In this document: in pieces, positions 1 to 64,000 of the stretch
Position numbering within the stretch: the first letter of the stretch is position 1
Layout of the letters: the number at the start of each line of letters is the position of its first letter
Origin: a virus
Strand: one strand, 5' to 3'
DNA length: 64,000 nt
Virus record (IMG/VR): IMGVR_UViG_3300010371_000001
Span: 38,274-102,273 of that record
Position numbers and translations under genes: made by a program
Notes under the pieces: model-generated
What the model was told of the DNA's origin: nothing
The model's input: only the letters and a program-made list of their open reading frames with translations
Database searches by the model: none

Positions 1-1801
1 CCACGCCGCTGACGGTAAGTTTGCCTCAGGTAGTGGTAAATCGGTGCCAGACATCCGCGTGGAGCCGGGCGAGACAGGCGGCAAATATGCCCGCCTCATC
101 GCACGCGCTGAGGACCATGAATCCATCCATGTGCAATGCACGCATTGTTCTCGCATGAAGAATGGCCCGCTGAGTGGAAGAATTCTCGGCGTGGTCGTGC
201 GCAAGGACGGATGGTCACATGGCATCTGCGCTCCGTGTGAGCACGCCTGGTTGCAACAGTATTTCCAATCCAAGGGCATGAGTCAGGAAATGGCTGAACG
301 GCGGATTGCCTTGTTTATGACGAATCAACCTATCCCTGATGATTTGCTGCTGCCTGGTGAAACACCCTCCGCCGAGCAGCGCGCCCAGCGACTGCGCGTC
401 CTGGCGGCTCATGTGACACAGGTGGCGGAACAGGTGCGTCGTGCAGGCCATCCTTTGCGTGATGGACGTGGGCGTTGGATCGGCTGGGTCGGTGGCGACG
501 GCACGGTGCATATGAATGGCGAAGGCCATGCCCACACGGGATGGGGGGGCGTCACCCACCACAGCGCCAAGGCTGGCAAGAGTGGCGGAGGGACAAAGAC
601 GACAGGCAATCGGGAACTGGATGCCGAGATCGCCAGGCAGCAAGCGCGCATCACTGAGGCAAAACGCCAGTTAACCACGGAAGATGCAAAGCACGATGCT
701 TCGGTTTGGAATTATTATCAGCAGGAAATCAGCGACGCTGAGTACCGTATCAGTGTTGCTCAGCAAAAGGCCGGGATTGCACAGCCAGCACCAGTGTATA
801 AAACCGCAATGACCGATGAGCAATTCTGGCAAGCATTCGCTCGCACTCACCAGCAGATGCAAGCGAAAAACTTGTCTGGCCTTGTCGAAATCCGTGATAT
901 GCAGCGGCACTTCAAGCGTGAATATGGCATGTCAACTAGCGAGTTTTCAGCACGTATGAATGCCATGCGTGAGGATGGAGATCAAGGCGAACATCCAGGC
1001 CGTTTGCATTTTGAAGATGATGGAGAGTCTGGTCGCGCGCCACACTTCTATCATGGACTTGCGTTTCATTATGTTGCGCTGACCGATCTCAGCAAAGGCA
1101 CGCCGAATGCCTATCGTGGTGATCCGTATGAGAAGACAGGGGGCGTGCGCACTGGTGCGCTCATGAAGGCGTTTGATTATGCAGCAAAGGGAAGTGGCGG
1201 CAAATCCGGCGGCACGAAGGCGCTGGGTGAGGCCACCAGCAACGCCGCTGACCACCCATTCGCCGCTGAATATCGCGCCCGCCTCGCCGCCCTGCGCACT
1301 GATGCTGAGAAATCAGGCTATTTCGCCGCGCACCCCGAAGCCGAGAAGGCGCATGCGTCAGCCGAGAAGGCAGCGCGTGGGGGCAAGGGTGGCAAGGCGA
1401 AGACAGCAGGGGCAGAAAAAGTGTGGGCTGATGATGGCCTTGTGCCTATTCGGCGTGTTGAAGGGCGAGAAATCGGTATTGTTGCCCCTCCTGATGCACG
1501 GTTTTTGCGCGAACTCTATGGCCACGATCAGCTGGCCAAGGCACTTGCCCGCTACACACCTGCCAAGATTCGTGAAGCCGCTGACGGCGTTGGTGTCAGT
1601 AGACGAGGGAGTAAGGCAGATATCATCGCTCGTATCCTGGATAAACTCAAGGATGAGCCGGAAACCACGTATTCCCAACTCAAAGAGACACCCCTTGATC
1701 GCATTGATACCCAGCGTGCCGCTCTGCCCCCACACATCGACCTTGCCGCTCTGTCGCATCAAGTGAATAGCGTCATCGCCGATTTACGCCGCATCGCTTA
1801 G
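1..1801 (+). CDS. Modular (polyvalent-like) head-associated protein, 5'-truncated by the window
   Basis: The frame of ORF 44..1801 is open back to position 2 (HAADGKFASGSGK). It has a CxxC..HxxCxxC Zn-finger-like block and domains joined by G/K/S/T-rich linkers, shares GVTHHSAKA with ORF 13970..15631, and lies directly upstream of the prohead protease. Confidence 0.6.
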   Translation, partial: HAADGKFASGSGKSVPDIRVEPGETGGKYARLIARAEDHESIHVQCTHCSRMKNGPLSGRILGVVVRKDGWSHGICAPCEHAWLQQYFQSKGMSQEMAERRIALFMTNQPIPDDLLLPGETPSAEQRAQRLRVLAAHVTQVAEQVRRAGHPLRDGRGRWIGWVGGDGTVHMNGEGHAHTGWGGVTHHSAKAGKSGGGTKTTGNRELDAEIARQQARITEAKRQLTTEDAKHDASVWNYYQQEISDAEYRISVAQQKAGIAQPAPVYKTAMTDEQFWQAFARTHQQMQAKNLSGLVEIRDMQRHFKREYGMSTSEFSARMNAMREDGDQGEHPGRLHFEDDGESGRAPHFYHGLAFHYVALTDLSKGTPNAYRGDPYEKTGGVRTGALMKAFDYAAKGSGGKSGGTKALGEATSNAADHPFAAEYRARLAALRTDAEKSGYFAAHPEAEKAHASAEKAARGGKGGKAKTAGAEKVWADDGLVPIRRVEGREIGIVAPPDARFLRELYGHDQLAKALARYTPAKIREAADGVGVSRRGSKADIIARILDKLKDEPETTYSQLKETPLDRIDTQRAALPPHIDLAALSHQVNSVIADLRRIA

Positions 1802-1886
1802 CTTCATCCCCTCATCCATCACTCTCTAGAGCCATCCGTGAAGGGTGGCTCTTCTGTTGCATCCCGCAGCAGGAGGAACCACCCAC

Positions 1887-4379
1887 ATGGCTGTCAAATT
1901 CAAACAACGCAACCAGAAGGCGCATCATAAGCGCGCCGCATGGTCCAGTGCCTATGTCTCATCATTGCCTGATTCTAGCTTCGCGGCTATAGATGAAGCT
2001 GGACGCCACCTCCCCTACAAAGATAAGGATGGCAAGGTCGATCTGCCTCACCTGCGCAATGCTTTAGCTCGCCTCAATCAGACGCAGATTTCCCCTGATC
2101 TCAAAGCGAAAGCCCGCAAGAAACTGGAAGCCGCCGCCCGGCAGGCTGGTGTGGGCGATTACGATAACGACTCCGAAGGAGAACGCATGACTACCCCCAC
2201 AATGCCCGTCACGCCTGATGATGCGGCGCTGGACCCCCTGGCCCTCTTGCAGCGGGCGCAAGACACGTTCATGGAAGTGGCCGATGCCCTCGGCTATGAC
2301 CCCCTCACACTTGTTGAGCGCGCCAAGAAGAGCGCCCCCGCTGGCGACGAGGATGAGGAAGACGGCGACGACGAGTCCGATGAGGATGAGTCGGAAGACG
2401 AAGATGAGGACGAGGAAGAAGAGGATGTGCCACCGTCCAAGAGCAAGCCCGGCAAGGGCAAGTTCGCGCCACGCTTCACGAAGAAGCGCGAGCAAACGCC
2501 TGAGCCTGTGCTGACCCGTGGCGTGACGGTGAAAGCCTTCACGACGCCGAACCTGGACGAACTGGCCTACATCCCCTTCAACTTCATTAGCCGCAACGAT
2601 GCTGAGAAGCGCGAGGTGGAGGGCGTGCTCAGCAATGAGCAACCCGATACCTTCGGCACGATCTTTGATTACGATAGCATGAAGCGTGCGGTGGAATCCC
2701 GCTGGCATCGCAACGTGCGTGAGCAGCATGACCCCAAGAAAGCCGTTGGGAAGGGCGTCATGGTTATCTGTGATGATGACCAGCGCCAGGTGACGGTGCG
2801 CGCACGTATCAGCAAAGGTGCCGAGGACACCTGGCAGAAGATCCTGGATGGGACGCTCTGCGGTTTTTCCATCGGCGCGGCCAATGCCAAGACCGAGACG
2901 CGCATGATCGGTGATAAGGCCGTTCCATGCTATAAGGATTTCGACCTGGCGGAAATCAGCGTCGTGGATGCGCCTAGCAATCCTGGTGCTGCGCGTAGTG
3001 GCCTCACGCTGTATCGTAGCGCCATCGCCGTGCAAGCGGCAGATGATGTCTACGCCGATGTGCTCGCCGCTGATGAGGTGACAGTCGAGGCCGTCACCTC
3101 ATCAGCGGCAACCGATGCCTCTGCTGAACCTACCATTGCTCCCAGCGTTTCCCTCAGCGAGACGGAGATCGAGCAGCGTGTGGCGGAAGCTGAGGCAGCG
3201 CTGATGCGCGGCGATGCATTCGGTGCGCCACAAGTAACCACTGGCACCCCTGAGGCCAACGATACTGGCACCCCTGCCGTGCCGACCGGTGCTGAACTGG
3301 ATGCTCTGGACAAGGCGATGCACACGGACACGGGCCTCACCCATGCCCATACCCATGCCTACAATCCCAGCACCGTCCACATGGACCAGAACGCGCATCA
3401 CCACAGCGACGGCACCCAGCACGCGCATCACCACATGCACGGCCACGTCGGGCATGGCGATGGCAAGACACCGCATGTGCATGGCCACGAGCATGACCAC
3501 AACTTTCAGCGCGCCGCTGCGGATGGCAAAGGGCCAAATGGCTTCATCGGCGAGGGCGACTCGCGGATGGAAGATTATCTGAGTCTGGTGCAGCGCGCGC
3601 AGAAGCCCTCCGCACCGCCAGCCGCCCTCCCAACCAAAGTTGCGGAGACGAGCGGCAACGCAGCCTCTATTCCTGTGCCATTGGCACGGCCATCAGATCG
3701 CCCGTCGGCCATTCCTGTACCAACGACCGTGTCTGGTGGCAGCATGCCAGCGCCCCTTGCAGAGCGCACGCAAGTCCCTGACGAGACGCGCTATGGCCAG
3801 CGCATCAGCGGCGACACGCGCACTGGCATGCACGAAGGCGCGCTACTCATCTTGCGCACCTGCGGCTGCCCGACGTGCCAGGACGCCATCCAGTGTTACG
3901 ACCCCGACAACGATGGCGACGACGATGTGGACGAGGGCGGCGATACCGATCATGACGCAATGGTCGTCATGCCGCGCGTCCAGCGTGCCCAACTGACCCG
4001 CGCCGTCGCAGGCATCGTCCAGCAGCAAATGCAGCCCATCATCGCACAGCAGCGCCAGATCGCCGCGCGCCTTGCCGGTGTGCAAACCCCGGATCTCTCG
4101 CGCATGCAGACTCAGCTTGACGAGGTGCGCTCCGTATTGACGGAGGTACAAGGTCTCGTGAGTGTGATTGCCGAGCAAGAACAGCCAGGAGCACCCATCG
4201 TGCGTGCCACAGATAAGCGCCTCGCCATTCACCCGACACGGCAACAGGGCGGCATGACGCCCTTTTCCGATGATCAGCTCTCGTTTCTGCGTAAGCAGAA
4301 CCTCCTCACGCAGCCAACTGCGGATCAACAGACCGCATTGGCTGAGCAAGTCTTTCGCCAGCGCCATCCGGGCAGTTAG
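1887..4379 (+). CDS. Prohead protease / scaffold fusion protein
   Basis: AGGAGG precedes ATG 1887. The central HK97/XkdF-like protease motifs are VREQH, GFSIG and EISVVDAPSNP. It also has an N-terminal LPDSSFA..HLRNALAR domain, an acidic run, a His-rich tract and a C-terminal coiled coil, and it precedes the capsid gene. Confidence 0.85.
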   Translation: MAVKFKQRNQKAHHKRAAWSSAYVSSLPDSSFAAIDEAGRHLPYKDKDGKVDLPHLRNALARLNQTQISPDLKAKARKKLEAAARQAGVGDYDNDSEGERMTTPTMPVTPDDAALDPLALLQRAQDTFMEVADALGYDPLTLVERAKKSAPAGDEDEEDGDDESDEDESEDEDEDEEEEDVPPSKSKPGKGKFAPRFTKKREQTPEPVLTRGVTVKAFTTPNLDELAYIPFNFISRNDAEKREVEGVLSNEQPDTFGTIFDYDSMKRAVESRWHRNVREQHDPKKAVGKGVMVICDDDQRQVTVRARISKGAEDTWQKILDGTLCGFSIGAANAKTETRMIGDKAVPCYKDFDLAEISVVDAPSNPGAARSGLTLYRSAIAVQAADDVYADVLAADEVTVEAVTSSAATDASAEPTIAPSVSLSETEIEQRVAEAEAALMRGDAFGAPQVTTGTPEANDTGTPAVPTGAELDALDKAMHTDTGLTHAHTHAYNPSTVHMDQNAHHHSDGTQHAHHHMHGHVGHGDGKTPHVHGHEHDHNFQRAAADGKGPNGFIGEGDSRMEDYLSLVQRAQKPSAPPAALPTKVAETSGNAASIPVPLARPSDRPSAIPVPTTVSGGSMPAPLAERTQVPDETRYGQRISGDTRTGMHEGALLILRTCGCPTCQDAIQCYDPDNDGDDDVDEGGDTDHDAMVVMPRVQRAQLTRAVAGIVQQQMQPIIAQQRQIAARLAGVQTPDLSRMQTQLDEVRSVLTEVQGLVSVIAEQEQPGAPIVRATDKRLAIHPTRQQGGMTPFSDDQLSFLRKQNLLTQPTADQQTALAEQVFRQRHPGS

Positions 4380-4466
4380 CCCGCTAGAGATATCTCCCCA
4401 CACATGTTTGCTTGTCCATTGACGATCATCTCCTGATCGGTGATGGACCAGAAAGGTTTTGGCCTT

Positions 4467-6092
4467 ATGCCCGCTCAAACGATCCCGGTGGGCCAGTATG
4501 CGGATAGTCTGACTGAAGAGACGATCCAACTGGTTCAACAGCGCCTACAAACGGCGAGTGTGACCCGCAACATCAACACCACCACTGGCCTCATTGGCTA
4601 CGATCTGCGTGGTCCTGCGGCTGTCGTGGTGCCAGTAGATACCCCGCTCGTCAACTTCATTCCTCGCGTCAACAATGTTGATCGCTCATCAGACCGGCAT
4701 CACTGGAAAGCCATCCAGTCCTTTGGCTGGAACCAGGTCTCAGGCTTGCCTGGTGTTCGCCAGCAGGCTGCCCTTTCATCGGGTGGCGATCTGCCCTACT
4801 CAACGTTGGACCTGTTCAACACATTCCAGAACATCGCCGTCGATCAGTCCATCACCATGCAGGCCGTTGATCGCGCCGGACTCTTGGAAGGTGATCTGCG
4901 CGCCCGTCGCTTTGGTGAGTTGATCTTTGCGTTCAAGCTCATCGAAGAGAACTGGCTGACGCACTATAGCGACTACCTGTGGGCACCTGCCACACCGTTG
5001 CAGCCCACGACGAAGTCCAGTGGCGGTACCATTGCCGACGGCACCTACTTTGTGTTCGTGAGCGCTACCAATGCGAATGGCGAAACCTTTGCCACTCAGG
5101 CGGCGGCGACAGTCGTCTGTGCATCGGGTGGTGCGAACACCAACACCATCTCATGCACGTATTTCACGGTACCCAACGCAACAGGCTACAACGTGTATGT
5201 GGGTACTGCTGCGAACTCCGCACGCAAGCAGGTGGCCGCGAATTTCAGTGTCCCCAATGGTGCTCTGCCCACCCAGAGCGTCCTCAACATGAACGGCAAC
5301 TCAAGTTTCACGCTCACCAGTATCACGACTGGCGCGAACCAGTTGCCCGCCAGCAATACCGCTGTAGTCGCACAGGATAACGCCTCGTATAACAGCCTAC
5401 CCATCACCAACAATGGCCTCATGGGCCTCATCTTTGGTGGCGGCAACCAAAACTACTCGTCGGGCGTCAACCCCGGACAATCCTCGGCTCCCACGCCGCT
5501 CAGCACCTTTACGGCGGCTGGATCGAATGCCGGGACCGTGGCAACGTCTGGTGGCTTGGGCGTCAATACGATGGGCTGTACTATCCTGCAACCCGCAGCG
5601 GCGAATGGCAAGCTTGCCTACAGCGATATCACCACGGCCTTGCTCATCTTCTACAACCAGGCACGTGCGAAACCGGATAAGATGTGGTGTTCCCCGCAGG
5701 ATAACCAGACGGTGACGAACATCCTCATGAATGCCGGTGGCACTCGCGTGATCTTAAACCCGACGACCGACGACGTGGGTAACATCACGGCTGGTGGCCG
5801 CGTGGGGCGCTTTTGGAACCCCACGACGAACTCGCCGATTGACATTGAGGTATTGCCCTTCTTGCCGCAAGGCACGATCTTATTCGGTTCCACTGTCATG
5901 CCCTACCCGGCCCCCGGCTTTGAGGGTTCGACCATGTGCGTGATGGAAAACAAACCCTATACCGGACTGGATTTCCAGCCGACGCGTGCCAACCCCGTGT
6001 ACGCCTATGAGGTCTACACTGACCAGGTTTTAAAAGTGACATTTCTGGGCGGATTTGGCGCTATTACAGGCATAATCCCCGGTACTTCGTAG
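4467..6092 (+). CDS. Major capsid protein with an inserted FN3/Ig-like domain
   Basis: It follows the protease and has a capsid-like N-terminus (GLIGYDL..PVDTPL..IPRV) and C-terminus (IEVLPFLPQGTI..YEVY). There is an internal beta-rich insert (GTYFVFVSATNANGET..GYNVYVGT). Confidence 0.8.
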   Translation: MPAQTIPVGQYADSLTEETIQLVQQRLQTASVTRNINTTTGLIGYDLRGPAAVVVPVDTPLVNFIPRVNNVDRSSDRHHWKAIQSFGWNQVSGLPGVRQQAALSSGGDLPYSTLDLFNTFQNIAVDQSITMQAVDRAGLLEGDLRARRFGELIFAFKLIEENWLTHYSDYLWAPATPLQPTTKSSGGTIADGTYFVFVSATNANGETFATQAAATVVCASGGANTNTISCTYFTVPNATGYNVYVGTAANSARKQVAANFSVPNGALPTQSVLNMNGNSSFTLTSITTGANQLPASNTAVVAQDNASYNSLPITNNGLMGLIFGGGNQNYSSGVNPGQSSAPTPLSTFTAAGSNAGTVATSGGLGVNTMGCTILQPAAANGKLAYSDITTALLIFYNQARAKPDKMWCSPQDNQTVTNILMNAGGTRVILNPTTDDVGNITAGGRVGRFWNPTTNSPIDIEVLPFLPQGTILFGSTVMPYPAPGFEGSTMCVMENKPYTGLDFQPTRANPVYAYEVYTDQVLKVTFLGGFGAITGIIPGTS

Positions 6093-6117
6093 CTTGGTCG
6101 CTTAGGAGAGATCACGC

Positions 6118-6441
6118 ATGGCAACCAAGAAAGCGAAAGAGGAGGCGGCACACGTGTCGCCTCCTGCCCTTGAACCGCTCTATTCCATTTCACTGCGCAT
6201 GCAAGTGAGTTCACTGGCAGGTGATGCTGAATATCACTTACGCATGCGGCGAGATGAGATTGAAGGCATCCTTAGCGGCAAAGCCACGTGTGTGCGCTTG
6301 CCGTCACGCTACGGGCCATCTCGTGCGCTCGGCCACGCAAATGATGAGTGGCGCTTCCTACCGCTCAGCAATATCGTGGAAATTACCCTCTTTGACTTTG
6401 AATGGCCTGCGGCGGACTACATCGCCGAGGCGGAAGGGTGA
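6118..6441 (+). CDS. Hypothetical head-region protein
   Basis: AGGAGA RBS; collinear with the structural operon. Confidence 0.6.
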   Translation: MATKKAKEEAAHVSPPALEPLYSISLRMQVSSLAGDAEYHLRMRRDEIEGILSGKATCVRLPSRYGPSRALGHANDEWRFLPLSNIVEITLFDFEWPAADYIAEAEG

Positions 6442-6444
6442 GAT

Positions 6445-7647
6445 ATGGCTTCTCAGACCAGTTCCACCGTCAATCATGACGGGAACAACGTGCCATCGGA
6501 TGCGGTATACGTACCGTCATCGACGCCTAATAGCTTTCCAGCGGGAACGGGCGTCATTAATGCCCTCGGCGGCACCGTTGTCACCGATGCGAACAACAAC
6601 ACCGCGGCGGCACAAGTGCTGCAACTGGGCGACCGCACTTTGCCAACTCAGTGTGCGGCTGTTGACCCAGCGGGCAACCTTGCTGTCAAACTGGGCAGTG
6701 GTAGCACGCCCAGCATCGTGCAAAAAGCCAGCAGCGTCAGCACTGGCTCGGTGACGACGCTCACCGCCACCTTCACCAGCAACGTGACAGCAGGCAATAC
6801 CCTCGTGGTTTCTTGTGGCGTGGGCAACAACGCTGCCATTGCCGTGACCGACACGCTTGGCAACACCTATACCCAAGCGTCGCTGGTAGCGAACTCGACC
6901 ACCTTTGAAGCAGCGGTGTTCTTTGCCCCAGTGAAACTCAGTGGGGCCAACACCGTCACCATCACCGTGACCAGTGCCTCGGCGGCGATGGAAATCTACG
7001 AGGTGTCCGGCATCCTGTCGCAGGTTCCGGGCCAGCCGAGTAATGCCAGTACTGGCACTGGCACCGGCACCACCGCTTCCACATCCAACATCGGCGCTGC
7101 GGCCCCAGCATCCCTGGCGTTCCTGGCGGTCTCGGTGGGTACAGCGGCCCAAGCTGTCTCTGTCAGCACGAACACTACATGGACACTGGACAGCACGCAG
7201 AACAGCGCAGGCACCCCGGCGGGCCTGTTCACGTTTGGCGCGCTCAGTCAGAGTGTCAACAATGTGTCCGGCGTGTTGCCCAAAGCGACCCTGGCGGGTT
7301 CCGAGCCGTGGGCGGCGGCCAGCGCGCTCTTCCGCACCGCAGCGGTGCCAGTGGAAGGCACAGTGAGTGTTGGCGGCTACCAGAAGACCAACATCACGAG
7401 TGCCACGACCACGCTGGTGAAAACTGGTGCGGGTGTGCTGCACAGTGTGACGGTCAATAAGATGGTGGCCTCGGCCACGGTCGAGTTGGATGACGCCGTG
7501 ACGAACACTAACTCGTTCGGCATCATCACGCTGCCTGGCACCGTCACCAGCATGGCCCCCTTCACGCTCATCTATGACGCGCCGTTCAGTACTGGTCTGT
7601 CGATTACGACGAGCCAGGCGACGGATGTCACCGTGGTGTGGAAGTAA
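6445..7647 (+). CDS. Virion structural protein (decoration/fibre-like, beta-rich)
   Basis: 400 aa, T/S/A/V/G-rich, in the head module; followed by a hairpin at about 7666-7692. Confidence 0.6.
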   Translation: MASQTSSTVNHDGNNVPSDAVYVPSSTPNSFPAGTGVINALGGTVVTDANNNTAAAQVLQLGDRTLPTQCAAVDPAGNLAVKLGSGSTPSIVQKASSVSTGSVTTLTATFTSNVTAGNTLVVSCGVGNNAAIAVTDTLGNTYTQASLVANSTTFEAAVFFAPVKLSGANTVTITVTSASAAMEIYEVSGILSQVPGQPSNASTGTGTGTTASTSNIGAAAPASLAFLAVSVGTAAQAVSVSTNTTWTLDSTQNSAGTPAGLFTFGALSQSVNNVSGVLPKATLAGSEPWAAASALFRTAAVPVEGTVSVGGYQKTNITSATTTLVKTGAGVLHSVTVNKMVASATVELDDAVTNTNSFGIITLPGTVTSMAPFTLIYDAPFSTGLSITTSQATDVTVVWK

Positions 7648-7735
7648 GGCAATTCCCAATTACAATGGGTGCGGCTGTCATGGCCGCGCCCTTGCGCATG
7701 AGTCCCATCCCTGCGCTTAAGTCGAGGTTCCGCTG

Positions 7736-8947
7736 ATGGCCATCTTCCCCATTTACTGCGATGTTATAGAATTTCTGACTGACAGCGCTGCCGCCATCGA
7801 GACGAACTCGCTCATCGGGGGCAACGCCACGCTACACGCGAGCTATCCTGCTGGCAGCACGTCACTCGTGGTTGATCCGGTGGCACTTGCCCAGACGTAT
7901 GCCATCAGCGGCTTCGGAAGCGGCGCGGTCTCAGTGCAAGCCTGGATTTTGGATGGTCTGCAATGCGAGCAAGTCACCATCACCAACGTCAACACTGGCA
8001 CCAGCACACTCACGCTGGCCAGCCCTGGCACGCAGGTGGCGCATGCGGCAGGCACCAACATTGCCAGCGCAGGCACCGCTGGCAATCTCGCCAAAGCGCT
8101 GGTGGATGCATCGCGCAAAGCCGAGACATTCTGTCGCCAGGGGCCAGCGGGCGTTACAGGCATCACCGGTGGCAACGCAACGGCGCTCACGGGCGGCCCC
8201 TACAGCATCGGGGCAGTTAGCGCGACGGTGCAGAGCAGCGCGGGCCTCGTGGCTGGCGCGGCACTGGTCATCGATGGCCCATCCAGCGAGCGTGTTACCC
8301 TCATCACTGCCACAGACAACGCCATCACCCTCGCCAGCCCTGGCTTCGCCAATACCCATTCCAGTGGCGCAACGGTGGTCATGGCGGCAGGTGGCGACCG
8401 CAACCTCTACGCGCTGCCCCGCACCGAGACCTACAGTCTCACCAGCATGACCGCACATGTGGACAACGACCGCACACTGGTGGTCAATCCGTATCACTTC
8501 CCCGTGACATCGGTGCAGGCGATGACGCTGCAATTCGGCACCTACGCGGGCAATGCGCTCTCTGGCACAGGGCTGGTGTTTCCCAATGATGGACGGCAAA
8601 TCATGCTGCCGTATGTCTCGTGGGGCAGTAGCGCGACCCCCTCGGCGTTCTATCCCCCTGCCTATCTGCGTGACCCCAATGTGTGGCTGCAACTCAGTTA
8701 CACGGCTGGCCCCATTCCCCTGGCGTTTTCTGGCACACCGCAACTCCTGCTGGTGCCGGATGACATCAAGCGCGGTGTGTACATGTATGCGCAGAACTAT
8801 CTGGGCTATCGGCAAAATCCCCTTGGTGCGGCGAATATCCACCAGGGCGACACCAGCCGGGAATACCGGTTACGTGGTGACAAATCCAGCAAGAGCCTAC
8901 TCGTGATGGAAGCGGAAGAAGCATTGCAGCCGTACAAGAGGTGTTGA
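7736..8947 (+). CDS. Head-tail connector/adaptor with inserted beta-rich repeats
   Basis: ASRKAETFC and SYTAG..VPDDIKRGV..L.PYKR motifs are typical of gp6/gp15-like adaptors; position fits. Confidence 0.65.
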   Translation: MAIFPIYCDVIEFLTDSAAAIETNSLIGGNATLHASYPAGSTSLVVDPVALAQTYAISGFGSGAVSVQAWILDGLQCEQVTITNVNTGTSTLTLASPGTQVAHAAGTNIASAGTAGNLAKALVDASRKAETFCRQGPAGVTGITGGNATALTGGPYSIGAVSATVQSSAGLVAGAALVIDGPSSERVTLITATDNAITLASPGFANTHSSGATVVMAAGGDRNLYALPRTETYSLTSMTAHVDNDRTLVVNPYHFPVTSVQAMTLQFGTYAGNALSGTGLVFPNDGRQIMLPYVSWGSSATPSAFYPPAYLRDPNVWLQLSYTAGPIPLAFSGTPQLLLVPDDIKRGVYMYAQNYLGYRQNPLGAANIHQGDTSREYRLRGDKSSKSLLVMEAEEALQPYKRC

Positions 8948-8948
8948 T

Positions 8949-9317
8949 GTGCGCGATACGACGATCACCATCCTGCGTGGCGGTAATAACAATCCAACGA
9001 ATATCCTAGTGGGGTTAGATAACCGCAACGCAACAGGCATCTACGTGCAGGTCGATCAGGCAGATGACAAAGAACTCGCACTGATGCAGCAGGTCTATCA
9101 GTGGTATGGCAAAATCGGGTTCAAAATCAAGACGCACTATTGGAACGCCAACGCCCTGATTAAGCAAGATGATATTTTGGTTGATGAGCGTTTCACCGAC
9201 CCTGATACTGGCGCGCTCTATCGCTATCACGTTGTGGGTCGGCCCAGGGATTTTAGCGAAGGCCCATATGCCGGGGATCATCAGGAGGTTTTCTGTGATG
9301 TGCCGGTGGGTACGTAG
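8949..9317 (+). CDS. Putative head-closure protein
   Basis: Size, position after the adaptor, and a IKQDDILVD..YHVVG pattern. Confidence 0.5.
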   Translation: MRDTTITILRGGNNNPTNILVGLDNRNATGIYVQVDQADDKELALMQQVYQWYGKIGFKIKTHYWNANALIKQDDILVDERFTDPDTGALYRYHVVGRPRDFSEGPYAGDHQEVFCDVPVGT

Positions 9318-9344
9318 CGAAAGAGGAACAGATGAGAGGGACAC

Positions 9345-9608
9345 ATGGCAGTTTTGACTGAGGAGACGGCGCAGGCGGCGCGCATCGCTGCCCAGCAGGA
9401 ATTGTACCGAGACCTGGTGCAGCGCCTCTACCAGCGGGGCAGGCGCGTGGAATTGGAGCCGATGCGCCTGGATGCGCTTTCAACGTTCATGGCAAAACTC
9501 GTGGCGGCTGGGCGTGTGAGCCACGCTGAACTGGAAGAAGAAATCATCACCTATCAGGTGCAGCGGTTGCAGCAGGAATTGCGCACCCTCTCAACACGCC
9601 AGCGGTAA
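9345..9608 (+). CDS. Hypothetical protein
   Basis: GAGGG RBS; in the operon. Confidence 0.5.
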   Translation: MAVLTEETAQAARIAAQQELYRDLVQRLYQRGRRVELEPMRLDALSTFMAKLVAAGRVSHAELEEEIITYQVQRLQQELRTLSTRQR

Positions 9609-9630
9609 TTGCGATGAAGCGAGGCACGAC

Positions 9631-10089
9631 ATGGGACTCATCGGCAACGCCATGTATGGCATCTCCTTCGATCCAGCGAGCATGGCACGCATTGCGGCAC
9701 TGGTCAATGCGCAACCAGTGTTTGCGCGCTATAATCTTGCGGCAATGCGCGTCTGCGTGAACTTGGTCGTCCAAAAGGCAATAGCGAACGCGCCGGTGAA
9801 GGACGGCCATTTGTGGAAAGCCATTCGTGGCTATCCGCTATCCCCCTGGCTTGGCCAAGTCGGTGTTCTTGGTAATATCCCCTACGGTCGGCGGCGCGAG
9901 TTTGGCTTCGACAATATGACCGACAAACTTGGCCGGACGTACTCACGCGGCGATCCTTTGTACACTAACACCGATGCACGCAGTCACATGCACTATCTTG
10001 GTCGCGCACTGGATAGCAGTCGCCCCTTCATCGCCAACGCATTCCGCACCGCTACCCAAATGGCCATCCGTGCCTACATCGCACCATAG
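9631..10089 (+). CDS. HK97 gp10-like neck/tail-completion protein
   Basis: APVKDGHL..YGRRREFG..HYLGRA motif pattern. Confidence 0.7.
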   Translation: MGLIGNAMYGISFDPASMARIAALVNAQPVFARYNLAAMRVCVNLVVQKAIANAPVKDGHLWKAIRGYPLSPWLGQVGVLGNIPYGRRREFGFDNMTDKLGRTYSRGDPLYTNTDARSHMHYLGRALDSSRPFIANAFRTATQMAIRAYIAP

Positions 10090-10100
10090 AAAGTCCATCC

Positions 10101-10388
10101 ATGTACGTGCTCATTTCCACCTGCCCGCACTGCGGCGCACCAATCTATGTCCCCTATGAAAGTTCCTCCGGCCAGCCCCTGCTCTCTGAGAGCGGGCTGT
10201 GGCATGCCGTGCAAGAGCCACGCTTCTCGTGCCAGTGCCGGGAAATTATGGTCGTGGCTCCTGTTGAATGTACGCCTGCTACCGTTACTGATGAAGTGCC
10301 GCCTCGCGCTGAGTATCATCGTCCCCGCCGCACCAGCGGCTATGATGCCATCAAGCCCAGCTTTGGCGTAGGGCGGAAAGAAGGGTAA
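10101..10388 (+). CDS. Small Zn-ribbon protein
   Basis: CPHCGAPIY..CQC motif. Confidence 0.5.
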   Translation: MYVLISTCPHCGAPIYVPYESSSGQPLLSESGLWHAVQEPRFSCQCREIMVVAPVECTPATVTDEVPPRAEYHRPRRTSGYDAIKPSFGVGRKEG

Positions 10389-10389
10389 T

Positions 10390-10971
10390 ATGGCATCCGG
10401 CCCCAACACCCTCAACGTGCTGCAAAGCATTCAATATCGGATCTTCACTGAGGTGCTGGTCAGCAGTGCGTCACCCTTCACCTCGTGGGCGCTGACGCCC
10501 AACCCGGATAATCCTGGTAGCGTCAGTGACTATACGCGCTTTGGGACCAATCGACAGGGACAAGTGACGACCGCCATTTACATCGGCATGCCCAAAGTGC
10601 CGAACCCCAACTACCCCGTGCAATGCCATATCATTCCGCCGTTTCAAGAGCAAATCTATCGCAAAAGCATGGGCGGCAAGGTCTTCGATGAGCAATCCAT
10701 CTACATTCGTTTCCTCTCGCTCAACGTGGGCGACTGGTATGATAATCAGATTTCCATGATGGCCCTACGTGATGTGGCTGTTCCCATGATTCAGCGCCAT
10801 GCCGAAATGCCAGGAGGCATCGCCACCACCGCCAGCAAAGAGATGCCTGGGGGCAATGGCATGCCCACGGGCTACAACCGTGTGGAAGTCATTGGCCGCG
10901 AGTGGGACACGTGGGGTTTTGTGTGGTGGGTGCGCCAGGAGTACACCCTTACAGATGGGTTTGTGACGTAG
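10390..10971 (+). CDS. Putative tail terminator protein
   Basis: Position between the gp10-like gene and the tail tube; size fits. Confidence 0.5.
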   Translation: MASGPNTLNVLQSIQYRIFTEVLVSSASPFTSWALTPNPDNPGSVSDYTRFGTNRQGQVTTAIYIGMPKVPNPNYPVQCHIIPPFQEQIYRKSMGGKVFDEQSIYIRFLSLNVGDWYDNQISMMALRDVAVPMIQRHAEMPGGIATTASKEMPGGNGMPTGYNRVEVIGREWDTWGFVWWVRQEYTLTDGFVT

Positions 10972-11094
10972 CCCCTCTATCTTTTATGCACGCCAACATG
11001 GCGTTGTAGCGACGCCCATCCATGATGGTTTCCCCTTCACGTGGCGCAACAATCTCCCATCTTCACCGAAAACCTTAACCCCACGAGGTATCCC

Positions 11095-11373
11095 ATGCCC
11101 AAATCCCCCAAAGCGGATGCGCCTCTCGTATCCGCTGAACCCCTTGCGCCTGCCCCCATCCTCATCCCCATTGCTGGCGGCGATTCCCGTCTCCCGCAGG
11201 GGCTGCATCTGGGCGAGGGCGTCTGGTACGCCGAAGAACTGCCTGATGGCCGCATTGTGCCGCAGGGGCTGCCCCCAGCGGTTATCGCCGCCTTCTATCC
11301 CGATCTTGTTCCCCTTGCCTCACCTACCCCGGCGGACCCCTTGCCGCCGCCACCATCCGTCGAGGAGTTATAA
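11095..11373 (+). CDS. Pro-rich hypothetical protein
   Basis: GAGGT RBS before ATG 11095; abuts the tail tube gene. Confidence 0.5.
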   Translation: MPKSPKADAPLVSAEPLAPAPILIPIAGGDSRLPQGLHLGEGVWYAEELPDGRIVPQGLPPAVIAAFYPDLVPLASPTPADPLPPPPSVEEL

Positions 11374-11376
11374 CCG

Positions 11377-13017
11377 ATGGCCTCCACCCCTAAGGGCTAT
11401 AGTGGGGTGGCGCTTGAGAACACGTCTGGAATCCAGCAGTTGCTCAGCGCCACCGCCGTCTCTAGCTTGCCCGTCTCCCTCACCAGCAGCACGGCGCTCA
11501 CTGCTGCCACGACTGGCATGCACCTGCTGATCCGCGCCTACAACCATACGGCCACCGGCACCATCACCGTCGCTGGGACTGCCGTCAATTCCTTGGCGGT
11601 GGTCAGTGAGACCACCACTACCATTCCCATCTTGGAAAACCCCGGCAACTACGCCGATTACGTCACCAGTGCCGTGTATGGTGCGGTGAATGCCTCTGGC
11701 GTGACACTGGGTGGCGGTCTCACGAATGGCTCCATCACCATCTATGGCATCCAGGCTGCTAAACGCATGGTGTTGGGCGAGTTCAAGCTGGTGGACAAAC
11801 GCCAGGAGCATGTGGTCCCGACACAGCGCGGCGACTTCTCCGAAAGTCACATCCCCAGCCTGCCCTTGGCGGATGACCCGGAGTGGGAATACCAGGCGGA
11901 CCTCTGGCCAGATTCATCCAGCTTCATTTTCACCACAGGCATCAACGCATCGCCCACCACCACCGCCATCCCGGCGAGTCCCGTGGCAATCCTGGGCGCA
12001 ACCAGCGTCACCACCTCTGGCACCGTTTCGGCATCGCTACAACCCACGACCCCTGGCATGATCCTCGTCATTGCCCTCACGGGCTCCCCCACGACCGCGC
12101 AAACCGTGTCGGTAACAGGAACGAACGTGTATGGCGAGCCGGTCACCGAAGTGGTTGTCTCCAGCACCAAGACCACAGGCACGTGGTACAGCTACAACAC
12201 GTTCGCCAGCATCGCCAGTAATGGCATCGCCTACGGCGCATTCGGCGGTACGGGGTCCATCACCGTCAATGGCCAGTTCCTCTGGCAACTCTCGGCCAAT
12301 ACGAGCGACGCCACCCTCAACTCGTTTGCTGCCTGTCAGTACGATGGCATCGGCTCATATGTCGCCCCAGACTGCATCACGGACTCGTGGGAACTGCAAT
12401 GGGGCGAGGACAAAGAGGCCAAAATCAGCGCCAAGGGCAAATGCCAGGCGGTGCTGAACGTCGGCAATTTTGCCACATCCACCAGTCAGGTACCCGCCCT
12501 CACCAATCCGCTGGATGAGGCGATCACCGGCTGGCGTGGCTTGGTATTCATTGATGCCATCAGTGGCACGCCTGGCACCACGTCATTTGGCACCGCCATC
12601 GAGGGCAAGATCGCCTGCGCGCTGAAGCAGAAGACGACGCACACGAGTGCCTGGAACCCCCCGGCGCGCTGGTTCAGCAAGGTGGACAGGGGCCGCCGTG
12701 AGGTGATGGTCGAACTCAAAGTTTACATGGATGCCACGACCTATCAGAATGAGTACGCCCAGGCCTGGAAACGCGGCACCCGTCGCCTCATCCAGATCCA
12801 GTTGCAGGGACTCAACGCGATGGGAACCAGCAGCGGCACCACCTACTCCCCTGGCTACACCTTCAATATGCCCGTGCGCTGGGTGGAAGATCCCACCCGT
12901 GAGTTCACGCTCTCCCAGGAGTTTGTGACGCTGACCTTGAAGGGCCGCGCCTACTATGATCCAGGGCTGGGCTATGACCTCAACGTCACACTCAACAGCC
13001 GCTACCAGGCGTGGTAG
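11377..13017 (+). CDS. Major tail (tube) protein with accessory beta domains
   Basis: 546 aa in the canonical position before the chaperones and tape measure; C-terminal tube-like pattern (GRREVMVELKVY..LTLKGRAYYD). Confidence 0.7.
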   Translation: MASTPKGYSGVALENTSGIQQLLSATAVSSLPVSLTSSTALTAATTGMHLLIRAYNHTATGTITVAGTAVNSLAVVSETTTTIPILENPGNYADYVTSAVYGAVNASGVTLGGGLTNGSITIYGIQAAKRMVLGEFKLVDKRQEHVVPTQRGDFSESHIPSLPLADDPEWEYQADLWPDSSSFIFTTGINASPTTTAIPASPVAILGATSVTTSGTVSASLQPTTPGMILVIALTGSPTTAQTVSVTGTNVYGEPVTEVVVSSTKTTGTWYSYNTFASIASNGIAYGAFGGTGSITVNGQFLWQLSANTSDATLNSFAACQYDGIGSYVAPDCITDSWELQWGEDKEAKISAKGKCQAVLNVGNFATSTSQVPALTNPLDEAITGWRGLVFIDAISGTPGTTSFGTAIEGKIACALKQKTTHTSAWNPPARWFSKVDRGRREVMVELKVYMDATTYQNEYAQAWKRGTRRLIQIQLQGLNAMGTSSGTTYSPGYTFNMPVRWVEDPTREFTLSQEFVTLTLKGRAYYDPGLGYDLNVTLNSRYQAW

Positions 13018-13089
13018 CACGTCAACCATTCACCCCGCCCTGTGAAGGCGTACAGCGCCTCACAGGGCCATTCGAGAGAGGAAACCCGC

Positions 13090-13680
13090 ATGCCCCGCAG
13101 TTATACCAGCAATGACGAAACCCGTGAGAAGAAGATTCTGCATGCGCCCTGGTGGTCGGACACGTTCACTACTGACGGCAATCCCAATAGCCCGGAATGC
13201 GACGAAGAGCAGGGCGGCATCCCTGTTGAACGCTGCGTCGTGTTTGCCCGGCGTCTGCACATTGATGATGAAGCCGTAAATCGGCGTGTCTTTGGCACGA
13301 TGGAAGCCCCCAAGCCGGGGCAGAAGATCGACACGAGCATGACGGCGAAGACGCCCACCTACCTCATGCAGCAGATGATCGTGGAACTCACTGATGATGA
13401 GGGCCATCCCGCCCCCATGTTGAATATTATTGGCAAGCGTCCCCTGCTCAGTGAAGCGTTCATCAAAGGGATGGATAAGCGCGACACGGACTACATCATC
13501 CAGCAACTCGACGCCCTCAATGAGGCTCCGGTGCCAGTGACGGAAAGGGATGAGGAAGAGGCTGCCAAGCGCAATGCCGCACGGCAAGACAAACTCGACC
13601 GCGGCTTCCCAGGGGCGCGGATTGATCCCCCGGTCTCACCGGAGGAAATCGCCCAGGACGACTTTCGCACGTATCGCTAA
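13090..13680 (+). CDS. Tail assembly chaperone (gpG-like)
   Basis: GAGGA RBS; follows the tail tube; overlapped by a second ORF in the +1 frame. Confidence 0.65.
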   Translation: MPRSYTSNDETREKKILHAPWWSDTFTTDGNPNSPECDEEQGGIPVERCVVFARRLHIDDEAVNRRVFGTMEAPKPGQKIDTSMTAKTPTYLMQQMIVELTDDEGHPAPMLNIIGKRPLLSEAFIKGMDKRDTDYIIQQLDALNEAPVPVTERDEEEAAKRNAARQDKLDRGFPGARIDPPVSPEEIAQDDFRTYR

Positions 13681-13960
13681 GGCGCTCTTCGCCGGAACCT
13701 CCCTTGGCCCGCCTGGTTCCAGTGCGCGAAGTGATCCGCGCGTCACGTTCGTCATGCAGTCACTCAGGGAGTGGCAGTATCTGATTGAGATGGGGACGGA
13801 TTATTGGCTCCTGCATGACGAGCCGCCCACCTCCGCCTACCTCTGGCGACTCCACGCGCTGCAATGCGCGCATAATGCCGCCGAAGCAGATGCCATGAGC
13901 AAGGCCAGGCCTGACACGGACTCCGCTGGCAATGCCCGCACCACCACCTCGCGCTCCTGA
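13664..13960 (+). CDS. Tail assembly chaperone extension (gpT-like), probably reached by frameshift
   Basis: The +1 frame is open from 13550 to 13960 across the chaperone stop. The internal ATG at 13754 lacks a Shine-Dalgarno sequence. Confidence 0.5.
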   Translation, partial: FARIAKALFAGTSLGPPGSSARSDPRVTFVMQSLREWQYLIEMGTDYWLLHDEPPTSAYLWRLHALQCAHNAAEADAMSKARPDTDSAGNARTTTSRS

Positions 13961-13969
13961 GGTTTCCCC

Positions 13970-15631
13970 ATGCCCACCTCATCCCTCACCACGCTGGCCT
14001 GTCGCCTCGCCGCCATTCGCATCGACCTGCGCGCCATGCAGCGGGTGCAGATGGCCGAGGCGTTGCGCAACTACGAATATTGGGTGCAGACTGCCAATGG
14101 TGGCGAGGTGGAGCACGAGGTCACAACGGGCGCAGGTGGCAAATGGATCGCCAATGAGGTTATCGCCACCATTGGCGGCGCAGGCAAAAGCGCATGGGAG
14201 GGCGTGACGCATCACAGCGCGAAGGCCAGTAGCAAGGCTGGTGGATTGAAAGGCGAGAGCGCGCCCAAGGCCGCCACACCTCGCAAGACACCCGAACAGA
14301 AGGCGTCTGAACACGCCGCGCAGATTCATCAGGCGCTGGAAGACTGGAAAAGCGGGCGTGCCTATTACGGTAAGGGCAACTATCGCATCCACGTAGGTGA
14401 TGAGAAGTTCCTCGGCAAGTTTACCGGCAAGAGCGTGATGGCCTCCTGGAACAAGGCAGCGAAACTGGAATTCCCCGATGTGGATGCGCTCCATCGTGCT
14501 GCGCATGAGCCAAACTATACGCCGAAAGTGGATTTTAGCCGACCAGCGAAAGGCGCAGGGAAGGCCACTGGAAGCAAATCGACCGCGACACCGAACCGTG
14601 ATGTAGAGATCGCCGCTGGCATCGCCGCTCAGCGCGCCTATCGGGACGCCACCGCCCAACGTGACCAGATCTTGCGTGACATGGAGCAAGGGCGACGTAC
14701 CCATCCATACGATACCAACTTCACGACGCGCTACAAGGCGGAGCATGGCTTTGCCGACATCGTAGCGAAACGACGCCAGGCAGCGGCGGCGGCGGATAAA
14801 GTTGCCAAGACACTCACACATGAAGAGCGTCAACGTCTCTATGACGAGATGCACCAGCACACCGAACAAGCGCCTCGCTCATCTTCCCGCGAAGAACAGC
14901 ATCATCATTATGAAGAAGCATTCGCACGCGGGGATTTGCTAGCACGGCAGAAGAATTTGCCAAGCGAATCACCGCCCAAGGGCAGCAGCACGAAGGCGAC
15001 GGGCGGCGGAAAGAAGGCGGGGGCGGGGGCGGCGAAAACCCAAGACAATCTCTATGGCACCGCTAAGAATGTCACGCTCCCCAAGAGCCGCAAAGGTGAA
15101 ACGATCTACGATTCACCGATGCTACCACTATTCCTGCACGAGATCCAGGATAATCCGAGGAGTAAGATCGGCGATGGCGCGGTGCTCGTCACGTTCCCCA
15201 AGGATGTCAGCAAGATCTTCGCAACGGCGGGCAACATTGAGAAGGACCGCGAACTCCAAGCAGCAGAACAAACACGGCGTGATGCCAGTCCCGTCTATCG
15301 CGACCTGCGGGAACGCGGCGAAGTCACCTATTATAACGCCAACGGCACTAATCAGGAGAACGCATACATCACTATCCGCTATCGCTATGATATGCAGCAC
15401 CGCATCCCAGTGTACGATGTATTCATGGGTGACAGCACACAACCTGCCAAGGATTTTGCCAACCTCCTGTGGACGCCCGATCAGGCATTGCGATTCATTC
15501 AGGATACATCTATCCCCAATTTGCGCACCGACCGCGCCACCACCCCCGACCTCACCGCATTAGCCGAGCGCGTGGTAGCAGTACATGCGCAGATGGCGCG
15601 AATACGGCGGCGGGATGGCGGCGAGGGCTAG
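13970..15631 (+). CDS. Second modular (polyvalent-like) protein
   Basis: 553 aa with G/K linkers; WEGVTHHSAKA and a C-terminal DLTALAERV helix are similar to ORF <1..1801. Confidence 0.65.
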   Translation: MPTSSLTTLACRLAAIRIDLRAMQRVQMAEALRNYEYWVQTANGGEVEHEVTTGAGGKWIANEVIATIGGAGKSAWEGVTHHSAKASSKAGGLKGESAPKAATPRKTPEQKASEHAAQIHQALEDWKSGRAYYGKGNYRIHVGDEKFLGKFTGKSVMASWNKAAKLEFPDVDALHRAAHEPNYTPKVDFSRPAKGAGKATGSKSTATPNRDVEIAAGIAAQRAYRDATAQRDQILRDMEQGRRTHPYDTNFTTRYKAEHGFADIVAKRRQAAAAADKVAKTLTHEERQRLYDEMHQHTEQAPRSSSREEQHHHYEEAFARGDLLARQKNLPSESPPKGSSTKATGGGKKAGAGAAKTQDNLYGTAKNVTLPKSRKGETIYDSPMLPLFLHEIQDNPRSKIGDGAVLVTFPKDVSKIFATAGNIEKDRELQAAEQTRRDASPVYRDLRERGEVTYYNANGTNQENAYITIRYRYDMQHRIPVYDVFMGDSTQPAKDFANLLWTPDQALRFIQDTSIPNLRTDRATTPDLTALAERVVAVHAQMARIRRRDGGEG

Positions 15632-15633
15632 GG

Positions 15634-16593
15634 CTACGAGGCATCCTCCTCGAAGAGCATGGCTTGGGTGAGATGTGTGGATGGCTCTGACGAGACGGCA
15701 TATCCCTCAACTGTGATAATGCCTTCTTTGACGAAATGTCGTAAGCTGCGGTAAACGTTGTCTCGGCTCATGGAGTATCGTTCCATGAGCGACTTCACTG
15801 CCTTCATCAGAAGCACTGGCACATGCGGTACCCACCCCAATTCGTGCAATGCAGCAAGGACGGTTTCAAGCCGTTGCTGGCTACGTTGTCGCTGATAATT
15901 CTGCCCCGCTTCTAGGCGTGCCTGCTCATTCGCTGAGAGTTCACGCGGCTTCTGGGCAGTGCGCCGAGCCTCAGTCCATTGTACCCCTGATTTAGCACGA
16001 CTAATCTTCTCGCGGACTTCTGGCGGCTTGGGTCCCGTCTTCGCCCCACGCCGCCGCGCATAATAGGCTTCTCGTTCAGGTGTTTTACCACGCGCTTTGA
16101 TCGCCGCTGCGCGTTTGGCAATAAGTTCGGGGTCTTGTTTCTTGCCTAGTCGCGCTTCTAAAGATCGTGTACGTGCCAGCGGGGAGAAGGCACTGTTCTT
16201 CTGCGCCTCTCGCATTTTGGCGAGAGTCTCTGGTCGGGCCTTTACACCTAATCGACTACGACCAACAAAGAGGCAGAGATTGTAACGAGGCTTTCGCTCA
16301 TCAATGTACCACTGTTCGCGGTCATCTAATTTGCGTTTGTTATCCACCCACTCCAACACTTCCCAGCCAAACGCCTCAGCGCCATATTTATCCCAGGCTC
16401 TTTGTAAGTGAGCGGTGTTGATACCGAGGCGCAATTCACGCATATGTTTATGCCATCGATGCCGCAGATGGACCGCTTGGCCGATATATTCATCTTGCTG
16501 CTCGCCATCTAAACGGTAGATGTGGTAAATGCATGAATGCTTGAGTTCGTCGGGGGTGTATTGAGAGTACGGAAACTCTGCGTCACGGGGCAT
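15634..16593 (-). CDS. Free-standing GIY-YIG homing endonuclease with NUMOD3-like repeats
   Basis: CIYHI..EYIGQA..RW..H..LQRAWDKYG..F..EVLE..REQWYID..YN; basic PETLAKM and PEVREKIS repeats. Confidence 0.9.
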   Translation of the reverse strand: MPRDAEFPYSQYTPDELKHSCIYHIYRLDGEQQDEYIGQAVHLRHRWHKHMRELRLGINTAHLQRAWDKYGAEAFGWEVLEWVDNKRKLDDREQWYIDERKPRYNLCLFVGRSRLGVKARPETLAKMREAQKNSAFSPLARTRSLEARLGKKQDPELIAKRAAAIKARGKTPEREAYYARRRGAKTGPKPPEVREKISRAKSGVQWTEARRTAQKPRELSANEQARLEAGQNYQRQRSQQRLETVLAALHELGWVPHVPVLLMKAVKSLMERYSMSRDNVYRSLRHFVKEGIITVEGYAVSSEPSTHLTQAMLFEEDAS

Positions 16594-16630
16594 GTTCTTA
16601 GCTCCTACATGCTAATCCTACTCTTTGTGA

Positions 16631-16693
16631 GCCGTCAGGAGGGGTAGGAATCCCTCTTTTCAGGAAGTGCTGATCAGGCACCCCTTAGGCGGC
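16631..16693 (-). ncRNA. C4-like antisense RNA upstream of the GIY-YIG gene
   Basis: A closing stem GCCG/CGGC encloses two hairpins. Their loops (CUGAUC, UUCCUAC) are complementary to GAUUAG and two GUAGGA sites just downstream, one of which is the RBS. Confidence 0.6.
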
Positions 16694-16698
16694 ACTTC

Positions 16699-16707
16699 AG
16701 TATAGCA
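16699..16707 (-). promoter_or_regulatory. Extended -10 promoter (TGCTATACT) for the C4-like RNA and endonuclease
   Basis: TGnTATACT ends about 5 nt before the RNA 5' stem. Confidence 0.6.
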
Positions 16708-16739
16708 TTCTTTTTCCTGCTAAGCAGAAGCGGAAGTAC

Positions 16740-16772
16740 AAGCGCCATGGCCCAAAAGCTATGGCGCTTTTC
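16740..16772 (+). terminator. Terminator-like hairpin just upstream of the tape measure gene
   Basis: AAGCGCCATGG-N8-CTATGGCGCTT followed by TT. Confidence 0.4.
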
Positions 16773-16787
16773 GTTGGGAGACATCAT

Positions 16788-19700
16788 ATGGAAGGCGCCG
16801 GACAAGCACTCGTCTTAGCTGTATATATCCACGCCTATGACCAATTTTCCGGCATGATGCATAAGTTGGGGCTGGCTGGGATCGAGAATGCCAGCATCTT
16901 CCAGCATCTTCAAATGGGGGCGCTGGGAGTTGCGGCGGGCATCATCGCCATCGGTGCCGCTGCGAATCATTATGCATCCGATTTCCAAACACAGTTTGCC
17001 AGAATCACCGGCTTAACGGATAGTAATACCCAGCAGATCAGCTATTATCGCAACTCATTAATCCAACTGTCCGCCCAATATGACATGACAGCAAGCGATG
17101 CGGCGAAGGCACTGTACTTTATTATCTCTGCTGGCCTTGATCCGCTTGGAACTGCTATGCAGCAGGCGAAAGAAAACGTCGATGTTTTGCGCTACAGCAG
17201 TATGTCGGCAACCGCATCCTTGGCCGATCAGGCTGGGACGGCCTCGGCCATGACTGCGATGATGAAGGCGTACGCCGATTCCAACCTATCAGCCGCCGAT
17301 GCCGCAAATACGTTGACACGTATTGAACAACTTGGCAGCGCACAGCTTGGAAGTTTCACGTCCAGTCTTGGCTTTATGATGGTCACGGCACACGCAGCCG
17401 GGCTGACCGCCCATGAAGCCGCTGCTGCTCTAGCGAACCTCTCCCAAGTCTCAGGCAACCACGGGGTGAGGCGCATGGCGAATGACCTCGACAACCTCAT
17501 GCGCTCGCTTCTTTCTGTTGATGATGTCGCCAAGCGTTCCGGCGCGCAACTCAAAGCAATGGGCATCGATGATGTCCAAACCTTCCAGACGATCAATACG
17601 CGCGCAACCGACATGGGGTTGACATTTAACAAGCTGACATATAGTTCGCTCGACTTCATGGGCAAGTTGAAATATTTAGCCCAACTATCAGGCTTCTCGG
17701 CGAACCAATATAATACCAGCCGCGAAGCTATGATCGCCAAGCAGGCGTCACTTATTGAAGGTACCAAGGGCGAGGCTGCCGCAACGGCATGGCTCAACTT
17801 GCAAAACAACGAGGGTGCCGCCCGATTCATGAAAATGGTCGGTGGTGCTGCCGCATTCATCCCCGCTTTAACGCTGCTCACTAGCCACGGTGCTGAATAT
17901 ACCAAGATTCTTGGGCAGATGAACTCCAAGACGGATATCGTCGTCAACGCCTTCAACAATATGCGTAACACCGCCAACCAGCAGTGGAAGATGATGGAGA
18001 TCGGCGTCCAGAACCTGCTGGTGGTCATCGGCCTGCAACTGCTTCCGGTCCTGCAAGGCTTCTACCACTGGATCTACGAAATCACCAACGCGATGATCCG
18101 GTGGTTGCAAAACACTGGCAATATGGAGGCGTTCAAGTATGCCCTCCTGGGCATCGCCATCGTCGTCGGCACGATCCTGCTGCCCGCAATGGTCCGGCTG
18201 GCACTGGCCTTTGTCACGAATCCCGTTGGCATCGCCATGATGGCTATCGTGGCTGCGGGCATCCTCCTCGGCAAAGTCTTGCAATCGCATCCAGAGATCA
18301 TCAAGAAAGTGCAACAGGCACTGGGCGGTCTGATGGATACGGTAGGCAAGGTCATCGGCGTTTTCCACACGCTGGGTGACATGATTTCCGGCAGCACCAA
18401 ATCGGCGGCAGATGCGGCAGCGGTGCATGCGACGCAGATGCGGCTCACGGTCGTTGACCAGTCCATTAAGATGCAGCAAGACTCCGTGCAACATCTCCAA
18501 CTAATGCGCATGGGGATCTCGACGCAGTTAGCACTCACACACAGCGAGGCGGGGCGTCACGCATTGGAAACGCGCCTGGCCGTCGTGAATCACCTGATCG
18601 CCATGCGCGAGAAATCAGTAGTGGAAGCGGAAAAGATGCGTGCTGGGGTACAGTCGCATCTCAAGGCGCTGACGCATGACAGTCGCACGGCGCTGGGGCC
18701 ACTACCAACGGCCATCAACGCCATCGGCAGCGCCATCAGCACGACGCTGAGCAAGTTTATGCAATTCGCCAATTGGGTGCGCGGCAATGAGACCGCATTC
18801 ACCGCATTCAAGGCGATTATGCTGGCACTCGCCATCGCCATCGGCATCAATCTTGTCGGCGCGGTCATCTCAGCCATTCCCATCGTGCTGGCCTATGCAG
18901 CCGCCCTGTGGTCGGCTGCCATCGCCGCCCTCATCGCCGAGGGTCCAGTCATTCTCCTGGTCGCCGCCATCGCCCTCCTCGTTTTCGGCATCATGGAACT
19001 GGTGCAGCATTGGACGCAGGTGAAGGCGTTCTTCGCCAATATCGCCGCAGCAGTTGGCGGTTTCTTCTCCTGGTTGGGTGGGCATGTCCACGATGCACTG
19101 GGCAAAGTCGGCCAATTCTTTCAAGCGGGCTTTGATAAGCTGGGACAGATCGTTCACTGGTTCACCACACTCACGCCGCAGAAGATCGCCTACATGGTCG
19201 GTTATGCGTTGGGGTTCCTGCTGGGGTTGCCGGTACGCGGGGCTATCATTGTGTGGCAGTTCGTGCAGCGCGCCGCAGGATTCATTGCATGGCTGTGGCA
19301 CGAAGCACCCGGTTTCATCGCGCGTATGGCTGTGGCCATTGTGACATGGCTCCTGCACATGAAGGATGAGGCGATCAAACACATCAGCGCCTTCGCCGTG
19401 GCGGCAGTCGCTGAATTAGTCAAACTCTGGCATGAGGCACCGGGCTTCATCCTGAAAATGGCCATCGGCATTGTCGCCTGGCTGATTAAGCTGAAGGACG
19501 ATGCCTGGCAGAAAATCAAGGACGTGACGGCGGCGATCTGGAGTGAACTGCAAAAGCTGCCAGGGCAAGCATTACAAGCAGCCAAGGATTTTATCTCCGG
19601 CATCGTCAACGGTATCAAAAACGGTGCGGGCGCGGTTGTCAACGCGATCAAAAATATGGCAGGCGGTATGGTGGATGGCTTCAAGAATGCCCTCGGCATC

Positions 19701-20078
19701 CACAGCCCCTCCACCGTCATGTTCCAGCATGGCGTCAATCTCGTCCAGGGCTTGATCAACGGCTTCCGTAGCATCAACCTGGCTTCGGCCTGGATGCAGC
19801 ACACGGCGGCCCTGGCCAGCCCCATCACGGCGGGAGGCTTTGCTGGTGCTGGGCATGGGGTCGGCGGGAGTGTGCCAGGGGGTGCCATCGGCGGGTTACG
19901 GTTGGCCAATGGTGGAGGTGGCAATACCACGCACAACTGGACACTCAACTTCCCCAATGCGCGTGACCACAACGAGATCAAGAAGGCCATCCTCGATTCA
20001 CAGCAGGAAGTCTACCGACGCTCGCGTCGCCCCGGTGGCTATGGCGGGTTCGGCTCCGATTATACCAGCGACTCCTAG
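16788..20078 (+). CDS. Tape measure protein
   Basis: About 1100 aa, helical and Ala-rich, with a TP901-like core, hydrophobic segments, W-spaced repeats and a C-terminal LGIHSPS motif; GGGAG RBS. Confidence 0.9.
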   Translation: MEGAGQALVLAVYIHAYDQFSGMMHKLGLAGIENASIFQHLQMGALGVAAGIIAIGAAANHYASDFQTQFARITGLTDSNTQQISYYRNSLIQLSAQYDMTASDAAKALYFIISAGLDPLGTAMQQAKENVDVLRYSSMSATASLADQAGTASAMTAMMKAYADSNLSAADAANTLTRIEQLGSAQLGSFTSSLGFMMVTAHAAGLTAHEAAAALANLSQVSGNHGVRRMANDLDNLMRSLLSVDDVAKRSGAQLKAMGIDDVQTFQTINTRATDMGLTFNKLTYSSLDFMGKLKYLAQLSGFSANQYNTSREAMIAKQASLIEGTKGEAAATAWLNLQNNEGAARFMKMVGGAAAFIPALTLLTSHGAEYTKILGQMNSKTDIVVNAFNNMRNTANQQWKMMEIGVQNLLVVIGLQLLPVLQGFYHWIYEITNAMIRWLQNTGNMEAFKYALLGIAIVVGTILLPAMVRLALAFVTNPVGIAMMAIVAAGILLGKVLQSHPEIIKKVQQALGGLMDTVGKVIGVFHTLGDMISGSTKSAADAAAVHATQMRLTVVDQSIKMQQDSVQHLQLMRMGISTQLALTHSEAGRHALETRLAVVNHLIAMREKSVVEAEKMRAGVQSHLKALTHDSRTALGPLPTAINAIGSAISTTLSKFMQFANWVRGNETAFTAFKAIMLALAIAIGINLVGAVISAIPIVLAYAAALWSAAIAALIAEGPVILLVAAIALLVFGIMELVQHWTQVKAFFANIAAAVGGFFSWLGGHVHDALGKVGQFFQAGFDKLGQIVHWFTTLTPQKIAYMVGYALGFLLGLPVRGAIIVWQFVQRAAGFIAWLWHEAPGFIARMAVAIVTWLLHMKDEAIKHISAFAVAAVAELVKLWHEAPGFILKMAIGIVAWLIKLKDDAWQKIKDVTAAIWSELQKLPGQALQAAKDFISGIVNGIKNGAGAVVNAIKNMAGGMVDGFKNALGIHSPSTVMFQHGVNLVQGLINGFRSINLASAWMQHTAALASPITAGGFAGAGHGVGGSVPGGAIGGLRLANGGGGNTTHNWTLNFPNARDHNEIKKAILDSQQEVYRRSRRPGGYGGFGSDYTSDS

Positions 20079-20143
20079 CCGATAAGTGACATGTGATTCA
20101 TATGTCACTTATCGATGTTCACATTCTCCCGACGAGGTTCCAC

Positions 20144-23100
20144 ATGACGGCCACGGTATGTCAAATTGGGGCATGGCAAACAAGCAACGATACGTTCATT
20201 GCTCACCCCAATTCCCCCACTGGCGCAATCCTCAACCTCAACGACGGCACCACGTTCTCGCTGCTGGATACCAGCGGCACGGGGACGGGGCTGGACTGGG
20301 GGCAGATGAAGCGCGAGGTGCTCACCACGGGCAATCCGCGCACGACGGGCAGCCGTGTCACCAGCGCGACCTATCGGGAGAATCGGGAGATCAAGCTGCA
20401 CCTCGTGCTGGGGCCAACGGCGACTTTTGCCGTGTTACAGACAGCCATCCACACCCTCATCCAGACGTGCCGGGGCATCACCAACGAGTATCCCGGCGCA
20501 TTGCAATTCCAGTCCAGTGGCGAGGCCAATCCGATCTATTTCGACATCCTGGAAGCGCACGTGGATGCGCGCTTCCAGGAGTTGCTGTGGATACAAAACA
20601 TTGATGATTCGTTCGAGGTGACGCTGACCTGTAAGCCATTTGGGCGCGGGGCGCGGGTGTGGTTGCAAAACTTGGTCAACAATCCGGGGGCGGAAGCACC
20701 GAGTGGGCCAGGGGTCACGGTGTTTAATGATCCGCTGACGAACCTCAATGCATATCAGACGGCCTACATCGGCACGGTGCTGGCAGACTCGCCCGTGTCA
20801 TTTTGGAAGACCAATGAAGCGTCTGGCACGACGATGACCGATAGCGTTGGTACGAACAACGGCTCCACGGGCGTGGGCGTGACCGTGGGACAAGCGGCGT
20901 TCAACGGCGAGGCAGATCTGGGGAGTTATAGCTATGCGTCCAGCTTCTCCAACGTCCTCTACACGGCGGCACTCAACACTGCCACATGGACGATTGAAGC
21001 ATGGGTGAACCCTAGTGGCGGCGCAGGCACGCAGCGCACGATCATCAGCAATCAGAGCAATTTCAAGGGCATCCAAATCCAGGCATCAGGCGGCAATGTC
21101 TACTCGGTGCAGATTGGCAATGGCGCGTCCTTCCCAACAGTGACCGGCGGCACGGCGACCGTGGGATCGTGGGCACATGTTGTCGCCACGTTTGGGAGCG
21201 GCACGCTCACGCTCTATGTCAATGGCTCCCAGGTCGGACAAACTGGAAGCCTGGCATTCGTTGCTAATACGTCGAACAACTGGGTCATTGGGGAAACGTC
21301 GGCACTTACTGCGCCCTGGCCTGGCAATATTGGCCCCGTTGCCATTTACAATACGGCCCTTTCATCGGGTCGGGTCAGCGCGCATTATAGTGCTGCTGGT
21401 TCTGGCAGCACGCTCACCCAGGACAAATTCACCTATCTGGATGCCGTCATTGCTGATGCACCGTTGCGCTACTACCGCATGGATGAAGCGAGTGGCACGG
21501 TGGCACGCGACGCGATGTTTTCTGGCAATAATGGCACCTACACGGGGACGCCGACGCTCGGTGTTGCGGGCGCACTCACCAGTGACCCACAGTCAGACAC
21601 CGCCATCACCCTCAACGGTACGACGGATTATGTGACAGCAGGTGGCGCTGGACTCCCCACTGGCAACGCGACGCACGCTCTGGATGCCTGGGTCAAGATT
21701 GCAGGCAACCCCGCATCGACGGCCTTTGTCCTTACACTGGGTGATGGCAATACCGCAGGACATTTTAGCAGTATCCAACTCACGACGGCAAGCAAGGTAC
21801 AATGGTCCAATGGCACCAACACCGTGACATCTGCGTCAGCGATTTCCTTCAACTCCTGGCATCATGTGGGCATGACGTATGATGGCACGACGGTGATTCT
21901 TGAGGTGGATGGCGCTCAAGTCGGCACGGCAACACCCACCAATACGCTCAGCATGCCGACCAATGCGGTCATGATCGGCGCGAGATTCACCACCGTCGCT
22001 ACGGCATTTCTCACCGGCAGCATTGATGAGTGTGCGGTCTACGGCACCAACATTGGTCTCTCGCGGCTCTCGGCACACTACAATGCGGGACACAATGCAC
22101 CCAGCGTCACAGCCAATACGATGGCCATCCCTGCTGGCATGCAGGTGGCATTCGGTAGCCCTGCCTGGACGAGTTACAATCAGTGGCAGATTCGCTTCCG
22201 CTGGGTGACGGGCGGAACGGTCAAGTTTTTCTTGCATTACCTGGATGCCAATAACTATCTGCTCTGCCAAATGCAGAGCACGTCGCTCACCTTGATCAAT
22301 GTTGCGGGGGGCGCGTCAACCACGATTGCCACCAGCGGCAGCGTGGTGTTGACCAACGGGATGCAGTATTGGCTGCAAATCACGCAATTTCCGGTTGCTC
22401 CGCAAATTGATACAGGAGCGGGCCTCACGGGGACACTCGGAACCCCGTTTGTCCAGGCGACGATCCTGGTGGATAGCGCTGGGACGGTGGGAAGTAGCAT
22501 TGCATCCATTGGCCCCGCCGCAGCGACAGATACGAGTCAATATACCAGCCTGGGATCAAGTTCCAGCCTCAACGGTCGTGCGCAAATTGCGGCAAGCGGA
22601 GCAACACTGGGCATCGGCGGCAATTTTTCCAACGTCAATCAGGTGCAGTTGTTTGGGCCAGGTGGCTGGACGTGTACCAGTACGGGTTCAGGATACGCCA
22701 GTGGCGCGTGGGAGTCGTTCACAACGACGCCTACCGTCATTGGCAACACCTACGGTGCCGGTCCAGTCATCTCCTATGGTGCTGGGCGCATTGATGCCCC
22801 GCCAGCGGGAACGCTCAATGCCCAATGGGCGAGCGGATCATCGGGCAACACCGGGAATATGATCCTGTATGGTATACCTGCCACACAAGGGCAGGTGATG
22901 GGCGTGTTTGGCTATCTCATGACATCAGGGGTGGGGTCTGGCTGTGTCGAGTCGCTGGGCGTCATTGAATACAACAGCAATGGATCGCAGCAGGCATCTG
23001 GCACCGTAGCGACGCATACGGGGGGATTGAGTAGTTATACCAAACTGAGCGGCACCTATACGGTAGCAAATGCCAACACCAATTATTGTCTTATCTACGT

Positions 23101-24163
23101 CAACGCAACGGATAGCACGGCTGGGGCAAGTGCAAACGGCACCGTGTGGTGGGATAACGTGTGCGCCTGGAACCAGACCACCACTGGCATGACCACTATG
23201 CCGTATTGCGAGTTACGCTTCCCACAAGCCCCTGCCATGTTCGTGGTGAGTGGTCTCACAGGCGACATGCCCGCTCCTGCGCTATTCAGTGTCGGCATCA
23301 ACATTGGCACAACCGCATGGCCCAATAATCGCAACGCCAATCTCTTTCTGGGACGGCGACCGTATTTCAGTAAATATGCGCAATTGGTCACACCCGCCTA
23401 TCCCTTCACCACCACCAACATCCAGCCCACACTTGCCACCTCGGCCTATGGGGGCTTTTACTTGCAAACAACCTCCAATGCCACCACCCAACTGGCAACG
23501 TTTCCCAGCCTCCCCTCCGATGCATCAGGGCAGAACCTTATCGCTGGCACCTACCATGCATTTAGCCGCATGCAGGTTACGGGTGCTGCGACGCCAACCG
23601 CCGTTTCCGCTACCGCGAATGAGTTCTACTACGGTGGCGGTACCTTCCCTACGTATGCCTATCCAACACAGCAGCCATTTTCCGCCAACAGCGCATGGAC
23701 CCTTGCGGACCTCGGTCAAGTCTTTGGCAATATTTCCCCCCCCAGCACATTAACAGGCCAGGGAAACTGGGTGCAGCCTTTTGTTGGCTGCGACAGTTCC
23801 AGCAAGACCGCTTTCTGCAACTACATGGTGCTGGTCCCAGTAGACGGTGAGTATTTTAGCCTTCTTGCCACGAACACCACCTCTGGATTTAGTGCGGGAT
23901 GGGTCCATACCTATCTTGACGGGCAAAACCGCAGTTGCTCCTACACGGTCGATACTGCCGCTGCAAGCAATACTGCTTTTGCATTCACGAACGTTGGCGT
24001 AACAGCGAGCGTAACGAGCCTGGGCTACAGTCAGCCCATTGTCGATCCTGATCTCGGTAGCGGGACCAATCAGTTTGGCTTCGTGGCGCAAGACAGTACA
24101 GGCAACATTCTCCCGTGTTCGCTCGAAGTCATCTACTCCCCTCAGTTCGGCTTCACATCGTAG
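20144..24163 (+). CDS. Distal tail protein fused to two LamG/concanavalin-like domains and carbohydrate-binding-like modules
   Basis: Directly follows the tape measure. LamG motifs WTIEAWV..WAHVVAT..LYVNG and WHHVGMT..GSIDECAVY. Confidence 0.8.
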   Translation: MTATVCQIGAWQTSNDTFIAHPNSPTGAILNLNDGTTFSLLDTSGTGTGLDWGQMKREVLTTGNPRTTGSRVTSATYRENREIKLHLVLGPTATFAVLQTAIHTLIQTCRGITNEYPGALQFQSSGEANPIYFDILEAHVDARFQELLWIQNIDDSFEVTLTCKPFGRGARVWLQNLVNNPGAEAPSGPGVTVFNDPLTNLNAYQTAYIGTVLADSPVSFWKTNEASGTTMTDSVGTNNGSTGVGVTVGQAAFNGEADLGSYSYASSFSNVLYTAALNTATWTIEAWVNPSGGAGTQRTIISNQSNFKGIQIQASGGNVYSVQIGNGASFPTVTGGTATVGSWAHVVATFGSGTLTLYVNGSQVGQTGSLAFVANTSNNWVIGETSALTAPWPGNIGPVAIYNTALSSGRVSAHYSAAGSGSTLTQDKFTYLDAVIADAPLRYYRMDEASGTVARDAMFSGNNGTYTGTPTLGVAGALTSDPQSDTAITLNGTTDYVTAGGAGLPTGNATHALDAWVKIAGNPASTAFVLTLGDGNTAGHFSSIQLTTASKVQWSNGTNTVTSASAISFNSWHHVGMTYDGTTVILEVDGAQVGTATPTNTLSMPTNAVMIGARFTTVATAFLTGSIDECAVYGTNIGLSRLSAHYNAGHNAPSVTANTMAIPAGMQVAFGSPAWTSYNQWQIRFRWVTGGTVKFFLHYLDANNYLLCQMQSTSLTLINVAGGASTTIATSGSVVLTNGMQYWLQITQFPVAPQIDTGAGLTGTLGTPFVQATILVDSAGTVGSSIASIGPAAATDTSQYTSLGSSSSLNGRAQIAASGATLGIGGNFSNVNQVQLFGPGGWTCTSTGSGYASGAWESFTTTPTVIGNTYGAGPVISYGAGRIDAPPAGTLNAQWASGSSGNTGNMILYGIPATQGQVMGVFGYLMTSGVGSGCVESLGVIEYNSNGSQQASGTVATHTGGLSSYTKLSGTYTVANANTNYCLIYVNATDSTAGASANGTVWWDNVCAWNQTTTGMTTMPYCELRFPQAPAMFVVSGLTGDMPAPALFSVGINIGTTAWPNNRNANLFLGRRPYFSKYAQLVTPAYPFTTTNIQPTLATSAYGGFYLQTTSNATTQLATFPSLPSDASGQNLIAGTYHAFSRMQVTGAATPTAVSATANEFYYGGGTFPTYAYPTQQPFSANSAWTLADLGQVFGNISPPSTLTGQGNWVQPFVGCDSSSKTAFCNYMVLVPVDGEYFSLLATNTTSGFSAGWVHTYLDGQNRSCSYTVDTAAASNTAFAFTNVGVTASVTSLGYSQPIVDPDLGSGTNQFGFVAQDSTGNILPCSLEVIYSPQFGFTS

Positions 24164-24172
24164 AGGTGCCGC

Positions 24173-25681
24173 ATGGCCATTACGCAGCCCCCCATCGTCG
24201 CCTATTTCTACAGCCTCAGTCAGGCGTTGCCTGCTGTGGACTACGGATGGCAATTGGAGAACGTCAAACTGACCACCGTGTCGCCAGGAGGGTTTGGCGA
24301 TTTCACGGCGGACCTTTACGTATCGCAGAGCCAGATCGTCCCTGCGGCTTTCACCTCATTCAATAATGTGGCTGTCGCCTGCGAGGACACGTGGATCTTC
24401 TTGGGGCGACTGGATGAGCCTGGCCCGGCGTTGGACACGGCGCAAGGCCCCGTCATCCACCTGAGTGCCTTAGGTGCGGCGGACGTGCTCAAAGATGATC
24501 CCCAAGATTCGGCTTACACCACCCAGACCGCCACGCAGATCATTGAGGATCAGTTGACTGGCCCCACCGGTGCCGCGCATCCGCGCAGCAATTATCTCCT
24601 CATCTCAACCGATTACACGACGATTCTGCCGGATGCGCCATCGGCCCAATTTACCCCCGTCTTTACCGGCAAAACCATTGAAGATGTCCTCAACGAGATG
24701 ATCAACGATCTCGGCGACTACACCTGGGGCATGTGGGATCACCCTACACAGAAAGACGCCCAAGGGTTCCCTAAGTGGCAACTACAAGTCCACCAACGGA
24801 ATTTCTCCATCGCGTCACCGTCGGTCAATTATCGCATCACTCAGGATCAGATCATTGATTTCGAGATCCGCCCAGCAGTGGAATACTCGTTCAATAGCGC
24901 CTACCTCACCTACCGCGATCCGACAAGCCAGAATCCCAACGCCGTGCAGGTACAAGACTCACGACTCAATAGCAATCGCAGCCAAGGCACGGCACCATTT
25001 CCCTATCGACTGCTGCGCAAGGATGTCAGTGAGGCACTGTTGACGACTACCCAGGCGACGGCACTAGCCAATGCACTGCTGAACCAGTACAAGAATGGTA
25101 GCTACAAAATCACGCTCAAGGTCAGCGGGATCAGCAATGGTAATGGCCAGGAGATCCCCCTTCCCACCGTGCGCGCAGATACTAATGTCTTTGTCGATCT
25201 GCTCTCGCCACTGGGCAACACGCTACCGACCGGACTGGTGAAGGATAACGGGCTATACTACATCACCGAGACCGAATACAACGAGACATCCGGGCAAGCA
25301 CCAGAGCTGACACTCACCTGTGACTCGTTCTACGACACCACGGCGTTTCAACTGGCGCGCATCCAACGTATCGCGCACCAAAAGGCGAAGAATCATAAAG
25401 GCAAGGGGACGGTACAGCAGCCAAACATCGCAGAGAAGGGCAGCGTCGGCACAAGCTGGGGGGCGAATGCGGTAAGCACTGATGCCTATGAGGAGGGTGT
25501 GAATTTTCGGGCGACGATGACATCGGCACCGACGAGCATCACCCTCACGGCGACAGCCTCAACCAATGCCAAAACGCCAAGTGTCGCCAACATTACCACG
25601 ACGGGGTTTGAATTTATCGTACAGCCAAATGCCAATGGTGCCGGTAAATGGTTTGGGGCCTACTCTACAAATGGAAATTAA
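24173..25681 (+). CDS. Tail tip/baseplate hub protein
   Basis: Position after the distal tail protein; PGGFG..GRL motif; YYITETEY C-terminal OB-like region. Confidence 0.65.
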   Translation: MAITQPPIVAYFYSLSQALPAVDYGWQLENVKLTTVSPGGFGDFTADLYVSQSQIVPAAFTSFNNVAVACEDTWIFLGRLDEPGPALDTAQGPVIHLSALGAADVLKDDPQDSAYTTQTATQIIEDQLTGPTGAAHPRSNYLLISTDYTTILPDAPSAQFTPVFTGKTIEDVLNEMINDLGDYTWGMWDHPTQKDAQGFPKWQLQVHQRNFSIASPSVNYRITQDQIIDFEIRPAVEYSFNSAYLTYRDPTSQNPNAVQVQDSRLNSNRSQGTAPFPYRLLRKDVSEALLTTTQATALANALLNQYKNGSYKITLKVSGISNGNGQEIPLPTVRADTNVFVDLLSPLGNTLPTGLVKDNGLYYITETEYNETSGQAPELTLTCDSFYDTTAFQLARIQRIAHQKAKNHKGKGTVQQPNIAEKGSVGTSWGANAVSTDAYEEGVNFRATMTSAPTSITLTATASTNAKTPSVANITTTGFEFIVQPNANGAGKWFGAYSTNGN

Positions 25682-25704
25682 CCTACGCTGGATAGGATGG
25701 CGCT

Positions 25705-26166
25705 ATGCTCACTCACGTTGATCTCGTCAATCATACCTTGGACTTCCGCTGCGAACACTGCTACGGGCACCACACGCAGCTGCCCATTCACCCGCAGCAC
25801 GGCCACGTCACGGTGCGAGTTGATGATTGCTACGTCACATGTCCATCGTGTCGTGCGCATGCGGAGAGCGGTACGCCATGTCCAGAATGTGTCGGCACCG
25901 AGGGTGAGGTACACGGACACACGGTGGAGATCTTCCGCTTCAACCATCTCACTGATGTTGACGCGGGCTGGGTCGAGTCAGCGGACTCACTGGTCGGTAC
26001 CGTATTGGAAGGCGGCAACGTGGTCGTGCTAGATGACCGGCGTGGGGTGAGCAATCCCGCACGGCAGCGCCAGGCACGGCTTATCCTGGCGCTACAGCGT
26101 CACCCGTATGTTGTGGCGGCACGGGAAGCCGCCACGGCCACGACCAATTTCAGCGCACATAGATGA
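25705..26166 (+). CDS. Cys/His-rich hypothetical protein
   Basis: Three CxxC motifs; GGATAGG upstream. Confidence 0.45.
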   Translation: MLTHVDLVNHTLDFRCEHCYGHHTQLPIHPQHGHVTVRVDDCYVTCPSCRAHAESGTPCPECVGTEGEVHGHTVEIFRFNHLTDVDAGWVESADSLVGTVLEGGNVVVLDDRRGVSNPARQRQARLILALQRHPYVVAAREAATATTNFSAHR

Positions 26167-26434
26167 GCATGACACCGGTAATGGCCCCACTCACCACCAC
26201 ACTGAGTGGCATCCAGCGGGGCCACAAGACGCATACACACCATGTCATTCCACGGCAAAGCAAGAGGAGAATGACCAACTCACCCAACCGTGGCAGAGGA
26301 AATGGGGACTCGGCAAGCCGCACAAGTAAGGATGCGAAAAATGCAAAGAACCACACATTTGCATGGCGCTGATTCACCTCCTCGCGCTCATCAATAGTTT
26401 CATCTGCTTGCGCTGAACGCATGGTCGTCCCCTC

Positions 26435-28075
26435 CTATGGCGTGATGACGGAATAGCTGATCCGGCTCGCCCCTTGCGGCACATAGGAGCCGCCAGTTAG
26501 GCCAATAGATGCGGACCCCGACCTCACGCCTTGCACTGCGTTCACGGTGGCAAGCGCCGCTCCTTTTGTTTCACCGACGATTAACGGTGAAATGGTGGAT
26601 GCTGCACTCACTGAACTCCATTTCCACCCTGCTAGCCCGCTTGCCGCGCAGGTGATGGTCACGCTCGTGGCGCTGCCAGTACCATGTGAACCGCCGCCAG
26701 TGCAAATGGCATCATGGGCAGGAAGTATCTGCCAACTTCCCGCTGGCGTCAGACCACTCACCGCATCCTGCAACTGTTGCACCTCAAATGCCTGCACGGC
26801 GGCATTGCTGTAATACGTCTCGGTTCCGGTTCCCGCCACACTCACGGAGTATTGGAAAAGCGCGTTCTTCGCGGTGTTCGCCGCAGGTGTGCAGGTGGCA
26901 TGCGCGTCGTCATAGGTGTGGCCGATAGAGAAGCGCGTCGAATTCCCTGGCAACGCACCTTGTAACTCTATGTCCAACTTCCCTTGTGCGGCAGCTTCGG
27001 CAGCAGCGCTATTATCGCTGGCGCAAGTGCTGGGCACGGTCCACGTTGCCTGCGATCCTCCTGCTGTGCTTGTCCCCTGATACAGCCATCCACCAAGCGT
27101 GACGTTATATGTTGCGGAGGGTTCCGCTTGTTGTGGCTCAACACACAATTGAACAGTATTGGCACCGGCTGCCAGCGGAGTGACGGTCGATCCTGTGTTT
27201 TGTGTACTGCAAGCGACAAAGTCACCTGATGCGTTCTTGGTGCCGCTCGTCACATTGATACCTTGCGGGACGTTCTGTTTTACGCCGGTATTGTTGGTGA
27301 CCTTGATGAGGAACGAGACCTGAGAGCCGAAATCGGTTTCTGGTGCATTAAACCCGGTAGTAGATGTATCTCCTACGGCAACGCTTACGTTGGCGACGCT
27401 CGCGGCGATATCGCCCACGCCTGTTGAGGCGGTGAGGGTTTGTTTTGCCGAGGTAATGCTCTTGGATGCAGCCGTAAACGTCACCGCTGCATGACTGGCG
27501 TAGGGAATTGGTGTTGCCGTTGGCACCGGAGTGAAGGTCGGTTGGCCGGGAGGTGCGGTGGGCTGCGCGGTGGCGGGGGGCGGCGGTATAGCTGTTGGCA
27601 CCTTCGTGGGCAGCGGCGTTTGTCCAGGTTTCAGTGTCGCGGTTGGCGTTGGCTTGTCGGTGGCGACGGCCACGGGGCCATTGGGCACAGAAGATGTCGT
27701 GCTATTCCCGTCGCGCGTCAAGAGGATGCCCGCACCGCCAGCAACCAGGAACACCAGCGACGCAAGCGCTAAGATCGTCCAGTTTCTCCGCCTACGCCCA
27801 CGTGGCGAGGTCATGCCCTGTTGCCCTCGGCCTGGGGGCGGTGGCGGCGCGTAACCGGGCATCGGTGCGCCATACGGTGTCGATGGCGGGCCACCGGAGG
27901 CATAGCCGCCACCCCAAGGCCCACTGGCAGTGTCATATGGCCCAGTCGGCGGCACGTGATCCGCCGAGAGCGGCGCGCTCCACGGACTGCCGCCCGGATT
28001 GAAGGGTGTGCTGGGCGGATCGCCGCTGGGTGTTTTGCGCGCCGGTGGAAGGTCGAAGTTCGAGTCGTCGTTCAT
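26435..28075 (-). CDS. Membrane-anchored surface protein (moron)
   Basis: Pro-rich N-terminus, one TM helix after RRRR, a P/T linker and a Cys-containing beta-rich ectodomain; antisense to the late operon. Confidence 0.7.
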   Translation of the reverse strand: MNDDSNFDLPPARKTPSGDPPSTPFNPGGSPWSAPLSADHVPPTGPYDTASGPWGGGYASGGPPSTPYGAPMPGYAPPPPPGRGQQGMTSPRGRRRRNWTILALASLVFLVAGGAGILLTRDGNSTTSSVPNGPVAVATDKPTPTATLKPGQTPLPTKVPTAIPPPPATAQPTAPPGQPTFTPVPTATPIPYASHAAVTFTAASKSITSAKQTLTASTGVGDIAASVANVSVAVGDTSTTGFNAPETDFGSQVSFLIKVTNNTGVKQNVPQGINVTSGTKNASGDFVACSTQNTGSTVTPLAAGANTVQLCVEPQQAEPSATYNVTLGGWLYQGTSTAGGSQATWTVPSTCASDNSAAAEAAAQGKLDIELQGALPGNSTRFSIGHTYDDAHATCTPAANTAKNALFQYSVSVAGTGTETYYSNAAVQAFEVQQLQDAVSGLTPAGSWQILPAHDAICTGGGSHGTGSATSVTITCAASGLAGWKWSSVSAASTISPLIVGETKGAALATVNAVQGVRSGSASIGLTGGSYVPQGASRISYSVITP

Positions 28076-28195
28076 GAGTGCAATGAATCCTTTACCGTGA
28101 TGCGAATAACGTCTGTTTCCCCGCGCCATTAGACCAAATCCGCGCCCCATTGTCAACCCCTCAGCACGGACGCCATCCCCCACTTGGAGTCACCC

Positions 28196-28606
28196 ATGAC
28201 CCGAAACGATGACATGCTCCGCTCGCTGCAAACCATCGTGCAGGGCGCAACGGCCCCGCTGCAACAGATGCTCTCCCAGGTCAGCGCGAAAGTGGACACC
28301 CTCACTGCCGACCACGTGCGCCGCTCGGATCTCGATGACATGCGGCGCGAGATGAGCCAGGGTTTCGCCGCGATGGAGAGCAAGTTTGTGCCGAGGGACT
28401 TGGGCGAGCAACGCTACAAAGATCTCGTCTCGGATCTCGCGAATCACCAGAAGGCCATAGAGGCGCTCGGCACGAAGATGGACGCAATGGATGAGAAGCG
28501 CCAGGAACGGGGATTCACCCTGAGTAGCCAAGTGGTCATGTGGATTCTCATGAGCCTGGAATTGGCCGCGTCCATCATCGCCATTATTATCGCAGTGCAT
28601 CATTAG
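28196..28606 (+). CDS. Coiled-coil protein with C-terminal TM helix (holin/lysis-accessory-like)
   Basis: GGAG RBS; hydrophobic C-terminus. Confidence 0.55.
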   Translation: MTRNDDMLRSLQTIVQGATAPLQQMLSQVSAKVDTLTADHVRRSDLDDMRREMSQGFAAMESKFVPRDLGEQRYKDLVSDLANHQKAIEALGTKMDAMDEKRQERGFTLSSQVVMWILMSLELAASIIAIIIAVHH

Positions 28607-28615
28607 GAGAACACC

Positions 28616-29167
28616 ATGCCCCGCAAACCCAAAGCACCCAGCACCACGCTCGCCCATGTTCATCTGACCAAAGAGAGCGTCGCCACGGTGGAGGAAACTC
28701 CTCCTCATGCGCCAAGAGTTGAGACCGAAGCCTACAAGAAGGCGCACAACTTTCTTATCAACGAGAAGAAACAGGGATGTCACATCTGCGGCGTAACGGT
28801 GGATACCATAAGCGATCCAGCGCGTAACCCTGTTGGGGCAGTCCAGTTGGAAAGTCACCACTATCCAGTGGAGCGCAGCTTGCTCGATGCTGTGGACCCC
28901 AAGAAGGTGCATGTCGATTTCCCCACCGTGTATGATCGTGCAACGTTAGAAGCCTGGGTGGATAGTCCTGAGAATCTTTTGGTGGTCTGCGACCGGCACC
29001 ATCGCGGAGGTGAAACGGGCATTCACCACTTACTCACCCAGGATTGGATCATTCAAAAATATCTCCTGGATGGCTATGTCGTTGCCGCCACCGCCGCCGA
29101 CGCATCCGCCGTTGAGGCGAAAGACGAGCAGATCGAGCAACAAGCGGGGATGGAGCCAGCCGCATGA
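28616..29167 (+). CDS. HNH-like nuclease-fold protein
   Basis: CHICG..LESHH..ENLLVVCDRHH. Confidence 0.6.
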   Translation: MPRKPKAPSTTLAHVHLTKESVATVEETPPHAPRVETEAYKKAHNFLINEKKQGCHICGVTVDTISDPARNPVGAVQLESHHYPVERSLLDAVDPKKVHVDFPTVYDRATLEAWVDSPENLLVVCDRHHRGGETGIHHLLTQDWIIQKYLLDGYVVAATAADASAVEAKDEQIEQQAGMEPAA

Positions 29168-29298
29168 ACCTGGACGCCCTCTACATACACTGCACCGCCA
29201 CACTCCTCGGCCACGCCCTCTTCTGGCTCGGTGGCTGGATGGCGAACATCCTGGCGTTGCTGCTGCTCATATGGGCGGTGACGGCGGGCGGGCGCTAG
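29164..29298 (+). CDS. 44-aa hydrophobic peptide
   Basis: ATGA overlap with the previous stop; MNLDALYIH..WMANILALLLLIWAV; below the ORF-track cutoff. Confidence 0.4.
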   Translation: MNLDALYIHCTATLLGHALFWLGGWMANILALLLLIWAVTAGGR

Positions 29299-29537
29299 GG
29301 GCTACCAGACATATTCCAGAGCAAAATGAGCAATCCGAATCCACCAAAGATAACGAAGAAGGCAGTCATGTAGATGGTATTAAAGAGATTTAGCCTCCGA
29401 AATTGATTGCCGCAATAGCGACATCGCCATGACCCAAAGAAGAACATGGATTGCTCATCAATACGCTTTGCGGCACATCCACACTTGGGACATGGTAGCC
29501 ACTTCGCCATTGCCACTAATTCCTCTGACTCATCCAT
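29295..29537 (-). CDS. Small Zn-ribbon + TM protein (low-GC moron)
   Basis: CPKC..CRYC and a C-terminal TM helix; GAGGA upstream. Confidence 0.55.
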   Translation of the reverse strand: MDESEELVAMAKWLPCPKCGCAAKRIDEQSMFFFGSWRCRYCGNQFRRLNLFNTIYMTAFFVIFGGFGLLILLWNMSGSP

Positions 29538-29583
29538 TCTTCATTCCTCGTTCCCCGTCAGTTTACCACAGAGAGGCACACGT

Positions 29584-30069
29584 ATGTCCCTATACCATCG
29601 CGTCACCTCGTGGCTGGAATCAACGTTGTTTCCCGCCATCGTCGCCTATGTTACCAATCCCCTCATCATCCTTGGCACCATTCTCCTGTTGCTGCCCCTG
29701 CTTGTCTGGGCAACGAACACGACGGTTGTGCTGCTCAGTAACTCGTACCTCAACGTTGCCAGCGCCAGCGTGAGTAGTATTGTCCTTTTGCAGCAATTGG
29801 TTCACCACAAGGAGAATCGCCGTCTGCACGAGGGCAACGCCGCACAATTGACGGCATTGGCCCAGCAGCACGCCGAAGAAGCCGCTCGCCACGAAGACAT
29901 GGTGGCGCAGGTGGTGCGCTCCCATGCCGCTCTCGCCGCCAGTCACGACGCCCTACACGCCAAAGTCGATGCACTGGCCACGCCGCCGAAGGTCGCCAAC
30001 ACGCAGGCACGCGACGACAAGGGGCGGTTTACGAAGGCCGCGCCGATGGCGGAAGGAGCATCATCATGA
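29584..30069 (+). CDS. Membrane protein, holin-like
   Basis: Two hydrophobic segments plus a coiled coil; directly upstream of the peptidase. Confidence 0.5.
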   Translation: MSLYHRVTSWLESTLFPAIVAYVTNPLIILGTILLLLPLLVWATNTTVVLLSNSYLNVASASVSSIVLLQQLVHHKENRRLHEGNAAQLTALAQQHAEEAARHEDMVAQVVRSHAALAASHDALHAKVDALATPPKVANTQARDDKGRFTKAAPMAEGASS

Positions 30070-30773
30070 CCGCCGCCCCACCACACGTTCACATCGTCGT
30101 CCCCAACTTCACAGCCCTGACCGAGTTCCCCTCAGAGCGCCCCGATATCAAAGATGACTGCGGCCCATGTGCCAGCGAGGTGTGTATTGCCGCTTGTGAG
30201 CGTCGCGCCCCCGCAACGGGCAACATGATCGAGATCCGCAGCCGTGATATCCAAGCGGGCAAGTTCCGTGTCAACGGCGGGCAAACACTGGATGAACTGG
30301 AATGGGATGTTCACGCGCATACCACCATCGAAACGACGAAAACGCCGCTGGGGTCATCTGTGGATGCTATTCACACGGCGCTGAAAGCAGCGGCCATGCG
30401 CGGCAATCCCTGTGTGCTGAACCTGGCACTGGCGACCAATCTTCCAGGGAACGAGCCAGACGTCCACTATCATTTCATCGCCATAGGTGGCATTGATAGC
30501 AACCAGGGATACTTATGCGCCAACGGAGATAAGTTTCCGTTCGGACACATCGGAACCTATTGGGTGCGCTGGAATCCTGGCATTGAACAAGCCCAGCCCA
30601 TCGGCTTACTCGAATATCACATGCCAGCCCCGCCACGTCCCTTGCCACCGCCAGTCGTGCGCCCCATCCCCACACCAGTGCCAGCGAGCGATGATAAGCT
30701 GCAACTGGCGCTGCGCACTGTCGCCACGCAACTGAGCCAGGCACAGGCGACGATCAGTGATGCGCTGAAATAG
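30066..30773 (+). CDS. C39-like cysteine peptidase, putative endolysin
   Basis: DCGPCA..HFIAIGG..ANGD Cys-His-Asx triad pattern; lysis-cassette context. Confidence 0.6.
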   Translation: MTAAPPHVHIVVPNFTALTEFPSERPDIKDDCGPCASEVCIAACERRAPATGNMIEIRSRDIQAGKFRVNGGQTLDELEWDVHAHTTIETTKTPLGSSVDAIHTALKAAAMRGNPCVLNLALATNLPGNEPDVHYHFIAIGGIDSNQGYLCANGDKFPFGHIGTYWVRWNPGIEQAQPIGLLEYHMPAPPRPLPPPVVRPIPTPVPASDDKLQLALRTVATQLSQAQATISDALK

Positions 30774-30809
30774 GGCGGCGCATCACTCAATCACACGTGA
30801 GGTGCAACT

Positions 30810-31256
30810 ATGCCAGGTGAACCGATTCTTGCGAAAGCATACCCGTCACCCGCTCAAGACCATCATCTGCTCACATGGGAACGCTTTCTTGCCCTGCGTG
30901 CGTGGGCGCAGCGCGTCGCCGATGCTGAGGGCCACCCCATCTATCTCGTCGGCTCTGCTCTGATGAAAGACCACCCACGCGACATTGATGTGTCGATCAT
31001 CGTGCCTCATGACACGTTTGTTGCGCGTTTCGGCCCCATCCCGCCGAATGCCCTGACGCCAGAGGAAGAACGCGATCCGCGCCGCATGCCCGCCTATATG
31101 AATAAACTTGCTCATTATTTGGCAGACAACGCCTATAGGCTTTGGGCATTACAAGCGGGTCTGTGCGATACGCGCCTCGACCTGAAAATCTGTCCTGATT
31201 CCTGGTGGCCTGATAACGATAAGTTGCTGCTTGCCACACCATCTCCGAAAGGATAA
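30810..31256 (+). CDS. Minimal nucleotidyltransferase (Pol-beta superfamily)
   Basis: YLVGSA..PRDIDV with a third Asp in RLDLKI. Confidence 0.7.
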   Translation: MPGEPILAKAYPSPAQDHHLLTWERFLALRAWAQRVADAEGHPIYLVGSALMKDHPRDIDVSIIVPHDTFVARFGPIPPNALTPEEERDPRRMPAYMNKLAHYLADNAYRLWALQAGLCDTRLDLKICPDSWWPDNDKLLLATPSPKG

Positions 31257-31260
31257 CCCC

Positions 31261-31794
31261 ATGTCGCAACCCATCTTGCCCGCCCTGCCCTCGCTGAAGC
31301 TGCCCCCGGAAGTCGCCACCATCGGCTCGATGCTGATCGGCCTCGCCACCCTTGCCGCCACCACATTCGGCGTGTCCCCCGATGCCACCAACGCCGCCGT
31401 GCTGGCCTTGCAATACCTCATTGCCACTGGCACCATCGTTGCTGGGCTGGTGGGCGACCTACACCTGCACAACCAGCACGTGACGCTGGCTCGCGCTCAG
31501 ATGGAAATCAGCGGCGTGCAAGCCGCATCCGTGGCATTGCCCCCACCACCCGCCACCAATGCGCCGGTCTCGCCCTCTTATGGCACAGTAACGCCCGTGC
31601 TTAGTCCACTGAATGTGCAAGGTAGCAGTGTGATGACGGTACCCGCATTCAAGGATGTGCAGATAACGCTGGGCAATGCCGCCCCTGTTGCCCCACAGCC
31701 CGCGCCATCCGACACACCGACGCAGGTGGTCGCCAAAGTGCCAGACGCCACACCAGCGAGCGCACAGGCAGCGACGGATGGCGGCGCGACGTAG
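31261..31794 (+). CDS. Holin-like membrane protein with Pro/Ala-rich tail
   Basis: Two TM helices; AAAGGA RBS; last gene before the terminator. Confidence 0.5.
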   Translation: MSQPILPALPSLKLPPEVATIGSMLIGLATLAATTFGVSPDATNAAVLALQYLIATGTIVAGLVGDLHLHNQHVTLARAQMEISGVQAASVALPPPPATNAPVSPSYGTVTPVLSPLNVQGSSVMTVPAFKDVQITLGNAAPVAPQPAPSDTPTQVVAKVPDATPASAQAATDGGAT

Positions 31795-31832
31795 CAGACA
31801 CCCTTCGTCTCTCTTGGTTCCCTCTTTTTCGT

Positions 31833-31875
31833 GCGAAAAGCCGCCCGGATCGTAATGATCTGGGCGGCTTTTCGT
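31833..31875. terminator. Bidirectional intrinsic terminator ending the late operon
   Basis: GAAAAGCCGCCCGGATC..GATCTGGGCGGCTTTTC. Confidence 0.8.
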
Positions 31876-32022
31876 GCTATATACCATTAGGCAATTTGAC
31901 TTATTGTATAGCACCTAGAGAGCACACAACCATCTTTATGGTATATTGAGGCAAGTTCACAGAGAACTGGGACTACTAGACATGGACAGAGTATAACGTA
32001 TATGTTATATTAGGGGTGGAAG

Positions 32023-32433
32023 ATGCCAAAACCGCCAAAGAAAGGGCCAGGGCCAAGCAACTCATCAAAAATTCTCCGCAGTCAAACAAGATTTCGGCGA
32101 ACTTCGCGGTATGATGAGTCGTTAGCAGCCATTCAACCACCAAAACATGGAGTAGTTGTTGCACATGTACAAACTTTTGAGCGTGCTTGGAAAGCAAGCA
32201 GGATTAACGCAGATATTCCCAACAGTTACGAGTTTAAAGAGATACAAACCAAACCAGGAGCGTATACCCTATATCAGATCTACGTTACCTCAGATTTTCG
32301 AGCAATCATGATGTTTCCGCGCAATACGAATAACGGCTATTGGATCCATGTCTGGAAAAAGTCGAGGCAAAACGACAGAGCGGAGGTCAATCGAGCAGAA
32401 CAATTCGCGGCACGACTTTGGGAGACCATGTAG
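32023..32433 (+). CDS. RelE/HigB-like toxin (putative)
   Basis: Basic 136-aa protein with a LYQIYV..FRAIM..WIHVWKK pattern; upstream of an HTH gene; low GC. Confidence 0.5.
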   Translation: MPKPPKKGPGPSNSSKILRSQTRFRRTSRYDESLAAIQPPKHGVVVAHVQTFERAWKASRINADIPNSYEFKEIQTKPGAYTLYQIYVTSDFRAIMMFPRNTNNGYWIHVWKKSRQNDRAEVNRAEQFAARLWETM

Positions 32434-32444
32434 GAGGAAAGAAG

Positions 32445-33008
32445 TTGAATAACCGAGTAACTGGCAGCATTGCCGATAGTGTGCAAAGTCTCCTTGAAGA
32501 AGGTGGACAGCAAGCATACGAATATTTACGAGAGTCATTCCTGGCCAATGCCATGTTGTTGTTGTTTCAAGCGCGTCGGGAGGCAGATCTCACCCAAGTT
32601 CAGCTCGCAGAAAAATTGAAGACACGGCAATCAGCGATAGCGCGGATGGAGAACGACACAACAGGGAGTATTTCTCTTCGGCGTTTCATCGAGGTCGCCT
32701 TGGCGTGCGGTAAAATGCCGTTCGACATCTCTCTGGCACCACTCCAAGATGTTGTCGCGTTTTCGATGCACAATCCTGAAGAGGAACGGACCGAGGTAAA
32801 CTTTGCTAAATGGCAAAGTTGGTCCTCGACAACACTCGTAAACGTGGAAGCATCTCCTGCCGTTTCCATAGCACGGGAGAACCCTCGTTGGGAGAGTACC
32901 ATACAAGTACCCCCTTCGCTCTTCAGTACCGATCAGCCCCAGCCAGAGGTGTATCCCAATCAACGCACCGTCATTCATTCTCGACAACTGATGGGAGTCG
33001 TAGCATGA
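32445..33008 (+). CDS. XRE-HTH antitoxin-like protein with long C-terminal extension
   Basis: AGGAGG + TTG; ARREADLTQVQLAEKLKTRQSAIARME. Confidence 0.75.
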   Translation: MNNRVTGSIADSVQSLLEEGGQQAYEYLRESFLANAMLLLFQARREADLTQVQLAEKLKTRQSAIARMENDTTGSISLRRFIEVALACGKMPFDISLAPLQDVVAFSMHNPEEERTEVNFAKWQSWSSTTLVNVEASPAVSIARENPRWESTIQVPPSLFSTDQPQPEVYPNQRTVIHSRQLMGVVA

Positions 33009-33718
33009 AACTCTCTAACATCAAGATTTTGACGAATCGTATATCCTACGAATGCCAGGTTGACGATCTTCGCCTATCGTCATTGGTCACGCCACGGTAT
33101 ATAGAGGCTATCAAGCAGCAATTCAATTTTCATACTGCTGCGGTCGGCCCACCTATCCCAACGTTTGGTGATGTGGCGGCAACATTCCCCCCTGGCCTCG
33201 TTTTCAATTTGGGCTTCTTCGTTGGTGAGGAAGAGCGAGTCATTCCCATACGGTTTATGCATTTTGAACAACGTCGTATTGTCATAGATGCGGCGGGATC
33301 GCCAACTGATCTTGCCCGTATCTTTGCTCACCTGCAATTCCTCTTTGAAGACGAGGACGCTTTTGATGGAAGCCCTATCATTGGCGGATCTGGAAAGCTA
33401 TTGTCCTATTCAGAAATAACGTTTTCCATCCCAGGTGGGGTGAACAATCTCTTTAGACCCAACACGCTGAGCGCAATTCGACACACGGTTAAAACTGAAC
33501 GGGGGAGCGTCTTAACGCCCATCGTGTTTTTTGTCATCGAGAAAGAGGATCAGGAATCGAGAGGCGTGGTTATCAATCCTACAAACCAGATGCTTCAACT
33601 CTCTATTCGGGCTGGGACAACGCCTTCAGACGATATTTATTTTAGCGGAGCGCCACTTGATAGCGATAAGCACCTAGAGTTATTAGAAACGATGTTTGCC
33701 TCTGGCGAGGAGGCGTAA
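33005..33718 (+). CDS. Hypothetical third component of the TA-like operon
   Basis: ATGA-coupled to the HTH gene; 237 aa, alpha/beta. Confidence 0.6.
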   Translation: MKLSNIKILTNRISYECQVDDLRLSSLVTPRYIEAIKQQFNFHTAAVGPPIPTFGDVAATFPPGLVFNLGFFVGEEERVIPIRFMHFEQRRIVIDAAGSPTDLARIFAHLQFLFEDEDAFDGSPIIGGSGKLLSYSEITFSIPGGVNNLFRPNTLSAIRHTVKTERGSVLTPIVFFVIEKEDQESRGVVINPTNQMLQLSIRAGTTPSDDIYFSGAPLDSDKHLELLETMFASGEEA

Positions 33719-33720
33719 CT

Positions 33721-33960
33721 ATGGAGGAAGAAGAATTGACATTGGCAGAGATTGCGGAACAGCGCGGTATCCCTGAACGTGTGGTGCGCTATTGGCTACG
33801 AAACGGCTTGCCCTATCGGCAGCGCAGTCGGGTGATCTTTATCAAGGTAAGCGATTTGGATGATTTCCTTCAGCGGCGTGTGGAAATCGTCACCACGTAT
33901 CGGCTCAGGCCGGAAGAAGAGAGTGAACCTGACCTATCCCTGGTGGGGGCTAGTTGCTAG
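33721..33960 (+). CDS. HTH_17/excisionase-like DNA-binding protein
   Basis: LTLAEIAE..VVRYWLRNGLP..IKVSDLDDFL. Confidence 0.7.
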   Translation: MEEEELTLAEIAEQRGIPERVVRYWLRNGLPYRQRSRVIFIKVSDLDDFLQRRVEIVTTYRLRPEEESEPDLSLVGASC

Positions 33961-33965
33961 TCATG

Positions 33966-33998
33966 CGCCCTGAGTGATTTGACTCAGGGCGCTCTCTT
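33966..33998. terminator. Terminator between convergent operons
   Basis: GCGCCCTGAGT..ACTCAGGGCGC. Confidence 0.65.
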
Positions 33999-34321
33999 TA
34001 TGGCCGTTGCCCCAGCGCCCGCTGCACGTCCCCCGCCACGGCGTCCACCTCTGCGGCACTATGCGGCTGTGTGACGAGGTGCCACAGTTGCCGGATGAGC
34101 ATACGCGCCGCCTGCGGAATCTCATCACCCTGCATGGCGCTCAGCCGGGCATCGGCGCGGGCCAGGCAGTCAAGACATCCCCACCAGATGACAATGCCGG
34201 TGATGGGATCAGGCGTGGTGATGACGCGATCCGGTGGCACATCCTGCTTGCACTTGGGGCAGCGCGTGACGATGGGTTTCAGGTTGAGGTTAATGGTGTG
34301 CCGAAGTCCTTGGGGGGTCAT
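33998..34321 (-). CDS. Zn-finger hypothetical protein
   Basis: CPKC..CLDC; GAGG RBS. Confidence 0.5.
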   Translation of the reverse strand: MTPQGLRHTINLNLKPIVTRCPKCKQDVPPDRVITTPDPITGIVIWWGCLDCLARADARLSAMQGDEIPQAARMLIRQLWHLVTQPHSAAEVDAVAGDVQRALGQRP

Positions 34322-34753
34322 GGTGGCATCCTCTCGAATAGGCAATGGGCGGGTACAAAGAGGCCCGCCGTTGTGATAGCAGGGGGTGACGGCGGGCGGT
34401 AATGGCGACGCACTACGAAGACGCGCTACAGGAACGCACTACGCAACCATGATTCGCCACGTCCAGTATACCTGCTCGCCCGCCACATGTACAGTTGTGC
34501 TGACTATCCTGTGACAGATGGGCTAGTGGACGTGCGTGACTATGAGCCACGCCGTCACCAGAGCCACCGCAACGAGCATCGCCAGCATGCCCAGGCATTG
34601 CACTCTCATGGCCGCACCGTGGCAATCGCGCCCGCCACGGCCACCACTGCGATGAGCAGCATCGCACCTGCGACGATCATCCCCAGCATGATGACATGGC
34701 GCTTGTCGATGGGCGAGACCGCATCGGATGGGGTATCATCGTTATCCACGGGG

Positions 34754-34954
34754 TTATCCACTGGATTGTGCATCCTCTCCGTGTGGTGGGCTGGGCATGC
34801 CCGCATCGTGCAGCAGCTCGTCTCTGACGATGATGATATCTGGCGGGGCTTCGATGCCCAGCTTCACCCGATCCCCCTCAACGGTCAGGATGATGATCTT
34901 GACGACGCCATTCAACACGATGGCTTCACCGGCCTTGCGGCGTAAAACGAGCAT
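34754..34954 (-). CDS. csrA: Carbon storage regulator CsrA/RsmA homolog
   Basis: MLVLRRKAGEAIVL..VEGDRVKLGIEAPPDIIIVRDEL matches the CsrA signature; AAGGAAG RBS. Confidence 0.9.
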   Translation of the reverse strand: MLVLRRKAGEAIVLNGVVKIIILTVEGDRVKLGIEAPPDIIIVRDELLHDAGMPSPPHGEDAQSSG

Positions 34955-34968
34955 CTATGCTTCCTTCC

Positions 34969-35076
34969 TTAGTGATTTCCAATAGCAATGGCGCATAGCA
35001 GGCCAGCAAGGATGGCAAGGATAACGAATCCCACCACCAGGCCAGATGTTATAAGCCGACGTGACCCATTCTCCAT
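34969..35076 (-). CDS. 35-aa single-TM peptide
   Basis: AGAGGTG RBS; MENGSRRLITSGLVVGFVILAILAGLLCAIAIGNH; its stop overlaps the csrA RBS. Confidence 0.5.
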   Translation of the reverse strand: MENGSRRLITSGLVVGFVILAILAGLLCAIAIGNH

Positions 35077-35206
35077 AGGCGATGACACCTCTTTCTCTCT
35101 GAACTGTTACGAATCAGCCTCTAGCCCTGGCAGATACAGGGCTAGGGTGGGTTTTGGCACGGGGAAATGGTGAAGGTTTTGGTTAAGCCAAGGCGGCGTC
35201 ACAGGA

Positions 35207-35230
35207 CAATTATTAGGTGACTAATAATTG
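35207..35230. repeat. Perfect AT-rich inverted repeat, candidate parS
   Basis: CAATTATTAG-gtga-CTAATAATTG immediately downstream of parB. Confidence 0.45.
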
Positions 35231-35242
35231 CCCTCAAACCCT

Positions 35243-36340
35243 TTACTCGCCTAATGCGGACGCTTCGATCTCCTCCGTAAATTGCACAAAAGCATCGTCA
35301 TCAAGGAGAGCGGCTAATCGCTGCAACAACGGGTGCAATTTCGCCTGATCCTGACGAATGATGCCTAGCACTTCGCGTACATCGTGAACGTAGCACCCTA
35401 GTGCGACCATAGGCGCAGTCCCATCGGCGATATGCGTGGCCCAAAGATTCACTTCGGGCAACTCACCTGGCACCTGCCACGCAATGGGGCGCGCCCCTTT
35501 TCGTCGCGGTTTATTCGCGCGCTCTGCAATGAGGCGAATCTGCTTGGTGGGGACCATTCCATGTTCGTTGCGTTCAGCAAGTTTTGTCGCTTGCGCCACG
35601 CGCTCGCTAATTTTCCTGATGCGCAGTAGTTCAATAGCCTGCCCCTCGCTCAACTTACCTTCTTCCAGCAGGGCAATGATGGGATCGGGCTGTTCTGCAA
35701 GAGCCATCCAGTTGTGGATAGAGGCTTGCGAGCATGACCACCGTTTCGCTAACTCTTCTTGCGTGTAGAATCGCTGCATAGGATGCTCTTGTCCACGTGC
35801 CACCCATGACTCTTGTTCCTGTTCAAACGCGATACGGGCGCTACACATCAGTCGCCCTCGCTCCAACCCTGTCAGAGGATGCTGCGAAATCTTGTTGGCC
35901 GTGAACTCCAACATGACCTCGGCCATCGTCTGATAGCGTTTCACGCGGGCGCGCAAATAATCCCAATCGGCGGCACACGCGCCCAGGTACCGCAATTTGC
36001 CATCAACGATCATAAGATGGCCCAATGGCATCCCATCGGCATCCATGCCAGGGGATTCCACATAAGCGACAGTGATGGCTTGTGTTTGCCCCAGCGTTTG
36101 GAGGCTTTTCGTCATGCCATCGATTTCATCGTTAGTGTATATGAGCGGATTGAGAGGATTAGGCCAGAGTTCGCGCACCGCAACGGACTCTTCCACTCCC
36201 TCAATATCACCCTGATTGCCCCAGCCGATCTCATTGAGCAGTTTCGCCGCATCAATCATTTCCGTGCGATGTTTGCGCTGCTGCGGCGTCGGATCATGCT
36301 GCGATGCAGCGGTAGGTGCAAACGGGACGATCTGTTGCAT
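35243..36340 (-). CDS. parB: ParB-family partition protein
   Basis: PNPLNP..SLQTLGQTQAI..IVDGKLRY ParB/Srx domain and HTH (TQEELAKRWSCSQASI); follows parA. Confidence 0.8.
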   Translation of the reverse strand: MQQIVPFAPTAASQHDPTPQQRKHRTEMIDAAKLLNEIGWGNQGDIEGVEESVAVRELWPNPLNPLIYTNDEIDGMTKSLQTLGQTQAITVAYVESPGMDADGMPLGHLMIVDGKLRYLGACAADWDYLRARVKRYQTMAEVMLEFTANKISQHPLTGLERGRLMCSARIAFEQEQESWVARGQEHPMQRFYTQEELAKRWSCSQASIHNWMALAEQPDPIIALLEEGKLSEGQAIELLRIRKISERVAQATKLAERNEHGMVPTKQIRLIAERANKPRRKGARPIAWQVPGELPEVNLWATHIADGTAPMVALGCYVHDVREVLGIIRQDQAKLHPLLQRLAALLDDDAFVQFTEEIEASALGE

Positions 36341-36343
36341 CGC

Positions 36344-37360
36344 TTACTCCAATCCTAATGTCTGCATAACGTTCTGCACCATCTGCCATGCCGCCATCCC
36401 TGGTTCGCCCAGCGGTGCATACTGGTGCAGCGAACGGTGGAACTTGGCGGCGCGATTGATGAGATCGTTTTCCATCGGGATGATGCCCAGCACAGGAGCC
36501 GTGATCAATGCCGCTGCCCGCACGCGCTGTTGATCCACGACCTCATCATGGTCCTGGGTGTAGGCTCTTAGCATTTCCGTGTGATCTTCATTGCGCGCGT
36601 TGAATTTGTTGAACACCACGCCCATCAGTTTTGCGGGTTCGCGGCGTTGTGCCTGAATCTTGCGCCGCACATCCAGATAGGCATTATAGGTGCGGTCATA
36701 GTCGCCGGGCGAGGCGAAATCAAAATCAACAGGCACGATGATGTGCGTGGCGGCGTTGACGATGTTGGCCCAGATGTGGGTGAGCGAGGGAGGCGCGTCA
36801 ATCAACACGATGCGCCGTCCTGATTCTTGTCCGATGGCCTGCTGCAATTGCATCGCAGGCTTGAAAACGGTCGTATCTTCTAGCGCACGGCGGGCAAAGA
36901 GATCTTCCACCTCTTTGATGCGCTCGGACCCTGGCACAAATTGCAGCGTGCCGGGAATGCCCCAGCCGCGCTCGCTGCGCAGACGGTTCACAGTGTCGAT
37001 GCCCAGGTGCGGCACACCTTCCCAGAGGCGATCCAACTTCACCGTGTGGGCGAATGACCCCACACCAAATGCCGGATTGGTCAGCAATCCATAGGTCGTC
37101 TGCGCAGCGTCAACGCGCTGCGTTTGCAGCCCTTCCAGAATGTCGCGCAAGCGTGGATTATCATCCGCCTCGATGGCGAGGCAGTCATACCCGGAAAGGG
37201 TTAGGCCAGTGGCGAGGTGGTGCATGATGGTGGTTTTGCCGACGCCGCCCTTGCGCTGAATGACGGCGATTACGATGGGTTGCTTCAATGGCTTTGGCAT
37301 TGCTTGTCCTATCTGTATGTGAGGTGGTAGCCCCCTTTTCAGGGGGCGCGTGTTTGGCAT
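36344..37360 (-). CDS. parA: ParA-family ATPase
   Basis: KGGVGKTT deviant Walker A, LIDAPP Walker B, GVVFNK. Confidence 0.9.
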   Translation of the reverse strand: MPNTRPLKRGLPPHIQIGQAMPKPLKQPIVIAVIQRKGGVGKTTIMHHLATGLTLSGYDCLAIEADDNPRLRDILEGLQTQRVDAAQTTYGLLTNPAFGVGSFAHTVKLDRLWEGVPHLGIDTVNRLRSERGWGIPGTLQFVPGSERIKEVEDLFARRALEDTTVFKPAMQLQQAIGQESGRRIVLIDAPPSLTHIWANIVNAATHIIVPVDFDFASPGDYDRTYNAYLDVRRKIQAQRREPAKLMGVVFNKFNARNEDHTEMLRAYTQDHDEVVDQQRVRAAALITAPVLGIIPMENDLINRAAKFHRSLHQYAPLGEPGMAAWQMVQNVMQTLGLE

Positions 37361-37372
37361 GGGATATCCTCT

Positions 37373-38191
37373 CTAGGAGGTTTGTGCCGCCAGCACGTCC
37401 GCCGATGTCTCAACGTGTGGCGCGCGGCCCCGGCGAATTGCCGTTGCCAGACGTGGTGGCAATGGTGGTGTCCCTGGTGTTTCAGTGGTGGCACTCATTG
37501 CTGCCGCGGCTGCCTCAGCAGGTAGTTCTACCGTTGTCGCTGCATTGCCCCCGAACAGCGCGCCCGCCGCGCCACGGATGCCCGCCGCGCCGATCTGGCG
37601 CATGCGCGCCTTATGCTCTGCCTGAATGCGCTCATTTTCCAGCCGTTGTGCCAAGGTAGCAGGATCTTCCACAGGTGCGGGGGCGGGATCATCGGCGGCG
37701 AATCCCCACAGTTGCGAGGCAAAGGGGATGACCAGCGCGATCAGGATGGCCGCGATGCTGAACGGCAATGCTGGCACGGGTAACAGTGCATCGGCGGCGG
37801 TGGGATGCAGGTTCGGGGCGCGCTGCGAGAAGGATGCCCAGAACTCAATCACCGCCAGGACCGCCATGCCCAGCCCTAAGAATAGCGCACGGCCCCACTG
37901 GCGGCGCAACACGCATTCGCTCAGCTTGTAGGACACGCGCAAGGTGAGACCGCCCATTGCCAGCCCGGCGGCAAAGAGTAATGGGACACCGGCACCGTGG
38001 AAGATACCCCACGTGTGCCAATCTTCGATGTTCGGTACCCAGCCATCAACCAGCATCACGCCATTGACATACCCGCTCGCCAGAATCAGTAGAGGGAGCA
38101 GCAGGTTGTCTTGAATAGCCGTGGCGAATTTCGGCATGCGCGCGTGGTGGGCGCTTTGTTGAGGTGGTGGCGTTTGCACTTGTTCGCTCAT
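37373..38191 (-). CDS. Multi-TM membrane protein
   Basis: Four hydrophobic helices followed by a coiled coil; co-oriented with parA. Confidence 0.65.
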   Translation of the reverse strand: MSEQVQTPPPQQSAHHARMPKFATAIQDNLLLPLLILASGYVNGVMLVDGWVPNIEDWHTWGIFHGAGVPLLFAAGLAMGGLTLRVSYKLSECVLRRQWGRALFLGLGMAVLAVIEFWASFSQRAPNLHPTAADALLPVPALPFSIAAILIALVIPFASQLWGFAADDPAPAPVEDPATLAQRLENERIQAEHKARMRQIGAAGIRGAAGALFGGNAATTVELPAEAAAAAMSATTETPGTPPLPPRLATAIRRGRAPHVETSADVLAAQTS

Positions 38192-38277
38192 CTCTTCTCT
38201 CTTTAGGTTTGTTCATCGTTTGCTGACGGTTTGTTCATGCCGCGTCGCCAGGCCCGCGCCGTTGCGGGGTGTCTCGT

Positions 38278-39626
38278 TTACCGTTGTGCCATACCCGCCA
38301 CCATGTATTCAGTGACGGCGTTGCCCAGGTCTGTCAGCACGAAACATAGTTCTGCATGGCCATACTGGTCCTGCATGCCGATGGCGACGATCCCTGCGCC
38401 CTGCAATTCCAGGGTCAGGCCGGTGTTCAATTCGTGCGGCCAGATGATAGGTTGATCCCCGCATTGCACTCGCACCACGAACGCTTCTAGGAAAAGCAGG
38501 GCGCTGACGGATAGGCGTTCCGTGACGCCATACGCCTGCACGTGATGACGTGCATGAGCAATCCACCTGAGCATCATGCGTCCTGCCGTTCGGCATCGTC
38601 GTCGTCGGGATAGTCATCGAACCACTGGACGGTGCCGATGCGGGCAAAATCAGCGGCGTCTTGCGCCATCGTGGCTGGGCCATCCTCATCGGCATAGAAA
38701 CTCACAGGGATGTTCCACGCTGTGACCTCGCCATGCTCAGGGCAGCGCCGCGTGCCAGTGGCATCGGTCAGGATGTAGCTACTGCACGATGATTCCTGAT
38801 GCTGGCAGGTGGGGAAATCATCTGGCACGACATGCATGCTGCCATCGGCTTGTTCGATGACGTATAGCGGGCAACGCGCCGCACACACGCCATCCACCAC
38901 GCTCAGATCGATGTACCAGTAGCGGCCCGGCATGGTGAGGCTGGGCGGCGTCTCATTGCCCTCATCTGTCCACTCGCTCACGCTGATCTCATCCACCTCA
39001 TGCCCCGCTGCTTTTGCCCATGCCGCTGCCGCGAGCGTGGCGCGGGTCGGGGCGAGGTCAACCGCATAGCACTTGCCGCAGAAGGTGACGGTCGGGTTGT
39101 CGCTGTCCATGACCAGATCGCCGCCGCAGGTCGCGCATACGCTGTCATCAATGAGCGACAGCACACCGCTGGATTTGGTCGTGAGCGCGGGAAGTTCTGT
39201 GGTGAGTATTTGTGCCATCTACGCCGCCTCACTCTCTGCTGCTTGTCCCACCGCTGGCAACGTCGCCACAAAGGCGCGGATCTCCCCTGCTGCCTGGGCA
39301 TGGCGCGTGGTGTCGCCTGTGGTGCCGCATGTCGCGCCGATGGTGTGGCCCGCCACGTATGCGCCGGTAATGACCGCAATGGCCGTGGTGCCATCGCCGT
39401 TACGGCAGGGCGCGTAGACGATGACCGTCCACAGGTCGCCCTCGTCTACGGTGAGCAAGGCATCCATGACAGATGCGTGTCCCACCACGCGCAGTGGCAC
39501 CCATCGTTCGCCCGTGTCGCTGGGGCCGCGATGCACATCCTGTCGGGTGATGAGGTTGCGTGCCAGGGAAGCGGCGGCGTCTATCAAGTCGCGTGTTGCC
39601 TGTTGTGATACGCTGGTGTTCGACAT
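38278..39626 (-). CDS. Three coupled hypothetical early genes (38278-38577, 38574-39218 Cys-rich, 39219-39626)
   Basis: Overlapping stop/start junctions with RBS motifs. Confidence 0.5.
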
Positions 39627-39696
39627 CGATTTCTCCTTGTTGATTGTGGGCATCGGTGTTGGGCGGCGTCGTTAGAGCGGTGCCGCCCGCTTTTCG

Positions 39697-40404
39697 TTAG
39701 GCTTTCTCCGGTTCCAGGAATCGCACGGCCTTGCCATGCTGGCGGGCATAGGCGATTTCAGCGGCGGTGGATTGCCCGATGTAGCCGCCGACATTCAGCA
39801 CGAATATTTCGTCAGATAAATCTATCTGGCGTAGATGGCGCGTCGCCAGTACAGCCAACGCTTCATCATCCAGTTGCAATTCGGCATCGCTCTGGCTGTC
39901 GCTACCCAGCGTCAGCACGATGTTCCCATCCAGCGCCTCTGCCAAGCGCGCCCTGCGAAATGCTTCACTGAACCGTGTGGAACCGCACAAGCAGACGATG
40001 CGTGGGAACTGCGTTGTTTCTGCCCGTGCGACGCCATCCATCATCGGGTCGGCTTTCATGGCCGTTGCCATCGCATCCTCAAATGCGGCGGCGGCTTTCG
40101 CGCTGTTGGGGTGTTCCTCGCCATACAGTCTCATCCACCAACGATACGCATACCCGGCCTTGCGCCATGCCCGCACGATGGAGCGCAACCACGATGGGTG
40201 CATAGCCTCCTCGGCTGGCACCAGCACCATTTCGCGCCCTGCCATCACATCATCGGCGAAGTTGCTGACGTATGCGACGTGGCTGCCCTCGTCGTCATAC
40301 CGGATGAGGACGCCAGTATTGTCGCTGGCCATCACCCACACGCCGTGCTGATTCTGCGTAATGCGCGCCTGTGGAATGTAGTAGGTTGCGGTGTCTTCGC
40401 TCAT
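39697..40404 (-). CDS. Protein with C-terminal nucleoside 2-deoxyribosyltransferase-like domain
   Basis: IVCLCGSTRF..HLRQIDLSDEIFVLNVGGYIGQST..EIAYA. Confidence 0.7.
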   Translation of the reverse strand: MSEDTATYYIPQARITQNQHGVWVMASDNTGVLIRYDDEGSHVAYVSNFADDVMAGREMVLVPAEEAMHPSWLRSIVRAWRKAGYAYRWWMRLYGEEHPNSAKAAAAFEDAMATAMKADPMMDGVARAETTQFPRIVCLCGSTRFSEAFRRARLAEALDGNIVLTLGSDSQSDAELQLDDEALAVLATRHLRQIDLSDEIFVLNVGGYIGQSTAAEIAYARQHGKAVRFLEPEKA

Positions 40405-43400
40405 GCGTTCCCCTCACTCTCTTGCCGTTCACTGTCTCCTGTGCCACCCGGCAAATAGAACCCCACCTGCTCAACGCATTCATCGTTCGTCTGGCAATCC
40501 AGCGCCGCCTTGATGGCAGGGGCGATGACGCCCATCATCTCATCGATGGTCTCGCCATACACATCGTCATGCTCGCCTAGCATCGCCCGCGCGGTGCCTA
40601 CGCCTTCCGTGATGGCGATGGCCTGTGCCAGCGCATCCACCAGGGCCAGGAGCCGTTGCGCCGATGCGTCGCCGTTCTCTGCGTCGCGCTGGACGCGCTT
40701 GCGGTCTACCGAATTCATTACTCACCTTCCCTCAAATTGGGTAGCACCCAATCGTCCAAATATTCCTGGCTCAGCACCAGGACGCCGCCGCATTCCGTGC
40801 ATCGCCCGTCGCGCTCCTCATAGATGTGTCGCCACGTCTGGCACGTGGCACACCACCAGGGATAGAGGACGCTGATGGGCATGTCGTCAGTCGGCCACCA
40901 GCGCATCGGCTATCCCCCAGCACGCTTTCTCATGCTCGCTCCATTCGTCGTTGAATACCGTCTCGCCACAATAGGGGCACGTGTCCGCTTCGTATTCCTG
41001 CTTGCGCTCTGCTTCCACGCGCCCGAACGTGGCATACTGATCGAACTTGCGGCCACGCGCACACAGGTTGCCGGTGCGACACTGAGGACATGCGATCCAG
41101 TGGCTCACGGAATAGACTGCCGTACTCATTCGTCGCCCTCCCCATCGTCGTAGTAGTCGCCGCCCGCTGGTGCCGTTGCCCGCCGTTTCGCCCGCGCTGC
41201 CCACATCCGGCGATTCTCCCAGCGCGACACCGTGTGTGCCAGCAGGGAGAGCAGCCCCAGCACACCGACGGTGATAGTGGGCGCGCTCAGGGCGGTAGAC
41301 AGCGGATAGTGGGCAATGAGGCAACCAGCAAAGAACACCAGCCACATCACCGCTAGCAAACGTAGGATGCTACCCATGCTGCTTGCCCCTCTCTCGTTCC
41401 ACCTTGAATCGCTCGATCTTCGCCACCAGATGCCGCCCGGTGGGACACAGATCCGTTGCGCCGCGCTCTTTGCAGCCGTGCTGGCATGTGGCGAAATGAT
41501 CCACCCATGCCGCGATGGCGCGGTCCTCAGCAGGGGAGATGGCAGGATGTTGCGGATGGCTCATGATGCACCCCCTTCCTGGCTCAATTCACGGCGGCGT
41601 TCCGCCGCCGTCTCGCCACCATGCACCATCCGCACGATGCTGATCGCCTCATCAAAGCGAACAATCCCTGCATCAATGCCACGTTGCACTTTTTCCTCAG
41701 CATCGGAACGCCCCAGGTATTCCCGGCAGCATTCAATGGCCGCCTCTTTGGTCATGTCATAGTGCGTGAAGTCATCAACCACTTCACTGAATCGGGCAAA
41801 TAGCCCATTTGGTTGCTGAACAATTCTCCAAGCCACTAGGATGCGCCCCCTTCCAGCGCCGCCGCGATCAGCCCCACGCCAGCCGTACACCACTGCCCAT
41901 CACGACACTCTTTGCACGTCTGCATATGCGTCTCATCTTCCAGCCCTGTCAGCACCAGGGGAACCGGCGCACCGGGGATATCCGTCACCGCCCGCCAGTT
42001 TTTGCCGCGCCACCAGAATGCGTAGCCTAGCTTACCGGGGATGGCCTTGATGGGCGTCGGCTCGCGCAACCCTAACATCTCACCCGCCGTGCGAGGCAGC
42101 ACGAACGCATCCATGACGGTGCCGCCGGGTTGCCAATGGAACGCGCTTTCCGGCGCGATGAGGTTCTGTGGGGTCAAGAGGATGATGGTCACTTACTTAT
42201 CCCCTCCTTGCTGGCCACGCTTATCCAGCCACGTCCCCAGCAGCGAATGCAGTTCGGCGATTTCGCCGGGCTGCAAGGTCGTGATGACTTGCTCGCCGCC
42301 CTCAAATTGCCAGTGGTGATGCTTGATGATGAACCAGCCCGCATGCTCAGGATCTTCGTCAATGCTCATGAAACTGGTTTCCACACGTGGCATTGGTATG
42401 CCCTCCTTATGTTGCATCGTCGTAGCGTTCTTCCGTCGCTGACCGCTGCCAGCCGTAACGAATACAGTCACCACACCCCAGTGGATGCCCTGGCTGGCGG
42501 GCGCGGAACCAGTGCAGAATGCGGCAGAACTCGACGTACTGACTGAGTGTCATTTGATTGCCATGCGCGTCGTCGTATGCTTCCAATGCGGCAATGACAT
42601 CGACGATATCAGCCATCACTCCCCCTCGCCTTCCAGCCGCGCCCGCAGCGCTTCCCACTCGGATGCATTGTGGATGATCGTGCCGCCATCGTCGCCCTGG
42701 CGCTCCCCCATGCGGATGACGGCGATGATGCGCGTCCCCGTCTCAGCATGGATGCGCCACCACAGTTCCATCACCTCAGCCATCGGCATGCGCGGGGTTG
42801 GCGTGTTGGTTGGTTCAGCCATTACTCACCTCCCTGAGTTTTTACCGCTGTCGGTAAAAACTCAGGTTCCGGCGGTGCCTGTGGTGGCACCGCCTCCTTA
42901 TTGGCATGCGTGCGCTCATGCTCATTGGCGCATGGGGGACAGAGCATCAGGCCGCAGTCACAGCGGTACATGGCGGTAGGTTGCCAGCAGAGATCACACA
43001 TTAGCGTAAGCCTCCTGTTTGGTGAATAGGGTGCGTGGGGCAGAAATCCACCAGGCCATCCACCCATGCCGTCAGCCGCAGCCGCCAGAAGGTCGTGCGC
43101 AGATCGGGCAATGCGGTGATGAGCGATTGATACACATCCGGCATGCTGCCTTCCCAGCACTGCTCTTTGATGCGCGCGCAATACGTCCCCATGCGGTGAT
43201 CGCCCGCCAGCACCGCGCCGTGGAATGGGGCCACCATCTCGAAGGGCGTCTGTGTTTTCGCGGCCAGCCCCATCGCCAGATCCAGCGGGATCAACTCGGT
43301 TTCGCCGCGCTGCTGCAATTGCGTCCAGAGCAGCCCCATACGCACCTTGTCGCGCCAATACGCCGCGAGCGGATGGCTATCCGATGCGGGCTGTGGTGGC

Positions 43401-43555
43401 GCTGCTTCGGCCACCGGGCGCGTGATGGTCTTGGGATGGCCCTGCGGGTCGCTGTACATCCGGTGGCTGCCTGATGATGAGGACAGCGGGCCGGAGTCGA
43501 TGCGGCGTGTGGCATGCACCGGGCGGGTGTAGTTGGGATCGTCGTACAGGCTCAT
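40401..43555 (-). CDS. Run of about 12 small coupled early genes, many with Zn-finger motifs (e.g. 40401-40718, 40718-40906, 40887-41129, 41126-41377, 41370-41564, 41561-41836, 41836-42192, 42193-42393, 42407-42616, 42616-42822, 42822-43001, 43001-43555)
   Basis: Head-to-tail ORFs with ATGA/TAATG overlaps and GGAGG-type RBS encoded in the preceding C-termini. Confidence 0.55.
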
Positions 43556-44205
43556 GCGCCCTCCCACAGGCGCATTGCTGCCTGACCTGGCAAGGGCTGC
43601 CATACGCGGGCATCACGTGCCGGGAAGCCATTGAGGCGATCATGGAATGCTTCTAATGGCTTGCGCTTCGAGACGTGCAGGCGTGCATCAGTTCCAAGTG
43701 GGCGTAAAATATCTTGCGTGAACAGGTCGTATAGCCCCTTCTCGCCCGCTGGTTCAACATAGATACGCAACATGCCAACGGCATCGGTATACGCACCGAA
43801 ACCATTGGCATGCAGCACGGTCGCCAATGACCGCCCAATAGGTTGCGTATGGGGAAGCTCAACATCAATCCCGCGCAACTCTTTTTGATGCCGCAGCACG
43901 AGGTCATACACTTCGCGCAACCGGTCGCTCTTGACACGGCGCTCACCACCGCAGATAGGGCAAAGGGCTGTGGCACCATACAAGGCGTTGCCTACGCGAC
44001 TACGCACGCAGTCGCAATCACTCCAAAAGTCGGACGTGGGAATGGTGACGGTGCGCTTGCCGGTGTTGTGGCATGCATGGCATTTACCGCCAGGCAAGGC
44101 GTCTGGAACGCCTTTGCAGTCAGGGCAAATATCAGGATTGCGGCTGGCACGCACGATGGCGAGCCGTTCTAAGGGGATGATGGAGCCATCAATTTCTTCT
44201 GCCAT
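43552..44205 (-). CDS. DnaJ-type Zn-finger-containing protein, first gene of the leftward operon
   Basis: CPDCKG..CHACHNTG..CPICGG; GGGAG RBS. Confidence 0.6.
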   Translation of the reverse strand: MAEEIDGSIIPLERLAIVRASRNPDICPDCKGVPDALPGGKCHACHNTGKRTVTIPTSDFWSDCDCVRSRVGNALYGATALCPICGGERRVKSDRLREVYDLVLRHQKELRGIDVELPHTQPIGRSLATVLHANGFGAYTDAVGMLRIYVEPAGEKGLYDLFTQDILRPLGTDARLHVSKRKPLEAFHDRLNGFPARDARVWQPLPGQAAMRLWEGA

Positions 44206-44603
44206 TAGCTACTCCCAAAACTGGCCCCTTGCTGAAAATGGGTATAAAAATACCACGTACCCAGCAAGGGCAACGTGGGGAACATGGCTCGCTGGTTTCC
44301 AGCCTAGCGGTATACAATTAGCACCGCATCTGCTAAACTGGAAACGCCAGTTCCCGGACACAACGGGAAAGGGCTGCAAGTGGGCGGGGGCTACCAACAC
44401 CCGCCCCTTGCCTTCAGGGGGAATACAAAAGGATATCGCAACTCCCCTTTATGGGGATCAGGGGCCGTCAACCGGAAGCCAGACTGAAATAGACGAGATA
44501 GACATCGTTTGACGCCAACTCCTTCCATCCACCAGGGCTGGGAGAGGTCAATGTGCCTCTCAGAAACAGCGAATCGCAATTCGACGGCAAGCGCGCCGCA
44601 TGC
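44206..44603 (-). ncRNA. ~400-nt structured 5' leader of the leftward operon
   Basis: At least six consecutive hairpins between a consensus promoter and the first ATG. Confidence 0.5.
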
Positions 44604-44608
44604 CATCC

Positions 44609-44637
44609 AGTATACCGGTCGCATAACTGCCTGTCAA
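44609..44637 (-). promoter_or_regulatory. Sigma70-type promoter TTGACA-17-TATACT
   Basis: Near-perfect consensus. The -35 lies in one arm of the inverted repeat TGCCTGTCAA..TTGACAGGCA (44628-44669). Confidence 0.8.
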
Positions 44638-44671
44638 CCATATTACTGTCACAGGGTGATTGACAGGCAAT

Positions 44672-44933
44672 AGAAAAGCGCGTTGCGCCACCCAGCGCCA
44701 GACGGCGCAACGCACCAATAATGCGTGGGGCAGCAACAACGCGCATGCACGTTCTTGACACGCGAAAGTGAACCTGTCACACCATTGCGACAGGCTGCGC
44801 ATAGCCCGCTTGGCTGTGTACAACACACCCATGACGTGCTATGCTGGCCACAGCCCATTCTGGCTACCCAACCAGCGTGGGTTAGCGGGCGGTTGAGGTC
44901 GAATCTCTTCCGTCCCGCGCTCTCCTGCGACTT
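44672..44933 (-). ncRNA. Stand-alone ~260-nt structured small RNA
   Basis: It has its own promoter upstream, nested stems, and a terminal 10-bp GC hairpin followed by a U-tract. Confidence 0.55.
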
Positions 44934-44939
44934 ATCGAC

Positions 44940-44968
44940 AATCTAGCCTAAATGGCTAGATATGTCAA
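44940..44968 (-). promoter_or_regulatory. Sigma70-type promoter TTGACA-17-TAGATT with overlapping operator palindrome
   Basis: ATCTAGCC-taaat-GGCTAGAT (44941-44961) covers the spacer and -10. Confidence 0.75.
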
Positions 44969-44988
44969 TCTCCGATCAAACTGCGTTT

Positions 44989-45234
44989 CTATTGTTCATG
45001 TGCGTTACCTGTCGAATCCTCAATGATGAGATCCGTCACTTTGACATTGAACGCAGCGGCAATCTTACGCAACGTATCTATTTCTAGATTGAGATCAGTG
45101 TCTTTCCACAACTCCCTAGCGGTGTTGTAACTTATCCCCGTTGCGCGCATGAGATCGGTGGGATTTTTCATCCCACGTTCTTCTGCATATTGCTTGACTC
45201 GAAATCGAGCCATATTCTTTGCTCTCCCGTTCAT
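44989..45234 (-). CDS. Cro/C1-type HTH regulator
   Basis: TDLMRATGISYNTARELW..TLRKIAAAFNVKVTDLI. Confidence 0.85.
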   Translation of the reverse strand: MNGRAKNMARFRVKQYAEERGMKNPTDLMRATGISYNTARELWKDTDLNLEIDTLRKIAAAFNVKVTDLIIEDSTGNAHEQ

Positions 45235-45240
45235 GAAGAT

Positions 45241-45320
45241 ATCTTAACATCAGTTACCACCAATGTCAAGAGGCATCACTTTAAGATGGTATTGACAAGA
45301 GCGTAAATTCCTGTTATCAT
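45241..45320. promoter_or_regulatory. Back-to-back divergent promoters
   Basis: Leftward TTGACA-17-TAAGAT (45269-45241); rightward TTGACA-17-TATCAT (45292-45320). Confidence 0.7.
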
Positions 45321-45358
45321 GTGCATCAGACAAAACACCTAGCACATGAGCAACCGAA

Positions 45359-45562
45359 TTACCCCAGTTGATAAATGACGATGAGGCGCTTTGTGCGATA
45401 GAAATCCGACGGGTTGCGGAAATAGCGTTGCACGATATTCTGCTCCGTCTTTCCATTCCGAACACTAAGCACCTTGTAACCCTGTGCGGCCATCTTGGCC
45501 GCATCACGTTCAAACTCTTTTGTGTCTTTGTATTCCTTCGTGACGATTGGTGGAAGTGGCAT
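45359..45562 (-). CDS. Small hypothetical protein
   Basis: AGGAGG RBS; 67 aa. Confidence 0.6.
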   Translation of the reverse strand: MPLPPIVTKEYKDTKEFERDAAKMAAQGYKVLSVRNGKTEQNIVQRYFRNPSDFYRTKRLIVIYQLG

Positions 45563-45645
45563 AAGTCCCTCCTAAATGTTTGACGCACTCCTTGCCCATC
45601 GCATATACTGCCCTTAGAACAAGCTTTCCTTGGGTAGTGGTGGTG

Positions 45646-45861
45646 ATGATGGCAAGAACAAAGGGAGCTATTCGACTCATCAGCAAGGCGGCGGCGGCAA
45701 AAGAGTTTGACGTGAAATGGTATCAAGTCGATCATCTCGTGCGCAAATTCCGCCTTCAGCCGATACCTGTTTTCAGCGGGGACCACCGCACGAAGCACAT
45801 GTATCGCTATGACGATGTCGCACGCCTCATGAGAATTGCGCCCCTAAAGCGCGCCTCATGA
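45646..45861 (+). CDS. Small basic DNA-binding (Xis/MerR-like) protein
   Basis: LISKAAAAKEFDV..MYRYDDVARL; upstream TTGACG-18-TATACT. Confidence 0.5.
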   Translation: MMARTKGAIRLISKAAAAKEFDVKWYQVDHLVRKFRLQPIPVFSGDHRTKHMYRYDDVARLMRIAPLKRAS

Positions 45862-46434
45862 GGCGTTCCCAACGAGTGCCGCGATCTCATCGGTTTTACG
45901 TTGCCATCGTGGCGTATCGCGTTCCCGATTCTGATACCAGTCATAGATGACATCGGCATAGCGCACCGCTTTCTCCAATGGCGGCATGTCCGAAGCCAAG
46001 ATTTCATCAGCACGCTCTTTGTAGGGCGATTGCTGATTGATCCCTTGCCACAAAGGTGATTGGGCCGCAATGTGCAAGAGGTCGATTGCGTACTGACGAA
46101 CCTCGCGCGCCTCTTTCGTTTGTGGCGGTGGTTCTTGTCCCACAATTTGGGCGAGTTGCTTGATATCGGGAAACCCCTCCAAACGCAGCACATCTTCTAG
46201 CGGGATCTCCAATTGTCGCGCAATGGCGAGGCATTGCCCTATTAGTGGGCGTCGCTTGCCACGGCGGATCTGAGACCAGCTGGTCTCATTGATGTGCATT
46301 TGCTCTGCAAGATGCACATTGCGCGTATCTGCGTCCGGGTGTCGCGCCTGATACGCCGCAATCCAACGCCTGAATGCCGTAGTGGCGGCGGCGGGCGCAG
46401 GGGGCATCTTTGCCACATCAGTTGGCAAAGGCAT
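45856..46434 (-). CDS. XRE-family repressor (cI-like)
   Basis: LAEQMHINETSWSQIRRGKRRP..IARQLEIPLEDVL; GAAGGGAG RBS; TATAAT at 46468-46463. Confidence 0.75.
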   Translation of the reverse strand: MPLPTDVAKMPPAPAAATTAFRRWIAAYQARHPDADTRNVHLAEQMHINETSWSQIRRGKRRPLIGQCLAIARQLEIPLEDVLRLEGFPDIKQLAQIVGQEPPPQTKEAREVRQYAIDLLHIAAQSPLWQGINQQSPYKERADEILASDMPPLEKAVRYADVIYDWYQNRERDTPRWQRKTDEIAALVGNAS

Positions 46435-46472
46435 AGGCACTCCCTTCTTTAATTGACCCGACATTATATGAC

Positions 46473-46488
46473 ACAGAACATGTTCTGT
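46473..46488. promoter_or_regulatory. Operator palindrome ACAGAACATGTTCTGT
   Basis: Perfect 16-bp palindrome upstream of the repressor; a 14/16 copy lies at 60909-60924. Confidence 0.65.
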
Positions 46489-46787
46489 TCCCCATCAATG
46501 TACCACGCGCAACTAATATTCGTCTAGATAAATCCCCCGCAACAGCCGATAAATGCTAGCCTCGTTTCGCATTCTTTTCCAGATATCGACTTCTTGCCTA
46601 CGGCAAGACTAGGGAGCGCGTGATGGCATCGAGGGCCGGTATCACTATGGATGAGGATAACAGTGGATAATAAGAGTACGCTTGATTATCTCAGTATACG
46701 ACGGGGCGGGGGTGGGGGGCAAGTGGGGGGGGGATGTGGGGAATGGGGATAAAGCTTGGCTGATTTATCCCCTTTAGAACTGGTAGA

Positions 46788-48443
46788 CTACATCGGTAAC
46801 ATGGGCTGAGCAATCCACCCTAGCGTCTGAACCTTTGAAGGCGTGTCGAACGCCTTGCCGTCTAATAAGTCTTGAATCGTCCTGATTTGCAGGCGATGAT
46901 ATTCTTTGCCAAGATAGGTATATGTCCCAGCAGAAGCTGCTTCGGATATCATGCCCTTTGTTGGCTCTTGTAGACAGATGAACCCGGCCATTTCGGAATT
47001 GGGTTCCCGTTCCAAAACCCCGCGTAATTCACGCACAAATGCAGGTGTTAGTTTTCCGCCCTTGACGGATATGACCATATTTTTGAGGCTATCCCCTGTT
47101 TCAAAGTGGATGCGGCCATCCACTCCCAGATCGCCAGAATGTTTCGTGCTAGAAAATCCCCCGGCAAGCTCCACTGACCAATGCTGAAATTGCCGTGGAT
47201 CGCGGTTAAAGAGATCCTGAGCGCCTTCAACACTCAAGGGAACACCGCTAACTTCATAGTGTTCACCTTCTTGCAATCCGTAGCGACGGAAAAGGACATC
47301 ACGCACAAGCTGAACGGAGAGAATAGCGATATCGCATCCTATCCATTTGCGCCCAGACAAATGTGCGGCATAAATTGCCGTCCCGCAGCCACAAAACGGG
47401 TCAAAGACCACATCTCCCGGATTACTGCTTGCGGTGATGATGCGATCTAGGAGAGCGATAGGCTTTTGCGTAGGGTAGCCCAGTCGCTCGGAGGCCGATG
47501 CCTGAATTGGTGGGATATCATCCCATAAATTGCCAACTTTGGGAGGGGCCACCTCATTGAGATAAATCTTGCGGAGTGGGCGGCCCTTGCTATTCCAGGC
47601 TAGTTTGCCTAGTCGGTCAAACTCCTCAAGTTTCTCTCGTGTCATCATCCACCCATATTGGGGTGTGTAGCCCTTATATTCATAGATCAAGTTGGGTCGT
47701 ATCCCTAACGCCGCATTGCGCTCAATATCGTGTAATCGGTATCGCCTTCCATCCGGTTCCACGAAACGATAAAAATTCTCTACATAACGCTCATCACGCT
47801 CCTGAGTAGGGGGGTAAAATACGTAGCGATTGGTTTTGCTATAAAAGAAAATCGTATCAGTGATGTCACCTAGCCTGCGTGAAGTTGTATTATGAGCGGT
47901 CGTGCGCTTCCAAATAATCTCATTGCGGAAGTTCTGATGCCCGAACACTCCGTCCAGGATGACCTTGATATAGTGGCTAGCAGTAGAATCGCAATGAAGA
48001 TACAGGGAACCAGTTGGTTTAAGGATGCGACGCATTTCAAACAAGCGGTAAGACATGTACACCAGGTACGCAAGTAACCTTGGTTGTGTATGCCTAAGTG
48101 CATTGATCCAGGTTGCCCAAAAGGCTACCAAATCCTCATCAGCCCCGTACTCCCGAAATGACTGGGGCATATTGCGCACCATTTCTTCCTTTTCCGGGTC
48201 CATATCCCAGGCATCACAAAACGCTTCTTCCTGCTCTGGTACAGGTAGACCAGTGAGATTTTTGTAGATTAAGTTGTAGTTTCGCTGGCTATTGAATGGG
48301 GGATCGAGGTAAATGAGATCGACGGAAGCACTGGTCATTTCTCGCATAATGGTAAGGTTATCACCGTAAAATAAGTGGTTGTTTCTTATCCGCGTCTCCA
48401 CATCGAAGATGCCTGGTAGGTGTTGTGGATGCCTTTTGGTCAC
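46788..48443 (-). CDS. N6A/N4C DNA methyltransferase with C-terminal Mrr-like domain
   Basis: DLIYLDPPF, YPTQKP, DPFCGCGT (beta-class order); C-terminal D.GVDG..ISVKGG. Confidence 0.9.
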   Translation of the reverse strand: MTKRHPQHLPGIFDVETRIRNNHLFYGDNLTIMREMTSASVDLIYLDPPFNSQRNYNLIYKNLTGLPVPEQEEAFCDAWDMDPEKEEMVRNMPQSFREYGADEDLVAFWATWINALRHTQPRLLAYLVYMSYRLFEMRRILKPTGSLYLHCDSTASHYIKVILDGVFGHQNFRNEIIWKRTTAHNTTSRRLGDITDTIFFYSKTNRYVFYPPTQERDERYVENFYRFVEPDGRRYRLHDIERNAALGIRPNLIYEYKGYTPQYGWMMTREKLEEFDRLGKLAWNSKGRPLRKIYLNEVAPPKVGNLWDDIPPIQASASERLGYPTQKPIALLDRIITASSNPGDVVFDPFCGCGTAIYAAHLSGRKWIGCDIAILSVQLVRDVLFRRYGLQEGEHYEVSGVPLSVEGAQDLFNRDPRQFQHWSVELAGGFSSTKHSGDLGVDGRIHFETGDSLKNMVISVKGGKLTPAFVRELRGVLEREPNSEMAGFICLQEPTKGMISEAASAGTYTYLGKEYHRLQIRTIQDLLDGKAFDTPSKVQTLGWIAQPMLPM

Positions 48444-48645
48444 GTCGTTGCCCCTTATCTATGAGAATATAGCGAGATAACTCGCTAACTCTGCTTGTAT
48501 TCTTGTGACCATTGTACTTGCAAAGTCAACATCCGGAGTTGCGCAAGGTGCATGACGAATATGTGCGACAGCATGGCAAGGGATGAATCGATTTGCCAAT
48601 CTGCTCCCCCTGCACTATCATGTAACCGTATCAAGCATGTGAAGG

Positions 48646-49254
48646 ATGCAGCAGATGTACGACGAACCGCCTACCTCGCCCTGGCCGCGCGCCGATATCC
48701 CACCTCCCCCGCCGCCCCCTGCTCCATACACACGCCCCAACACGCTCGTAGTTGGCCTAGTCGCCAGCGTCACCGCCAATGTGATTCTCCTGGTGTGCCT
48801 GTTGGGCGTGTTTCTCCTCGCGCGAGGGGGTGCCTTTGCACCAGCCAATTCCACTGCCCGGTCTCTATCAGGGAGTGCAACTCCCACCATACACACCAGC
48901 CCCAGTGCCACATCCAGTCCCACGCTCACACCGAATTGGCTGCAAGTGGCACCAACTACCGTCCAGTTGGGTTGCAATGGTGGCCAGCAGGCCCAACTCG
49001 TGGTGTTGACGAATAGCGGCCCACAGGATGTGCAATGGCAGGTCGATTTTGTTGGCTCAGGAGATCAGTCTGGAATTAATGTCTCGCCGAATCAGGGCGA
49101 TCTCAAAGCGGGGGCAAGTACAACTATCCAGATCCAGGCCAGGAAACATGCCAGCAATCAGCAAGGGGTTATCCGATTTACCTCTACGACATCAACGGCT
49201 GGATCGACTGCCGGTTCAGCGCCAAGTCTGAGTTATAGCATTTCGGGCTGCTAA
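48646..49254 (+). CDS. Membrane-anchored protein with BACON/Ig-like domain
   Basis: Pro-rich start, TM helix, S/T linker, LTNSG..W..VSPNQGDL. Confidence 0.7.
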   Translation: MQQMYDEPPTSPWPRADIPPPPPPPAPYTRPNTLVVGLVASVTANVILLVCLLGVFLLARGGAFAPANSTARSLSGSATPTIHTSPSATSSPTLTPNWLQVAPTTVQLGCNGGQQAQLVVLTNSGPQDVQWQVDFVGSGDQSGINVSPNQGDLKAGASTTIQIQARKHASNQQGVIRFTSTTSTAGSTAGSAPSLSYSISGC

Positions 49255-49516
49255 GGTGGGTAGGTTTACCCACCCATCGTTATTTATCTGCGTGACTTAC
49301 GGCTGATACACCGGCTGTTTCTCACTGCCATGTTTACTGCATGCTCCATGACGCCGCCGGAGTGGAGGTGATGTCAAATGAAGGGGGGGGAATAGCAAGG
49401 CAGGACTTTTGATGGTGAATTGTTACCGATTCCATCTTGATCCGCTTTGAAGTTTGGGGTATAGTATGTGGACAACATGTGGAAAACATGTTCACATCTC
49501 GAAGAGGAGGACCAAC

Positions 49517-50194
49517 ATGACCCAGCTTAACGAAGCAAAGTATCGGAATATTATCCTTTATTTCATTGGGAACACGGATGCAGCACAGCTCGGCAAAGTC
49601 AAGCTCATGAAATTGTTGTATTTCCTCGACTTCGCCTATTTTGAGCGGTATCGTATTTCGATGACGGGTGATGACTATCAGCATCAGGTTATGGGGCCAG
49701 TTCCCCTGGCGGCTTCTGCGGTAATTCATCGCATGCAATCAGATGGGCAAATCACCGCTCAAAAGCGCGCTGGGCAGGATGCCCACCCGCAAACAGAATA
49801 CATTCCACGCCAAGATCCTGACCTTACGGTCTTCTCAGATGCTGAGCGTGAAATGCTGATCATCGTTGCTCGTAAGTGGTATTGGCATACAGAGCGAGAA
49901 ATCGTTGATGCGGTGCATGGCGATTTGCCCTGGCAACAAACGGCTCCTAATGCTATCATTGATTACGCTCTTGCAGTTGAACGTGAACGCGAGTTTATCC
50001 TTAGTATGGCAACCGAAGAGATAGAGGATGACCTGCTGACGCCCGAAGATCAGCAGTTGCGTGATGATGGCTTGGCATTAATGGCGCAATTTGAGGAAAT
50101 GTCCCGCACGAATCCTACGTTTCAGCAGTGGATTCAAAAAGGCCTCATAAGCCTACAATCAGGGAACTACAGAACAACGTTCCTTGATATCTGA
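49517..50194 (+). CDS. Panacea (DUF4065/SocA-like) antitoxin
   Basis: KLMKLLYFLDF..GPVP..H.D.PW signature; AGGAGG RBS; TTGATC-17-TATAGT promoter. Confidence 0.85.
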   Translation: MTQLNEAKYRNIILYFIGNTDAAQLGKVKLMKLLYFLDFAYFERYRISMTGDDYQHQVMGPVPLAASAVIHRMQSDGQITAQKRAGQDAHPQTEYIPRQDPDLTVFSDAEREMLIIVARKWYWHTEREIVDAVHGDLPWQQTAPNAIIDYALAVEREREFILSMATEEIEDDLLTPEDQQLRDDGLALMAQFEEMSRTNPTFQQWIQKGLISLQSGNYRTTFLDI

Positions 50195-50238
50195 GGCTTT
50201 TTCCTTTACACTACTCTTATCCAGAAAAGGAGTCGGGG

Positions 50239-50553
50239 ATGAGAGTAGAATTTCACCATTTTGAAATCGCGCAAACGTTTGAAGATGGCCTTTCTCAAAT
50301 AGAGCAAGAGGCATTTACGAAGTGCCTGCGCTATATCGGGGGACACGTCAACCCTGATAGGATACGCACTTTTTTCTTTCGCACTTTGGATGCTATTGTT
50401 CTATTTGCCTATCGAGACACGCAGTTTATAATTACCTATCAATGGATGCAACGCACTGTTCCTAACGATGCCACTCTCCTGATAACCCTCACTCATGCTA
50501 TGTACACAAAAGATAGTAGTCATGCATTTGATCATTTACAAGATCCCCTTTAG
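50239..50553 (+). CDS. Putative toxin partner of the Panacea protein
   Basis: 104-aa low-GC ORF with AAGGAG RBS directly downstream, followed by a hairpin at 50554-50582. Confidence 0.5.
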   Translation: MRVEFHHFEIAQTFEDGLSQIEQEAFTKCLRYIGGHVNPDRIRTFFFRTLDAIVLFAYRDTQFIITYQWMQRTVPNDATLLITLTHAMYTKDSSHAFDHLQDPL

Positions 50554-50589
50554 ATCGATGGGGAGGTAGGCTACCCATCGATCACATAA

Positions 50590-51243
50590 CTACGGCTTAT
50601 ATACCGGCCTCAACTCGTTGCCATGCTTGCTGCAATCGCCCTGATGCCCGCCACTCAGGCTATAGGTTCCGTCAACGCACTCATTCATAAATCCTGTGCC
50701 ATTCCAGAACGAGGCGATACAGTTGAACCAGTTGCAGATGTCCGCTGGGGGACTGTAGGCCAGGTGGCCAGTATTGGTGAATGTGTAATCGTAAGGATTG
50801 CCGTTGATCGCCGGATACTTTGGTGCTGGCTTCGGCGTTGCTGTGGGCGGGTGGCTCACGGGCTGCGTCGCCACAGGTGCGGGTGTTGATCCCGGCTTGG
50901 GAGTGGCATCCACGGCGGTATGCGTCGCTGTTGGACTCTGCGCTTGTGGTGTGTCTGTCGCACTGGTGACAATGACACCCGGCGAGGTGGAAGATCCACC
51001 GTCATTGGCTTGCTGGCTAGTGGTATCGGTTGTGCTGGCGTTGCTATTCAGCGCGCCGAAGGCACAGCAGGATATCAGTAAAATGCCAGTGATGCTGCCG
51101 ACGATGATCTGTGTGCGGCGCGTTTGCCCCTTGTACCAGGGCCATGCATGAGTGCGCAATTGCTGATATGTCCAGGCGCAAGCGCGCCATGTCATGCGGA
51201 ATAGCCAGACGGTCGCATTGATGCAGAAACGCAAGAAAGCCAT
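50590..51243 (-). CDS. Membrane-anchored Pro/Thr-rich protein with Cys-rich C-terminal domain
   Basis: TM helix, P/T linker, NPYDY..C..FNCI..C.DG.YS.SGG..CS.HG. Confidence 0.7.
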   Translation of the reverse strand: MAFLRFCINATVWLFRMTWRACAWTYQQLRTHAWPWYKGQTRRTQIIVGSITGILLISCCAFGALNSNASTTDTTSQQANDGGSSTSPGVIVTSATDTPQAQSPTATHTAVDATPKPGSTPAPVATQPVSHPPTATPKPAPKYPAINGNPYDYTFTNTGHLAYSPPADICNWFNCIASFWNGTGFMNECVDGTYSLSGGHQGDCSKHGNELRPVYKP

Positions 51244-51483
51244 GATGCACTCCTTGATGAACGAACGAACAATCAGAGTTCCATCATAGAGTGACAATTC
51301 GGCGCTGTCGAACGGCGTAGTACAAGACGGCTATAGAGCGCTGTGTGAGTGGTGTAATGGGGAATGTAAGGACTCGAGGATAATAGCCGATAAAAATTAG
51401 CACATACATTCAATTACTTGTTCATTTGTCCTAATAACCAGCGGATATATATGCTGACTTTTGAAATAAACATAAAATCCCTA

Positions 51484-51542
51484 TTGACAAGTGGCCATTA
51501 CTTAGGTAGCATGGTGTCCTCATCCATCACATCATCAGGAGG
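51484..51542 (+). promoter_or_regulatory. Orphaned promoter (TTGACA-17-TAGCAT) and AGGAGG RBS, the left flank of the IS607-like element
   Basis: No start codon lies at RBS distance in the present arrangement; both signals fit ATG 56579 if the element is removed. Confidence 0.65.
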
Positions 51543-51595
51543 CATTATAACTAGTCCCTTGTTTTGTACCCAAATCTACCCTTGTATGGTAGAAT

Positions 51596-52180
51596 ATGAG
51601 GATGAAACTGAGTGTATACGCAAGGCAGGTAGGCATCACCTACAAGACCGCCTATCGGATGTGGAAGGCAGGGCAGCTTGACGCCTATCAGTTGCCGACG
51701 GGGACCATTATCGTGCAAGAGGCACAACCACCTGTGACCGGAGTGGCGACCTATGCGCGGGTCTCATCTGCGGACCAGAAAGCCGATCTGGTGCGACAGG
51801 TAGAACGCTTGCGCGACTATGCCGCCGCCAAAGGCTATATCCTCACACGCGAAGTCCAAGAGATTGCTTCTGGCGTCAACGATAGCCGCCCGAAGCTGGC
51901 GTCATTGCTCAGTGATCGGCGCATCGGCTTGATCATCGTGGAACATCGGGATCGTCTCACTCGCTTTGGTTATAACTATCTTCGCTTACTCTTGGAACAG
52001 CAAGGACGGCGCATTGAAGTCATCAACCTTGCCGACAATGGCAAAGAGGATCTGATCGTGGATCTCGTCTCGATCATCTACTCGTTCAGCGCACGCCTGT
52101 ATGGACAGCGACGAGCCAAGCGCAAGACCGCCGATATCCACACCATCCTTGCCAGTGACACCCACTCATCGGTAGCATGA
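51596..52180 (+). CDS. tnpA: IS607-family serine recombinase TnpA
   Basis: N-terminal MerR-like HTH followed by YARVSS..DL.RQ..EIASG..DRLTRFG..SFSARLYG.R. Confidence 0.95.
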   Translation: MRMKLSVYARQVGITYKTAYRMWKAGQLDAYQLPTGTIIVQEAQPPVTGVATYARVSSADQKADLVRQVERLRDYAAAKGYILTREVQEIASGVNDSRPKLASLLSDRRIGLIIVEHRDRLTRFGYNYLRLLLEQQGRRIEVINLADNGKEDLIVDLVSIIYSFSARLYGQRRAKRKTADIHTILASDTHSSVA

Positions 52181-52182
52181 CA

Positions 52183-52220
52183 ACGCCCTGAGCCTTTCCG
52201 CTCAGGGCGTCTTTTTATTT
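52183..52220 (+). terminator. Intrinsic terminator after tnpA
   Basis: ACGCCCTGAG..CTCAGGGCGT followed by CTTTTTATTT. Confidence 0.8.
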
Positions 52221-52234
52221 GGTTGTCTCGCTAC

Positions 52235-52615
52235 CTACGCATACATGCGTGGTCCGGTATCCCGCCGCATCGGTATGGCGGCAGCGCGTTCTGCATCCGC
52301 CGCATCCATTGCCGCCGCCATGATGGCGACGCCCTGCTGCACATAGGCCGCATCCGCCGCCGCCGTGCGCTCCATAATCTCATGACGAGCAACGGCGCGA
52401 TGATGACAGTAGCGACCTGCCTTACCGGCGGGGCAAGAGCAAATCAGAGAGTAGCCTGCGATAATAACCGTGTAGCACCCGTCACCGCTAGCCGACGAAA
52501 CGGCGATGAACTTCTGCCCGGTCGCCTTGATCGTGCCATGCCCCACCACGTGAACCTCTTTGACCGTCGCGCGTGCCAGCGCCTTTTCGTACTGTGTCTG
52601 CTGATACTGTGTCAT
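52235..52615 (-). CDS. SWIM Zn-finger protein
   Basis: YTV..CSCPA..CHH; promoter TTGCTA-17-TATAAT (52710-52682). Confidence 0.75.
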   Translation of the reverse strand: MTQYQQTQYEKALARATVKEVHVVGHGTIKATGQKFIAVSSASGDGCYTVIIAGYSLICSCPAGKAGRYCHHRAVARHEIMERTAAADAAYVQQGVAIMAAAMDAADAERAAAIPMRRDTGPRMYA

Positions 52616-52798
52616 GATTGGAAGTCCCCTTGTCTTGATGTTAAGCCCTGAGTGGTCGCATCACTCATAACTTACATCTAAATTATACCATACTTAATAT
52701 GGTATAGCAAGGGAAATGGGACCAAAGTTACACCTATCTTGCATCGCTCTTTCTTGCGGGGTATAATTTTACTGTAATTCTACTGTAAGGAGGATTCA

Positions 52799-53059
52799 AT
52801 GACGCTTGCCGAATTACGCAAGGTCGTATCTCTCACGCAAGAAGAGGTCGCTCAATCGTGCGGGGTTAGTAAAACTACCGTATCAGCATGGGAGCGGGGT
52901 ACAGCAATTCCAAGGCTACGACATGTGCGCGCATTAGCAGAAGCATTGCACACCTCGATCAAAGATGTTCAATCGGCGATAGAGGCACAAAGAGAGGCGA
53001 GCATCAATGCGACAGATGCCCGCCGAAAAGCCCGCGCGGGGACTTCCATCAGCGCGTAG
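52799..53059 (+). CDS. XRE-HTH regulator 1 (cargo)
   Basis: LTQEEVAQSCGVSKTTVSAWERG; AAGGAGG RBS; TTGCAT-17-TATAAT promoter. Confidence 0.9.
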   Translation: MTLAELRKVVSLTQEEVAQSCGVSKTTVSAWERGTAIPRLRHVRALAEALHTSIKDVQSAIEAQREASINATDARRKARAGTSISA

Positions 53060-53225
53060 GCACCCTCAGCATAGCACATAGAAAGGTTAAGAAACTTTAA
53101 CCTTTACTTTCAGGCCAGGCCAGCAAAGGGTTGAGAGCATAGTACCATAGCCCAAAGTCTTTATAAGGACTTGATAAAGTTCCTGGGCTAGGTTATAATG
53201 CTTTTATCCTGATGAAAGGAGAAAG

Positions 53226-53441
53226 ATGACGCTCAGAGAGCTGCGTGAAAAGCGATCCATGACACAAATGGAAATCGCTGTTGCTGTTGAGGTTTCACTT
53301 CCCACAGTGGGCGCTTGGGAAAAAGGAACCAGCAGACCGCGACCCATTCATGTCAGAAAGTTAGCGACACTGTTTGGAGTGAGCATTGAAGAAATGCAAG
53401 CAGTCCTTGATACTACTGCTCAATCCGCATCCAGTTCGTAG
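53226..53441 (+). CDS. XRE-HTH regulator 2 (cargo, paralog of regulator 1)
   Basis: MTQMEIAVAVEVSLPTVGAWEKG; TTGATA-17-TATAAT promoter (53171-53199). Confidence 0.9.
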   Translation: MTLRELREKRSMTQMEIAVAVEVSLPTVGAWEKGTSRPRPIHVRKLATLFGVSIEEMQAVLDTTAQSASSS

Positions 53442-53542
53442 TTAATGTTTAGCATGTCGAAAGCGGCTGTTCAGTTTCCAGGCCGACAACCGCTCTCACC
53501 AAAACCACATTCGAGAGGAATCTCGAAAGGAGCCTTACCCAT

Positions 53543-54049
53543 ATGGTAGCATATACCCCGGCGGTTGGCAATAAGCCGCCGATGACCGCTACGCCCGCAT
53601 GGCCCGTCAGTGTGCCAGCCATTCAAGAGCAACCCGCCACGCGCCGTATTTGCCCCACGTGTGACGGGCGTGGTGACACGCTCACGCATGGTCGTTACGA
53701 CACATGCCGCCCTTGCGCTGGCCTGGGTGAAATTATCCCAGACCGCGCCGTGTTCGCCCATGAATTGCTCGCTGACTTTCAGCGCCATATCGCCGTCCCC
53801 CTTGTCAGTGACACCACATCATCCACGTGGCTTGCCGATGCCCTTGACCAGGGCGCGACGGACCAGCAGTGGAATCTGCAAGACTGGCTGCAAATCTATG
53901 AGTTCGTCTGCTTCTATGCCCCACTGTACGAAGTGGCGGATGATGACGAAATCGCCCCGTATTGGCAGCCCGCCGCTCGGCGCTGTGTGAAGCGCATCAA
54001 CGCGTTCCTGCATGCCCAATGGGCAGAAGGGGTGGATGACGCGCTATGA
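53543..54049 (+). CDS. Zn-finger (CxxCxGxG) hypothetical protein (cargo)
   Basis: CPTCDGRG..CRPCAGLG; AAGGAG RBS. Confidence 0.65.
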   Translation: MVAYTPAVGNKPPMTATPAWPVSVPAIQEQPATRRICPTCDGRGDTLTHGRYDTCRPCAGLGEIIPDRAVFAHELLADFQRHIAVPLVSDTTSSTWLADALDQGATDQQWNLQDWLQIYEFVCFYAPLYEVADDDEIAPYWQPAARRCVKRINAFLHAQWAEGVDDAL

Positions 54050-54348
54050 ACCTGCCTCCACGTGGCCCCGCGCCCGTCAACCCGCAAATGGAGGCGTATG
54101 TGACGCGCATCGCCCCTGCCATTACTGAGGCGGTCGCGCTGATCCTCGTTTTGCAGAGCCAGCGCCGTGATCCCGCGCTGTACACCCCGATGGTTGCCCA
54201 CGTGGCAACCATCCTAGCCGTCTCGCGTCACATCTTCCACGTAGATGGCGCATCCAAGTCTGCCATGACGCAGATCGACGCGCTGCTTACCAAGATGCAA
54301 AAGGTTCAGGATATGGCGCTTGCCGTCCTGAATCCCCCAACCGATTAG
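54046..54348 (+). CDS. Hypothetical protein (cargo)
   Basis: ATGA-coupled to the previous gene. Confidence 0.55.
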   Translation: MNLPPRGPAPVNPQMEAYVTRIAPAITEAVALILVLQSQRRDPALYTPMVAHVATILAVSRHIFHVDGASKSAMTQIDALLTKMQKVQDMALAVLNPPTD

Positions 54349-54361
54349 GGAGAATCACCCG

Positions 54362-54628
54362 ATGTTTCCTGAATTGACCGTCCCTCTTGCTGTATTCATG
54401 GATGCAGCCGTGCGTCACCCAATGAAGGTGCTTGGTTGCGGCACGTGGGAGAGCGGTTGCGAGTTTTATCTGATTGCTGATACCGAACACGCTGCCCTTG
54501 TCACCGCTGGTGAGCATGACTACACGTGTTCCTGTGGTGGCAAGTTGAGTGAGCCATGCATACATGTCGGCACAATGGTTGCCCGGTATTTCGGTTACTC
54601 CCCCATCCTGAAAGGAAACCTGCCGTGA
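54362..54628 (+). CDS. Small SWIM-like protein (cargo)
   Basis: YTCSCG..PCIHV; GGGAG RBS. Confidence 0.6.
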   Translation: MFPELTVPLAVFMDAAVRHPMKVLGCGTWESGCEFYLIADTEHAALVTAGEHDYTCSCGGKLSEPCIHVGTMVARYFGYSPILKGNLP

Positions 54629-55224
54629 GTAACGCCGCCGCCCCTTTGTATGAAGTCAAGGGACCACCACTTTCGGTGCCAGCCAGGGACCACACGCCCC
54701 TTGCGCCAAGTAGCATCACTCATACGCCTGTGGATGGCATGAGCGATATCGAATATGCCATTAGCACCCTTGGCACCGCCGATCCCGGCAATATCGGGCA
54801 TTTCCTGGGCGATCAGTTTGCCAATCGGACGTATCCTAAGCTCATCACCTTGCCGGAAATGGAGCAGATGGCGTATGAGAGCCTCCATTTCCTGAGCATC
54901 CCTGCCATCACGGCTTACGCGCATTGGTGGCTTTCGCCCGATTTCCACCGCTCACCTAACTTGACGGATGATGAGGCGTTGGCACTGGGCAAGTTCGTGA
55001 GCCGATTCATCACCGAGTATGGATGTGCAACGGTGGAACTCTTGGAGATGCAAATGTCGGATCTGTTCGACATGGGCGAATATGATAACATGTTCGCTCT
55101 TGCCCGTCTGCATCCGGCCTATGCCCGCTACTGCATCGCCCACATTGTCCGTCTGTTCCTGACGAAAAGCTGCCACATTCACTTCAATGTGGTAGAAGAT
55201 GTCATTGCGCACGCTGGGTTGTAG
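54625..55224 (+). CDS. Hypothetical protein (cargo), directly upstream of tnpB
   Basis: GTGA overlap, AAAGGA RBS; its stop overlaps the tnpB RBS. Confidence 0.6.
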   Translation: MSNAAAPLYEVKGPPLSVPARDHTPLAPSSITHTPVDGMSDIEYAISTLGTADPGNIGHFLGDQFANRTYPKLITLPEMEQMAYESLHFLSIPAITAYAHWWLSPDFHRSPNLTDDEALALGKFVSRFITEYGCATVELLEMQMSDLFDMGEYDNMFALARLHPAYARYCIAHIVRLFLTKSCHIHFNVVEDVIAHAGL

Positions 55225-55235
55225 GAGCTAACCAT

Positions 55236-56537
55236 ATGGAGATCGTCCGGGGATACAAGACTGAACTGGATTTGAATAACAAGCAGCGCACGGCATGTCT
55301 CCAGCATGCGGGGTGTGCCAGATTCGCCTACAATTGGGGACTGGCACGCAAACAAGCGGCAATGGCAGCACGCAAAGCAGCGGCAGATCCTAAGTCAGTC
55401 AAGATTCCCACCGCCATCGATCTCCATCGGGAACTGAATGCCTTGAAATCCACCGAGTTCCCTTGGATGTACGAAAGCTCAAAATGCGGACCCCAAGAGG
55501 CGTTGCGCGACCTGGACACGGCATTCAGCAACTTCTTTGCCAAGCGTGCCAAGTACCCCAAGTTCAAGAAACGCAGCAAGGGCATCGGCTCGTTCACGCT
55601 GACGGGAACCATTCATGTTGGTCCGGACTGGATTCAGTTACCCGTCATTGGGAAGGTGCGATTGTTTGAACATGGCTACTTGCCCCAAGACACGGATCTG
55701 CATACCAAAGACCGCAAGACGCTCAAGAAACGTGAGAAGAAAGGGCGCATCATCACAGGGCCAGCCCACTACCTGAGCGCGACTGTATCTGAACGTGCGG
55801 GACATTGGTTCGTTTCTGTGCAAGTCAAAGACATCGTTCCTGACCCTGAACCAGCGACGGGTGAACCAATTGGCGTTGACTTGGGCATCAAAACATTAGC
55901 CGTATGTTCGGATGGGCAAGAGGTTCCTAATCCCAAGGCGTTGCGGGGCAACCTGGGCAAACTCAAAAGGACACAGCGCCATCACAGTAAGCGCAAGAAA
56001 GGTAGTAACAACCGCAAGAAGTCCAAACAAGAAGTAGCCCGCGTCCATTATCGGATTGCCAATATCCGAGAAGATGCTTTGCATCAGGCGACCGCGAAGA
56101 TCACGGCAAAAGCCAAGCCGCCATCCAAGCGACCGCAAGCGATCATCTTGGAAGATCTCAACGTGGCGGGCATGCTCAAAAATCACAAGCTGGCACAGGC
56201 GATAGCGGACGTGGGGCTAGGGGAGTTTCGCCGCCAGATGAGCTACAAATCTCTCTGGTATGGCAATCGGCTGTATCTGGCCCATCGTTTCTTCCCTTCA
56301 ACTCAACTGTGTTCACAGTGCCATCGTTTGCCCTCGGTGCCACTGGATTTGAGCGTGCGGACCTATGAGTGTGAGCATTGCGGCCTGGTCCTTGACCGGG
56401 ATCTCAATGCCGCACGCAATTTACTGTGGCTGTATACCGCTAGTTCAGCGGAAATCGACGCCTGTGGAGAGATCGTAAGACCAATGGTGCTTGCACTAAA
56501 GGCAGTCTCGTTGAAGCAGGAACCGGATGCCACTTAG
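55236..56537 (+). CDS. tnpB: RNA-guided endonuclease TnpB
   Basis: HTH_OrfB N-terminus, RuvC D (GVDLG), E (LEDL) and D (DRDLNAA) all intact; CxxC..CxxC Zn finger. Confidence 0.95.
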   Translation: MEIVRGYKTELDLNNKQRTACLQHAGCARFAYNWGLARKQAAMAARKAAADPKSVKIPTAIDLHRELNALKSTEFPWMYESSKCGPQEALRDLDTAFSNFFAKRAKYPKFKKRSKGIGSFTLTGTIHVGPDWIQLPVIGKVRLFEHGYLPQDTDLHTKDRKTLKKREKKGRIITGPAHYLSATVSERAGHWFVSVQVKDIVPDPEPATGEPIGVDLGIKTLAVCSDGQEVPNPKALRGNLGKLKRTQRHHSKRKKGSNNRKKSKQEVARVHYRIANIREDALHQATAKITAKAKPPSKRPQAIILEDLNVAGMLKNHKLAQAIADVGLGEFRRQMSYKSLWYGNRLYLAHRFFPSTQLCSQCHRLPSVPLDLSVRTYECEHCGLVLDRDLNAARNLLWLYTASSAEIDACGEIVRPMVLALKAVSLKQEPDAT

Positions 56538-56590
56538 GCGTGTCCTATTTGGGTAAATTCTGGAGAACGGACATCCACATGGCCAGCAAC
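56430..56590 (+). ncRNA. TnpB omega-RNA (scaffold to 56570, guide from 56571)
   Basis: It overlaps the tnpB 3' end and the element right end, as established for TnpB systems; the boundaries are approximate. Confidence 0.6.
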
Positions 56591-58045
56591 CAGTTGTACT
56601 ACGGCGACAACCTCGACATCTTGCGTAAGAAAATTCATGACGAGACGATAGATCTCTGCTACATTGACCCACCGTTTAACTCCAAACGCACCTACAACCA
56701 AATTTACAACAATATCGGTACTGAAGATCGCGCGCAATCCCAAGCATTTATCGATACCTGGACATGGGATGATCGCGCTATTGCCGGATTCCAAGAAATC
56801 CTCAGCAATGATCAGGCGCGATTTACCAGTCAGACAGTTGAGCTAATCAAGGGACTGTATCATGTTTTGGGTTTTGGCAGCTTGTTAGCATACTTGGTGA
56901 GTATGACTTTGCGTGTCACAGAAATCCACCGTGTTTTGAAACCGACTGGAAGCTTCTACCTTCATTGCGATCCAACCTCAAGTCACTACCTGAAACTGGT
57001 ACTCGATGCGATCTTCGTACCTACTGGCGGTGATTTTCAGAATGAGATTGCTTGGTGTTATGGCTCAGGAGGGGCAAGTAAACGGCATTTTTCGAGAAAA
57101 CATGACATCCTGTTTTTCTACACAAAAGGAGCATACTACACCTTTAACGTGGATGGTGTGAGAGAGCCATATAGTTCACCTGAGAAAGTAGAATTCAAAG
57201 TTATTGGAGATAAGCGGTATCAGAGAAAAAACCCTCTTGGTCGCATACCGTTTGACTGGTGGCAAATGCCAATACTGACAAATACTGCCAAAGAACGGCT
57301 TGGCTACCCCACACAAAAGCCAGAGGCATTGCTTGAACGAATTATTGAGGCAAGTTCTAATGAAGGCGATACTGTCCTTGATGCCTATTGCGGCTGTGGA
57401 ACAACGATTGCTGTAGCACAACACCTGAAACGCAAATGGATCGGTATTGATATCACCTATCAGGCAATTGCACTCATTTTAGAGCGAATCGAGGATCAGT
57501 TTAGCAAAGAGGCGCTTGACGCCATTACGCTTGATGGCATTCCAAGTGATATAGATTCAGCCAAAGCTCTCGCTCATAAGCAGGATGATCGGGTGCGCAA
57601 GGAATTTGAGAAGTGGGCCGTCTTGACCTACACCAATAATCGGGCCATCATCCATCAAAAGAAGGGTGCAGACGGTGGGGTTGATGGCGTTGCCTACTTT
57701 TTGACCAGTCATTCAGGCAATGCCAAGATCATCTTTCAGGTGAAATCGGGCAAAGTAGGACGTGGCGACATTGCAAAATTACGTGGGGATATGCAACGAG
57801 AGTCAGCAGCGTTGGCGGTATTTATTACACTTGAACACCCTACTGGACCTATGATCGCTGAAGCAAAGGCCGCTGGACGCTATTATCATGAGATCATGGA
57901 CAGGCACTACGATACGATTGCGATTATGGCTATCCAAGATATCCTTGATCGCCAACGCCTCAGCATTCCTCTGAATTTTGAAGTCATTCGATCCGCACAA
58001 CGGAAAGCTTCCGAGGTTCAACTCTCACTTGTCGATAGCATGTAG
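56579..58045 (+). CDS. Second N6A/N4C DNA methyltransferase with C-terminal Mrr-like domain
   Basis: NQLYYGDNL, YIDPPF, YPTQKP, DAYCGCGT; D.GVDG..FQVKSG. Confidence 0.9.
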   Translation: MASNQLYYGDNLDILRKKIHDETIDLCYIDPPFNSKRTYNQIYNNIGTEDRAQSQAFIDTWTWDDRAIAGFQEILSNDQARFTSQTVELIKGLYHVLGFGSLLAYLVSMTLRVTEIHRVLKPTGSFYLHCDPTSSHYLKLVLDAIFVPTGGDFQNEIAWCYGSGGASKRHFSRKHDILFFYTKGAYYTFNVDGVREPYSSPEKVEFKVIGDKRYQRKNPLGRIPFDWWQMPILTNTAKERLGYPTQKPEALLERIIEASSNEGDTVLDAYCGCGTTIAVAQHLKRKWIGIDITYQAIALILERIEDQFSKEALDAITLDGIPSDIDSAKALAHKQDDRVRKEFEKWAVLTYTNNRAIIHQKKGADGGVDGVAYFLTSHSGNAKIIFQVKSGKVGRGDIAKLRGDMQRESAALAVFITLEHPTGPMIAEAKAAGRYYHEIMDRHYDTIAIMAIQDILDRQRLSIPLNFEVIRSAQRKASEVQLSLVDSM

Positions 58046-58096
58046 GTGGAACAGGCGAGCGATTAGGAATAGAAGTGAAGGGGTGATATTACCCCT

Positions 58097-58540
58097 TCAT
58101 TCATCCATCGGCACAATCGTGAAATTCCGCTGCTTCACACTGATCGCTTCATAGAAGTAACTGGCATTATCATAGAACAGGTCTACCTCAGGATCGGCCA
58201 CGTCTTGAAAGAATGCATAGTCATCGGCAGAGAGATCCTCCTTGATCTGGTCAACCAATGTTGCGTCACTTATGGCATTTTGCAGAGGTGCCAAGCTATC
58301 ATCATCGGCGTTGACACTTTCAAGTGACATTGCCACCTGGCCGGTAAGGAATGCACGCAGCGTGTCAGGATGCCTCAGTAATGCATCCAGCAATGCGCGC
58401 TCGCGGCGAATGAGTTCATCAGTATTCTCAATATACTTCATGCGCTCCTGTGACGCTGCGATTACTTCCTCGTCAATCTCAGAGATGGCGATGTCGATAT
58501 CGAAGGTGACGCGAAAGGTGTGATGATTCAGGTTGCTCAT
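58097..58540 (-). CDS. Acidic hypothetical protein
   Basis: GAGGAG RBS; about 21% D+E by manual count. Confidence 0.65.
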   Translation of the reverse strand: MSNLNHHTFRVTFDIDIAISEIDEEVIAASQERMKYIENTDELIRRERALLDALLRHPDTLRAFLTGQVAMSLESVNADDDSLAPLQNAISDATLVDQIKEDLSADDYAFFQDVADPEVDLFYDNASYFYEAISVKQRNFTIVPMDE

Positions 58541-58554
58541 TGGTGTTGTCTCCT

Positions 58555-59301
58555 CTAACGCAGATCGTCAAACAAGGCCCTGATGTCTGGCATGATCCGC
58601 TTCAGCTCTTGCACAAAGCCACTAAATGCGTTGTAGTCTTCCTGGGTGATGGCTGCCAGGAAGGTGAAGAAGCGCGGCTCCTCTTCACGGATTTCGCCTT
58701 CATCCGTGTACGTGGGTTCAATGACACCAATCTTGCCATCGTTCGCTGCCATCCACTTGCTCATGAATGCGCCAGCACGTGTTCGATACTCTTGCCAGCG
58801 AGCGTCAACCGTCCAGAGATGAACGCGCTGCGCTGCGGAAATGCGCCCTTCCAGCTGGCGTGTATGCTCCATATGGGTTTCGATTTCCGCAATGGCGGTG
58901 GCGACCTCGATCATCTGCTTGCGCGTTCCGAGAAACCGCTTCTCCATGCTGTGTTGCGCCTCGACCATCACCTCCATGCCCCATTTCTCAAATTGTTCCA
59001 ACGGTTCCACCCACTCAGTATGTTTGATGCGCTTATGCACGTTCCCCAGCCACATTGCTAGCGCGATAGGATAGGGGAATGCCCACTCGCGCCACGCATG
59101 GCCCCGTCGCTGAACGGTGAATGCACGCATTTGGTAGTGCAGCATGATGTGCTGCACAATCTGCATCTCATATGAGTGGTTGAGTCCTAGCAGGCGGCTG
59201 TAGAATATGGCCGGACTATAGTGATGCCCTTCCTCATCAAGATACATCGGCGCTTCGATGTTGAGGTGCGGCAGGATGATGCTCGTGCCATAGCCTTCCA
59301 T
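58555..59301 (-). CDS. Antirepressor-like protein (P22 AR N-terminal-like)
   Basis: N-terminal DEEGHHYSP..SRLLGLN..Q pattern; AAAGGAAG RBS. Confidence 0.5.
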   Translation of the reverse strand: MEGYGTSIILPHLNIEAPMYLDEEGHHYSPAIFYSRLLGLNHSYEMQIVQHIMLHYQMRAFTVQRRGHAWREWAFPYPIALAMWLGNVHKRIKHTEWVEPLEQFEKWGMEVMVEAQHSMEKRFLGTRKQMIEVATAIAEIETHMEHTRQLEGRISAAQRVHLWTVDARWQEYRTRAGAFMSKWMAANDGKIGVIEPTYTDEGEIREEEPRFFTFLAAITQEDYNAFSGFVQELKRIMPDIRALFDDLR

Positions 59302-59306
59302 CAGTT
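59254..59306. repeat. 53-bp imperfect direct repeat, copy 1
   Basis: 47/53 identical to 60720-60772. Confidence 0.8.
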
Positions 59307-59409
59307 ATGCTTCCTTTATGCTTTATGCGCATTCTATTCTATTTTTCCCCAGCCCAACGAAAGCCACATCACGGACATTCTTGATTGGGTTCAAGGGACA
59401 ATTCTATGA

Positions 59410-60177
59410 TTAGGCAGCAAATTCACTAATGGATTGATTGCGTTGACTCCATAAAATAGGCGTCAGTCCGTACTTTCTGAGGGCGTCAATCGCCTCAGGT
59501 GAAGTAGATTTATCCATATCATTAATCATGGTATAGGCTCGTGCATCGGATGGACGTGTCTCTCGAATATCAATCCAGGTAAACGCAATGGATTCAATCT
59601 TTTCTCGTCCCGAAGAGTTGGCGACTTGGACGATGCGCTCTGGAGCCTGGGGCGAATGGGGTATGACAAAGTTGAGGAGGTGATCGTACCCGGACTTTCC
59701 GGCAACCTTAATATTCGATATGTAGCGGATGCTCGACGCATCGAACCATGTTGATACATCTTCAAGGAAGATGCCAGCAACATTGTGGGATGCTATTGAA
59801 AACAAGTCGTTGACCGCAAGCATCGCTTGGACGAGGCTGTGTTTCTTCAAAGGGAAGTCTTGCTTCGTTGCATAGACTACAAGAGCATCGCCATCACGTT
59901 GCACGCCAAATCCATTAAGGATTGCTTGCAGCATAGCCTGCCGCCGTGGGGTTTGTAAATCGCATCCAGATCGGAGCAGATCGTGGATAATATACGCATC
60001 ATCTGTCAGGACGAATCCTGAGTCATTGGTCCCTACATAGATCTGTAGATAATCATTATGGCGATCAAGAAACGGCGTATTGATTTCAATCCACTGATGA
60101 TCAATCTGGCGCAAGGTCTCTTTGCTCTTGAGCCAAATCCAATAGTGATCGATCAGGCTTTGCACATTATTTATCAT
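59410..60177 (-). CDS. DUF1828/DUF1829-like protein
   Basis: EINTPFLDRHNDYLQIY..LTDD..GKSGYDH..FVIP..W.DI. Confidence 0.8.
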   Translation of the reverse strand: MINNVQSLIDHYWIWLKSKETLRQIDHQWIEINTPFLDRHNDYLQIYVGTNDSGFVLTDDAYIIHDLLRSGCDLQTPRRQAMLQAILNGFGVQRDGDALVVYATKQDFPLKKHSLVQAMLAVNDLFSIASHNVAGIFLEDVSTWFDASSIRYISNIKVAGKSGYDHLLNFVIPHSPQAPERIVQVANSSGREKIESIAFTWIDIRETRPSDARAYTMINDMDKSTSPEAIDALRKYGLTPILWSQRNQSISEFAA

Positions 60178-60623
60178 GCAAACAGCCCCCTCTCTATCCT
60201 TGGCTTTTGCGTAATATTACAAAACTGCATGAAGTCATGCAATGTTTGCCACATATCGCTGATATGTGGGAATTCGCTAATATCTATCGGTTTTGCCCAC
60301 TTGTCTCCATATCCTTCTCGATATAGGTGTAAATGTGGGCATGGTACCTCTTCACCATCTGGATTTCTATGTGGTGGGCCTTCAATATCCAATCGAACTA
60401 GGACAATTATACCACGCCCACGCATTTGATGTGTAATCTTTTGAAGGTTAATGTTGCCACGGTGCATGTCGAGTATGAACTTCTCTCGCTTATTCGCTGA
60501 TGCCAACGGGATTGTCAGTTGTTCACCTCTCATTGGCATACCATACTTAGTGTTGTCTATACAATGCTTTTCGACATGAATCAATGTGTCCGCCTCAGTC
60601 TGAGTTAAATCGACACCTGACAT
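60174..60623 (-). CDS. DUF6978-like partner protein
   Basis: LVRLDI.GPPHRNPDG..PHLHLYREGYGDKWA; ATGA-coupled to the DUF1828 gene. Confidence 0.75.
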   Translation of the reverse strand: MSGVDLTQTEADTLIHVEKHCIDNTKYGMPMRGEQLTIPLASANKREKFILDMHRGNINLQKITHQMRGRGIIVLVRLDIEGPPHRNPDGEEVPCPHLHLYREGYGDKWAKPIDISEFPHISDMWQTLHDFMQFCNITQKPRIERGLFA

Positions 60624-60707
60624 GAACTGCCTCCTATCGCTCGATCTTTCTCTATACAGCCCAGGCGTTTTTCGTAGCATGAAGATACCACACATCTATT
60701 TGCTTGT

Positions 60708-60767
60708 CTAGTTATCGGATTCGATGTTGAGGAACGGTAGGATGATGCCAGTGCCATAGCCTTCCAT
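60708..60767 (-). pseudogene. Truncated duplicate of the 5' end of ORF 58555..59301 (repeat copy 2)
   Basis: MEGYGTGIILPFLNIESDN-stop versus MEGYGTSIILPHLNIE. Confidence 0.65.
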
Positions 60768-60903
60768 CGGTTGCGCCCCCTTCTCGTAGTTACCATTCAC
60801 CCCATTGATACACAAACGCCCGGAAGAATTCAAGCAGAAAAGACACGAATGTTTCTACCTATCATGCGACACAGGAAATATTTCATGACCATATTAGTAT
60901 TCC

Positions 60904-60932
60904 TTGACACAGAACATATTCCGTGTTATACT
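60904..60932 (+). promoter_or_regulatory. Early rightward promoter TTGACA-17-TATACT with operator in the spacer
   Basis: Consensus promoter; ACAGAACATATTCCGT overlaps it. Confidence 0.8.
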
Positions 60933-60962
60933 CAGGTCAGAGAACGAAAGGATGGTGACGAC

Positions 60963-61163
60963 ATGAACGGCAAGCAGATTCGCCGCGCGCGTCGCGCTCT
61001 CGATCTCACGCAAGGGCAACTTGCTCAGATGGCGAACGTCTCACAAGCGGTCGTTTCGATTCTGGAGAATGAGCAGCGCCTTGAAAAGTACCGCGCTCAG
61101 CTAGCAGCAGCTTTGGAGCGCGCACAGGCGGAAGATCGGCAACCACAACCACAAGCAGCATAA
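60963..61163 (+). CDS. Cro-like HTH protein
   Basis: IRRARRALDLTQGQLAQMANVSQAVVSILE. Confidence 0.85.
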   Translation: MNGKQIRRARRALDLTQGQLAQMANVSQAVVSILENEQRLEKYRAQLAAALERAQAEDRQPQPQAA

Positions 61164-61219
61164 GAAAAACGCCGCCCGGTGTATCAGACCGAACGGCGAG
61201 AAACGAGAGGGAAAACAAC

Positions 61220-61750
61220 ATGAACCTCGTCAGCAGCAATTCTACCACAACGAGCGCACCAGGCGCAACCACAGCATCCAACCTTCCTGGTCGCTTTTCC
61301 CCAGCAGGCGCGGTTGTCTACGCGCCTGCTGCATCGGGAGCGGTGTGCGAAGACGCCGTCGCCCACACCCATGCACCAGCGCGTGCGGGGGGCTACCCCA
61401 TCGAGAGCGCCATCCGCACCGTGCATGGCGTCAGCATCATCAAGACGAAATGGTGCGAGGACGGCTGGCTGCACCGCGTCCCATCTCACAGCCACCCAGG
61501 CCAGCACCACTACGTTGCCGACAGCGAATGCACGTGCTGGGGCTTCATTCGCCATCACCATTGCTACCACGTTGATGCGGTGACGGGCATCGAAGCGCAA
61601 TTGCATAGCGACTGCTGGTACGCGCTGCGCTACATGCGCCCGTCGCAGTCCATCGAGGATTACTGCTACGGCCTGGCGCTGCTGGCTCGCATGGGCCTGA
61701 GCGAAGACACCGCGCGGGCGGTCATCAATGCAGAAACGGCGGTGGCGTAG
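61220..61750 (+). CDS. SWIM Zn-finger protein
   Basis: HYV..CTCWGF..CYHV. Confidence 0.7.
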   Translation: MNLVSSNSTTTSAPGATTASNLPGRFSPAGAVVYAPAASGAVCEDAVAHTHAPARAGGYPIESAIRTVHGVSIIKTKWCEDGWLHRVPSHSHPGQHHYVADSECTCWGFIRHHHCYHVDAVTGIEAQLHSDCWYALRYMRPSQSIEDYCYGLALLARMGLSEDTARAVINAETAVA

Positions 61751-61960
61751 ATGAACAACTGGACGTTTGACGAACTGGACCGCATCATTGATGGCTTGCG
61801 CTTCATGGCGAAATATGAGGCAAAGGATAATCAAGCGAAGGAAGGCTTGATGTACTGGGCAAGCAGGGCTGCGGCAATCAAGCAAAGCCTTGAATGGGAA
61901 TGCGCCCATCAGCCAGAGGCAACGCCAACTATGACTGCACAGAAGGGGATGGTGGCGTAG
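61751..61960 (+). CDS. Hypothetical protein
   Basis: TAG-ATG abutting on both sides. Confidence 0.55.
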   Translation: MNNWTFDELDRIIDGLRFMAKYEAKDNQAKEGLMYWASRAAAIKQSLEWECAHQPEATPTMTAQKGMVA

Positions 61961-62770
61961 ATGGCAGAAACAGCACTCACCACAACAACGGGCGGCGCGG
62001 TCGCCACGGCGGGGCAGTGGGACAGCCGCCAGATCGACATCATCAAGCGCACCATCGCCCCTGGCATTTCAGACGACGAACTCTATCTCTTTGGCATGGT
62101 CTGTCGCCGCACGGGGCTTGACCCATTTTTCAAACAGATCTATGCCATCAAGCGTTCGGGCAAGATGACGATTCAGACAGGCATTGATGGCTATCGGCTG
62201 CTAGCTGATCGCACTCACTGCTATGCAGGTAGTGATGTGCCGGAATACGACACCGAAGACGCGAAAAATCCGACATGGGCCAAAGTCACCGTATGGAAAA
62301 TCGTGCAAGGACAGCGTGTCGCCTTTACCGCAAAGGCGCGCTGGGATGAATATGCATTGCCCACCTATGATATGTGGAAGAAAATGCCATACCTCATGCT
62401 TGCAAAATGCGCCGAAGCACTGGCCTTGCGCAAGGCATTTCCTGCTGAACTCTCAGGCGTGTACACCACAGAGGAAATGCAGCAGGCGGATAATGACCAA
62501 CATGGTTATGTGGAGGCGGTAGTTACGTCTGTTGAGACATCGCCATCCCCGGCCATGCCCGCACAGCAGCCCCGCGCCGCCGCTGGCAACGCACAGACGG
62601 GCGCAGATGCACTGGCGACAGAACGGCAGATTAGCAGCATTCGCAAGCTCTGCGCATCGCTAGGGCGCACTGAGCCGGATGTGAAGACGCTGACGTTTGC
62701 CGATGCCAGCACGATGATCACCGGACTGAGCGCGGCATACGCAGAAGCGCGTCAGGGGGTGGCTAAATGA
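61961..62770 (+). CDS. bet: Phage single-strand annealing recombinase Bet (RecT family)
   Basis: GLDPF.KQIY..IQTGIDGYR..W.KMP..ML.KCAEA.ALRKAFP..SGVYT.EEM. Confidence 0.9.
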   Translation: MAETALTTTTGGAVATAGQWDSRQIDIIKRTIAPGISDDELYLFGMVCRRTGLDPFFKQIYAIKRSGKMTIQTGIDGYRLLADRTHCYAGSDVPEYDTEDAKNPTWAKVTVWKIVQGQRVAFTAKARWDEYALPTYDMWKKMPYLMLAKCAEALALRKAFPAELSGVYTTEEMQQADNDQHGYVEAVVTSVETSPSPAMPAQQPRAAAGNAQTGADALATERQISSIRKLCASLGRTEPDVKTLTFADASTMITGLSAAYAEARQGVAK

Positions 62771-63944
62771 TCAATCTGGACATCGCCGCCTTCCGGGCGT
62801 GGCTGGAAGCGAAAGAGCCAACAAAGCGTGTTGGACTCGCTCGTGAGTGTTCTGTCTGCCCCCTTGCCATGTTTACGTTTCAACAAACGAGTATGGCACA
62901 GCAAACCGTGCGTGTCTATGACGGCTACGCAATTGTCGTGACACGCGAGGGTTGCCGCACGGAGCCGCTTCCAGAGTGGGCTAGCACGTTTGTCACGTTC
63001 GTGGATACATCAGGTGAGCATGATATCACCGCCGCCGCCGCGCTGGAGATCCTGGGGCGGGTGGAACGGCTGGGGGTGGCATGATGCAGACAACCTTCCC
63101 GCCCGCCAGCCCTGCCGATGCGCAGCGCCCGGCCACCGCCGCTGATATCGCCAGCAACGAGATGACGCGCCTGGCCTGGCTGGATTATCTGGACATGCTC
63201 CATTCGCGCATCGCCCGTCAATGCCGGACCCACCGTGTGGCCCGCATGGCACGTCAGGAAGCAGTGTCACACATCGTCATCCGCCCACCGCCTGGTGCGC
63301 CAAAGGCCACGCCCACGCCGCCATCGGGCTACGGATGGGAGTCACCCATCGGACCCAATGATCAGCGGCCCACGTTTGCTGAGGCATTGGCAGCACACAT
63401 GGCGCGTACCGGGATAAGCGAGCATCGCGTGGCCTTGCTTGCCAACGTGCCGCGTACCACCTCCAATATCGTGTGGCGCTGTGCCGCGATCCCAACTCAG
63501 GAAACACGCATGCGCCTGGCCGCGATGCTGGGCATGCAACCACAAGATATCCGCTGGCCGGTGCCGGTGAAGGAGGTCCGCTAATGCTTGACCTCATGTA
63601 CCTGCTCTTTAATCTTGACGCCGTGGTTGCCCTGGTCCGCAAAGTCGGCAAGCTCCTGGCACGGCACATCACATCACGACCGGAGGCGCATCATGTTTGA
63701 CTTTCTCAGTTTCATGCTACCTATCATCGCGACCGCTGCCATCTTCGGCGTGATCGGCGCTCTGGCGGTGTGGCTTAGCAATCGGCACGAGGCACGCCAG
63801 CAACGTGCCGATGCCCACGCCACGTCCATCTGCGGCCAGTGCTGGGTAGACGGCGATATCATCCCGCTGTGTGCTGCCGGAGCCACGCGCCACGCGGCAT
63901 GCACCCGCCACGCCACGACAACCTCACCGAAAGAGGTGGCGTGA
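62767..63944 (+). CDS. Coupled early genes (62767-63084; 63081-63584 with C-terminal HTH; small membrane ORF ending 63944)
   Basis: ATGA overlaps and GGAGG RBS motifs. Confidence 0.5.
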
Positions 63945-64000
63945 TGTCTGGATTGAATCGATTTTTCCGCTGGTTCCAGCCAGATAAACCGGAGCAGCCA

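Follow-up and report, generated by a model that had tools for sequence, protein, structure and literature searches.

A cargo-bearing IS607/TnpB-type transposon at the Shine-Dalgarno sequence of a methyltransferase gene in a soil phage

IS607/TnpB elements are normally minimal. Ren et al. (2024, Cell Res, PMC11061315) have described RAGATH-18-type IS607 TnpBs (ISFba1 group); in the examples given there, the nuclease is about 390-433 aa long, a RAGATH-18-like RNA lies at the right end, an AG-rich TAM adjoins the left end and a 20-nt guide starts directly after the right end, the TAM being AGGAG in 18 of 22 strains and GAGGG in 4 of 22. For the IStron/IS607 element of Clostridium botulinum, Zedaveinyte et al. 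(bioRxiv 10.1101/2023.11.20.567912) report a serine TnpA with a GG core, precise joints without target duplication, a TAM that equals the transposase target, and a homing model. Furthermore, among the serine-recombinase TnpB transposons presented by Altae-Tran et al. (2023, PNAS, PMC10691335) are rare cargo-bearing ones, in which HTH-domain proteins and proteins with an unknown fold occasionally travel as extras.

Here we analysed a 64,000-nt stretch of DNA (the window; positions 38,274 to 102,273 of IMG/VR record IMGVR_UViG_3300010371_000001) from a 102-kb soil phage whose host is probably a member of the Ktedonobacteria. The window contains an element of this known kind, IS607/TnpB, in a rare cargo-bearing form: a natural 3-kb, seven-gene payload within a unit that acts as one insertion, the empty site of which has been recovered (Table 1). 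No second copy was found in the 102-kb phage genome.

Table 1. Features of the element and of the interrupted methylase locus (window coordinates).
Feature	Position	Strand	Description
Promoter-like site	51484..51512	+	TTGACA 51484-51489, 17-nt spacer, TAGCAT 51507-51512; 10/12 matches
Shine-Dalgarno AGGAGG of methylase	51537..51542	+	Read from the sequence; also flanks the insertion on the left, as a remnant of the TAM
Insertion	51542..56568	+	5027-nt IS607-family transposon with cargo; X2 joint, 0 mismatches
Left end	51543..51601	+	TACCCAAAT at 51567-51575; extended -10-like TGGTAGAAT 5' of tnpA
tnpA	51602..52180	+	IS607-family serine transposase; alternative ATG 51596
Cargo block	52113..55234		Seven ORFs, 3.1 kb; without counterpart in canonical relatives
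Intrinsic-terminator-like hairpin and T run after tnpA	52183..52220	+	11 pairs, 8 G-C
Cargo ORF, 126 aa	52235..52615	-	CxC...CxH motif
XRE-type HTH regulator 1, 86 aa	52799..53059	+	PF01381, E 2.5e-14
XRE-type HTH regulator 2, 71 aa	53226..53441	+	PF01381, E 4.4e-13
Four tightly packed cargo ORFs	53543..55224	+	168 aa (CxxCxGxG-like zinc motifs), 100, 88 and 199 aa
tnpB	55236..56537	+	Predicted RNA-guided nuclease, 433 aa; RuvC and zinc-finger motifs present
omegaRNA/reRNA scaffold	56437..56570	+	Ends at right-end terminus ...GAGAACGG; RAGATH-18-like core 56461-56522
Predicted guide/target segment	56571..56590	+	20 nt, spans methylase start codon; predicted from position and published guide length
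Methyltransferase fused to Mrr-like nuclease-fold domain (methylase)	56579..58045	+	488 aa, intact; PF01555 E 4.8e-46, PF04471 E 1.4e-8

The limits of the unit are given by an element-free site in a related phage from a different soil sample. In an independent soil metagenome (X2), one contig (record 8; 506 nt, depth 6.7) joins window position 51541 straight to 56569; it covers 51468-51541 and 56569-57000 with no mismatch over 74 + 432 nt and skips exactly the 5027 nt from 51542 to 56568. This evidence is one assembled contig from one run. Since the whole 5027 nt is skipped, the tnpA-cargo-tnpB block is one insertion, and it forms a single presence/absence polymorphism (insertion or loss) with IS607-type termini, of which both the occupied and the empty state have been recovered. 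The limits may equally be set at 51543-56569, because one G is ambiguous. An empty junction of this kind had been predicted in the preliminary description and does exist in nature, with three Gs at the joint (GAGGG, 8 nt, methylase ATG) and not the predicted two; the same description implied that element-free relatives keep the sequence upstream of the methylase, and in this one it is identical. Between the occupied and the empty allele the overlap at the joint is 1 nt, whereas 2 nt would be expected from a clean GG/GG exchange by a serine recombinase. The right end reads ...CGG, the left flank ends in ...GG and a target-site duplication is absent; the occupied left flank is ...GAGG followed by C, where relatives have GGG followed by T. 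In the IStron assays reported by Zedaveinyte et al., engineered GC-core donors gave GC at the left end and GG at the right end, as at the window junction.

The termini can be followed in relatives of the element. Canonical IS copies from a Ktedonobacteria MAG and soil metagenomes (L145, L146, L066, L092 and L067) have the left-end motifs, the right-end terminus and the GGG-ending left flank of the window element, with 83-90% (TnpB) and 73-78% (TnpA, including L066, L092 and L145) amino acid identity, but they are about 2 kb long, carry no cargo, and their tnpA overlaps the start of tnpB. The left-end sequence is conserved in these five and in L068, and blastn homology to the window stops at 56570/56571 for the same six and for L148. 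Moreover, the right-end terminus is common to 37 unique insertion sites, which share a YTRGAGRAYGG motif and diverge in their flanks beyond it, and in 17 of 27 unique relatives the left boundary comes after a GGG run situated 57-58 nt upstream of the tnpA ATG; shifted windows give 1-6 of 27. The ends have short subterminal motifs and no long terminal inverted repeats: TACCCAAAT in the left end forms an inverted repeat with ATTTGGGTA in the right end, and this inverted repeat co-changes at both ends in more distant relatives (read by eye, no statistic). The right end also carries a GGAG close to its tip.

Both proteins of the canonical plan are readily recognised. TnpA scores 175.9 bits against NF033518 (cut-off 110), also matches PF00239 and aligns with IS1535 TnpA (PDB 6DGB, E 1.9e-28), including the catalytic YARVSS motif; it has the N-terminal DNA-binding and C-terminal catalytic domains of a serine-recombinase transposase. 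Its last ~20 codons are unlike those of canonical relatives, the C-terminal tail having been replaced. TnpB matches PF01385, PF07282 and PF12323, scores 276 bits against NF040570 (cut-off 100) and aligns with ISDra2 TnpB (PDB 8H1J/8BF8, E 3e-48) over GVDLGIK, EDLN and DRDxNAA; its RuvC D/E/D motifs and zinc-finger TNB domain are intact. The closest relatives of both proteins are L066, L092 and L145.

What sets the element apart is the DNA between these two genes. In an IS607 element tnpB is expected to follow or overlap tnpA, and the two adjoin in 58 of 67 relatives; here they are separated by 3055 nt and seven ORFs. Since tnpA abuts tnpB in the closest relatives, found in a Ktedonobacteria MAG, the seven-gene, 3.1-kb cargo is an addition. 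DNA homology to the five canonical copies ends near 52106-52112 and restarts at 55235. For the 126-aa cargo ORF no match was found in Pfam, PHROGs, PADLOC or NCBIfam, and its cysteine-histidine motif may be SWIM-like. A promoter-like site with 11/12 matches (53171-53199) precedes the second XRE regulator. A search of 5.8 billion proteins gave no relative of the 199-aa product, and the 168-aa protein has matches over its zinc motif only, in 2 of 169 searched genomes of one class. HTH-domain proteins and proteins of unknown fold are also the occasional extras in the examples of Altae-Tran et al.; the window element has seven genes in 3.1 kb and a natural empty allele.

So wide a gap, atypical for the relatives, would fit tnpA and tnpB as separate solo genes, or as two IS remnants, on either side of native phage genes. 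We regard this as very improbable, for the empty allele lacks all 5027 nt at once, its limits are the cognate left and right ends, the inverted repeat of these ends matches and co-varies in relatives, and TnpA and TnpB point to identical closest relatives. The chance that the X2 joint reflects chimeric assembly or some unrelated deletion, rather than a transposon-free allele, is likewise very slight: the contig is indeed single, short and of low depth, but its break agrees to the base with termini defined independently from the 37 relatives, the joint recreates the family TAM GAGGG together with a normal spacing between Shine-Dalgarno and ATG, and mismatches are absent on either side.

At the right end, the candidate guide-RNA scaffold scores 31.7 bits against RF03064 (E 0.006), below the gathering score of 44.9. 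Among 27 relatives, 92.5% of the cells are paired, versus 36-46% when the partners are slid, and double changes occur in 22 of 30 pairs, a level reached by none of 500 shuffles; covariation thus supports a structured guide-RNA scaffold that extends to the right-end boundary. About 100 nt of this scaffold lie within the 3' end of tnpB, whereas the reRNA in the examples of Ren et al. is separate from the coding sequence; the window element differs from those also in its sub-threshold Rfam score, its seven cargo genes and its soil-phage host. The predicted guide begins with ACATCCAC (56571-56578), directly followed by the methylase ATG, and the GAGGG that precedes this target in the empty allele is one of the TAMs published for RAGATH-18-type IS607 TnpBs. 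The putative TAM would adjoin the left end and equal the transposase target, as does TGGG in the IStron. The likeness to the IStron as reported extends to the serine TnpA, the lack of target duplication and the proposed homing model, and may extend to the GG core and the precise joints; the window element differs in carrying cargo genes, and no group I intron was found. In both, the scaffold ends in ...CGG; therefore the resident copy lacks a TAM and should avoid self-cutting.

The insertion parts the methylase from its strong Shine-Dalgarno and from the only promoter-like site upstream of it, as the preliminary description held, and the motifs on which that description was built (TTGACA, TAGCAT, AGGAGG, ACATCCAC, ATG, GGAG and GTG) are all at the claimed positions. 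The promoter-like site, which the X2 contig (from 51468 on) also contains, belongs to the methylase in the empty allele and reads into the element in the occupied one; promoter-like sites in 51200-58300 are no more frequent than by chance (7 found, versus 7.3 +/- 3.3 in shuffles). The anti-Shine-Dalgarno duplex is stronger in the empty allele (-10.8 kcal/mol) than in the occupied one (-6.4), and the spacing to the ATG is 8-9 nt versus 13 nt, counted in the occupied allele from a GGAG at 56562-56565; an in-frame GTG for the methylase lies at 56540, behind the tnpB stop (56535-56537). Full-length relatives of the methylase, 44-62% identical, occur in 13 viral contigs.

We consider it probable that the element is an ordinary ~2-kb IS607 IS with a seven-gene cargo, inserted or homed into the GAGGG TAM of the methylase Shine-Dalgarno, the effect on the methylase most probably being incidental rather than a regulated switch. 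The 5027-bp element would then represent the ~2-kb IS607 plan (left end, tnpA, tnpB, omegaRNA, right end) with a 3.1-kb passenger block between tnpA and tnpB. It would have arrived by insertion, or by copying through TnpB-triggered homing, at the family's usual GAGGG target, which here is the Shine-Dalgarno of a monocistronic methylase gene. Stripped of its promoter and strong Shine-Dalgarno, the methylase would rely on the weak GGAG and on transcripts that run on from the cargo/tnpB operon, and because of this its expression probably drops. A TnpB with the methylase-start guide would, in co-infected cells, cut empty genomes that carry GAGGG, and the element's own copy would be spared by the ACGG that stands in place of the TAM. 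Such cutting would spread and retain the element with its cargo, and the predicted cleavage of the empty allele would therefore oppose element loss. Taken further, the element may be a phage-borne gene drive with a payload, in which TnpB cuts co-infecting like phages at an intact GAGGG-8 nt-ATG, repair copies the 5-kb unit and the seven-gene cargo, made up of regulators and orphan proteins, sweeps the population, while the methylase, being linked, is silenced or has its timing changed as a side effect; this we advance tentatively, as possible and rather unlikely.

An expression switch by excision had been proposed in the preliminary description. In the full form of this reading, precise excision by TnpA would occur often enough in a single phage population to switch the methylase (and the methylome) on, with re-insertion switching it off. 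Such a switch, if true, would bear on phage host range; it is not supported so far, and we judge it improbable. Both alleles are natural with identical flanks, tnpA is intact, and the IStron is reported to excise precisely with a scarless donor joint; however, the source run (X1) gave only the occupied state and X2 only the empty one, so that the two come from different samples and never together, in contigs from which rare variants are dropped. Excision through GG/GG would also leave two Gs and not the three observed, and if the left core is GC against GG on the right, the published assay speaks against excision, which was abolished there by a core mismatch (GG vs TT; bioRxiv 10.1101/2023.11.20.567912). 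Moreover, TnpB would re-convert or destroy an excised allele, and TnpA alone is not expected to re-insert at exactly the same site. Another reading takes the insertion for a domesticated cassette, kept for a new regulatory programme in which the two XRE regulators and the operon control the methylase via read-through. The cargo operon, tnpB and the methylase do share one orientation, a terminator/promoter scan of the region found no strong terminator between tnpB and the methylase, which makes it plausible that the methylase would be rewired under the cargo operon, and the promoter-like site at 53171-53199 and the GGAG close to the right-end tip would suit this role. Nevertheless, the Shine-Dalgarno 13 nt from the ATG is weak, a TnpB complexed with its omegaRNA would sit over the methylase start codon, and relatives are inserted before many unrelated genes, so that placement before the methylase needs no special function; we hold a domesticated cassette to be quite improbable, and prefer the IS607 element with passenger genes and an incidental effect on the methylase.

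Landing close to Shine-Dalgarno sequences is a habit of this IS607 subfamily, and the targeting of such sequences, first suggested for the window element, holds as a family property. The target/TAM of the subfamily is RGGG, often GAGGG, and at 10 of 37 unique sites the right end is followed, 3-9 nt on, by the start of an ORF with an ATG, compared with 97 of 2626 control RGGG sites (3.7%). The window thus offers a clean, numbered case of the family landing between a ribosome-binding site and a start codon, a habit that predicts systematic effects on the translation of downstream genes. The locus is also relevant to how TnpB-type homing could ferry passenger genes between phages, and to the design of scarless cargo vehicles based on such elements. 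Among the canonical copies, the insertions of L145 and L067 lie 6 and 9 nt upstream of a start codon.

In X2, one of the two public soil metagenome runs in which parts of this stretch were present and compared as contigs, a 506-nt contig (depth 6.7) joins 51468-51541 to 56569-57000 with 0 mismatches, skipping 5027 nt, with one base of the joint being ambiguous. X2 comes from a separate study, and its contigs otherwise leave 51588-55045 uncovered. The other run, X1, is probably the source run, and one of its contigs (56.9 kb) matches the window without any difference; neither the empty-site joint nor a circle joint was seen among its contigs, which drop rare variants. Farther upstream, the X2 contigs diverge from the window by 5-7%, so that the X2 phage is a distinct strain. 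The single 5027-nt indel shows that the tnpA-cargo-tnpB block is one insertion or deletion, which excludes a pair of independent IS remnants. In the empty allele, GAGGG is followed by the 8 nt of 56571-56578 and the ATG of the methylase. The preliminary description had predicted this junction with two Gs; it is indeed found in X2, with three. Moreover, a relative without the element could have differed upstream of the methylase, and the X2 relative has the same upstream sequence. The observation that an insertion splits the methylase from its promoter-like site and ribosome-binding site is confirmed, and its interpretation is borne out in part, though not as a switch of expression.

The virus record is 102,273 bp long with direct terminal repeats. 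All the motifs named in the preliminary description, i.e. the promoter-like pair, AGGAGG, ACATCCAC, the ATG, GGAG and GTG, lie at the positions given there, and are listed below with the genes of the element. The TnpB protein matches ISDra2 TnpB structures (E 3e-48), its catalytic motifs aligning with theirs. An Rfam scan of 50500-58500 returned no group I intron, and no other family besides a sub-threshold RAGATH-18 match.

Features of the element and its insertion site in the window, and passenger ORFs in relative loci (L numbers)
Feature	Position	Evidence or remark
Promoter-like site	TTGACA 51484-51489; TAGCAT 51507-51512	Sequence; 17-nt spacer
AGGAGG (Shine-Dalgarno)	51537-51542	Sequence
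tnpA	51602-52180	NF033518, 175.9 bits (cut-off 110); IS1535 TnpA structure 6DGB, E 1.9e-28
Strong terminator-like hairpin	52183-52210	3' of tnpA
Cargo, seven ORFs	between tnpA and tnpB	Two XRE-type HTH proteins; five without family match
tnpB	55236-56537	PF01385, PF07282, PF12323; NF040570, 276 bits
In-frame GTG	56540	3' of tnpB stop
GGAG near right-end tip	56562-56565	Sequence
ACATCCAC	56571-56578	Directly 5' of methylase ATG at 56579
Passenger ORF, L133	1906-3066	387-aa protein, no label
Passenger ORF, L129	1286-1867	194-aa, P-loop-like (by eye)
Passenger ORF, L125	5043-6014	324-aa, LAGLIDADG-like (by eye)
Passenger ORF, L140	1088-1558	157-aa protein, no label

Scans of metagenomes and genomes with TnpB retrieved close canonical copies at five loci (L066, L092, L067, L145 and L146), whose TnpB and TnpA are respectively 83-90% and 73-78% identical in amino acids to the window proteins. 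The closest, L145 and L146 (TnpB 86-90%), lie in a Ktedonobacteria MAG, a bin assignment that hints at a phage host in Chloroflexota. At the right end, a ...GAGAACGG-type terminal motif is common to 37 unique sites, with unrelated flanks beyond. In 17 of 27 unique relatives, the left boundary comes after a GGG run located 57-58 nt 5' of the tnpA start; shifted windows give 1-6 of 27. GAGGG is the most frequent five-letter left flank. Furthermore, a 9-nt inverted repeat pairs the two ends in the window; by eye, its two arms change together in relatives that are more distant. Decayed or rearranged copies of this IS also occur: L068:2332-3841 keeps the left end and tnpB and has lost tnpA; in L067:5448-7335 tnpA is frameshifted and lacks its ATG; in L065:797-1884 a tnpB with a GTG start lies behind unrelated genes; and one X2 contig contains tnpB-like DNA, 87% identical, in which the similarity starts exactly at the tnpB start codon.

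At the DNA level the canonical copies are homologous to the window over two stretches, one starting at the left end (51548 or 51567) and reaching about 52112, the other spanning 55235 to 56570/56571, with no homology between them. In these copies tnpA runs at its 3' end into the ATG of tnpB, and over all loci the two genes adjoin in 58 of 67 cases. This interrupted homology, together with the overlap in relatives, identifies the 3.1 kb at 52113-55234 as acquired cargo, which has also taken the place of the final ~20 codons of tnpA. The cargo genes are tightly packed in the orientation of tnpB, with overlapping stops and starts, and searches detected no relatives of them. For a 222-aa cargo ORF, viral contigs contain no relative, and a search of 5.8 billion proteins with its 199-aa form returned that protein alone. 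Matches to a 168-aa cargo protein are limited to its zinc motif and occur in 2 of 169 genomes of the class of the Ktedonobacteria relative. A search for the cargo DNA in 3 genomes carrying the closest IS copies did not find it. For the cargo, the matches from PADLOC and NCBIfam were limited to generic HTH ones. A single passenger ORF occupies the tnpA/tnpB junction in a few relatives (L133, L129, L125 and L140), and this junction seems to be a recurrent site of gene gain. Altae-Tran et al. (PMC10691335) mention that serine-recombinase TnpB transposons rarely carry cargo, an additional HTH protein being one example, and a literature search for IS607 with passenger genes found both terms in PMC6563490, but in unrelated passages. 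Cargo in such transposons is thus already known; a cargo of seven genes for which the empty site is also recovered is an unusual instance.

Two repeats were noted in this region. The first is a direct repeat of 37 nt (73% identical) with one copy at 52134-52170, where the 3' tail of tnpA has been replaced, and the other at 53787-53823, inside the 168-aa cargo ORF; it may be due to chance or be a trace of cargo joining. The second, an 18-nt inverted repeat (83% complementary; 52672-52689 and 52760-52777), lies in the divergent promoter region that separates the first XRE gene from a 126-aa ORF on the reverse strand, and looks like an operator.

The RAGATH-18 match (56461-56522) scores 31.7 bits, below the gathering score of 44.9. 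When the last 200 nt of 27 elements are aligned, they fold into seven helices, with 92.5% of cells paired versus 36-46% when the partners are slid, and with compensatory changes in 22 of 30 pairs, a value reached by 0 of 500 shuffles. The folded structure terminates at the final CGG. For RAGATH-18-type IS607 TnpBs, Ren et al. (PMC11061315) report that the measured target-adjacent motif (TAM) is AGGAG in 18 of 22 strains and GAGGG in 4 of 22, and that the guides are 20 nt long. For another IS607, Zedaveinyte et al. (bioRxiv 10.1101/2023.11.20.567912) report a strict GG core with precise donor joints, a transposase target identical to the TAM, and a scaffold ending in ...CGG, by which the resident copy escapes cutting. 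Similarly, the empty allele presents GAGGG 5' of the 20 nt 56571-56590, where the occupied allele has ACGG. The window thus fits the published picture, and the predicted guide would cover the methylase start codon.

The proposal that the element targets Shine-Dalgarno sequences holds as a habit of the family. Among 37 unique right-end flanks, 10 have the ATG of a qualifying ORF (at least 100 aa, or at least 30 aa if open-ended) 3-9 nt past the element; since L070 and L087 represent one site found in two related genomes, this leaves 9 of 36 independent cases (binomial P ~5e-6). As a control, generous in that it also counts internal Met codons, 2626 RGGG sites from the flanks of these loci were examined, and 97 of them (3.7%) have such an ATG. 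The Shine-Dalgarno-like TAM explains this landing habit, possibly helped by selection. A literature search found no link spelled out between IS607 and Shine-Dalgarno sequences. GGAG lies 5 nt from the end of the conserved right-end tip (56562-56570 in the window, and at the same place in 37 relatives), so that a gene starting 3-9 nt past the element receives a substitute, more distant Shine-Dalgarno-like motif.

The methylase gene (56579-58045, + strand) is intact, encodes a methyltransferase to which an Mrr-like domain is fused, and is monocistronic, its upstream neighbour being divergent and its downstream genes on the opposite strand. The empty allele offers it a promoter-like site, a match at chance level by itself, and a strong Shine-Dalgarno 8-9 nt 5' of the ATG (anti-SD duplex -10.8 kcal/mol); once the site is occupied, the closest motif of this kind is the right-end GGAG, 13 nt from the ATG (-6.4 kcal/mol). 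No strong terminator was found between tnpB and the methylase, whose transcription in the occupied allele would come from inside the element. That precise excision makes the element a reversible switch of methylase expression, as first proposed, is improbable: no one sample shows both states, and an intact TnpB would act against loss of the element.

The joint itself bears on this proposal. The two alleles share 1 nt, whereas a clean GG/GG exchange would give 2. Possible causes are a left core GC (51542-51543) facing a right GG, an outcome that engineered GC-core donors gave in the assays of bioRxiv 10.1101/2023.11.20.567912; a G-to-C change at 51543 after insertion; or a one-G difference between the two phage strains. 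The 1-nt joint matters because mismatched cores (GG versus TT) abolished excision in that published assay, and because canonical excision at the present two GGs would leave two Gs, not the three of the X2 allele. We consider a cargo-bearing IS607 insertion polymorphism, with an incidental effect on the methylase, to be the likely reading.

Searching viral contigs for the exact 22-nt left flank gave 0 matches, and 13 loci with methylase relatives in viral contigs (44-62% aa identity) lie in unrelated surroundings, free of tnpA, tnpB and cargo homologues, which makes them uninformative on the empty site. The same phage carries a second DNA methyltransferase gene (46788-48443, - strand), 33% identical in amino acids to the methylase at 56579, so that either gene may compensate for loss of its counterpart.

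Follow-up and report, generated by a model that had tools for sequence, protein, structure and literature searches.

Could a recombinase gene and a gene for a predicted RNA-guided nuclease, with seven other genes lying between them, belong to one and the same transposon? This question is raised by a soil phage genome of 102 kb, within which an IS607-family element of about 5 kb is found. The window analyzed here is a stretch of 64,000 nucleotides of this genome (IMG/VR record IMGVR_UViG_3300010371_000001, positions 38,274 to 102,273), and all coordinates refer to it. The compact size (~1.7-2.5 kb) and the adjacent or overlapping tnpA and tnpB expected of the family are not seen in this element of 5,027 bp. 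Its tnpA-tnpB gap is 3,055 bp and is filled by seven passenger genes, whereas among 88 related loci the gap has a median of 37 nt and a maximum of 1,230 nt. We suggest, with a probability of roughly 0.68, that one IS607-family transposon spans 51542/3-56570 and has acquired a passenger block of 3 kb. Its framework and the surrounding phage features are as follows.

51484-51542, plus strand: left flank, with an orphaned promoter (TTGACA-17-TAGCAT, 51484-51512) and the Shine-Dalgarno sequence AGGAGG (51537-51542), by promoter scan
51542-51601, plus strand: left end (LE), by alignment with the LEs of the relatives L053, L054, L133, L134 and L135
51596-52180, plus strand: tnpA, IS607 serine recombinase of 194 aa (192 aa from 51602), by Pfam and NCBIfam
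52183-52220, plus strand: strong intrinsic terminator, 11-bp stem and U tract, directly 3' of tnpA
55236-56537, plus strand: tnpB, predicted RNA-guided nuclease of 433 aa with OrfB_IS605, TNB and HTH domains
56579-58045, plus strand: interrupted gene, coding for a fusion of an N6/N4 DNA methyltransferase and an Mrr-type nuclease domain, by Pfam

A natural allele without the element occurs in an independent soil metagenome from a different study (run X2, 2023), where a contig of 506 nt matches 51468-51541 followed directly by 56569-57000, without a mismatch over the 506 nt and leaving out 5,027 nt. This allele is represented by one short contig with a depth of 6.7, which fits a site never inserted and an excised one alike. 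Because the contig joins 51541 directly to 56569, the tnpA-cargo-tnpB block is one presence/absence difference, 5,027 bp in length, and the lack of 51542-56568 confirms both element boundaries. The sequence-only reading had given the span as 51543-56570; both of its boundaries hold, but the indel measures 5,027 bp rather than 5,028 bp. Judged against the empty allele, there is no target duplication. Occupied and empty alleles in two metagenomes indicate mobility, for one copy at one site only, which is the copy number of the IS607 element in the 102-kb genome.

The insertion separates the Shine-Dalgarno sequence of the methyltransferase-Mrr gene from its ATG, a start confirmed by homologues opening MKNQLYYGDNL. 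With 8 nt between the element end and this ATG, the gene is severed from its promoter and ribosome-binding site. In the empty allele the left flank directly abuts ACATCCAC-ATG, and the rejoined flanks read TTGACA-17-TAGCAT ... AGGAGG-N9-ATG of the methyltransferase.

Misassembly classically occurs at IS copies and the cargo is unique to one record, so that the 3-kb block might have been misjoined into an IS607 copy during metagenome assembly. This is hardly credible, since all three assemblies of the source sample (3/3) agree on the structure. A Logan contig of the source run, 56,923 nt long, covers 50800-57300 with 0 differences, the proteins encoded by the JGI assembly (102,273 bp) and by the ENA/Logan assembly (102,171 bp) are the same, and the only IS copy in the genome has no partner for a misjoin.

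At the right end, the boundary is exact to the base: eight related copies end in ...GGAGAACGG and their flanks diverge immediately afterwards. This conserved, non-symmetrical end, identical in the eight copies up to the GG at 56569-70, lies 33 bp past the stop of the intact tnpB, as the sequence-only reading had stated; it had also rightly placed tnpA 53 bp inside a GG junction (GG 51541-42, ATG 51596) and an inverted 9-mer near both ends. This 9-mer, TACCCAAAT, is found at 51567-75 (plus strand) and 56547-55 (minus strand), is conserved in related copies and occurs three times in the window against 0.27 expected. At the left, homology to relatives starts at 51548, and a conserved extended -10 box, TGGTAGAAT, at 51587-95 serves a leaderless tnpA, whose likelier start is 51602 rather than 51596. 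In its outermost 24 nt the LE is unlike that of the canonical lineage, from which the terminal LE of L140 departs as well. Depending on register, the left core dinucleotide is GG at 51541-42 or GC at 51542-43: at the joint with the empty allele the flank identity overlap is just 1 nt, which means either GC at the LE or an extra G in the X2 strain.

The recombinase belongs to PF00239 (Resolvase; Pfam 1.7e-18), scores 175.9 bits against the NCBIfam IS607 transposase NF033518 (cut-off 110) and contains the catalytic motif YARVSSADQ. It is a mosaic with a breakpoint near residue 134, the last ~60 aa being of another lineage: identity to the canonical lineage is 82-87% for residues 1-134 but about 52% for residues 135-194, which are 65-88% identical to other IS607 TnpAs. 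TnpB scores 276 bits against NF040570 (cut-off 100), and alignment to ISDra2 TnpB (8h1j) indicates that its RuvC D215/E/D residues (motifs VDLG, LEDL and DRDLNAA) and CxxC...CxxC zinc finger are intact. The terminator after tnpA (-22.6 kcal/mol, z -5.8) is missing from the canonical copies, where tnpA overlaps tnpB.

Could tnpA and tnpB then be independent remnants of two elements that flank native phage genes by chance? The outermost 24 nt of the LE and the 3' part of tnpA do not follow the tnpB lineage, and 12 nt at 55188-55199, 36 nt upstream of tnpB, match the LE promoter box. However, this LE-like box barely exceeds chance (p 0.015-0.3), neither an RE-like RNA nor an RE-like end occurs 3' of tnpA, the closest relatives of TnpA residues 1-134 are also those of TnpB, the empty allele lacks 51542 to 56568 in one step, and the joined flanks restore a promoter-SD-ATG unit. 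Consequently, this very improbable explanation is largely refuted. No internal IS607 ends were found within the element, and the earlier view of one element with IS607 ends is borne out, the whole unit being a single indel relative to the element-free allele. The term "composite" is not supported, since there is one LE and one RE only, with no second RE or omega-RNA and no convincing internal LE; nor is "satellite-like", since functions for capsid redirection, packaging or replication were not found with Pfam, PHROGs, NCBIfam or PADLOC.

The passenger block comprises the following features.

52235-52615, minus strand: passenger 1, divergent, 126 aa, CxC...CxH (SWIM-like) motif, called by JGI, Logan and ENA
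52672-52777, no strand assigned: divergent promoter region, two back-to-back GGTATAAT boxes within an 18-nt inverted repeat
52799-53059, plus strand: passenger 2, XRE-family HTH regulator of 86 aa (Pfam HTH_3, 2.5e-14)
53226-53441, plus strand: passenger 3, XRE-family HTH regulator of 71 aa, 48% identical to passenger 2
53543-54049, plus strand: passenger 4 (o168), 168 aa, CxxC...CxxC zinc-ribbon motif
54046-54348, plus strand: passenger 5 (o100), 100 aa
54362-54628, plus strand: passenger 6 (o88), 88 aa, SWIM-like CxC...CxH motif
54625-55224, plus strand: passenger 7 (o199), 199-aa orphan, ORF open from 54556, stopping 11 nt before tnpB

Seven cargo genes had been counted before, and the number stands; the first, however, is the minus-strand 126-aa ORF (52615-52235), not the plus-strand ORF 52223-52651, which is called by none of the JGI, Logan and ENA pipelines and is probably spurious. 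The cargo thus amounts to two XRE regulators and five proteins without a family. Passenger 2 falls into a PHROG of transcriptional regulators, and passenger 3 has its own promoter at 53171-53199 in the promoter scan. Passenger 1 matches no family, passenger 4 has a weak DnaJ zinc-finger match (0.0023) and no usable Atlas match, and no family was found for passenger 5 in Pfam, PHROG and NCBIfam searches. Passenger 6 stays below the threshold of Pfam SWIM (E 0.063, 13.3 bits vs 19.6). Passenger 7 has only five weak matches among 1.84 billion representatives and, as o222, the sole cargo ORF searched there, is absent from 169 Ktedonobacteria genomes. All 90% clusters of the cargo proteins are singletons, and the cargo genes are absent from about 200 related loci, IMG/VR and GenBank phages. 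The same tnpA-cargo-tnpB unit was looked for at other loci without success; since the cargo genes are found nowhere else, movement of the unit has not been seen twice.

How was the block acquired? The canonical relatives (L053, L054, L133, L134 and L140) have TnpB (83-90% aa identity) directly after and overlapping TnpA (73-78%), and DNA homology to such copies is limited to 51548-52112 and 55235-56570/1. The phage tnpA and tnpB are the cognate pair of a 1.95-kb Ktedonobacteria IS with tnpA overlapping tnpB, split here by the insert. From such an IS the present layout probably derives, namely a chimeric tnpA, the strong terminator, seven passengers and tnpB.

The same facts could be explained by a nested, immobile relic: a 2-kb IS607 inserted at the methyltransferase start, recombination later exchanged the tnpA-tnpB junction for a 3-kb segment carrying the 3' part of another tnpA, the left core then mutated from GG to GC and the unit became fixed; tnpB may now be decaying or have been co-opted to form the end of a phage operon. 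The mosaic tnpA, the single copy with cargo unseen elsewhere, and the uncoupling of tnpB from tnpA by the terminator and cargo promoters are in line with this history. The 1-nt joint overlap is likewise compatible with a GC/GG core mismatch. In CboIStron of Clostridium botulinum, mismatched cores abolished excision (Zedaveinyte et al., bioRxiv 10.1101/2023.11.20.567912), and therefore a left GC against the right-end GG may block excision of the phage copy. On the other hand, tnpA, tnpB and omega-RNA are all intact here, although several chromosomal relatives have stops or frameshifts; an intermediate allele has not turned up; the natural empty allele is still matched exactly by guide and TAM; and copying driven by TnpB could do without TnpA (the non-restorative homing treated in PMC13565253). 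We thus regard the relic as unlikely, though well ahead of the other two alternatives, and retain the single transposon with acquired cargo. What, then, could its TnpB recognize? Two features are relevant.

56421-56570, plus strand: omega-RNA (reRNA) scaffold, 150 nt, ending at the right end, by model R1
56571-56590, plus strand: predicted guide/target ACATCCACATGGCCAGCAAC, the first flank bases, across the methyltransferase start codon

Model R1 has one match in the window and 86 at the tnpB 3' ends of relatives. Covariation is seen for 39/41 pairs across 73 distinct sequences; pairing is 92.9% vs 36-46% when slid, and the score of 0.548 (0.05-0.09 slid) was reached by 0/500 shuffles. The scaffold includes a RAGATH-18-like stem (56461-56522), the 9-mer ATTTGGGTA (56547-55) and the core GG (56569-70). 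Rfam RAGATH-18 (RF03064) matches the stem at full length with 31.7 bits (E 0.0055), below the gathering threshold of 44.9.

The flanks of related copies diverge exactly at the guide start (56571). The guide ACATCCACATGGCCAGCAAC, correctly read from the start, occurs once in the window and is the same in the empty allele, so the element-free phage allele that it would target exists in nature, with a fitting TAM. There, GAGGG adjoins ACATCC..., while the right end reads ACGG|ACATCC... and lacks the TAM. A TAM ending in GAGG had been proposed; GAGGG/AGGG is the better reading, as indicated by the empty allele, the LE flanks of relatives, which are (G/T/G)AGGG or GGGGG, and the published TAMs of RAGATH-18-type IS607 TnpBs, AGGAG or GAGGG (PMC11061315).

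The cargo opens with a divergent SWIM-like gene, continues with two XRE regulators that have promoters of their own and leads into a tight o168-o100-o88-o199-tnpB operon. Given the terminator and the cargo promoters, tnpB would therefore be transcribed from cargo promoters, not with tnpA. TnpB would bind a structured RNA in which the terminal ~150 nt of the element are continued by ~16-20 nt of adjoining flank, and then cut any DNA with GAGGG-ACATCCACATGGCC... This sequence is present in the element-free allele, so that a co-resident phage genome lacking the element, or the donor site after excision, would be cleaved. The occupied allele would be spared because its right end has ACGG at the TAM position. 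The cut DNA would be either destroyed or repaired from an element-bearing copy, and such repair would copy all 5 kb including the cargo, a form of homing. TnpA-mediated movement of the whole unit is likewise a prediction.

Compared with known systems, the phage element shares its right end, omega-RNA, LE promoter box and 9-mer with the canonical Ktedonobacteria copies, which, in contrast, have no cargo and an overlapping tnpA-tnpB, several of them being pseudogenised. The ISFba1-type IS607 elements (Ren et al. 2024, PMC11061315) likewise combine a serine-recombinase TnpA with a TnpB having RuvC D-E-D and a zinc finger, as well as a right-end structured RNA with the flank as its 3' extension, and their GAGGG TAM class fits the empty allele. 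However, they are about 2 kb, against 5,027 bp here with tnpA and tnpB 3 kb apart; about 117 nt of the phage RNA scaffold lie within the 3' end of tnpB, while the published description puts the ISFba1 reRNA outside the ORF (PMC11061315); and the Rfam score below gathering sets it apart from their RAGATH-18-derived guide RNA.

CboIStron has a GG core, as has the right end of the phage element, and in both elements the TAM equals the TnpA target, TGGG there and GAGGG/AGGG here (10.1101/2023.11.20.567912). A right-end C at position -3 brings self-avoidance, TGGG vs TCGG in CboIStron paralleling GAGGG vs ACGG here (10.1101/2023.11.20.567912). In CboIStron the donor joint is cut by TnpB, and GC-core donors integrate at GG sites, giving LE=GC and RE=GG (10.1101/2023.11.20.567912), a pattern that is possibly seen in the phage element. 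CboIStron has a group I intron, while the phage element, known here from sequence alone, has none and carries protein-coding cargo.

The sequence-only reading knew of no IS607 with this architecture, but rare cargo, including an extra HTH protein and function-unassigned genes, has been published for serine-recombinase TnpB transposons (Altae-Tran et al. 2023, PMC10691335, branch Ser-3), and three relatives carry a single passenger gene between tnpA and tnpB. The Ser-3 transposons resemble the phage element in having an extra HTH protein inside the TnpA(Ser)-TnpB unit, a likeness in cargo. The phage element differs from those in PMC10691335 in its seven genes with their own promoters and terminator, verified ends, natural empty allele and phage host. 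Finally, the free-standing homing endonucleases Seg/Mob of phage T4 (PMC13565253) have the outcome predicted here, in that the allele lacking the element is cleaved in a co-infecting phage and linked DNA is co-converted, whereas the phage element would achieve recognition by guide RNA and TAM and has its own recombinase and defined transposon ends.

Matches to a 6.5-kb stretch of the window came from two soil metagenome runs: X1, which is the likely source, and X2, from an unrelated study of 2023; no RNA run was listed among them. In X2, a contig of 506 nt (depth 6.7) joins positions 51468–51541 straight to 56569–57000 with 0 mismatches and 0 gaps, omitting 5,027 nt relative to the window. A de Bruijn misjoin does not plausibly explain this joint, because the longest repeat at the two sides is 1 nt. 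Since the contig skips the 5,027 nt cleanly, tnpA (encoding the serine recombinase TnpA), the seven passenger genes, tnpB (encoding the RNA-guided nuclease TnpB) and the RNA make up one block that an allele either has or lacks, in phage DNA that is otherwise identical. The sequence-only reading had proposed a single cargo-carrying IS607/TnpB element of satellite-like character; the natural empty allele supports the single element, while the satellite-like character found no support. Nor do tnpA and tnpB look like independent remnants, for no internal ends were found and the whole unit is absent from the empty allele. The X1 contigs contained no empty joint, but contigs drop rare variants and are hence uninformative on excision. 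In IMG/VR, the 18-mer of the guide/empty site was not found, and the best methyltransferase relative is 62% identical, hence no syntenic empty site occurs there.

The interrupted gene (56579–58045, plus strand) encodes a methyltransferase-Mrr fusion (Pfam N6_N4_Mtase, 5e-46; Mrr_cat, 1e-8). The joined flanks read TTGACA-17-TAGCAT, 24 nt, AGGAGG, 9 nt and ATG GCC AGC AAC CAG TTG TAC TAC GGC GAC AAC. The ATG at 56579 is the true start, because the Ktedonobacteria homologues, which have a purine-rich box upstream, begin with MKNQLYYGDNL. This order of promoter, AGGAGG and ATG places the element between the gene and its own predicted promoter and ribosome-binding site. Sequence alone had already pointed to the interruption, which the empty allele confirms. 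Among 169 Ktedonobacteria genomes, the DNA identity of the methyltransferase is at most about 71% (the unpublished genome G077, which was among the matches, was left out).

The full virus record is 102,273 bp long with direct terminal repeats, is rated complete in IMG/VR, and represents a tailed phage encoding a head maturation protease, a tape measure protein and ParB. It contains one copy each of tnpA and tnpB. The element sits in an accessory region, next to a SocA/Panacea gene, two DNA methyltransferases and a PDC-M24B candidate defence gene. The last encodes a DUF1828/DUF1829 protein (59410–60177, minus strand) in the same accessory region, which matches the PADLOC candidate family at 4.9e-97. 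Just 5' of the insertion are the second DNA methyltransferase (46788–48443, minus strand), 33% identical to the interrupted one, and the SocA/Panacea antitoxin-domain gene (49454–50194, plus strand). Outside the window, the phage's own genome (G000:C1:8127-8540) encodes another serine recombinase, with 28% identity to TnpA. Ktedonobacteria are the likely host clade, judging from where relatives of the IS and the methyltransferase occur. Neither the element region nor the cargo had a DNA match in GenBank phages, whether the search mode was near or distant.

Features of the element, from left to right.
51596–52180: tnpA, IS607 serine recombinase (Pfam Resolvase; PHROG 6620; NCBIfam IS607 transposase, 175.9 bits, cut-off 110)
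Directly 3' of the tnpA stop: strong terminator (-22.6 kcal/mol, z -5.8)
52615–52235, minus strand: passenger 1, 126 aa, called by three pipelines, with a CxC...CxH motif
Between passenger 1 and the first XRE gene: divergent region with two back-to-back GGTATAAT boxes inside an 18-nt inverted repeat
Two XRE regulators: 86 and 71 aa, 48% identical to each other
Promoter of the second XRE gene: TTGATA-17-TATAAT
55236–56537: tnpB, with HTH, OrfB_IS605 and TNB domains

The ATG at 51602 comes six to seven bases after the end of a conserved extended -10 box; tnpA is therefore probably leaderless and starts there, and the JGI call for its product is 192 aa. In TnpB, the RuvC Asp/Glu/Asp residues and the zinc-finger cysteines align with those of ISDra2 TnpB. 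The nearest TnpB proteins are 83–90% identical and come from Ktedonobacteria genomes and soil metagenomes; the closest one in IMG/VR is 55% identical. The large protein database also has a near-identical TnpB, P0255, on a contig of 3,055 bp. At five such loci, a TnpA 73–78% identical to that of the window is encoded directly 5' of tnpB, with the reading frame running into tnpB, and the canonical element is about 1.95 kb long. DNA homology between the window and these canonical copies is limited to 51548–52112 and 55235–56570/1, with none between. The gap between tnpA and tnpB is 3,055 nt in the window, versus a median of 37 nt and a maximum of 1,230 nt over 88 related loci with tnpA on the same strand. 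Elsewhere in the family, a 10.7-Mb Ktedonobacteria genome (G144) has at least 16 matches of equal score and identity (64%) to a query of the IS607 tnpA C-terminus, for example at C1:769804-769971, which looks like a strongly proliferated IS607.

The cargo spans 52181–55235, and the terminator after tnpA is missing from the canonical copies. A plus-strand ORF at 52223–52651 is probably spurious, being called by no pipeline. Between 52672 and 52788, the inverted repeat with its divergent boxes, together with TACTGTAA, which occurs twice, 11 nt apart, just 5' of the first XRE gene, provides candidate operators for the cargo regulators. Passengers 4–7, named by their length in aa, form the tight run o168-o100-o88-o199-tnpB with overlaps or gaps of no more than 13 nt, so that tnpB reads as the final gene of a cargo operon. 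The block had been called a regulatory module, which holds for the two XRE genes; the other five were assigned no function by family searches. These five non-HTH proteins have no family match in Pfam, PHROGs, PADLOC or NCBIfam, the last two giving only generic XRE matches for the cargo. An Atlas search with o168 and o199 returned nothing usable, o199 has five weak matches among 1.84 billion representatives, and every cargo cluster at 90% identity holds only the copy of this phage. Relatives of o222 (apparently a longer form of passenger 7), o168 and the 126-aa gene were not found in IMG/VR, nor was o222 in the 169 Ktedonobacteria genomes.

The GG dinucleotides, their distances of 53 and 33 bp from the genes, and the inverted 9-mer (51567–75 and 56547–55) are all as the sequence-only reading described; the 9-mer has 3 copies in the window against 0.27 expected. 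At the right end (RE), eight copies have ...CCTATTTGGGTAA.TTCTGGAGAACGG in common and become unrelated directly past the GG, therefore the right end is 56570. At the left end (LE), the promoter box TGTGGTAGAAT and the 9-mer are common to related copies; the terminal 24 nt are unlike the canonical lineage, with the same length from the G run. A search with R1, a covariance model of the omega-RNA, found no second RE inside the element, and Smith-Waterman comparison of LEs with the cargo gave just a 10–12-mer (p 0.015–0.3). Within the last cargo ORF, 36 nt 5' of tnpB, TGTGGTAGAAGA (55188–55199) is identical to the LE promoter box of two canonical copies (L133 and L134); this box, just marginally above chance at those p values, might be what remains of an end, or else an internal promoter.

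In a putative circular RE-LE junction, the termini would be RE ...GAGAACGG and LE GC-ATTATAAC.... CAGGAGG is common to the empty allele and the occupied left junction, and GGACATCC to the empty allele and the right junction; on the empty allele, CAGGAGGGACATCC, just one base belongs to both stretches, where a conservative exchange with a core of two bases requires two. One possibility is an extra G in the X2 strain; the other is that the core is GC (51542–43) on the left and GG (56569–70) on the right. The same GC-left/GG-right pattern was yielded by a GC-core donor of CboTnpA integrating at GG sites, and excision there was abolished by a core mismatch (bioRxiv 10.1101/2023.11.20.567912), so by analogy this copy may be locked in place.

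Over the final 150 nt of the element, eight copies have 91% identity, versus about 80% in the rest of tnpB, and R1 was built from these 150 nt. It has a single match in the 64-kb window (56421–56570) and full-length matches at tnpB 3' ends at 86 places in the related loci. In its alignment, 92.9% of cells pair, versus 36–46% with slid partners; 39 of 41 pairs have changes on both sides; and the covariation score is 0.548, versus 0.05–0.09 when slid, reached by 0 of 500 shuffles. Fitting the alignment to the model biases it towards the structure, although the margin is large nonetheless. The single-sequence fold of 56421–56570 is no better than shuffles (z 0.63), and the structure rests on covariation. 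RAGATH-18 of Rfam matches at full length (56461–56522, 31.7 bits), under the gathering score of 44.9; RAGATH-18-derived RNAs act as guides for IS607 TnpBs (PMC11061315). Additional R1 matches (L147:13598-13747, L147:15930-16028 and L003:11596-11747; GC 0.34–0.37), 2.5 and 4.8 kb downstream of a tnpB on a viral contig, may be more tnpB 3' ends or stand-alone guide RNAs.

The flank ACATCCACATGGCCAGCAAC is the predicted guide; it occurs just once in the window and covers the methyltransferase start codon. Its match in the empty allele is preceded by GAGGG, so the left flank agrees with the expected TAM, the motif required next to the target. The left flanks of four close copies read GAGGG, GAGGG, TAGGG and GGGGG, and about a dozen more distant relatives, where the end could be placed by eye, read nAGGG. 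Published TAMs of RAGATH-18-type IS607 TnpBs are 5'-AGGAG (18 of 22 strains) and 5'-GAGGG (4 of 22) (PMC11061315). The earlier proposal of GAGG was thus close, but GAGGG/AGGG is better supported by the empty allele, the flanks of relatives and the published TAMs. The RE reads ACGG at the TAM position, the same kind of difference as that at position -3 which shields CboIStron from self-cleavage (bioRxiv 10.1101/2023.11.20.567912).

Could the element then be a natural RNA-guided gene drive between phage genomes? We regard this as a tentative reading, with a probability of roughly 0.3. In a cell with both phage variants, TnpB-omegaRNA would cut the element-free allele at the methyltransferase start, and recombinational repair would copy the entire 5-kb unit. 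The seven-gene regulatory module would spread through the phage population with no need for TnpA, and element-free competitors would be destroyed, while the cargo promoters and the two XRE regulators would time tnpB expression. IS605/IS607 elements are regarded as minimal, and TnpB as a device preventing transposon loss. Here, an IS607-family member on a complete phage genome has a passenger block of several genes with promoters of their own. Its occupied and empty alleles are both natural, and the empty one has an exact guide match and a published TAM. They constitute a concrete cloneable pair, with which drive of a multi-gene cassette between phage genomes is directly testable. The pair also bears on whether kilobases of cargo can be driven by TnpB from one phage or plasmid genome into another, on the IS607 payload size tolerated by TnpA, and on whether an element with mismatched GC/GG cores becomes fixed at its site.

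As for the entry of the cargo, TnpA residues 1–134 are 82–87% identical to the canonical lineage, whereas residues 135–194 are about 52% identical to it, yet 65–88% to many other IS607 TnpAs. By this difference between its two parts, tnpA is a mosaic, with a predicted breakpoint near 51990–52020. From the mosaic, the tnpA 3' end appears to have come in by recombination along with the terminator and the cargo; the second junction would be just 5' of the tnpB start. The donor of the tnpA 3' end was not found among the related loci; the best match there, the tnpA of G002:C28 (66% identical), was rejected, as it is followed by an ordinary tnpB without cargo. We also found relatives with a single passenger between tnpA and tnpB, whose TnpB is 46–48% identical to that of the window: L111:1134-3795 carries a D12 Dam methyltransferase (Pfam, 5e-36), L194:594-3075 a P-loop AAA_18-like protein, and L181:1250-4212 a 352-aa protein without family. 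With these examples, insertion of cargo at the tnpA-tnpB junction seems to recur in this TnpB clade. Rare cargo of serine-recombinase-associated TnpBs, including an extra HTH protein, has already been reported (PMC10691335). Thus, the architecture of the element is an extreme case of something known, and no new kind.
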